A stretch of 21,857 nucleotides of DNA from assembly GCF_012524165.2 (NCBI RefSeq), contig NZ_JABACJ020000040.1, forward strand, positions 1 through 21,857, given 5' to 3'. The notes under the pieces are model-generated. The model had not been told where the DNA came from, ran no database searches, and saw only the letters and a list, made by a program, of their open reading frames with translations. Source of the DNA: Faecalicatena faecalis (GTDB lineage: Bacteria; Bacillota; Clostridia; Lachnospirales; Lachnospiraceae). This document shows, piece after piece, positions 1 through 21,857 of the stretch. Both the position numbers and the translations under genes were made by a program. Position 1 is the first letter of the stretch, and every line of letters starts with the position of its first letter.

Positions 1-153
1 CTTGCAAATCTTGAAAGGAACATCATGGAAGTTGCGAGTTAGGCAAAGCTATCCACAAACGGGAGAAAATTGGTTACATTTAATTTGTACTTTTTCTTGA
101 CATAGGACCAGTTTTCGGAACAGCCTGATTTCACAGACTGTACCAAAGCGACA

Positions 154-3100
154 ATGCAGAGCCTTGTTACTGCGGTTTCTGAAGTTCCGGTTTTTGACCG
201 AGAAACAGAAATCCTATATTCCGTGCTTGGCAGATTAAAGATTGACGACATTGCTCTCAGTTATGATGAAAACGGTCTTGTTGCAAGGGACAGCGATAAC
301 GAATGGCACGGTGCAGAGTTTTATCATTTCCTTGTTGATGAAGCCTTTGTATTTGAAGATGACGGTTCTGTACTTGGTATCAGACCTGACTTGCTTGATG
401 ACTTTAAGGCTTTATCCGAACACAACGGCGTTGAAGTTAAGGACAACCGAGAGAAAGAACCTGAGCCGATAGTTCCCGTTTGGGAGCAAAAGAAAAAGTC
501 AAAGGTAAAGAGCTTTGACCTCCATCCGGATATTCCTATGTCGGAGCGACACAACTTTGACCTTGCTAATAATCAGGTTGAGGAAGTGAACAAGAAAGAG
601 CGTTTTCACAGAAACTATGCGGCGATTAAGGTCTTGAAAGATTGTCAAAGCGAAAACCGTTTTGCGACACCCGATGAGCAGAAAATCTTGTCGAGATATG
701 TCGGTTGGGGCGGTATTCCCGAAGCCTTTGACGAACGAGCAGGAGCTTGGCATACAGAGTATGCAATGCTGAAAAACATCCTGACGCCGGAGGAATATGC
801 GTCGGCAAGAGAAAGCACCTTGACCTCCTTTTACACTCCCCCCGAAGTATCTACCGCCATTTATAAGGTGTTGGAACAGATGGGATTTCAGGAGGGCAAC
901 CTGCTTGAGCCGTCCTGCGGTATCGGTAACTTCATCGGTATGCTGCCTAAGTCAATGGAAAACGCAAAGGTTTACGGCGTGGAGCTTGATACCATTTCAG
1001 CCGGTATCGCTCAGCAGCTTTATCAGAAATCTTCTATTGCGGCACAGGGCTTTGAGAAAGTAAATGTTCCCGACAGTTTCTTTGACGGTGTTATCGGCAA
1101 TGTGCCTTTCGGAGACTTCAAAGTCTCCGACAAACGATATGACAAGTACAACTTCTTAATCCACGATTATTTCTTTGCAAAATCGCTTGACAAATTACGC
1201 CCCGGCGGTGTGATGGCTCTTGTGACAAGCAAAGGAACTATGGACAAGGAAAACTCCAATGTCCGAAAATATATCGCACAGAGGGCGGAGCTTCTCGGAG
1301 CAATCAGACTTCCGAATGACACCTTCAAAGGCAATGCCGGAACAGAGGTTGTATCCGATATTCTGTTTCTGCAAAAGCGAGACAGACTCATAGATATTGA
1401 GCCGGATTGGGTTCATCTTGACACCGATGAAAACGGTATAAGAATGAACTCATATTTTGTTCAGCACCCGGAAATGGTACTCGGCGAAATGAAAATGGCA
1501 AGCGGTCGCTTCGGACCGGAAGCAACCTGTGAACCGTTTGATAATGCCGACCTTTCGGAGCTTTTGAACGAAGCAGTCTCAAACATTCACGGAGAAATCT
1601 CCGAATACGAAGTTGCCGATGAGCTGGAGGAAGAAGATAATTCTATCCCGGCAGACCCTACGGTAAGGAACTTCTCTTATACGGTTTTGGACGATAAAAT
1701 CTATTTCCGTGAGAACTCCCGTATGTCCCCGGTGGAGGTATCTGCAACCGCCGAGAACCGTATCAAGGGTATGATGGGGATAAGGGATTGCGTCCGAAAC
1801 CTGATTGAACTGCAAACCGAGGATTACCCCGACAGCGAAATCAAACAGGCACAGGAAAAGCTGAACACTCTGTATGACAGCTTCACAAAGAAGTACGGAC
1901 TGATTAACAGCCGTGCCAATACTTCCGCTTTTTCCGACGACAGCTCCTATGCTCTGCTCTCTGCTCTTGAGGTCATCAACGAAGATGGTGAACTGGAACG
2001 CAAGGCGGATATGTTCTACAAAAGGACGATTAAACCGCACAAGCCGGTAACGGAGGTTGGCACCGCAGACGAAGCTCTCGCTGTCTCTATGGGTGAAAAA
2101 GCAGCCATTGATATGGAATATATGATGGAGTTGTCCGGTAAAAGCGAGGAAGAATTATTTTCTGACTTAAAGGGTGTTATCTTCTTAAATCCCCTTTATG
2201 AGTACGGCAATTCTTATGAGCCGAAGTATCTGATGGCAGACGAATATCTGTCGGGCAATGTTCGTGAGAAGCTGGCAACAGCCAAAAGGTCTGCGACTCT
2301 GTATCCCGAAGATTACACCGTCAATGTGCAGGCACTTGAAAAGGTGCAACCAAAGGATTTGACGGCAAGCGAGATTTCCGTAAGGCTCGGTGCGACTTGG
2401 ATACCGCCCGAAATATTCCAACAGTTTATGTTTGAGTTTCTCGACACCCCACGCTATGCACAATGGAATATCAAGGTTCACTACTCTCAGTTTACCGGCG
2501 AATGGAACATTGAGGGAAAGAGCTATGACCGTTCCAATGTAAAAGCGTACAGCACATACGGTACTTCCCGCATCAACGCATATAAGATAATTGAGGAAAC
2601 GCTGAACCTGAAAGATGTCCGTATCTTTGACTATATCGAAGATGAAGAAGGCAAAAAGAAAGCCGTCCTCAATAAAAAAGAAACGGCAATCGCACAGGCA
2701 AAGCAGGAACTCATAAAGCAGGGCTTTCAGGACTGGATATGGGCTGACCCTGCCCGCCGAGAAAAACTCACGAAGATGTATAACGAAAAGTTCAACAGCA
2801 TAAGACCCCGTGAGTACGACGGAAGCCACATTGTTTTCAACGGTATGAACCCAGAAATCGAACTCCGTGAACATCAGAAAAATGCGGTTGCACACATTCT
2901 GTACGGCGGCAACACGCTGTTGGCACACGCAGTCGGTGCAGGCAAAACTTTTGAGATGGTGGCGGCTGCTATGGAGTCCAAACGACTGGGACTTTGCAAT
3001 AAGTCGCTGTTCGTAGTGCCAAATCACTTAACCGAGCAATGGGCGGCGGAGTTCTTACAACTCTATCCGGCGGCGAATATTCTTGTGGCAACAAAGCGAG

Positions 3101-5334
3101 ATTTTGAGACAAAGAACCGTAAAAAGTTCTGTGGTCGAATTGCTACGGGAGATTATGACGCCGTAATCATCGGTCATTCTCAGTTTGAAAAAATACCGAT
3201 GTCCATTGAAAGACAGAGGGCAATTCTTGAGCAACAGCTTGAAGAACTGACAGACGGTATTATGGATTTGAAGCGAAACCGTGGAGAAAATTTCTCCATT
3301 AAACAGCTTGAAAAGTCTAAAAAGTCCGTGAAACAAAAGTTGGAAAAGCTCAACGACCAAAGCCGCAAGGATGATGTTGTTACCTTTGAAGAACTCGGTG
3401 TGGACAGGCTCTTTATCGACGAGAGCCATTATTACAAGAACCTCTATCTTTACACCAAAATGCGTAATGTGGGCGGTATCGCTCAAACGGAAGCACAGAA
3501 ATCCTCCGACCTGTTTATGAAGTGCCGATACCTTGACGAGCTTACAGGCGGTCGAGGAACGATATTTGCGACCGGTACTCCTATCTCAAACAGTATGGTG
3601 GAACTCTATACCATTCAGCGATACTTGCAGTACAACACGCTTGTGAAAAACAACTTGCAACACTTCGACTCGTGGGCAAGTACCTTCGGAGAGACTGTAA
3701 CAGCTGTTGAGCTTACCCCGGAGGGAACGGGTTACAGAGCGAAAACCCGCTTTGCAAAATTCTATAACCTTCCGGAGCTTATGGCGATGTTTAAGGAGGT
3801 TGCCGACATTAAGACGGCGGATATGCTGGAGCTGCCTGTGCCGGAAGCACACTTCCACAATGTTGCGGTCAAGCCGTCGGAAATGCAGAAAGAAATGGTT
3901 GCTTCCCTTGCGGAACGAGCCGAGAAAGTCCGTGGTGGCGGTGTGGATTCGAGTGTAGATAATATGCTCAAAATCACAAACGACGGCAGAAAGTTGGCTC
4001 TTGACCAGCGTATGCTCAACGATATGCTGCCTGATTTTGAGGGTAGTAAAATCAACGCCTGCGTCGATAACATCTACCGTATTTGGGAGGAAACAGCCGA
4101 TAAAAAATCGGCACAGCTTGTGTTCTGCGACCTCTCAACACCAAAGAACGACGGCACATTCTCGGTATATAACGACATCAGAAAGAAGCTCATAGAGCGT
4201 GGTGTCCCCGAAAGCGAAGTCCGCTTTATCCACGAAGCAGATACCGATGTGAAGAAGAAAGAACTGTTCCAAAAGACCCGCAAGGGCGAGGTCAGAGTGC
4301 TTCTCGGCTCTACGCAGAAGATGGGAGCCGGCACGAATGTTCAGGACAGACTTATCGCACTTCACGATGTGGATTGTCCGTGGAGACCGTCAGACTTGGA
4401 GCAGCGTTCCGGTCGAATTATCCGTCAGGGCAACTCAAACCCTGATGTAGATATTTACCGCTATGTAACGGAGCAGACCTTTGACGCATATCTCTATCAG
4501 CTTGTAGAGGGAAAGCAAAAGTTCGCCAGTCAGATTATGACGAGCAAATCTCCGGTGCGTTCTGCCGAGGATATTGATGAAACCGCTCTGTCCTATGCAG
4601 AAATTAAAATGCTTGCCACCGGCAATCCGTATATTAAGGAGAAGATGGATTTGGATATTCAAGTCCAAAAGCTGAAGCTCTTAAAATCCAACTTTCTCTC
4701 TGAAAGATATGCTTTGGAAGATAAGATAATCAAATATTATCCGCAGCGAATTACAGCTTTGGAAAACCGCATTGAAGGCTTGAAGCAAGATGTAGAAACT
4801 GCGAAACAGCACCCGAAACCAACGGACGACCGCTTTGTCGGTATGGAGGTTAAGGGTGTTTTTTATTCCGAAAAAGCCGACGCCGGTAAAGCAATCATTG
4901 AAGCCTGCAAACAGATGAACAGCCCCGACCCTATTCCTCTCGGCAAGTACAGAGGGTTTGAAACGGAGCTGCTTTTTAATACCGCAGAGCGAAATTATGA
5001 GGTTCGACTGAAAGGTGCAACAAGCAGAAATGTTCCTCTCGGCGATGACGCATACGGCAATATTATCCGTCTTGATAACGGAATTGAGAGATTTGCCGAG
5101 AGCTTGTCACTTGCGGAGAACGACCTTGAGAACACCAAAAATCAGTTGGAAACCGCAAAGAAAGAAGTCCAAAAACCATTTATCCAAGAGGAAGAATTGA
5201 AAACAAAGCTTGCCCGACTGGACGAGCTGAATATTCTGCTCAATATGGATAAGCGAGAAAACGAAATTGTCGGCGGCGAACCCGATGAGGGCGAAGTGCC
5301 GAACACACGAAAGGAGAAAACCTATGAACGATAA
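154..5334 (+). CDS. Large polyvalent protein: an N6-adenine DNA methyltransferase fused to an SNF2/DEAD-like helicase (DarB-like anti-restriction candidate)
   Basis: The ORF is 1726 aa. AdoMet motif I is LEPSCGIGNFIG (nt 904-939) and catalytic motif IV is NVPF (nt 1099-1110). Helicase Walker A is GAGKT (nt 2935-2949), the DESH box is at nt 3418-3429, motif III is GTPISNS and motif VI is QRSGRIIRQGN. The C-terminal tail is coiled-coil rich. There is no clear SD before ATG154, so the start is uncertain. Confidence 0.9.
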   Translation: MQSLVTAVSEVPVFDRETEILYSVLGRLKIDDIALSYDENGLVARDSDNEWHGAEFYHFLVDEAFVFEDDGSVLGIRPDLLDDFKALSEHNGVEVKDNREKEPEPIVPVWEQKKKSKVKSFDLHPDIPMSERHNFDLANNQVEEVNKKERFHRNYAAIKVLKDCQSENRFATPDEQKILSRYVGWGGIPEAFDERAGAWHTEYAMLKNILTPEEYASARESTLTSFYTPPEVSTAIYKVLEQMGFQEGNLLEPSCGIGNFIGMLPKSMENAKVYGVELDTISAGIAQQLYQKSSIAAQGFEKVNVPDSFFDGVIGNVPFGDFKVSDKRYDKYNFLIHDYFFAKSLDKLRPGGVMALVTSKGTMDKENSNVRKYIAQRAELLGAIRLPNDTFKGNAGTEVVSDILFLQKRDRLIDIEPDWVHLDTDENGIRMNSYFVQHPEMVLGEMKMASGRFGPEATCEPFDNADLSELLNEAVSNIHGEISEYEVADELEEEDNSIPADPTVRNFSYTVLDDKIYFRENSRMSPVEVSATAENRIKGMMGIRDCVRNLIELQTEDYPDSEIKQAQEKLNTLYDSFTKKYGLINSRANTSAFSDDSSYALLSALEVINEDGELERKADMFYKRTIKPHKPVTEVGTADEALAVSMGEKAAIDMEYMMELSGKSEEELFSDLKGVIFLNPLYEYGNSYEPKYLMADEYLSGNVREKLATAKRSATLYPEDYTVNVQALEKVQPKDLTASEISVRLGATWIPPEIFQQFMFEFLDTPRYAQWNIKVHYSQFTGEWNIEGKSYDRSNVKAYSTYGTSRINAYKIIEETLNLKDVRIFDYIEDEEGKKKAVLNKKETAIAQAKQELIKQGFQDWIWADPARREKLTKMYNEKFNSIRPREYDGSHIVFNGMNPEIELREHQKNAVAHILYGGNTLLAHAVGAGKTFEMVAAAMESKRLGLCNKSLFVVPNHLTEQWAAEFLQLYPAANILVATKRDFETKNRKKFCGRIATGDYDAVIIGHSQFEKIPMSIERQRAILEQQLEELTDGIMDLKRNRGENFSIKQLEKSKKSVKQKLEKLNDQSRKDDVVTFEELGVDRLFIDESHYYKNLYLYTKMRNVGGIAQTEAQKSSDLFMKCRYLDELTGGRGTIFATGTPISNSMVELYTIQRYLQYNTLVKNNLQHFDSWASTFGETVTAVELTPEGTGYRAKTRFAKFYNLPELMAMFKEVADIKTADMLELPVPEAHFHNVAVKPSEMQKEMVASLAERAEKVRGGGVDSSVDNMLKITNDGRKLALDQRMLNDMLPDFEGSKINACVDNIYRIWEETADKKSAQLVFCDLSTPKNDGTFSVYNDIRKKLIERGVPESEVRFIHEADTDVKKKELFQKTRKGEVRVLLGSTQKMGAGTNVQDRLIALHDVDCPWRPSDLEQRSGRIIRQGNSNPDVDIYRYVTEQTFDAYLYQLVEGKQKFASQIMTSKSPVRSAEDIDETALSYAEIKMLATGNPYIKEKMDLDIQVQKLKLLKSNFLSERYALEDKIIKYYPQRITALENRIEGLKQDVETAKQHPKPTDDRFVGMEVKGVFYSEKADAGKAIIEACKQMNSPDPIPLGKYRGFETELLFNTAERNYEVRLKGATSRNVPLGDDAYGNIIRLDNGIERFAESLSLAENDLENTKNQLETAKKEVQKPFIQEEELKTKLARLDELNILLNMDKRENEIVGGEPDEGEVPNTRKEKTYER

Positions 5335-5716
5335 AATGACACCCGATAAGGAAAGAGAAAACTGCCCTTGCAGAAAAGCAATCATTAACCCTTTTGATGC
5401 AATGATGATGGTTGTGGTCAGGAGACTTGATAAAGCATATCTCGAATTAAAAAGAAGCAAACCGCCCGCAAAGGAAGCAGAATTTGCCCTTAGAAATGCA
5501 AAGCTTTCTTTCTACGGAGAGTTGGTTCGACAGAGCATTGAAACGGTGTTTTCGCCGGAAGAAATCATTGCTTTGTATGAAAACGACGACCTTGCGGGAG
5601 GTGCTTGGACTGTTTGGAATGACATCGGCTGCCCTGTTGATAAGATACTCATTATCATTGCAAAGCTCAGTATCAACGAACCGATACAGAAAGCGGTTGC
5701 CGATTTGCTGATGTAG
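5324..5716 (+). CDS. Hypothetical protein (130 aa)
   Basis: AAGGAG at 5311-5316 lies 7 nt upstream of ATG5324. This start overlaps the stop of the upstream gene by 11 nt. The ORF-track start at 5267 lies deep inside the upstream gene and has no SD. I recognise no motif. Confidence 0.55.
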   Translation: MNDKMTPDKERENCPCRKAIINPFDAMMMVVVRRLDKAYLELKRSKPPAKEAEFALRNAKLSFYGELVRQSIETVFSPEEIIALYENDDLAGGAWTVWNDIGCPVDKILIIIAKLSINEPIQKAVADLLM

Positions 5717-5723
5717 AACGGCG

Positions 5724-6686
5724 GTGATACCTATGCCGTATATTGCACCGGAAGTCATAACCGAAGCCAAACGAATGGATTTATTAACCTATCTCAGAGA
5801 GTATGAACCGGGCGAGCTTGTCAAGTTTTCAAGCAACACCTACACCACAAGAACCCACGACAGTTTGAAGATTTCCAACGGAAAATGGATGTGGTGGTCG
5901 AGAGGTATCGGGGGCAAATCCGCCCTCGATTACCTTATCAAAGTCCGTGGAATGGATTTTGTGCAGGCGGTTCAGACCATTATGGGAAACGGTTCAGTCA
6001 GCTTTCCGACTTGTGAAAACATCAAAAGCTATGAGGAACAACCCTTGCTTCTGCCTGAAAAAAGTCCTACTGCCGATGTGGTATTTGATTACCTTTTCGG
6101 GCGTGGGATTGATTATGAAATCATCAACCACTGTTTGGAACAGGAGCTAATCATTGAGTCGCTCCCATATCACAATGCTGTTTTTATCGGCTATGACGAG
6201 AACAAAGAACCTAAATACGCCGCTTACAGAGCAACAAATCAATCAAGGATTATGGGCGACTGCACCGGCAGTAAAAAGCAATACTCTTTCCGCCTGACTG
6301 CCGAAAACACCGGAGAGGTTCATCTTTTTGAGTGTGCTATTGACCTGCTTTCCTATGCAACTTTGATGAAGCTGGAGGGCAAAGACTGGCGACAGTTTAA
6401 CCTTGTTTCTCTTGCGGGAGTGTATTCCCCAAAGCAGAAAATCGAGGACTCAAAAGTGCCTGTTACACTCGGCAGGCTGCTTGAAAAAGACAAAACAATC
6501 AAGCGAATTGTTCTTCATTTGGATAATGATATTGCCGGAAGAAAAGCAACCAAAGCGTTGCAGACGATTCTTTCAGATAATTATGAAGTCGTTGACGACC
6601 CTCCCCAATACGGGAAAGATGTCAACGACTTTCTTTGTAAACGCTTGGGAATAAAAGATAAAACCGAAAGGAGTTTTGCACGATGA
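5724..6686 (+). CDS. DUF3991/Toprim domain protein (primase-like or topoisomerase-like fold)
   Basis: The Toprim signature is present: a conserved Glu in HLFECAIDLLS and a DxD in VLHLDNDIAGRKA. The N-terminal half resembles the DUF3991 region typical of Firmicutes conjugative elements. The start may be GTG5724 or ATG5733. Confidence 0.75.
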   Translation: MIPMPYIAPEVITEAKRMDLLTYLREYEPGELVKFSSNTYTTRTHDSLKISNGKWMWWSRGIGGKSALDYLIKVRGMDFVQAVQTIMGNGSVSFPTCENIKSYEEQPLLLPEKSPTADVVFDYLFGRGIDYEIINHCLEQELIIESLPYHNAVFIGYDENKEPKYAAYRATNQSRIMGDCTGSKKQYSFRLTAENTGEVHLFECAIDLLSYATLMKLEGKDWRQFNLVSLAGVYSPKQKIEDSKVPVTLGRLLEKDKTIKRIVLHLDNDIAGRKATKALQTILSDNYEVVDDPPQYGKDVNDFLCKRLGIKDKTERSFAR

Positions 6687-7600
6687 AACTAAAAGAAATC
6701 AGAGAAATGTACCCGGAGGGTACGCAGATTGTACTCACTGAAATGGCTGGAGAAAGTCAAATGCCCTACGGTCTGAAAGGAACGGTTAAGTTTGTTGACG
6801 ACGCCGGACAGATTCATATGAGTTGGGAAAACGGAAGCTCTCTCGCTTTGAATATTCACGAAGATACCTTTGAAAAGGTCGAAGCACCGGAGAAGATTTC
6901 CGTCATTCTCGTTGAGCCGGGCAGGTATCCGAAGCTCATTGAGATTGAGGATACGCTGGAAGCAATGCAGTCTCTTGTGGAGGGAGATATTGAAGAATAT
7001 ATGCCCTTTGAGGACGATGTTGCCATCATCTGCAACGATGAAGGAAAGATGAACGGCTTGCCGCTGAACAGGGCTGTTTATTCCGAGCCTGAGAATGTTG
7101 AGATGAGTTATCCGCAGTTGAAAGCTCATTTCCGGCAGGTAGAAAAAGAAAGAAACCACACGACCGGATATATTGTTTTTACGGCTGACAGCTTTGACAA
7201 GCCATACACAGAGGAACAAAGAACCTATGTTGTCAGCAGTAACAATAAGGCTTTCATTGAGGGTATGGGCGGATATTCTATCTATGCTTCTTCCCTTGAC
7301 GGGTCGGATAAATGTGTGCGACTGGAAGCGTATATGGCTGATGAACACGGTGGCAAGGACGGTTGGAAGATTGAAAAATGTTATGTGAAAGATGACAGCA
7401 ACCGTGAAATGCTCGACATTATTGCCGGCAAGTTCTTCATTGCTTACGCACCGATTGAGTCGGAAAAGTTTCTCAGTATGCCGAAAGAACTGGCTCGTAA
7501 GTACGAGGAAAAGTTCAAATACCCGGAGAGATTTTACAAGTCTTTGGACGGTATTGAAGCAAAGCCGTATAAGCCTGTCTCAAAGGATATGGAGAGATAA
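6683..7600 (+). CDS. DUF4314-like N-terminus plus a DUF3846-like domain protein
   Basis: The start forms an ATGA overlap with the upstream stop. The N-terminal YPEGTQIVLTEM...GTVKFVDDAGQIHMSWENGSSLAL resembles DUF4314. VILVEPGRYPKLIEIEDTLEAMQSLVEGDIE...PFEDDVAIICNDEGKMNGLPLNRA and the later DIIAGKFFIAY...KYEEKFKYPERF resemble DUF3846. These assignments are from recall of family consensus. Confidence 0.65.
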   Translation: MKLKEIREMYPEGTQIVLTEMAGESQMPYGLKGTVKFVDDAGQIHMSWENGSSLALNIHEDTFEKVEAPEKISVILVEPGRYPKLIEIEDTLEAMQSLVEGDIEEYMPFEDDVAIICNDEGKMNGLPLNRAVYSEPENVEMSYPQLKAHFRQVEKERNHTTGYIVFTADSFDKPYTEEQRTYVVSSNNKAFIEGMGGYSIYASSLDGSDKCVRLEAYMADEHGGKDGWKIEKCYVKDDSNREMLDIIAGKFFIAYAPIESEKFLSMPKELARKYEEKFKYPERFYKSLDGIEAKPYKPVSKDMER

Positions 7601-7612
7601 AAGTCAATCTAT

Positions 7613-7703
7613 GGGGCAACCCTGAGTGTCTGCATAATCTTAGCGAGCAGACCATTTGGATAACCACAGGTTTCCAAACGGTACACTCGTTAGGGGTTGC
7701 CCC
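7613..7703. promoter_or_regulatory. Candidate oriT: an imperfect long-range inverted repeat in the only sizeable intergenic gap upstream of mobC-relaxase
   Basis: The left arm is GGGGCAACCCTGAGTGT (7613-7629) and the right arm is ACACTCGTTAGGGGTTGCCCC (7683-7703). The outer 10 bp and inner 6 bp are perfectly complementary around a small asymmetric bulge, with a 53-nt spacer. The position immediately 5' of the relaxosome genes is typical for an oriT. Confidence 0.4.
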
Positions 7704-7734
7704 TAATACCCCAAGCAAGAAAGGAGCATAAGCT

Positions 7735-7890
7735 ATGCGGGAGATAGCATTGGTCGCCGCCGGGTTAATCATCGGCGGCTCTTTCGGAGTAACAACAATG
7801 TGCCTGTTTCAGATAAACCGGGACAGACACTATATTTACAGAAAGGACAGCGATAAAAATGAGGAAAAGAAACATTCAGAAGATTGTTAG
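7735..7890 (+). CDS. Small membrane peptide (51 aa, DUF3789-like); not in the ORF track
   Basis: AAAGGAG at 7720-7726 lies 8 nt upstream of ATG7735. The product is MREIALVAAGLIIGGSFGVTTMCLFQINRDRHYIYRKDSDKNEEKKHSEDC, with one hydrophobic helix and a charged tail. The TAG stop is at 7888-7890. It overlaps the mobC start by 32 nt. Confidence 0.45.
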   Translation: MREIALVAAGLIIGGSFGVTTMCLFQINRDRHYIYRKDSDKNEEKKHSEDC

Positions 7891-8200
7891 GTTAAGCCGA
7901 GATGAAGCTCAGGACTTACAGAAAAAAGCAAAGCGTTCTTGTATGTCCGAGTCTGGTCTTATCCGTTTGCTTCTCAAAGGCTACGAGCCGAGAGAAAAGC
8001 CCGACGAAAGATTTTACGATGTTATGCGTGAGCTTTCTGCTATCGGCAACAACATCAATCAGCTTGCTGCGAAAGCAAACACCCTCGGATTTGTGGACGC
8101 ACCGCAGCTCAAAAAGGAAGCCGAGCGTTGGCACAAGTTTCAGGCTGATGTGGAGCGTACTTTTTTAAGACCCGATAAGAGCGATATGAAATGGCAGTAA
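7859..8200 (+). CDS. mobC: MobC-family relaxosome accessory protein (ribbon-helix-helix type)
   Basis: It is 113 aa. RLSRDEAQDLQKKAKRSCMSESGLIRLLL is RHH-like, and ELSAIGNNINQLAKANT-type sequence is the hallmark MobC motif. It lies directly upstream of the relaxase and overlaps it. Confidence 0.85.
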   Translation: MRKRNIQKIVRLSRDEAQDLQKKAKRSCMSESGLIRLLLKGYEPREKPDERFYDVMRELSAIGNNINQLAAKANTLGFVDAPQLKKEAERWHKFQADVERTFLRPDKSDMKWQ

Positions 8201-9561
8201 GTAAATTGTGGTCGGTCACATCAAGGCTCGGTCAGGTAATCGACTATGCCGCCAATCCCGAAAAGACGGCGGCAGATATTTACACCGAGGAACAGTATCA
8301 GGCTCTCCGTGATGTGCTTGCCTACGCAAAGGACGAAGAAAAAACCGAGCGTGAATTTTTCGTTGAGGGTATCAACTGCAACCCTGCGACCGCAAGAGAC
8401 CAGTTTGTATCTGTGAAAAAAGCATACGGCAAAGACGACGGCATACAAGCCTATCACGGATACCTGAGTTTTAAGGAACAGGACATATCCCCGGAGCTGG
8501 CACAGAAAATCGGAATGGAATTTGCAAACGAAGTGTGGGGCAAAAGATTTCAGGTGGTGGTTACTACTCATCTGAATACGAAGCACCTGCACTGCCATTA
8601 TGTAATCAACTCCGTTTCCTTTGTAGACGGCAAGCGGTTATGGGGAGATGAAAAAGCGTGGTTCAAGTTCCGTTTTGTTGCCGACCGTCTCTGTGAAAAG
8701 TACGGACTGTATTATAATCCGAACCCGAACCGCAGTAAGCAATCCTCTTATTACTACAAGCAGGAGCAAGCCGGTATGCCGAGCCGATACTCCATTACTC
8801 GTGACGCCATTGATGAAGCGATTGCACACAGCACCAACCTAAAGACCTTTGATTATATTCTCACGCAGATGGGCTATGAGCATTGTCTCAGCGACAGCCG
8901 AAAGTATTGGACGATTGTTCCGAAAGGATACAAGAAGCCGATACGACTTAAATCCCTCGGAGAGAATTATACCGAGGAAGCAATCAAGCGTAGGCTGACG
9001 GAAAATCAAAAGGTTCTCATCGTTCCTTTTGCCAAAGAAACGGTAAGAGTCAGGCAGTACCGAATGCCCACAAGAGAACACAAAATCAAAAAGGTCGGCG
9101 GACTGTATGGGCTGTATCTGCATTACTGCTATAAGCTGGGTTATCTGCCGAAATACAAAAAACAGAATACCGCAAGGCTTCACTATCTTTTGAAAGAAGA
9201 TTTGCTGAAGCTCGACAAAATCACTCAGGAGACAAGGCTGCTTGGACGGGAGAACATTTCTACCGACGAGCAGCTTTTCTCATATAAAGAGTCCGTGTTG
9301 TCGCAAATCAAATCATTGACTGACGATAGAACGCACCTGCGAAAACAGTTAAGAAGAAATTTGAGTGACGATGAGCTATCAAATGTCAAAGAACAGATTG
9401 CGGCAATCACGAGCAAGCTGTGGACTCTCCGCAAAGAGGTCGGTCTTTGTGATGACATAGCCGAAAGGTCAAAGGTCATTGAAGCCAACCTTGAGACGGT
9501 TAGAGTTTACGAAGAAAAACAGGAAAGAAAGGAGCAGAACCGTTATGACAAACGGAGGTGA
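8191..9561 (+). CDS. Relaxase/mobilisation nuclease (MobA/VirD2-type, PF03432-like)
   Basis: It is 456 aa. A histidine-triad region, HLNTKHLHCHYVINS (nt 8569-8598), lies in the N-terminal third. The C-terminus is coiled-coil/charged. It is translationally overlapped with mobC. Confidence 0.9.
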   Translation: MAVSKLWSVTSRLGQVIDYAANPEKTAADIYTEEQYQALRDVLAYAKDEEKTEREFFVEGINCNPATARDQFVSVKKAYGKDDGIQAYHGYLSFKEQDISPELAQKIGMEFANEVWGKRFQVVVTTHLNTKHLHCHYVINSVSFVDGKRLWGDEKAWFKFRFVADRLCEKYGLYYNPNPNRSKQSSYYYKQEQAGMPSRYSITRDAIDEAIAHSTNLKTFDYILTQMGYEHCLSDSRKYWTIVPKGYKKPIRLKSLGENYTEEAIKRRLTENQKVLIVPFAKETVRVRQYRMPTREHKIKKVGGLYGLYLHYCYKLGYLPKYKKQNTARLHYLLKEDLLKLDKITQETRLLGRENISTDEQLFSYKESVLSQIKSLTDDRTHLRKQLRRNLSDDELSNVKEQIAAITSKLWTLRKEVGLCDDIAERSKVIEANLETVRVYEEKQERKEQNRYDKRR

Positions 9562-10339
9562 TGCGGCAGAACAGGTCGTCAGGCTATCGCTTGAGGGCTT
9601 TGAAGTAGCCGCAAAATTAAGCGGAGCGGCAGCAAAGAATATTGCCGTTCTATTAGTCTCTGTTCTCAAACAGGAACAGAAAACAAAAGGCAAGGCTCGA
9701 CTTACCAATATGATTAAGTCGGGCAAGGAACTGAAGGTGTTTTCTATCCCCAACAAGGACTTGAAGAAGTTTACCGAGCAGGCAAAACGCTACGGCGTTC
9801 TATACTGCGTACTCAGGGATAAAAACACAAAGGGCGATAATGTACCGATTGATATTATTGCCCGTGCAGAGGACGCTTCCAAAATTCAGAGAATCGTTGA
9901 GAGATTTGAACTCGGTAAAGTTGATAAGGCTGCGATTGTCACCGAGTCTCAGAAGGCTGTCGAAAAGCGTGAAGCTTTGGAGAAAGACAAGCCGACGAAA
10001 ACCAAAAACGAAATCATCACTGAGGAAGCCGTCAGAAAACCTATTCAGAAAGAGGGGTATTCCCAGTCAAACCCCACAGTCGCCAAAACGGACAAAAACC
10101 CTCCGTCAAGGCACGACTCCGAGCCGGTAGATATGCAAACTGATAAGGGTACTGTAAGCGACAGACAGAGAAAGCCGTCGGTGAAAGCAAAGCTTGACCG
10201 ATATAAGGCACAGTCCAAGCAGCAGAAAGAAGCAGAACGCAAAGAACCGGAGGTATCAAAGCCGGAGGTAAAGAACGCCCCGGCACAGACCGTACACCAG
10301 CAGCCGAAACCCAAAAGCAAAAATGTGAAAGAGAGGTAA
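9545..10339 (+). CDS. PcfB-family (DUF3801) protein with a Lys/Glu/Pro-rich disordered tail
   Basis: AAGGAG at 9529-9534 precedes ATG9545, the MTNGG... start. The ORF-track start at 9479 lies inside the relaxase. The N-terminal 130 aa (VVRLSLEGFEVAAKLSGAAAKNIAVLL...YGVLYCVL...DIIARAEDASKIQRIVERF) match the PcfB pattern as I recall it. Confidence 0.75.
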   Translation: MTNGGDAAEQVVRLSLEGFEVAAKLSGAAAKNIAVLLVSVLKQEQKTKGKARLTNMIKSGKELKVFSIPNKDLKKFTEQAKRYGVLYCVLRDKNTKGDNVPIDIIARAEDASKIQRIVERFELGKVDKAAIVTESQKAVEKREALEKDKPTKTKNEIITEEAVRKPIQKEGYSQSNPTVAKTDKNPPSRHDSEPVDMQTDKGTVSDRQRKPSVKAKLDRYKAQSKQQKEAERKEPEVSKPEVKNAPAQTVHQQPKPKSKNVKER

Positions 10340-10344
10340 TCACA

Positions 10345-11229
10345 ATGACAAATAATTTTACCCCTGCTAAGGCAGGACAGCAGAGCAAACGACTTTCCAA
10401 AGAGGAATATGCCGAGAAGATGAAAGCGGAAAAAGAAGCCGTATATCAGATGGCGGACGACACCGCAAAGGCGATCGTTTCCGACCCGGAAAAGTTCAAA
10501 GCCTTCCTTGATACGCAGAGCCGTCTCGACCGATACTCTGCGGTCAATGCACTTCTGATTTTCAAGCAGCTTCCCGAAGCAAGCCAGCTCAAAAACTTTG
10601 ATGACTGGAGCAAGGATAATGTGAAAATTCAGAAAGGAGCGAAAAGCATTTCCATTCTTGAACCTGTCGAGTATGCAAAGAGAGACGGTACAACCGGCAT
10701 TTCCTATAATGTGAAAAAGGTCTTTGATGTTTCACAGACCAACGGCAAGAGACCGCCTGCTCCGACTGTCAACCGTGACCCGAAAGCACTCATTACCGTT
10801 ATGCTGGATTCTTCCCCGGTTGAAGTGGAAGCAACAAATGAGCTTCCGTATCCCAATATGGCGGCGTTTTACAACAATGAGGAGCAGACCTTGTATGTAA
10901 AGCGTGATGTGGGAGACAGCGTAGCGGTCGCTCAGTGCGTAGCACAGGAGCTTGGCCACGCACAGCTCTCCATTAACAGCGACAGTTACAGCAGAGCGGA
11001 TATGGGCTTTCAGGCGGTATGTATCGGCTATATGCTTTGCAAGAAGTACGGCGTCGATACACAAAATTTTGCTATCAACCGTATTCCTGAGAAGCTCGCC
11101 GGCAAAGAGCCGAAGGACATTCGCTATGAGCTTTCCAAAACGAGAAATGCAATGGCGGATATTCATTCCCGTGTTTCCGATGAGCTTTACAAGAAAAAGC
11201 AGGAACGAAGCAAAGACTACGAAAGATAA
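10345..11229 (+). CDS. ArdC-like protein: an N-terminal ssDNA-binding-like domain plus a C-terminal metallopeptidase-like domain
   Basis: SAVNALLIFKQLPEASQLKNFDDWSKDNVKIQKGAKSISILEP resembles the ArdC N-domain. The C-terminal half carries QELGH where an HExxH zinc motif would be expected. Confidence 0.65.
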   Translation: MTNNFTPAKAGQQSKRLSKEEYAEKMKAEKEAVYQMADDTAKAIVSDPEKFKAFLDTQSRLDRYSAVNALLIFKQLPEASQLKNFDDWSKDNVKIQKGAKSISILEPVEYAKRDGTTGISYNVKKVFDVSQTNGKRPPAPTVNRDPKALITVMLDSSPVEVEATNELPYPNMAAFYNNEEQTLYVKRDVGDSVAVAQCVAQELGHAQLSINSDSYSRADMGFQAVCIGYMLCKKYGVDTQNFAINRIPEKLAGKEPKDIRYELSKTRNAMADIHSRVSDELYKKKQERSKDYER

Positions 11230-11238
11230 GGTGAGACT

Positions 11239-11442
11239 ATGGCGAAGGAAGAAATGTATCATATCGCATTGGACGATTATGAACACGGCATTATTATCCG
11301 TTCTCTCAATGACGAGAAAACAGATTTGATGAACGAGGGTAAATCTACCGATGCGGTGGACGACCTTATCATCAAGGTCGGAACTGCCCCAAAGAAAAAG
11401 TTCAGAGTTATCGAAAAGGAACGCTCCTGTGAATCGAGATAA
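11239..11442 (+). CDS. Small hypothetical protein (67 aa)
   Basis: AAGGTGAG lies 4-5 nt upstream of ATG11239. The product is acidic and soluble-looking. It sits immediately upstream of the coupling-protein gene and overlaps it. Confidence 0.5.
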   Translation: MAKEEMYHIALDDYEHGIIIRSLNDEKTDLMNEGKSTDAVDDLIIKVGTAPKKKFRVIEKERSCESR

Positions 11443-13225
11443 CGAAAGGCAGTCTGCTATTATTCTTTCCGTCATCGGTATTATCCCGGTCGTATGGCTG
11501 GCACTTCTGATTGCACCCTCTGTAAAAGGAGGATTGCCGGAAATACTGCCGAGCCTATTAACAGCGTTCAACGAACCATTTCATATTGAGCTATGCGAGG
11601 ACAGCCTAAAAACTGTCCTCGTTTTGCTTCTCTGCTATGCAATGGGTATTGGGATTTACTTCTCAACACAGAAGAATTACCGAAGGCGTGAAGAACACGG
11701 TTCTGCGAAATGGGGCAATGCAAGAGCCGTAAACAAAAAATACAGACAGTCTCCGGCTTCTGCAAATAAGCTGATGACGCAAAATGTCTGTATCGGACTC
11801 AATGCGAAGAAGCACCGAAGAAACTTAAACACCCTTGTGTGCGGCGGTTCGGGAGCCGGTAAGACAAGGTTTTACTGCAAGCCGAATCTTATGCAGTGCA
11901 ACACATCATTTGTCATTCTTGACCCAAAGGGCGAAATTCTCCGAGATACCGGAAAGCTGCTTGAAAGCAAAGGCTATGAAGTCCGTGTTCTCGATTTGAT
12001 TTCAATGGAGAAAAGTCATTGCTATAACCCATTTGTCTATTTACAGAATGACAACGATGTGCAAAAGCTCGTGACGAACCTTTTTAAGAGTACCACTCCG
12101 AAAGGCAGTCAGGCACAAGACCCCTTTTGGGATACCTCGGCTTCAATGCTTCTGCTTGCACTAATATTTTATCTTCATTATGAAGCACCCGAAGATGAAC
12201 AGAATTTTGCAATGATAATGGAAATGCTCAGAGCCGGTGCGATTGAGGACGAGGAGGACACAAGACCTTCTCCTCTTGACGAACTGTTTGCGGAACTGGA
12301 AATGTCAAATCCCGACCACATCGCTTTGAAGTATTACCGTTCCTATCATTCAGGTGCGGCGAAAACCTTAAAGTCCATACAGATAACCCTTGCGGCAAGA
12401 CTGGAAAAGTTCAATCTTGAAAGTCTTGCTTCTTTAACCACCACAGACGAGCTTGACCTCCCATCACTCGGAGAGAAAAAGGTCGCTCTGTTTGCTTTGA
12501 TACCGGATAACGATTCCAGCTTTAACTTCTTGGTATCTATCCTTTACACACAGCTTTTTCAGCAGTTGTTTTATGCTGCCGACCATATTCACGGAGGCTC
12601 GCTTCCCGTTCCTGTTCATTTCCTGATGGACGAATTTGCGAATGTGAGCCTGCCCGATGACTTTGACAAGATACTGTCAGTTATGCGTTCCCGTGGAGTG
12701 TCGGTAAGTATCATCTTGCAGAACTTGGCTCAGTTAAAAGCCTTGTTTGAAAAGCAATGGGAAAGTATTGTCGGCAACTGCGACGAGTTTTTATATCTCG
12801 GCGGTAACGAGCAAAGCACTCACAAATATGTGTCCGAGCTTCTCGGCAAGGAAACCATTGATACCAACACTTTCGGAAAAAGTACCGGGCGAAGCGGTAA
12901 CTACTCCACCAATTATCAGATTAGCGGTCGAGAGCTTCTTACCCCCGATGAAGTTCGTATGCTTGATAACCAATATGCAATTCTGTTTATTCGTGGAGAA
13001 CGCCCCGTTATGGATTTCAAGTATGACATCTTGAAGCACCCGAATGTGGCACTTACAACCGATGGAAAGGCTTCTGCCTATAAGCACGGCGAAGTTACCA
13101 TCAAACACTCATCAATTTCCGTTCTTTCTATTGACCCGGAAGAACTTCCGGAGGAAAGCTACGGAGAAACCAATTACGAGCTTCTGTCCGATGAGGATTT
13201 TGAAGTAAATAAAAACTTATTTTAA
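11429..13225 (+). CDS. Type IV coupling protein (VirD4/TraG family ATPase)
   Basis: There are two N-terminal TM helices. Walker A is GGSGAGKT (nt 11843-11866) and Walker B is HFLMDEFAN. The preferred start is GTG11429, with AAAGGA at 11415-11420. The ORF track gives ATG11351, which overlaps the upstream ORF by 92 nt. Confidence 0.9.
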   Translation: MNRDNERQSAIILSVIGIIPVVWLALLIAPSVKGGLPEILPSLLTAFNEPFHIELCEDSLKTVLVLLLCYAMGIGIYFSTQKNYRRREEHGSAKWGNARAVNKKYRQSPASANKLMTQNVCIGLNAKKHRRNLNTLVCGGSGAGKTRFYCKPNLMQCNTSFVILDPKGEILRDTGKLLESKGYEVRVLDLISMEKSHCYNPFVYLQNDNDVQKLVTNLFKSTTPKGSQAQDPFWDTSASMLLLALIFYLHYEAPEDEQNFAMIMEMLRAGAIEDEEDTRPSPLDELFAELEMSNPDHIALKYYRSYHSGAAKTLKSIQITLAARLEKFNLESLASLTTTDELDLPSLGEKKVALFALIPDNDSSFNFLVSILYTQLFQQLFYAADHIHGGSLPVPVHFLMDEFANVSLPDDFDKILSVMRSRGVSVSIILQNLAQLKALFEKQWESIVGNCDEFLYLGGNEQSTHKYVSELLGKETIDTNTFGKSTGRSGNYSTNYQISGRELLTPDEVRMLDNQYAILFIRGERPVMDFKYDILKHPNVALTTDGKASAYKHGEVTIKHSSISVLSIDPEELPEESYGETNYELLSDEDFEVNKNLF

Positions 13226-13239
13226 CGGAGGAAAACACA

Positions 13240-13599
13240 ATGACTATTTTTAAGAAGAACAACGAAAAGAAAACTACTCAGAAGCTGCCTATGACCGGAA
13301 AGGTTAAGAAAGGCTTCCGTGCTTACTGCGCCGTAATCGCAGCAGCAACTCTTGTCTGCGGCATGAGCGTTACCGCTTTTGCCGCAAGCGACCCGATTAC
13401 CGTAGTCAACAATCTGTCCGATTTCATCTTCGGACTTATCCGTGCCATCGGTCTTATCCTGCTTGGCTTCGGTATCGTTCAGGTCGGTCTCTCTTTGAAG
13501 TCTCACGACCCGTCTCAGAGAGCCAACGGCTTCCTGACCCTTGCGGGAGGTATCATCATCACCTTTGCCAAGGAAATCCTGACCCTTATTACCGGCTAA
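13240..13599 (+). CDS. Maff2-family small membrane protein (VirB2/pilin-like topology)
   Basis: GGAGGAAAA lies upstream of the ATG. It has a signal peptide ending AFA|AS followed by two hydrophobic helices: LILLGFGIVQVGLSL...DPSQRANGFLTLAGGIIITF. Confidence 0.75.
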   Translation: MTIFKKNNEKKTTQKLPMTGKVKKGFRAYCAVIAAATLVCGMSVTAFAASDPITVVNNLSDFIFGLIRAIGLILLGFGIVQVGLSLKSHDPSQRANGFLTLAGGIIITFAKEILTLITG

Positions 13600-13618
13600 A
13601 AGAACACAGTTATCAAAC

Positions 13619-13648
13619 GGGGCATACCTGGCGTTTCAGGTATGCCCC
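13619..13648 (+). terminator. Perfect 12-bp GC-rich hairpin just after maff2; partial terminator, attenuator or mRNA-stabilising 3' hairpin
   Basis: GGGGCATACCTG (13619-13630), loop GCGTTT, CAGGTATGCCCC (13637-13648). It is followed by TAATCTT, so the U-tract is weak. It lies 24 nt upstream of the next start codon. Confidence 0.5.
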
Positions 13649-13672
13649 TAATCTTAAAGGAGGTGCAAACAG

Positions 13673-14509
13673 ATGAGTGATAACTGGGTGGTTCAGAACC
13701 TCGAAAATGCCCTTGAAACTTGGAACAGCAAGCTATCGGAAATATGGCAGTTACTAACCACTTCACCGCAGCAGTTCAAAGGCGGCAGTATTTGGTCGGT
13801 AATGGTGAATATCAACGGTGCAGTTCAGGCTATCGGTCTTGCCCTGCTTGTTCTGTTTTTTGTTGTCGGTGTGGTTCGCACCTGCGGCAGTTTTACCGAT
13901 GTAAAGAAACCGGAACACGCATTAAAGCTGTTCATTCGATTTGCCATTGCCAAAGGTGTGATTACCTACGGGCTGGAGCTTATGCTTGCCCTGTTCGACA
14001 TCGTACAAGGTACGATTTCAACCATAATGACATCTGCGGGATTCGGTACGCCCAATCAAACAACCTTGCCTGCTGAAATGGTAACAACCATTGAAAGCTG
14101 CGGATTTTTTGAGAGTATCCCATTGTGGGCGGTTACTCTTATCGGCGGACTGTTTATCACGGTCTTGTCGTTCATTATGATAATGACGGTGTACGGACGA
14201 TTTTTCAAGCTGTATATGTACACGGCTCTCGCTCCGATACCGCTTTCCACTTTTGCCGGAGAGCCGTCGCAGAATGTGGGTAAGAGCTTTATAAAGAGCT
14301 ATTGTGCCGTTTTGCTTGAGGGAGCAGTAATTGTACTTGCTTGTATCATCTTCTCCCTATTTGCTTCTACGCCGCCGGTAGTAAACCCTGACGCAGCAGC
14401 CGTTACTCAGGTATGGGCATATATCGGCGAACTGGTATTCAATATGCTTGTGCTTGTCGGTGCAGTAAAGATGAGCGACCGAATTATCCGTGAAATGATG
14501 GGCTTATAA
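13673..14509 (+). CDS. VirB6/TrbL-like polytopic membrane protein (CD0415/CD1112-type)
   Basis: AAAGGAGG lies upstream of the ATG. There are at least 5 predicted TM helices. The YGRFFKLYMYTALAPIPLSTF segment is typical of this family in clostridial elements, from recall. Confidence 0.7.
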   Translation: MSDNWVVQNLENALETWNSKLSEIWQLLTTSPQQFKGGSIWSVMVNINGAVQAIGLALLVLFFVVGVVRTCGSFTDVKKPEHALKLFIRFAIAKGVITYGLELMLALFDIVQGTISTIMTSAGFGTPNQTTLPAEMVTTIESCGFFESIPLWAVTLIGGLFITVLSFIMIMTVYGRFFKLYMYTALAPIPLSTFAGEPSQNVGKSFIKSYCAVLLEGAVIVLACIIFSLFASTPPVVNPDAAAVTQVWAYIGELVFNMLVLVGAVKMSDRIIREMMGL

Positions 14510-14523
14510 CGGGAGGTTCTCTG

Positions 14524-14709
14524 ATGAAGAAAAACAAGAAAAATAACGATAGATGGCAGGGCTATACGCCTGCCGACTGCGACTGCAAATATTGTGTGTA
14601 CTACGGAGGAAAGAAAAACGGCAATGTAATTTGCCTTGCGGACGCCTGCGTCTGCTCTGATGAAATCCGTCACGCAAAACAGGCATATCGCAGAGAAAGG
14701 AGCTTTTGA
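14524..14709 (+). CDS. Small cysteine-rich protein (Cys_rich_VLP-like), 61 aa
   Basis: GGGAGG lies upstream of the ATG. It has six Cys arranged CxCxxC...CxxxxCxC. Its stop, TGA at 14707-14709, shares one nt with the prgI-like ATG. Confidence 0.6.
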   Translation: MKKNKKNNDRWQGYTPADCDCKYCVYYGGKKNGNVICLADACVCSDEIRHAKQAYRRERSF

Positions 14710-15068
14710 TGGAAGTCAAAATTAACCGAGAGATACGAAACTATACAGAGTCAATGTTTTTTGGACTGTCGCTCAGACAGTTCATTTTTTCTGTTCTCGC
14801 CTGTGCGGTAGCGGTAGGACTTTACTTTCTCTTAAAACCGTACCTTGGAACAGAAACCGTATCGTGGGTGTGCATTTTGGGAGCTGCCCCTTTTGCGGCT
14901 CTAGGCTTTGTGAAATACAACGGAATGACAGCTGAGAAATTTATATGGGCGTGGATTAAGTCCGAGTTCCTTATGCCGAAAAAGCTGGTTTTTCATTCCA
15001 CCAACACCTATTACGAATTGATGAAATCGACAATCGAACAAAAACAAAAAATCAAAAAGGAAAATTGA
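14709..15068 (+). CDS. PrgI-family (VirB3-like) T4SS membrane protein
   Basis: INREIRNYTESMFFGLSLRQFIFSVLACAVAVGLYFLL is followed by a second TM helix, the typical PrgI/VirB3 pattern. It sits upstream of virB4. ATG14709 is preferred over the ORF-track TTG14706. Confidence 0.8.
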   Translation: MEVKINREIRNYTESMFFGLSLRQFIFSVLACAVAVGLYFLLKPYLGTETVSWVCILGAAPFAALGFVKYNGMTAEKFIWAWIKSEFLMPKKLVFHSTNTYYELMKSTIEQKQKIKKEN

Positions 15069-15082
15069 ACAGTTTTTCGGGA

Positions 15083-15111
15083 TTGACAAGTAAGCATTGT
15101 TTAATTATAAT
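15083..15111 (+). promoter_or_regulatory. Consensus sigma-A/sigma-70 promoter for the nucleotidyltransferase cassette
   Basis: TTGACA (15083-15088), a 17-nt spacer, then TATAAT (15106-15111). Both hexamers are perfect. It lies 53 nt upstream of ATG15165, which has AAAGGAG 7 nt upstream. Confidence 0.65.
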
Positions 15112-15164
15112 AATATGATTTAGCATTAGCTGAATGGACGGCTTGGGAAGAAAGGAGTTTTACT

Positions 15165-15821
15165 ATGTACGAGTATGTAAATGACAAACAATTTCTGAGC
15201 CGTATGCGTTCTCTTTGTGGAGATATAATGCAAGACCTTTGTCACACATTGAAAGAAGAATATGACATTGGTGCTTCATTCTACCTTGTGGGGAGCGGTG
15301 CAAAAAATCTAATAATGCAAAATGCCAACAGACCTATTGACTTGGACTATAACCTTGAAATCACGAGAATAGATGACTGGGAGGATTGTAGAAACATCAA
15401 GGAGTGTGTCAGAAAGGCTTTTAATACGGTTCTTCGGAAACACGGATGGAATGACTGTGAAGATTCAACATCATCACTAACTACGGAGAAGCGCTGTTTC
15501 ACTCAGGGCAATGATACAGATTTTTCAATAGATGTCTGTATTGTCTGTGAGGATGTTGACGGCAATTATCACCGCTTAATTCACGAAAAAACAGGCTTTT
15601 CTTATTATGATAAGTATTTTTGGAATCAAGCACCTAATTCAAGGCGACTCAAAGAAAAGGCTGATTATATTAAAAGCAAAGGCAAATGGGCATTAGTCAG
15701 AGAACAGTACAAAAGAATAAAAAACAAGTATTTGACCTCAAATGACTATAACCATTCTTCGTTTATTTGTTATATTGAAGCTGTAAACAATGTTTATAAC
15801 TCAAGAAAGCACTGGGATTAA
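15165..15821 (+). CDS. Minimal Pol-beta-superfamily nucleotidyltransferase (218 aa), subfamily unresolved
   Basis: It carries the hG[GS]-x(n)-DxD...D signature: G43-S44 (nt 15291-15296), D59-L-D61 (nt 15339-15347) in IDLDYNLEI, and a third acidic residue, D123 (nt 15531-15533), in DFSIDVCIV. A helical N-terminal lead-in and a helical C-terminal tail are present. The gene is markedly AT-rich relative to its neighbours. Confidence 0.7.
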   Translation: MYEYVNDKQFLSRMRSLCGDIMQDLCHTLKEEYDIGASFYLVGSGAKNLIMQNANRPIDLDYNLEITRIDDWEDCRNIKECVRKAFNTVLRKHGWNDCEDSTSSLTTEKRCFTQGNDTDFSIDVCIVCEDVDGNYHRLIHEKTGFSYYDKYFWNQAPNSRRLKEKADYIKSKGKWALVREQYKRIKNKYLTSNDYNHSSFICYIEAVNNVYNSRKHWD

Positions 15822-15842
15822 AACTTAACAACACTAATTTTT

Positions 15843-15872
15843 ATCGTCACTTAATTAAGTGGCGATTTTTTT
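15843..15872 (+). terminator. Rho-independent terminator of the nucleotidyltransferase cassette
   Basis: The stem is ATCGTCACTT (15843-15852) / AAGTGGCGAT (15857-15866) with one G-U pair. The loop is AATT. A run of seven T follows, ending at 15872. Confidence 0.75.
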
Positions 15873-15897
15873 ATGCAAAAGGAGGCATACAAGAACA

Positions 15898-18231
15898 ATG
15901 ATTAAAACCCTTACGAACCTGTTAAAGCAGGACAAAGAAAAGTTTGTAGTACCAAAGGGCGTACAGGATTGTATTCCCATTACCGCCATTTATGATGACG
16001 GTATTTTCCGTGTGGGCAAGGACAAGTATTCCAAGAGCTTCAAGTTCACGGATATTAACTTTGCCGTAGCAAGCCGTGAGGACAAGGAAGCAATGTTCCT
16101 TGAATACTCCGAGCTTCTCAACTCTCTTGACAGCGGAGCTACTACAAAGCTGACTATCAACAACAGACGGCTTAACCGTTTGGACTTTGAGAAAACCATT
16201 CTTATCCCCGAAACCGGCGATGAGCTTGATGTTTACCGAGAGGAATATAACAAAATGCTTCTCGACAAGGCGACCGGTGCAAATGCGATCGTTCAGGATA
16301 AGTATGTTACTATCTCCATCAACAAAAAGAGCGTGGAGGACGCAAGAACCTATTTTGCCCGTGTCGGTGCTGACCTGATTGCCCACTTTGCAAGACTCGG
16401 AAGCAAATGTGTGGAGCTTGAAACCGATGAAAGGCTGAGAATTGTCCACGATTTCTTCCGTGTCGGTGAGGAAACCGCCTACCACTTCAATATTAAGGAA
16501 ACGAGAAAAAAGGGACACGATTTCAAGGATTATGTTTGCCCGGATACAATGGAACTTGAAAAGGACTACTTCAAAATGGGAAACCGTTACGGGAGAGTCC
16601 TTTTTCTTCGTGAGTACGCTTCCTATATCAAGGACAGTATGGTAGCTGAGCTTACCGACCTGAACCGCAACCTGATGATGTCCATTGACATCGTACCTGT
16701 TCCTACCGATGAAGCGGTGCGAGAAGCAGAGAGCAGACTGCTTGGGGTTGAGACGAATATAACCAACTGGCAGAGAAAGCAGAATCAGAACAATAACTTT
16801 TCCGCTACCGTTCCGTATGATATGGAACAGCAGAAAAAGGAAATGAAGGAGTTCCTTGATGACCTTACCACTCGTGATCAGCGAATGATGTTCGCTGTAC
16901 TCACTATGGTTCATACTGCGGACTCCAAAGAACAGCTTGATAACGACACCGAAGCTCTGCTTACTACGGCAAGAAAGCATTTGTGCCAGTTTGCCGTTCT
17001 CAAGTATCAGCAGATGGACGGACTGAATACGGCTATGCCCTTTGGAACACGCAAGATTGACGCATTCAGAACCCTTACCACAGAAAGCCTTGCGGTATTT
17101 ATCCCGTTCAGAGTTCAGGACATTTACCACGAAAACGGCATTTACTACGGTCAGAATGTTATCAGCAAAAATATGATTATCGCCGACCGCAGACAGCTAC
17201 TCAACGGCAATTCCTTTATTCTCGGCGTATCCGGCGGCGGTAAATCCTTTGCGGCAAAGGGAGAGATTGAAAATATCATTCTTTCCTCCAACGCAGATGT
17301 TATTATCATCGACCCCGAGCGAGAGTATTCGCAGCTTGTAAAGGCTCTCGGCGGCGAAATCATCAATATTTCCGCTACTTCTCCGAGCCATATCAATGCA
17401 ATGGATATGAACAAGGAATACGGCGACGGAGCAAATCCGGTTATCCTGAAATCCGAGTTCATTATGTCCCTTTGCGAACAGCTTATCGGCGGCACAAACC
17501 TCGGAGCAAAGCAGAAATCTATCATCGACCGTTGTACGGCGAGCGTTTACCGAGACTATCAGCAGAGAGGATATACCGGTACTGTTCCTACTTTGCAGGA
17601 CTTCCGTGCGGAACTTTTGAAACAGGACGAGCCGGAAGCAAAGGAAATCGCCCTTGCTATCGAGCTGTTTACACACGGTTCTTTGAATACTTTTGCAAAG
17701 CCGACCAATGTTGATACGGATAACCGACTTATCTGTTATGACATTCTTGACCTCGGCAAGCAGCTTATGCCTATCGGTATGCTTGTCGTCCTTGACTCTA
17801 TTCTGAACCGAATCACACAGAACCGTGCTAAGGGTAAGCAGACTTTCATCTTCATTGATGAAATCTACCTCCTGTTCCAGCACGAATACTCCGCAAACTT
17901 CCTGTTTACCCTTTGGAAGCGTGTGAGAAAGTACGGTGCTTATGCCACCGGCATTACGCAGAATGTGGACGACCTTTTGCAGAGCCATACGGCAAGAACT
18001 ATGCTTGCAAACAGCGAGTTTTTGATTATGCTCAATCAGGCGTCAACCGACAGAATTGAGCTTGCCAAGCTGCTTAACATTTCCGACCTCCAGCTTTCAT
18101 ATATCACGAATGTTGACGCAGGACACGGACTGATTAAGGTCGGCAGTTCGCTTGTGCCGTTTGCAAATAAGTTCCCGAAGAATACGAAGCTGTATAAGCT
18201 GATGACAACCAAACCGGGCGAGGGTGTATAA
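15898..18231 (+). CDS. VirB4-family T4SS ATPase
   Basis: It is 777 aa from ATG15898. The ORF-track GTG15859 lies inside the terminator stem. Walker A is GVSGGGKS (nt 17224-17247) and Walker B is FIFIDEIYLL. AAGGAGG is at 15878-15884. Confidence 0.92.
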   Translation: MIKTLTNLLKQDKEKFVVPKGVQDCIPITAIYDDGIFRVGKDKYSKSFKFTDINFAVASREDKEAMFLEYSELLNSLDSGATTKLTINNRRLNRLDFEKTILIPETGDELDVYREEYNKMLLDKATGANAIVQDKYVTISINKKSVEDARTYFARVGADLIAHFARLGSKCVELETDERLRIVHDFFRVGEETAYHFNIKETRKKGHDFKDYVCPDTMELEKDYFKMGNRYGRVLFLREYASYIKDSMVAELTDLNRNLMMSIDIVPVPTDEAVREAESRLLGVETNITNWQRKQNQNNNFSATVPYDMEQQKKEMKEFLDDLTTRDQRMMFAVLTMVHTADSKEQLDNDTEALLTTARKHLCQFAVLKYQQMDGLNTAMPFGTRKIDAFRTLTTESLAVFIPFRVQDIYHENGIYYGQNVISKNMIIADRRQLLNGNSFILGVSGGGKSFAAKGEIENIILSSNADVIIIDPEREYSQLVKALGGEIINISATSPSHINAMDMNKEYGDGANPVILKSEFIMSLCEQLIGGTNLGAKQKSIIDRCTASVYRDYQQRGYTGTVPTLQDFRAELLKQDEPEAKEIALAIELFTHGSLNTFAKPTNVDTDNRLICYDILDLGKQLMPIGMLVVLDSILNRITQNRAKGKQTFIFIDEIYLLFQHEYSANFLFTLWKRVRKYGAYATGITQNVDDLLQSHTARTMLANSEFLIMLNQASTDRIELAKLLNISDLQLSYITNVDAGHGLIKVGSSLVPFANKFPKNTKLYKLMTTKPGEGV

Positions 18232-18268
18232 CCCTTGCCCTATTCTGTAAATGAGAAAGGAAACACCT

Positions 18269-19039
18269 ATGAAAAACAAAATCTATATTGCCATAATCTG
18301 TGCTTTCAGCATTGTATTTGCCGTCAGTTCAGGTTTTATCATCAAGCACTATTACGACTCTGCAAAGCAGGCGGAAATGTACGACAATCTGATTGGGGTA
18401 GTGGAGACCGAGCCTGAAGAAACAAAAGAGCCGATGAACTACTCCGAAGAAAAGACCTTTATCCCGGAGTATCAGGAGCTTTATCTGCAAAACAACGATA
18501 TGGTCGGCTGGATTAAGGTTGAGGACACAAAAATCAATTATCCCGTTATGCAGTCAAAGGACAACCCGAACTTCTATCTGAAGCACGGCTTTGATAAGGC
18601 ATACACCGACTACGGCTGTCCTTATGTTCAGGAAAACTGCGATATGGAGCTGCCAAGCGACAATATCATCATCTACGGTCATCATATGAACGACGGCTCT
18701 ATGTTCGCCGGTCTTATGAAATTCAAGGACAAGAGCTTTTGGGAAAAGCACAAAACAATATCCTTTGATACGCTGACCGACCGACAGACCTATGAAGTAA
18801 TTGCCGTGTTCAAAACCGTGGTTTATACGGACAGTCCTGAAAGCTTCAAATATTATCAGTTCGTCAATGCGGAGACTGCCGAGGATTTCACAGCCTATGT
18901 TGAGAAGTGCAAGGAACTGTCGCTTTACGATACCGACGTAACCGCTGAATACGGCGACAAGCTCTTAACTCTTTCCACCTGTGAGTATTCCAGGACAAAC
19001 GGCAGACTCGTTGTAGTGGCGAAGCTCATTAACGAATAA
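18269..19039 (+). CDS. srtB: Class B sortase
   Basis: AGAAAGGAAA lies upstream of ATG18269. There is an N-terminal signal anchor (IYIAIICAFSIVFAV). The catalytic His is in IIYGHHMNDGSMF, the TLSTC Cys motif is at nt 18968-18982, and the Arg is in GRLVVVAKL. Confidence 0.85.
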   Translation: MKNKIYIAIICAFSIVFAVSSGFIIKHYYDSAKQAEMYDNLIGVVETEPEETKEPMNYSEEKTFIPEYQELYLQNNDMVGWIKVEDTKINYPVMQSKDNPNFYLKHGFDKAYTDYGCPYVQENCDMELPSDNIIIYGHHMNDGSMFAGLMKFKDKSFWEKHKTISFDTLTDRQTYEVIAVFKTVVYTDSPESFKYYQFVNAETAEDFTAYVEKCKELSLYDTDVTAEYGDKLLTLSTCEYSRTNGRLVVVAKLINE

Positions 19040-19079
19040 CACAACAGGTGGTTCAGCCTGCATAGGAAGGAGGGATTGT

Positions 19080-20789
19080 ATGGCTGATATTAAAACGAAA
19101 GACAATGCAAAAGGTACGATACGAACCATAGATAAGGCTGCCGTTGCAACCCAACGAATGAAGCAGGCGTATATCGCAACAAAAGAAAAGGCGGAACGGT
19201 CGGTAAATGCCAACAGCAGTTCTGCCGAGGAATATGCTTCCGATAAGCTGGAAAGCGGTATTGACGAGATGGTTCACGATGGTGCTTATGCGTTCGATAA
19301 GGCTGGACGAAAAGGACTTGAAACCACAAAAGAGAATATCCGCACCGCAAAGGACGGTATTCAGCGTTTCAAGCAACAACGAGCCGAGCAGTCTTTGAGA
19401 AAACAGGCTTCGCAGAATACAAGCTCGGCAATTAAGACTGTCGATAAGGCGGAAAAGACCATTAAGCAGTCGGCTACTTCCTCCGGAAAGAAAACCATTA
19501 AGTTTGCCGGGAAAGAAGCAACGAAAACCGCACAGAAATCGGTTAAGACGGCTGAACAGACTGCAAAAACGGCGATAAAGACAAGCCAGCAAGCGGCGAA
19601 AGCGGCACAGAAAACAGCTCAGGCGACGGTTAAGGCTTCGCAGAAAGCGGCACAGGCGGCAAAAGCTACCGCCAAAGCAACAGCCGCTACGATTAAAGCC
19701 GCAGCCAAAGCCACCGTTGCCGCAGTAAAAGCAATCATAGCGGCGGTAAAAGGTTTGATAGCCGCTATCGCTGCCGGCGGTTGGGTTGCGGTGGTAGTAA
19801 TTATTGTGCTATGTCTTGTAGCCTTGATTGCGGGTTCTGTGTTTGGTATCTTCTTTTCGGGAGAGGATTCCGGCACGGGAATGTCAATGCAGACAGTCGT
19901 TCAGGAAATCAATCAGGAATATGATGACCGATTGGAACAGAAAAAGAACTCTGTAAGCTATGATGTGCTTGAAATGAGCGGAAGCCGAGCTGTGTGGAAA
20001 GAGGTTCTTGCGGTCTATTCTGTTAAAGTAAATACCGACCCCGACAATCCGATGGAGGTTGCCACGGTTGATGAAACCAAGAAACAGCTACTGTCGGATA
20101 TTTTTTGGGAGATGAACGATATTTCTTCCCGAACGGAAACGAAAACCCATACCGAAATCGAGGAAAGCGACGACGGACACGGCAACATCGTACAGACCGA
20201 AACCACAGTAACCGAAACTTTTTTGTATATCACGGTATCGCACAAGACCGTAGATGAAATGGCGGCTATGTACGGCTTTAATCAGGAGCAGAAAGATTAT
20301 CTTGCCGAGCTGTTGCAGGACGAAAACAATCAGCTATGGTCACAGGTGCTTTACGGTATCGGATACAGCGACGACCAAATCGTAACGGTCGCTCTGTCTC
20401 AGGTGGGTAATGTAGGCGGTCAGCCTTACTGGTCTTGGTACGGCTTTGACTCCCGTGTAGAGTGGTGTGCCTGCTTTGTTTCTTGGTGTGCCAACGAGTG
20501 CGGATATATCGACGCCGGTATTATTCCGAAGTATGCCGGTTGCGTAAACGGCGTTCAATGGTTCAGAGACCGAGGACAATGGGCAGACGGTTCGTATGAG
20601 CCTTCGCCCGGTACAATCATCTTCTTTGACTGGGAGGGCGACGGTGTGACAGACCACACCGGTATCGTTCAGAGATGCGAGAACGGTACAGTCTATACCG
20701 TTGAGGGCAACTCAGGCGACACTTGCAGAACCAAAACATACCCTGTCGGAAGCTCTGTTATCTACGGATACGGTATTCCGGCATATTAA
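19080..20789 (+). CDS. Membrane-anchored cell-wall hydrolase with a C-terminal CHAP domain (VirB1 functional analogue)
   Basis: GGAAGGAGGG lies upstream of the ATG. An Ala/Lys-rich low-complexity region runs to about aa 225, followed by a TM helix ([27 protein letters not shown]). The C-terminal CHAP-like Cys is in [10 protein letters not shown] and the His is in DHTGIV. Confidence 0.85.
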
Positions 20790-20793
20790 AAAT

Positions 20794-20819
20794 GATGGCT
20801 GCTCGTTTGAGTAGCCATC
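20794..20819. terminator. Hairpin between convergent genes; a better terminator for the minus-strand module and possibly bidirectional
   Basis: GATGGCTGCTC (20794-20804), loop GTTT, GAGTAGCCATC (20809-20819), giving 11 bp with one G-U pair. On the minus strand it is followed by ATTTTTAAT. On the plus strand it is followed by AAGTACATTT, a poor U-tract. Confidence 0.6.
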
Positions 20820-20827
20820 AAGTACAT

Positions 20828-21154
20828 TTACCATAATACTGTTGGTTTTGGAATTTCAAGGTTTGATTTTATGATTTGAAAATAGTATATCGAATTTTCG
20901 GTTGTTATCATCAATATGCCATCTTTAATTTCGTAGTCATCATTAGATGATACCATTCCTTTAGAAAATACCACTTCGCTGTCGATAATAGGATTCCATT
21001 GAAAATACTGTTTATGAACAGATTTAATGATATAAAGTACACCTATTAGACCGAGATATTTTTTTCGCCAACTATCGGTTTGCGATTCACCTGATTTTGA
21101 TGTGGAACATTTATAAGTCACAATGTATTCTTTCAATATAGCTTTATTTTTCAT
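20828..21154 (-). CDS. Hypothetical protein (108 aa), AT-rich cargo
   Basis: It is the only long ORF in the AT-rich block. Its ATG (21154-21152) is embedded in the last codons of the upstream ORF (AATGAAAAATAA). There is no SD, so translation would need coupling. I recognise no motif. Confidence 0.5.
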   Translation of the reverse strand: MKNKAILKEYIVTYKCSTSKSGESQTDSWRKKYLGLIGVLYIIKSVHKQYFQWNPIIDSEVVFSKGMVSSNDDYEIKDGILMITTENSIYYFQIIKSNLEIPKPTVLW

Positions 21155-21368
21155 TGAATAACAAATAGGAATAATTCATTTTCTTTCTTGAAATTAAGTT
21201 AATTAAAGCTGAGCGTTGTTCCACTGCCCAAGAAAACCAATTATTCAATATCTTCTTTGCAGTCGGTCTATAAATAGTACCACCAATAGCTTTTTCAAAA
21301 TCAAGAATCATTTGCTCAAAAGCCTCGTCGTATGTTACTTCATATGTATATTTATCATATCTCTTAGG
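21144..21368 (-). pseudogene. Short ORF overlapping the 108-aa gene: either a 55-aa protein from ATG21311 or the 3' remnant (74 codons) of a gene truncated at the composition junction
   Basis: This is my own minus-strand translation: PKRYDKYTYEVTYDEAFEQMILDFEKAIGGTIYRPTAKKILNNWFSWAVEQRSALINLISRKKMNYSYLLFNEK*. The frame is open from just after TGA (21371-21369) down to TAA (21146-21144). There is no ATG/GTG/TTG in the first 19 codons. GAGG lies 11 nt upstream of ATG21311, which is marginal spacing. Confidence 0.35.
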
Positions 21369-21372
21369 TCAG

Positions 21373-21857
21373 TTTACAAGGAACTACACGCAGACCGTGA
21401 AACGGGCTGCTGACAACAAACGGCGGTATGCTCCCGGAGAGGGCAGCATACCGCCTGTTTTGTTGTCCGGGGTTTCCAAAGGGGTGCCCCCTTTGGCACA
21501 CGACTTTGCTTGCAAAGTGTAGTGTGTTATACCTGCTGGCGTGGCTGACGGGGGAAACGGGGTGCGGTGCTTCTTGCGCCCCGTTTGCTCCGGCAGGAAA
21601 ACAGGCTGAATTTTTGCGAATGGGAATGAGCAAAAAATCGGCCTGTTTTCAGAGAACGGCGGCAGGTATATGAAAGCCCCCGTCCCTCGTCCTACGCTCC
21701 GACTTGTGGACAAAGTGTCCCGAAGTTGTGGCCACACTCCCGGAAAAGTAGCAGGACAGCGGGCAACCGTCAAGGCTGAAATGAACGGGGTTACACCCGG
21801 CCTTGACCGCCGCCCGCCGCCCCGCTGGATGGGTGGACAAGGCGGCCAATCCCTCAA
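21373..21857. other. GC-rich, ORF-poor, hairpin-dense region of unknown identity, cut by the window edge; a structured RNA or ssDNA element is suspected
   Basis: At least six non-trivial stem-loops are listed in the findings. The ORF-track ORFs here (21384..21857-, 21428..21673+, 21649..21849-) have Pro/Arg/Gly/Cys-rich junk composition and no SD. Composition jumps abruptly from the AT-rich block at about 21370. Confidence 0.5.
21413..21466. terminator. Strong A-tract / hairpin / T-tract element, shaped like a bidirectional intrinsic terminator
   Basis: The stem is GGCGGTATGCT-CCC (21422-21435), loop GGAGA, GGG-C-AGCATACCGCC (21441-21455), giving 14 bp with one bulged C. It is flanked by ACAACAAA (21413-21420) and TTTGTTGT (21459-21466). 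Confidence 0.5.

Follow-up and report, generated by a model that had tools for sequence, protein, structure and literature searches.

The window, by which we mean the whole 21,857 nt stretch of Faecalicatena faecalis DNA that was analysed, contains a prgI-like gene and a virB4-like ATPase gene (product domains P-loop_TraG/DUF87/AAA_10) whose stop and start codons, at 15068 and 15898, are separated by 829 nt, a spacing that the initial annotation had given and that we recover at the same positions. Most of this space is taken up by an inserted cassette with its own promoter, leader, open-reading frame and terminator, all on the forward strand (Table 1). The GC content falls to 0.33–0.40 over 14.8–16.2 kb against ~0.46 either side, in agreement with the earlier observation that the composition here departs from that of the flanks.

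Table 1 Features of the cassette and of the genes that flank it, with positions in the window.
Feature	Position	Strand	Basis or detail
prgI-like gene, left flank	14706–15068	+	PF12666 PrgI, E 1e-34
CAAAA direct repeat, left copy	15045–15049	+	alignment with the empty Monoglobus junction
Inserted 831-nt cassette with its promoter, leader, ORF and terminator	15050–15880	+	absent from the Monoglobus element
Sigma-A-type promoter, TTGACA-17-TATAAT	15083–15111	+	-35 at 15083–15088, -10 at 15106–15111; 12/12 match
Family-specific 5' leader, ~47 nt	15117–15164	+	covariation, model R1, no Rfam family
P1 hairpin	15118–15124 paired with 15129–15135	+	at the predicted mRNA 5' end
Conserved G-rich tract GGACGGCUUGGG	15136–15147	+	family consensus GGnnGGyUUGGG
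P2 5' arm CGGCUUGGGAA	15139–15149	+	MFE structure; putative long-range helix
Shine-Dalgarno sequence (SD) AAAGGAG	15151–15157	+	7 nt ahead of the ATG at 15165
ORF for the probable minimal cGAS/DncV-like nucleotidyltransferase, 218 aa	15165–15821	+	alignment, AF2 model, Foldseek
P2 3' arm UUUCUGAGCCG	15192–15202	+	codons 10–13 (F-L-S-R); MFE structure
Intrinsic terminator, 10-bp stem and T7 tail	15843–15872	+	hairpin at 15843–15866
CAAAA direct repeat, right copy	15876–15880	+	alignment with the empty Monoglobus junction
virB4 SD GGAGG (15881–15885) and virB4-like ATPase gene (ATG 15898), right flank	15881–18231	+	

Insertion at the prgI–virB4 junction

A Monoglobus element that is 96.5% identical lacks the cassette, and in it prgI and virB4 overlap. 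Alignment of the two junctions demonstrated that the empty-site prgI diverges after ...EQKQK and runs over the virB4 start, the insertion having changed the C-terminal prgI codons of the window to ...QKQKIKKEN followed by the stop codon. The junction that would be left on removal of the cassette, CAAAA|GGAGG, is the sequence of 11 empty metagenomic sites. In all, 101 of the 120 metagenomic contigs that share the same prgI end have an empty junction, and a sister T4SS lineage carries a diverged cassette at another of its junctions, virB6|prgI. The initial annotation had suggested a comparison of this junction across related elements as the way to tell cargo from core; the junction proves to be normally empty, and the cassette, as had been claimed, is cargo and not core of a widespread Bacillota conjugative element. 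One further junction (L226), classed as 'other', holds unrelated sequence.

Neither a recombinase open-reading frame nor terminal inverted repeats were found in the insert, the 5 nt CAAAA direct repeat being the only repeat at the junctions; without a recombinase of its own and without such repeats, the cassette cannot be classed as a transposon, an IS or an integron cassette.

The promoter is the sole 12/12 match between 13.0 and 18.5 kb, and homologous cassettes have a promoter equally far from the leader hairpin. Promoter, leader, open-reading frame and terminator recur as one unit of homology, from ~15074/15104 to 15885, in unrelated genomic contexts, so that the reality of the cassette does not rest on consensus matching alone, and the independent expression unit described earlier (promoter, SD, open-reading frame, terminator) is present in every part. 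The terminator is predicted to fold with −11.9 kcal/mol (z −5.1) and ends just 25 nt before the virB4 ATG, and expression of virB4 would therefore need read-through. Such an arrangement, in which a consensus promoter lies 0.8 kb ahead of virB4 and the 3' end of the cassette has an SD and only a moderate terminator, would also be expected if the cassette served mainly as an internal promoter of the ICE for virB4-srtB-CHAP, with the open-reading frame a passenger of little function, as would the finding of cassettes in T4SS operons at two junctions that adjoin prgI. We regard this as very unlikely, given that ~60 of the 80 family loci lie outside T4SS operons, that the related ICE contigs with an empty junction manage without a cassette, and that the catalytic residues and many others are under strong purifying selection in homologues as distant as 26–31% identity.

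The encoded nucleotidyltransferase and its relatives

The 218-aa window protein matched no Pfam family, NCBIfam family or PDB sequence in single-sequence and profile searches, and no PADLOC model either; SMODS and cyclase models gave no match at E-values up to 10. In an alignment of 62 homologues (31–57% identity) G43 and D61 are invariant and S44, D59 and D123 at least 90% conserved; N63, K79, S101, R137, L138, K142, W153, Y182, K186, N187, S199 and N208 are conserved as well. The AF2 model (pLDDT 97, pTM 0.89) places G43-S44, D59xD61 and D123 on the expected strands of a Pol-beta/cGAS-like fold, which upholds the Pol-beta nucleotidyltransferase (NTase) signature that the initial annotation had read from these residues. 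A Foldseek comparison of this model, also proposed there, was made against the PDB, where each of the 50 best matches was a CD-NTase, cGAS or MiD51 (E down to 2e-7, probability 1.00, TMq 0.45–0.64), the CD-NTases including DwCdnB (E 2e-7, TMq 0.63), ClCdnE, BfCdnB, EmCdnE, CdnC, DncV and CdnG. In the BFVD viral fold library there was a single, uninformative giant-virus match. Among the 62 relatives, 15 matched the PADLOC CBASS 'Cyclase' model PDLC00795 (best 1e-8) and six further cyclase models were also matched; a significant match to a Pfam NTase family was found in none of them.

The protein and its family share with CD-NTases such as CdnB, CdnE and DncV the Pol-beta core (GS...DxD...D), the N-terminal spine helix and the overall fold, and, like them, members of the family are carried by mobile elements or lie in defence islands, some relatives having membrane or nuclease partners. 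It differs in its length, 218 aa against ~270–390 aa for the matched chains, and in its C-terminal lobe, which after residue 160 of the model is reduced to three short helices, so that the complete bilobed form is not seen. The cyclase-HMM alignments likewise pair family residues ~8–168 with positions ~24–170 of models 316–466 positions long, and target-normalised TM-scores in the top 50 were 0.30–0.45. As the protein amounts to only about half a CD-NTase, the acceptor pocket of true cyclases may be missing. The locus also differs from CBASS, as no Cap effector or regulatory gene is present in the window and most relatives are solo as well, which is atypical for CBASS.

Because no family was matched, the fold neighbours are CD-NTases and relatives match CBASS cyclase HMMs, we infer that the window protein is a truncated, probably active cGAS/DncV-like NTase and not a known resistance NTase. 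Of the four options in the initial annotation (a SMODS/CD-NTase-like synthase, an anti-defence enzyme, a small-molecule or antibiotic NTase, a protein or nucleic-acid NMPylase), the same evidence favours the first and speaks against a known antibiotic NTase. Many resistance enzymes are Pol-beta NTases, and a cargo gene that stands alone and has a promoter and leader to itself would suit an Lnu/ANT-like enzyme carried as resistance cargo with an attenuator-like leader; in two loci (L010, L011) the same ICE also encodes an EF-G-like GTPase of the tetracycline ribosomal-protection kind. This is nevertheless the least probable of the readings weighed here. Matches to a characterised resistance NTase family, which the initial annotation had named as the finding that would make the gene uninteresting, were found neither in NCBIfam (0 families), a library that presumably contains NCBI's resistance models, nor in Pfam or PDB sequences; none of the 50 best fold matches is a KNTase, Lnu or ANT structure, a conserved leader peptide is lacking, and relatives reside in defence islands and adjoin a PIN7 nuclease gene.

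Exact copies of the protein are extremely common in gut Bacillota, with 8988 blocks of the assembly collection indexed for it; the hosts include Streptococcus suis, Lachnospiraceae and further Bacillota. Few accessory genes on the conjugative elements of gut Bacillota are assembled as often, yet this one has no name or Pfam family; literature searches found no paper on the gene, and where sources name its product they use just 'hypothetical' or 'uncharacterized'. The solo form on ICEs outnumbers every other by a wide margin, solo copies occur also in chromosomal defence islands, and the same gut Clostridia harbour both solo and partnered members of the family. Searches with tblastn gave no match in PLSDB plasmids and two weak matches in fecal phages, in uninformative contexts.

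No neighbour gene is universal among the 80 loci. In 11 of the 80 species-level loci, the NTase is followed by a tightly coupled gene for a zinc-ribbon/2TM membrane protein, a pairing still seen where the NTase shares as little as 26% identity with the window protein, and the same partner is found downstream of an unrelated 361-aa protein. This partner shows no similarity to Cap15 or HalA; in its model (pLDDT 79) the soluble domain resembles a generic Ig-like sandwich, with no match at E ≤ 0.001. A PIN7 domain is encoded by a separate downstream gene in one locus (P0248) and is fused to the NTase in another (P0230). Elsewhere, the NTase is flanked by a RM system, an HNH gene and AAA_21 genes (P0212), adjoins a variable region with AbiEii, methyltransferase and T5orf172/DUF4357 genes (P0034), or is followed by an RnlB-antitoxin-like gene (L052 and L061). 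The initial annotation had stated that no partner gene accompanies the NTase, and for the window copy this stands, the open-reading frame listing having no further plausible entry within the insert and the next gene past the terminator being virB4, but it does not extend to the whole family, in which some relatives are partnered. The conflict context seen in relatives consists of coupling to a membrane protein or PIN7 nuclease, or of a location in defence islands.

The cGAS/CBASS lineage would thus appear to include a compact branch, for the most part without effectors, that spreads in the form of a cassette ready for expression, which raises the question of what role a signalling synthase has on its own.

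The family-specific leader

The mRNA is predicted to start at G15117 or A15118. The leader between promoter and start codon begins with the P1 hairpin, in which 93.4% of cells are paired and four of the seven pairs show compensatory changes, with a covariation of 0.27 against 0.145 in shuffles (0 of 500). G.U pairs in P1 occur on the + strand only and the length of its loop varies, both of which disfavour reading the hairpin as a DNA operator. The leader model R1 has 78 matches, every one of them ending at an NTase ATG and none found elsewhere in 0.97 Mb, and it also matches upstream of homologues with 26–36% protein identity. Judged by these comparisons, the leader is conserved more strongly than the enzyme downstream, being kept even at 26% protein identity. 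In an Rfam cmscan of 15000–15950 with E-values up to 10, the leader was overlapped only by a chance snoRNA-like match (E 2.9). A scan of viral contigs for the G-tract pattern gave mostly chance matches, the four that are genuine lying once more ahead of NTase genes. We know of no description of a conserved RNA leader for CBASS, and the element represents a small, sharply defined and previously undescribed candidate cis-regulatory RNA.

In the MFE structure, a putative long-range helix (P2) between the G-tract region and the early coding region encloses the SD and the AUG. In 24 window-like sequences P2 is 94% paired, with one-sided wobble-compatible changes only and no double compensatory changes, and the z of the duplex against codon shuffles is −2 to −4 in the window-like subgroup only. 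Since pairing of the tract with the early coding region holds in this subgroup alone, we dropped it as a general cause of the conservation of the tract. Leaders of the 'MYHYLDD' subgroup can adopt a fold in which the AUG is sequestered. A leader-peptide (attenuation) reading was rejected because the ATG of the apparent ATG-ATT-TAG is not conserved, reading ACG or GCG in many homologues. The earlier suggestion that the gene is probably constitutively expressed is doubtful, as a deeply conserved, structured leader separates promoter and start codon.

Possible roles of the cassette

The reading that we prefer, and to which we give a slightly better than even chance, is a self-contained accessory cassette for a compact, probably active cGAS/DncV-like NTase with a role in conflict, gated by its leader and working without a partner. 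The cassette inserted at the short CAAAA repeat, with no recombinase of its own, into a prgI|virB4 junction that normally overlaps. The enzyme keeps the N-terminal spine helix and Pol-beta core, with ~55 residues of helices in place of the large C-terminal lobe. It would bind NTPs with two metal ions at D59/D61/D123 and yield a nucleotide-based product, which might be a nucleotidylated target or an oligonucleotide, perhaps cyclic, and which would presumably act in inter-genome conflict as defence, toxin control or counter-defence. Transcription would start at the consensus promoter, and gating would probably be post-transcriptional, through the 5'-terminal hairpin, the almost invariant G-rich tract and, in the window-like subgroup, the helix enclosing the SD and AUG. 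The window copy would need no cis-encoded partner.

A rationale for how a lone NTase could matter comes from the Hailong and Clover systems, in which the NTases HalB and CloB synthesise nucleotide signals that inhibit a toxic partner (HalA or CloA) and so act as negative regulators whose loss is toxic (PMC13434031). By analogy, the solo NTase of an ICE might make a 'stay-off' signal which silences putatively toxic partner effectors in recipients, as counter-defence by supply of the signal, and in partnered relatives the NTase would constitutively keep the zinc-ribbon membrane protein or PIN7 off. The two-gene logic of an NTase with a membrane or enzymatic effector is indeed common to Hailong, Clover and the partnered relatives, the coexistence of solo and partnered versions in the same Clostridia and the abundance of the solo ICE-borne form are consistent with such a role, and the strong promoter would suit constitutive supply. 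However, the family has no sequence or fold link to HalB or CloB (no HalB-like PDB entry appears among the top 50), the zinc-ribbon/2TM/Ig-like partner is unlike HalA, the window copy is partnerless, and solo copies occur in chromosomal defence islands too. Anti-defence genes cluster in the leading region (PMC11541004), whereas the cassette lies in the T4SS operon, on what would be the relaxase-distal side of a presumed oriT gap (7626–7858). We consider this reading unlikely, although it is the first alternative to which we would turn.

Ranked next, and also unlikely, is a toxin-antitoxin-type NTase modifying protein or RNA, either an MNT-like antitoxin that would nucleotidylate an RNase toxin, after the logic of HEPN-MNT but with PIN7, or a MenT/AbiEii-like toxin that tails tRNA/RNA, with the conserved leader keeping translation tightly limited. 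The adjacency and fusion to PIN7 resemble the small NTase and RNase-type domain of HEPN-MNT (type VII) and MenT/AbiEii systems, the RnlB-antitoxin-like genes downstream in two loci point the same way, and the AUG-sequestering fold of the 'MYHYLDD' leaders resembles the tight control of a toxic product, such translational control being a possible further likeness to these systems. Neither the window protein nor its 62 relatives, however, matched MNT (NTP_transf_2), AbiEii or DUF1814 models (the first two at E-values up to 10), the structural neighbours in the top 50 are CD-NTases and not MenT or MNT, the window and most loci have no cognate toxin or antitoxin, and the solo form persists stably across thousands of contigs.

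Beyond the preferred leader-gated NTase, a bolder and rather improbable extension is an RNA-linked signalling module, in which the leader would sense a ligand or the enzyme itself, or would serve as its cofactor or primer, and the solo ICE copy would disarm partnered systems in trans. The association of a cGAS-like NTase with a specific structured RNA recalls RNA-activated enzymes such as OAS with dsRNA and the staphylococcal CdnE03 with cabRNA (PMC10686824), which differ in that their RNA is a foreign ligand, whereas here it is the gene's own 5' leader, linked by position. If true, this would be a form of counter-defence that makes an immune signal instead of destroying one.

A self-contained accessory insert between prgI and virB4

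The initial annotation described an AT-rich expression unit in the 829 nt between the prgI-like stop and the virB4 ATG, and every part of that description (gap, promoter, Shine-Dalgarno sequence (SD), open-reading frame, hairpin and base composition) was borne out. The promoter is the sole 12/12 match in the 5.5 kb scanned, and GC content in the insert is 0.33–0.40 versus ~0.46 in both flanks. The neighbourhood is a Firmicutes-type conjugation module encoding a NikA-like protein, relaxase, DUF3801, VirD4, pilin-like, VirB6-like, PrgI and VirB4 proteins, a sortase and a CHAP hydrolase.

The proposal that the nucleotidyltransferase (NTase) gene is cargo and not core is upheld by a Monoglobus pectinilyticus replicon, in which the flanks are 96.5% identical and the 831 nt are missing, prgI and virB4 overlapping by 8 nt. 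In the junction alignment the insertion alters the final prgI codons and keeps the virB4 SD intact. Metagenome contigs were scanned for the conserved prgI 3' end (at least 120 contigs, a non-random sample), and among the matches listed the junction was empty in 101 of 120, with exact CAAAA/GGAGG in 11 of the 101, whilst 18 contained the cassette and one an unrelated sequence. DNA-level homology with other loci extends from ~15074/15104 to ~15885, covering promoter, leader, ORF, terminator and trailing SD; neither a recombinase ORF nor terminal inverted repeats were found in the cassette. In a sister T4SS lineage, a 64–70% identical copy occupies the preceding junction, that of the virB6-like gene with prgI. 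In the assembly collection, 8988 indexed blocks contain the exact window protein; every copy in the long contigs inspected is flanked by prgI and virB4 of the same ICE, and named hosts and sources include Bariatricus, Brotonthovivens, Faecalicatena, Oscillospiraceae and Streptococcus suis.

Features of the cassette, its flanks and related loci
Feature	Position or loci	Strand	Remarks
prgI-like ORF	ends 15068	+	PF12666, E 1e-34
CAAAA, both sides of insert	15045-15049 and 15876-15880		junction alignment
Insert	15050-15880		junction alignment against empty site
Promoter TTGACA-17-TATAAT	15083-15111	+	
Leader	15117-15164	+	hairpin and GGnnGGyUUGGG tract
Leader hairpin P1	15118-15124 paired with 15129-15135	+	
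Putative helix P2	15139-15149 with 15192-15202		G-rich tract with codons 10-13
SD AAAGGAG	15151-15157	+	7 nt upstream of ATG at 15165
NTase ORF	15165-15821	+	218 aa
Terminator hairpin, 10 bp, then T7	15843-15866	+	-11.9 kcal/mol, z -5.1
virB4-like ATPase	ATG at 15898	+	
Leader upstream of NTase start, other loci	L001-L108, L229-L234, L288, L298, L306, L343		
Coupled downstream zinc-ribbon genes	L046, L050, L051, L056, L065, L066, L068, L069, L081, L082, L091		

The last NTase codons (15807-15824, AAGCACTGGGATTAAAAC) resemble the prgI-end/virB4-start (15891-15908, AAGAACAATGATTAAAAC) at 14 of 18 positions, a likeness that may be chance or a remnant of the recombination that made the junction. 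At one locus (L138) the cassette precedes a fusion of a 5' fragment of virB4 with the CHAP gene, a deletion variant. On a 1197-nt contig (protein P0001), the reading frame of a TnpV-domain protein continues through the distal part of the leader and into an identical NTase ORF, which could be a further cassette context or an assembly chimera.

Fold and family of the nucleotidyltransferase

The window protein had no match in Pfam, NCBIfam, PADLOC or PDB sequences, nor had a 62-sequence family profile in PDB sequences or Pfam. The family comprises 1,459 clusters at 90% identity (656 representatives at 50%), called only 'hypothetical' or 'uncharacterized' where sources name them, and a literature search found no publication on the gene. 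The AlphaFold model (pLDDT 97, pTM 0.89) shows a predicted cGAS/DncV-like Pol-beta fold, the best 50 PDB fold matches being exclusively CD-NTases (DwCdnB, ClCdnE, BfCdnB, EmCdnE, CdnC, DncV, CdnG, CdnD), cGAS or MiD51 (E down to 2e-7, query-normalised TM up to 0.64). Given these matches and the lack of an NCBIfam hit, a known resistance NTase is unlikely.

Fifteen of 62 relatives matched PDLC00795, a CBASS cyclase model of PADLOC (best 1e-8), and six further cyclase models were matched by others. These alignments span only family residues ~8–168, equivalent to model positions ~24–170 of 316–466, and the homology of the NTase is therefore to the N-terminal half of CD-NTases, comprising spine helix and catalytic core. 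Compared with known CD-NTases the protein is truncated, with a short three-helix tail in place of their large C-terminal lobe; we use the label 'cGAS/DncV-like' and do not assign it to the CBASS cyclases proper. Across homologues of 31–57% identity, G43, D61 and L138 are invariant and S44, D59, N63, K79, S101, D123, R137, K142, W153, Y182, K186, N187, S199 and N208 are ≥90% conserved. The predicted catalytic residues are thus conserved, and the pattern indicates that the enzyme is active and under purifying selection.

A conserved leader specific to the NTase family

The ~47 nt separating the -10 box from the ATG, a leader absent from the initial annotation, are conserved family-wide with the consensus GAUUUAG-loop-CUAAAU, then GGnnGGyUUGGG, then GAAAGGAG. 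The hairpin begins at the predicted transcription start, has 93.4% of cells paired, compensatory changes in 4 of 7 pairs and a covariation score of 0.27 (0.145 in shuffles, 0/500), and contains G.U pairs, which on the opposite strand would become A.C mismatches. A covariance model found 78 copies in 0.97 Mb, all 78 ending at an NTase start codon, and still detects the leader upstream of homologues with 26–36% protein identity, in which UGGGCGGCUUGGGA is nearly unchanged; genuine matches in viral contigs likewise lie upstream of NTase genes. Leader conservation exceeds that of the protein, persisting at 26% protein identity, and no matching Rfam family was found.

The G-rich tract of the window-like subgroup can pair with early codons (P2), enclosing the SD and AUG, with 94% of cells paired and a duplex z of -2 to -4 seen in this subgroup only; changes there are wobble-compatible only, and a search for double compensatory changes found none. 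In the 'MYHYLDD' subgroup, the hairpin 3' arm can instead pair with codons 1–6, which is mutually exclusive with the hairpin. We infer that NTase expression is under post-transcriptional control, and the constitutive expression proposed earlier is doubtful because of the conserved leader. The near-invariant G tract could be explained by a conserved host factor, the enzyme or a small ligand binding to it, or by a two-tier G-quadruplex incorporating the SD.

Neighbouring genes and proposed role

As first described, the NTase is solitary, with no partner in the window. No universal neighbour was found among 80 species-representative loci: the gene adjoins prgI in a T4SS operon in ~20, and T4SS genes are absent nearby in ~60. 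Within a 61–69% identical subgroup, recurrent, tightly coupled downstream genes encode a zinc-ribbon/2TM/beta-sandwich protein (7 loci), a double-zinc-ribbon/TM protein (4 loci) or a small acidic protein (3 loci); the zinc-ribbon genes start 0–15 nt past the NTase stop or overlap it. The first of these partners, whose predicted model shows only a generic Ig-like domain, also lies 3' of an NTase homologue just 26% identical to the window protein, and can follow an unrelated 361-aa protein. Some relatives have a separate PIN7 nuclease gene 3' of the NTase (L108 1157-1495) or an NTase-PIN7 fusion (P0230), and others are solitary among RM, HNH, AAA_21 or AbiE genes. Two loci (L082 and L085) have flanking genes in common and different downstream genes. 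The chromosomal copy of an 84% identical homologue (P0034, loci L001-L006) always abuts the same HisKA/response-regulator operon, whilst the DNA upstream differs between genomes and includes AbiEii, methyltransferase and T5orf172/DUF4357 genes, with a prgI remnant as well in L006; this arrangement suggests a decayed ICE end turned integration hotspot.

The neighbour contexts suggest that the family acts in genetic conflict, without fixing the mechanism. The NTase would make a nucleotide-based product and act in defence, toxin control or counter-defence, for which CBASS cyclases and RNA-activated CdnE (PMC10686824) are precedents. By analogy, Hailong HalB and Clover CloB, which make inhibitory signals (PMC13434031), suggest how an effector-less ICE copy could act as counter-defence. 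By our own comparison with work in which anti-defence genes cluster in leading regions (PMC11541004), an early anti-defence role would fit less well: the cassette sits in the T4SS operon, off the presumed leading side of oriT, which holds MTase-SNF2, primase-like and DUF3846/DUF4314 genes. The NTase represents a compact, mostly orphan CD-NTase-lineage branch with its own conserved RNA leader, in a cassette highly prevalent in gut mobile elements.

Elsewhere in the element, 154-7600, upstream of the NikA-like/relaxase pair, encodes a 1726-aa N6-methyltransferase/SNF2 helicase fusion, a DUF3991/Toprim protein and a DUF4314/DUF3846 protein, and looks like a leading (establishment) region; a 234-nt gap (7626-7858) is a candidate oriT. 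A second AT-rich stretch (20800-21400, GC 0.30–0.32), 3' of the CHAP gene, contains small minus-strand ORFs (108 and 55 aa) that match no Pfam family. Here, ICE copies that are otherwise identical have either YpsA-like and HTH genes or a gene for an EF-G-like GTPase, making this another variable cargo site; the GTPase (639 aa, just past the CHAP gene in L010 14580-16499 and L011 13904-15823) represents a type known from tetracycline ribosomal-protection determinants. A group II intron-type reverse transcriptase gene (RVT_N, RVT_1, GIIM) interrupts virB4 in one ICE copy (L013 8734-13379) that is otherwise identical.

Follow-up and report, generated by a model that had tools for sequence, protein, structure and literature searches.

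A probable IME left end beside a conjugation module of Faecalicatena faecalis, with a MOBV1-type origin of transfer and a folded junction at the predicted nick

The locus and its surroundings

The window, i.e., the whole stretch of 21,857 nt that was analysed, comes from Faecalicatena faecalis (contig NZ_JABACJ020000040.1) and is occupied as far as position ~20828 by the conjugation module of a Firmicute conjugative element. Its genes code for a giant SNF2/methylase protein, a DUF3991-Toprim protein, NikA/MobC, a PF03432 relaxase and a coupling protein, and further for TrbC-like and TrbL-like proteins, PrgI, a VirB4-type ATPase, a sortase and a CHAP hydrolase. The module is similar to the Tn1549-family backbone that has been described from gut Clostridia (PMC12084326). 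The nearest relative in the plasmid collection diverges at 20828, and since the similarity to the backbone ends there, the following segment (20829–21363), which holds two small ORFs, both on the minus strand and lacking a Pfam match, was regarded as a separate insertion. The remainder of the window is rich in hairpins and has a GC content of 0.58, compared with 0.30 in the 535 nt to its left and 0.46 elsewhere in the window.

This hairpin-rich stretch had been described in a first-pass annotation as non-coding, densely structured sequence of unknown class, beginning at 21373. The density of hairpins is real: folded as single-stranded DNA, 21373–21857 reaches −137.4 kcal/mol, against −86.0 ± 4.9 kcal/mol for dinucleotide shuffles, which corresponds to a z-score of −10.5 for the plus strand (−7.7 for the minus strand), and no reading frame is conserved across it. 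The hairpins H1, H2, H3 and H5 of that annotation were all recovered where it had placed them, whereas H4 and H6 needed revision (see below). The stretch is composed of several domains and is not one RNA of unknown class.

The only reading frame to be considered is a plus-strand ORF that opens with ATG 21670 and is cut off by the end of the window; in a contig (L040) that is 100% identical here it spans 108 aa, and two RefSeq plasmids list it as “hypothetical protein”. In the majority of homologues the frame is ended by a stop codon or frameshift after 9–52 codons, or the ATG is lost, so that, judged from these sequences, it is probably not a gene and its annotation spurious, in agreement with the earlier statement that no credible protein is encoded. 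A search of Rfam returned no family at the gathering score and, up to E = 10, only chance matches of the microRNA/snoRNA type, none of them relevant to the 5′ part of a group II intron or to an IscB/HEARO omega RNA or other ornate RNA, all of which had been offered as candidates. The neighbouring gene is aadE, located on the opposite strand, with no gene for a reverse transcriptase (RT), IscB or TnpB next to the region, and group II intron and IscB/HEARO were both rejected. The general proposal of a structured non-coding RNA (group II intron domain, IscB/HEARO omega RNA or riboswitch-like leader) or a decayed pseudogene would draw on the hairpin density and on the 108-aa ORF in the two RefSeq records, but it conflicts with the Rfam result, with the absence of RT, IscB and TnpB, with the broken ORF and with the finding that the halves of the stretch fold on opposite strands, and is given almost no credence here.

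The left end of the element and its copies elsewhere

A left terminus, TTAGGTCAGTTTACAAGG..., at window position 21364 is common to 41 of 125 related loci, which belong to different species and have unrelated flanking DNA. Homology begins identically in these 41 loci, with TTAGGTCAGTTTACAAGGAACTACACGCAG, and the boundary is sharp and lies 9 nt to the left of the start in the first-pass annotation. At the left junction, the plus-strand hexamer TTAGGT (21364–21369) opens the sequence TTAGGTCAG... directly after the unrelated DNA; it probably holds the attL crossover core, which would probably be TA. It is followed on the plus strand by the terminal inverted repeat CAGTTTACAAGGAACTACACGCAG (21370–21393), taken to be a putative half-site (P′ arm) for a serine recombinase, whose reverse complement is found at the other end of the element. 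There, CTGTGTAGTCCCTTGTAAACTG closes the element just after a gene for a 503-aa serine recombinase in three loci (L013, L024 and L107), and the same gene precedes the right end in a fourth (L124). The three loci with enough sequence hold complete copies of 6.6, 7.0 and 7.5 kb; their right ends read ...AAACTGTA, directly followed by the flank, and the element end ...CTGTGTAGTCCCTTGTAAACTGTA is in each case the inverted repeat of the left end. An intact copy at the present locus would finish with ...CCCTTGTAAACTGTA at its right end.

The left flank of the contig identical to window positions 21362–21857 (L040) differs from the one seen here, and in 40 other insertions, this contig included, the module at ATG 21311 is replaced by unrelated DNA. 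The minus-strand ORFs at 20828–21311 thus lie outside the integrative mobilizable element (IME), and the earlier suggestion that the hairpins form a leader or attenuator for the minus-strand module was abandoned, as that module is outside the boundary at 21364 and exchanged elsewhere. The left flanks have a loose TGATATTTA-like motif in common, which would suit a recombinase that is not strict in its choice of target. An empty insertion site was sought in plasmids and none was found.

To the right, aadE is encoded on the minus strand 88 nt beyond the end of the window (from +419 to +1300 relative to the predicted nick in the identical contig), and the last part of the window, 21827–21857, belongs to the conserved backbone of the element, which runs on for these 88 nt to the aadE stop codon. 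In most loci, the first gene past the region is likewise on the minus strand and points at it; other cargo on the same backbone includes a plus-strand mef-like MFS gene. The region was also considered as a 3′ UTR of aadE, and this was rejected because the backbone is the same in elements with other cargo. Matches to plasmids were obtained by blastn in Subdoligranulum, Pusillibacter, Lactobacillus amylovorus and Campylobacter jejuni, always directly 3′ of a minus-strand aadE, and a scan of representative genomes for the H3 pattern (see below) yielded at least 120 loci, mostly of gut Clostridia among the matches listed.

Related elements carry a Mob_Pre relaxase gene upstream of the recombinase gene. 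In one of them (L002) the order includes Cys_rich_VLP, RepA_N and Mob_Pre (PF01076, E = 1e-50) and then the serine recombinase, and in at least 20 homologous elements the Mob_Pre gene is situated 3.4–4.8 kb past the nick, whereas the window stops 331 nt past it. The Mob_Pre and serine recombinase genes of the present element would lie outside the window, to the right.

Taken together, 21364–21857 can be identified with high confidence as the left-terminal non-coding region of an IME of the kind with a MOBV1 relaxase and a large serine recombinase, and as the carrier of a MOBV1 oriT. The IME has aadE as cargo and is inserted beside the conjugation module of the Firmicute conjugative element. 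Its defined ends with putative half-sites, found in differing contexts, are those of a serine-recombinase IME of the Tn4451-like kind. Tn4451 is the prototype of the MOBV1/serine-recombinase IMEs (PMC5704250), and MOBV1 IMEs with a large serine recombinase have been catalogued in Faecalibacterium (PMC12084326). The present family shares with the Tn4451/Tn4453-type IMEs the small size, the Mob_Pre relaxase, the large serine recombinase and the resistance cargo, as well as short att sites, a low target specificity and a position in or next to conjugative elements. It differs from them in gene order, the oriT being at the far end from the relaxase gene and not directly upstream of it (Tn4451 was compared by its description).

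The origin of transfer

Between the element end and the cargo lies a pair of hairpins that are conserved together. H2 (21476–21496, plus strand), the upstream part of the oriT, is a 9-bp hairpin of CCAAAGGGG with CCCCTTTGG, and H3 (21497–21526, plus strand) is an inverted repeat with a stem of 5 + 6 bp, analogous to IR1/IR3 of pMV158, whose 3′ arm ends at the predicted nick. The two fold with a z-score of −4.1. H2 is kept with H3 in the Bacillus thuringiensis plasmid pBMB5201 (L004, 2604–2676, upstream of mobV) and in most other loci, with loops that vary and stems that are kept. The H2 + H3 block stands 48–60 nt upstream of mobV in pBMB5201 and two further loci (L028 and L119), and in small plasmids that have their own MobV the block of H2, H3 and nick is 81–93% identical to the one seen here.

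The MobM relaxase of pMV158 makes contact with AAGtaTAGTGTG and cleaves the transferred strand at TGTG/TTATAC (PMC5863519). The nick region TAGTGTG/TTATAC of the window is identical in 13 of 13 nt to that of pMV158 as quoted in the same paper, with AAGTGTAGTGTG/TTATAC at 21515–21532 corresponding to AAGtaTAGTGTG and TGTG/TTATAC. By the sequence of its nick region and by the inverted repeat that ends at the nick, this is a MOBV1 oriT of the pMV158 type, and its identity with the pMV158 region predicts a nick between G21526 and T21527 of the plus strand. Cleavage of the plus strand there would make it the transferred strand, with 21527 and onward entering the recipient first.

The likeness to the pMV158 oriT thus comprises the nick region, the inverted repeat that ends at the nick (IR1/IR3, corresponding to H3) and the presence of Mob_Pre (PF01076) in related elements. 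There are also clear differences, as the nick of pMV158 is spanned by a short IR2 and directly followed by mobM with its promoters, whereas here the relaxase gene is 3.3–4.7 kb away (3.4–4.8 kb past the nick in the related loci), at the other end of the element, and the oriT has an additional conserved upstream hairpin, H2, and is followed by a 145-nt three-way junction. MOBV1 origins and serine-recombinase IMEs are both known kinds, and by the features tested the element would be a member of both. No description of the terminal repeat CAGTTTACAAGGRACTACAC or of the structured leading region was found in the related literature, in which the position of the oriT far from the relaxase gene, the conserved H2 and, above all, the strand-specific junction anchored at the nick appear to be undescribed.

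The hairpins H1 and H6

The oriT and the junction are flanked by two long hairpins. H1 (21412–21467), between the element end and the oriT, has A-tract and T-tract flanks and is symmetric, with z-scores of −6.7 on the plus and −6.9 on the minus strand and T-rich tails on both. The hairpin and its T-tails are kept in homologues in which the stem sequences are quite different, and H1 probably acts in this position as an intrinsic terminator or insulator in both directions.

H6 had been placed at 21769–21807; this core was confirmed, but it belongs to a longer hairpin of 26–27 bp (21750–21826) on the minus strand, where it is followed by CUACUUUUCC. The minus strand of 21745–21857 folds with z-scores of −3.4 (DNA parameters) and −4.7 (RNA parameters), compared with −0.65 and −1.7 for the plus strand. 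A count of 61 pairs across 11 sequences gives 540 Watson-Crick pairs, 103 G.T pairs and 24 mismatches when read on the minus strand, against 540, 10 and 117 on the plus strand. At many positions, A.C on the plus strand alternates with G.C or A.T, equivalent to G.U alternating with G.C or A.U on the minus strand. H6 probably terminates transcripts that run leftward out of cargo genes such as aadE. A simple consensus scan for terminators over 20700–21857 called none, H1, H5 and H6 included.

The three-way junction after the nick

Immediately downstream of the oriT, 145 nt of the plus strand fold into a three-way junction in which a long-range helix, P0, encloses the hairpins H4 and H5. The 5′ strand of P0 (21528–21542) starts 1 nt past the predicted nick and pairs with its 3′ strand, ACGGCGGCAGGTATA (21656–21670). 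The first arm, H4 (21545–21596, plus strand), is a branched or bulged hairpin whose shape is kept across three sequence types, A, B and C, and the second, H5 (21597–21650, plus strand), is a hairpin of ~21 bp with at least five stem sequences on a conserved base. The first-pass annotation had recognised the H4 hairpin but had closed it with an outer stem of CCTGCTGG and CCGGCAGG, which did not stand: comparison of homologues instead supports the pairing of 21528–21542 with 21656–21670.

The evidence for this structure comes from several directions. Of 71 unique sequences that follow the same oriT type, 56 have P0, in at least nine sequence versions, most of which have a shuffle p-value of ≤0.005, and in all of these versions it begins 1 nt past the predicted nick; both sides are changed at 10 of its 15 pairs, and most of its mismatches are plus-strand T.G wobbles. 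The three types of H4 have mutually unrelated stem sequences with one shape, and in its helices 2 and 3 both sides are changed at 18 of 19 pairs, while helix 4, in H5, shows such changes at 16 of 17 pairs, its at least five differing stems all standing on the base GGAAAACAGG...CTGKTTTC. Since the three types of H4 misalign, a covariance model was built on 28 sequences, and its search gave 74 matches in 100 sources, distant families included. In the resulting alignment, 90.2% of the cells are paired, compared with 74.7% in column shuffles (none of 500 reached the observed value) and 38–43% when the partners were slid, percentages that are inflated because this alignment was fitted to the structure. 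In the same structure-fitted alignment, 46 of 54 junction pairs are changed on both sides. The comparison of the H4 and H5 stem sequences and the survey of P0 (56/71) are independent of it. When MAFFT and RNAalifold were used alone, P0 and H5 were recovered and H4 was missed, owing to the misalignment of its three types.

The junction is specific to one strand. Its fold has z-scores of −12.4 (plus strand) and −7.5 (minus strand), and in all 38 of 38 variants the plus strand folds better, by 12 kcal/mol with DNA parameters and 17 kcal/mol with RNA parameters, while G.T pairs number 174 on the plus strand against 52 on the minus strand. This bears on the possibility that all the hairpins are simply terminators or insulators acting as RNA, with H1, H5 and H6 shielding the oriT and att from read-through out of cargo genes and flanking DNA and with the shape of the junction being incidental. 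Such a role would agree with the A- and T-tracts on either side of H1 and H5, with the minus-strand fold of H6, its G.U-type variation and the CUACUUUUCC that follows it, and with the first gene past the region, which usually lies on the minus strand and is directed at it. P0, H4 and H5, however, are better on the plus strand in every variant; the plus-strand wobbles, which are the commonest state at several pairs, would be A.C mismatches in leftward transcripts; no plus-strand promoter was found upstream and no terminator was called in 20700–21857; and a long-range helix anchored at the nick would be superfluous for a terminator. As an account of the whole region, termination is thus improbable. 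The 5′ strand of P0 would be missing from any RNA initiated at a pMV158-like promoter, which, together with the failure of the scan to find a promoter upstream, favours a role at the DNA level, and we infer that the junction acts on the transferred strand, as folded single-stranded DNA in the recipient.

The small rolling-circle plasmids of the same oriT type have replication functions of their own and mobV right after the nick, and do not have the junction. It would therefore not be needed for nicking and would be specific to integrated elements.

A possible role of the junction in the recipient

These features can be combined into a sequence of events. The Mob_Pre relaxase of the element, presumably encoded several kb to the right, would bind H2 and H3 and nick the plus strand between G21526 and T21527, and the plus strand would enter the recipient with its 5′ end first. 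P0, H4 and H5 would fold on this transferred strand, 1 nt after the nick, and the junction would prime the synthesis of the complementary strand in the manner of an sso. With the junction placed so soon after the nick, the att site would turn double-stranded only after the strand had recircularized. H1 would stop transcription in both directions, and H6 would end the transcripts of the cargo genes before they reach the oriT. The explanation as a whole, i.e., an IME left end with an oriT, an sso-like junction and terminators at H1 and H6, is rather more probable than its alternatives taken together, and its parts differ in strength.

An sso-like site that primes complementary-strand synthesis is a tentative assignment for the junction, held at somewhat under even confidence; it is suggested by the strand specificity, by the absence from small rolling-circle plasmids and by the tested precedent of ICEBs1. 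In that element, sso1 consists of three stem-loops in ~200 bp just downstream of the oriT, a position that has been argued to keep att single-stranded until recircularization (PMC4595007). The junction resembles ICEBs1 sso1 and the ssoT of pTA1060 and pBAA1 in being a multi-hairpin, three-helix DNA of 150–200 nt that folds on one strand, and ICEBs1 sso1 also in its place just downstream of the oriT of an integrated element, where it would delay the conversion of att to double-stranded DNA. It differs from sso1 and ssoT in that neither sequence nor model shows similarity: with filters off, the junction model R1 scored at best 10.8 bits against pTA1060 and 7.5 bits in its sso region, and no ssoT-type plasmid was matched by blastn. 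The positions are not the same either, the junction being anchored at the nick itself and ICEBs1 sso1 located after the relaxase gene. Sites of the ssoA type have an RSB (TTATGCCGAGAAAATTT-like) and a CS-6 motif (TAGCGT) in a long hairpin (PMC4598088); in 21364–21857, no RSB was found at ≤3 mismatches and no TAGCGT. The lack of RSB and CS-6, of a pTA1060 match and of the sigma-70-like hexamers on which an RNA-polymerase-dependent origin would rely speaks against the sso-like reading.

The bolder idea, that the junction represents an undescribed class of establishment element for transferred DNA, i.e., a new sso type or a primosome-loading site found across MOBV1 families, is more doubtful.

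The main rival to the sso-like reading, in our estimate an unlikely one, is that the junction forms part of an extended oriT and, through the pairing of the TATAC beside the nick with a distant partner, governs how the nick region is extruded or melted in the donor, or else assists the relaxase in rejoining the strand in the recipient, without any priming. The constant start of P0, 1 nt past the predicted nick in every version, would be in keeping with it, as would the alternative hairpins IR1, IR2 and IR3 around the pMV158 nick, which serve as a switch for MobM (PMC5863519); in the window, TATAC can pair with the upstream GTGTA, an IR2-like alternative. The small plasmids, however, have an H2/H3/nick block that is 81–93% identical and a MobV of their own and do without the junction, which shows that the relaxase family does not need it. 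The exact anchoring of P0 fits relaxase chemistry or exposure of the nick at least as well as it does priming.

The first-pass annotation had also listed a single-strand origin or ssDNA promoter used after conjugative transfer, and this came closest: the DNA does belong to conjugation and the structure does reside on the transferred strand, but the oriT and the end of the element had been missed. The promoter variant of this idea, an Frpo/ssi-type ssDNA promoter for early expression from the incoming strand, fares far worse than the sso-like reading. As in the leading regions of F-like plasmids, a folded element is found on the transferred strand, to which it is specific, and it opens the leading region; most of the first cargo genes, moreover, face such that this strand is their template, as has been reported for leading-region genes (PMC11541004). 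RNA synthesis on that template would, however, run towards the nick, with ~100 nt left and no gene, so that no downstream gene has the right orientation; no −35/−10 promoter-like pair was found on either strand of 21373–21857, the host is of a different phylum, and similarity to plasmids in blastn is confined to oriT relatives. An ssDNA promoter is accordingly considered very improbable.

The sso-like reading of the junction would matter for more than this locus. To our knowledge, the conversion of single-stranded to double-stranded DNA has been followed for very few integrated mobilizable elements, with ICEBs1 as the main case. Here, a strongly conserved and strand-specific structure is situated next to the nick in a widespread family of elements, whose oriT pattern occurs in at least 120 representative species genomes and whose resistance cargo is clinically relevant. 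If the junction is an establishment element, it would spread with aadE, mef-like and ant(9) genes within the gut Clostridia and onto plasmids of Lactobacillus and Campylobacter. The exact boundary of the element and its predicted nick site also allow the annotation of aadE-carrying elements that are common and so far unannotated.

Smaller conserved features

Two further features lie between the junction and H6. An unpaired C-rich motif on the plus strand, TATATGAAAGCCCCCGTCCCTCGTCC (21667–21692), is nearly invariant in elements of types A and B and contains the ATG of the non-conserved ORF. It is followed by H5b (21701–21727), a small hairpin with a GGACA/TGTCC core that is weak when folded alone (z −1.1 to −2.6) and for which the compensatory variants GGGAC/GTCCC and GGGCC/GGCCC are found.

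Possible module exchange and orientation of the oriT

Among many loci related to the oriT region of the window, homology between elements breaks repeatedly at window positions 21404, 21468-21470, 21489-21494 and 21532, the most striking of these recurrent breaks being the last, 6 nt after the predicted nick (nick+6). Moreover, one core, made up of the terminator-like hairpin H1, the predicted oriT and the three-way junction that follows the nick, occurs with two distinct left ends and with two distinct serine recombinases, one of 503 aa and one of 551 aa. Together, the recurrent breaks and the core with its differing ends and recombinases suggest an exchange of modules among the elements at the nick, possibly mediated by the relaxase.

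The same nick-anchored junction is present in a second oriT family (TTACACCCTGTAAACGC...), comprising the L015 group (about 25 loci) and the locus L022. The Mob_Pre relaxase gene of the L015 group, which covers about 25 species, is located upstream and is divergent (nick-302 to -1264), and that of L022 lies downstream on the same strand (nick+231). From one element to another, the oriT module thus seems to have switched orientation with respect to its relaxase.

Additional junction and oriT copies

Using the covariance model built on the junction, a second, weaker copy (33 bits) was detected on the minus strand of locus L019 (748-910), which has another copy at the locus end; the two may represent two elements in tandem. 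In the uncultured 3.4 kb plasmid pRGI00613, the stretch at about 3164-3340 includes an H3-like oriT and, on the same strand some 130 nt further downstream, a TAGCGT motif resembling CS-6 of the ssoA single-strand origins. Because this plasmid has no mob gene, its oriT appears to be an orphan that is combined with an ssoA-like site.

Neighboring segment and annotated ORFs

The low-GC segment at window 20829-21363 (GC 0.30) has the conjugative element's CHAP hydrolase gene on one side and the end of the integrative mobilizable element (IME) on the other. It contains two small ORFs of 108 and 55 aa on the minus strand, neither with a Pfam match. It looks like a separate cargo insertion, since the similarity to Monoglobus record NZ_OY725736, the backbone's nearest relative, ends at 20828. 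In L003 (6274-6600) and L006 (4007-4222), two related loci, the RefSeq “hypothetical proteins” WP_071986737.1 and WP_085837480.1 lie over conserved non-coding backbone and run antisense to the aadE 3′ end; this annotation is probably spurious, as no conservation of the frame was found on comparison.

Relics in Campylobacter plasmids

Tet(O)/aadE plasmids of C. jejuni contain a relic of the IME-end region (L001 5001-5355 and L010 4001-4355), in which the equivalent of window 21411-21553 (H1, H2, the oriT and half of the junction hairpin H4) is deleted, which brings 21410 directly next to 21554. This relic has a truncated tet(O) on one side and aadE on the other, so the Gram-positive resistance block came in together with the IME end, its oriT having since been lost. 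In one of these plasmids (L010, about 4095-4148), the interior of the other junction hairpin, H5, is inverted compared with the window while its flanks are unchanged, a flip of the palindrome such as template switching or the processing of a cruciform would be expected to produce.
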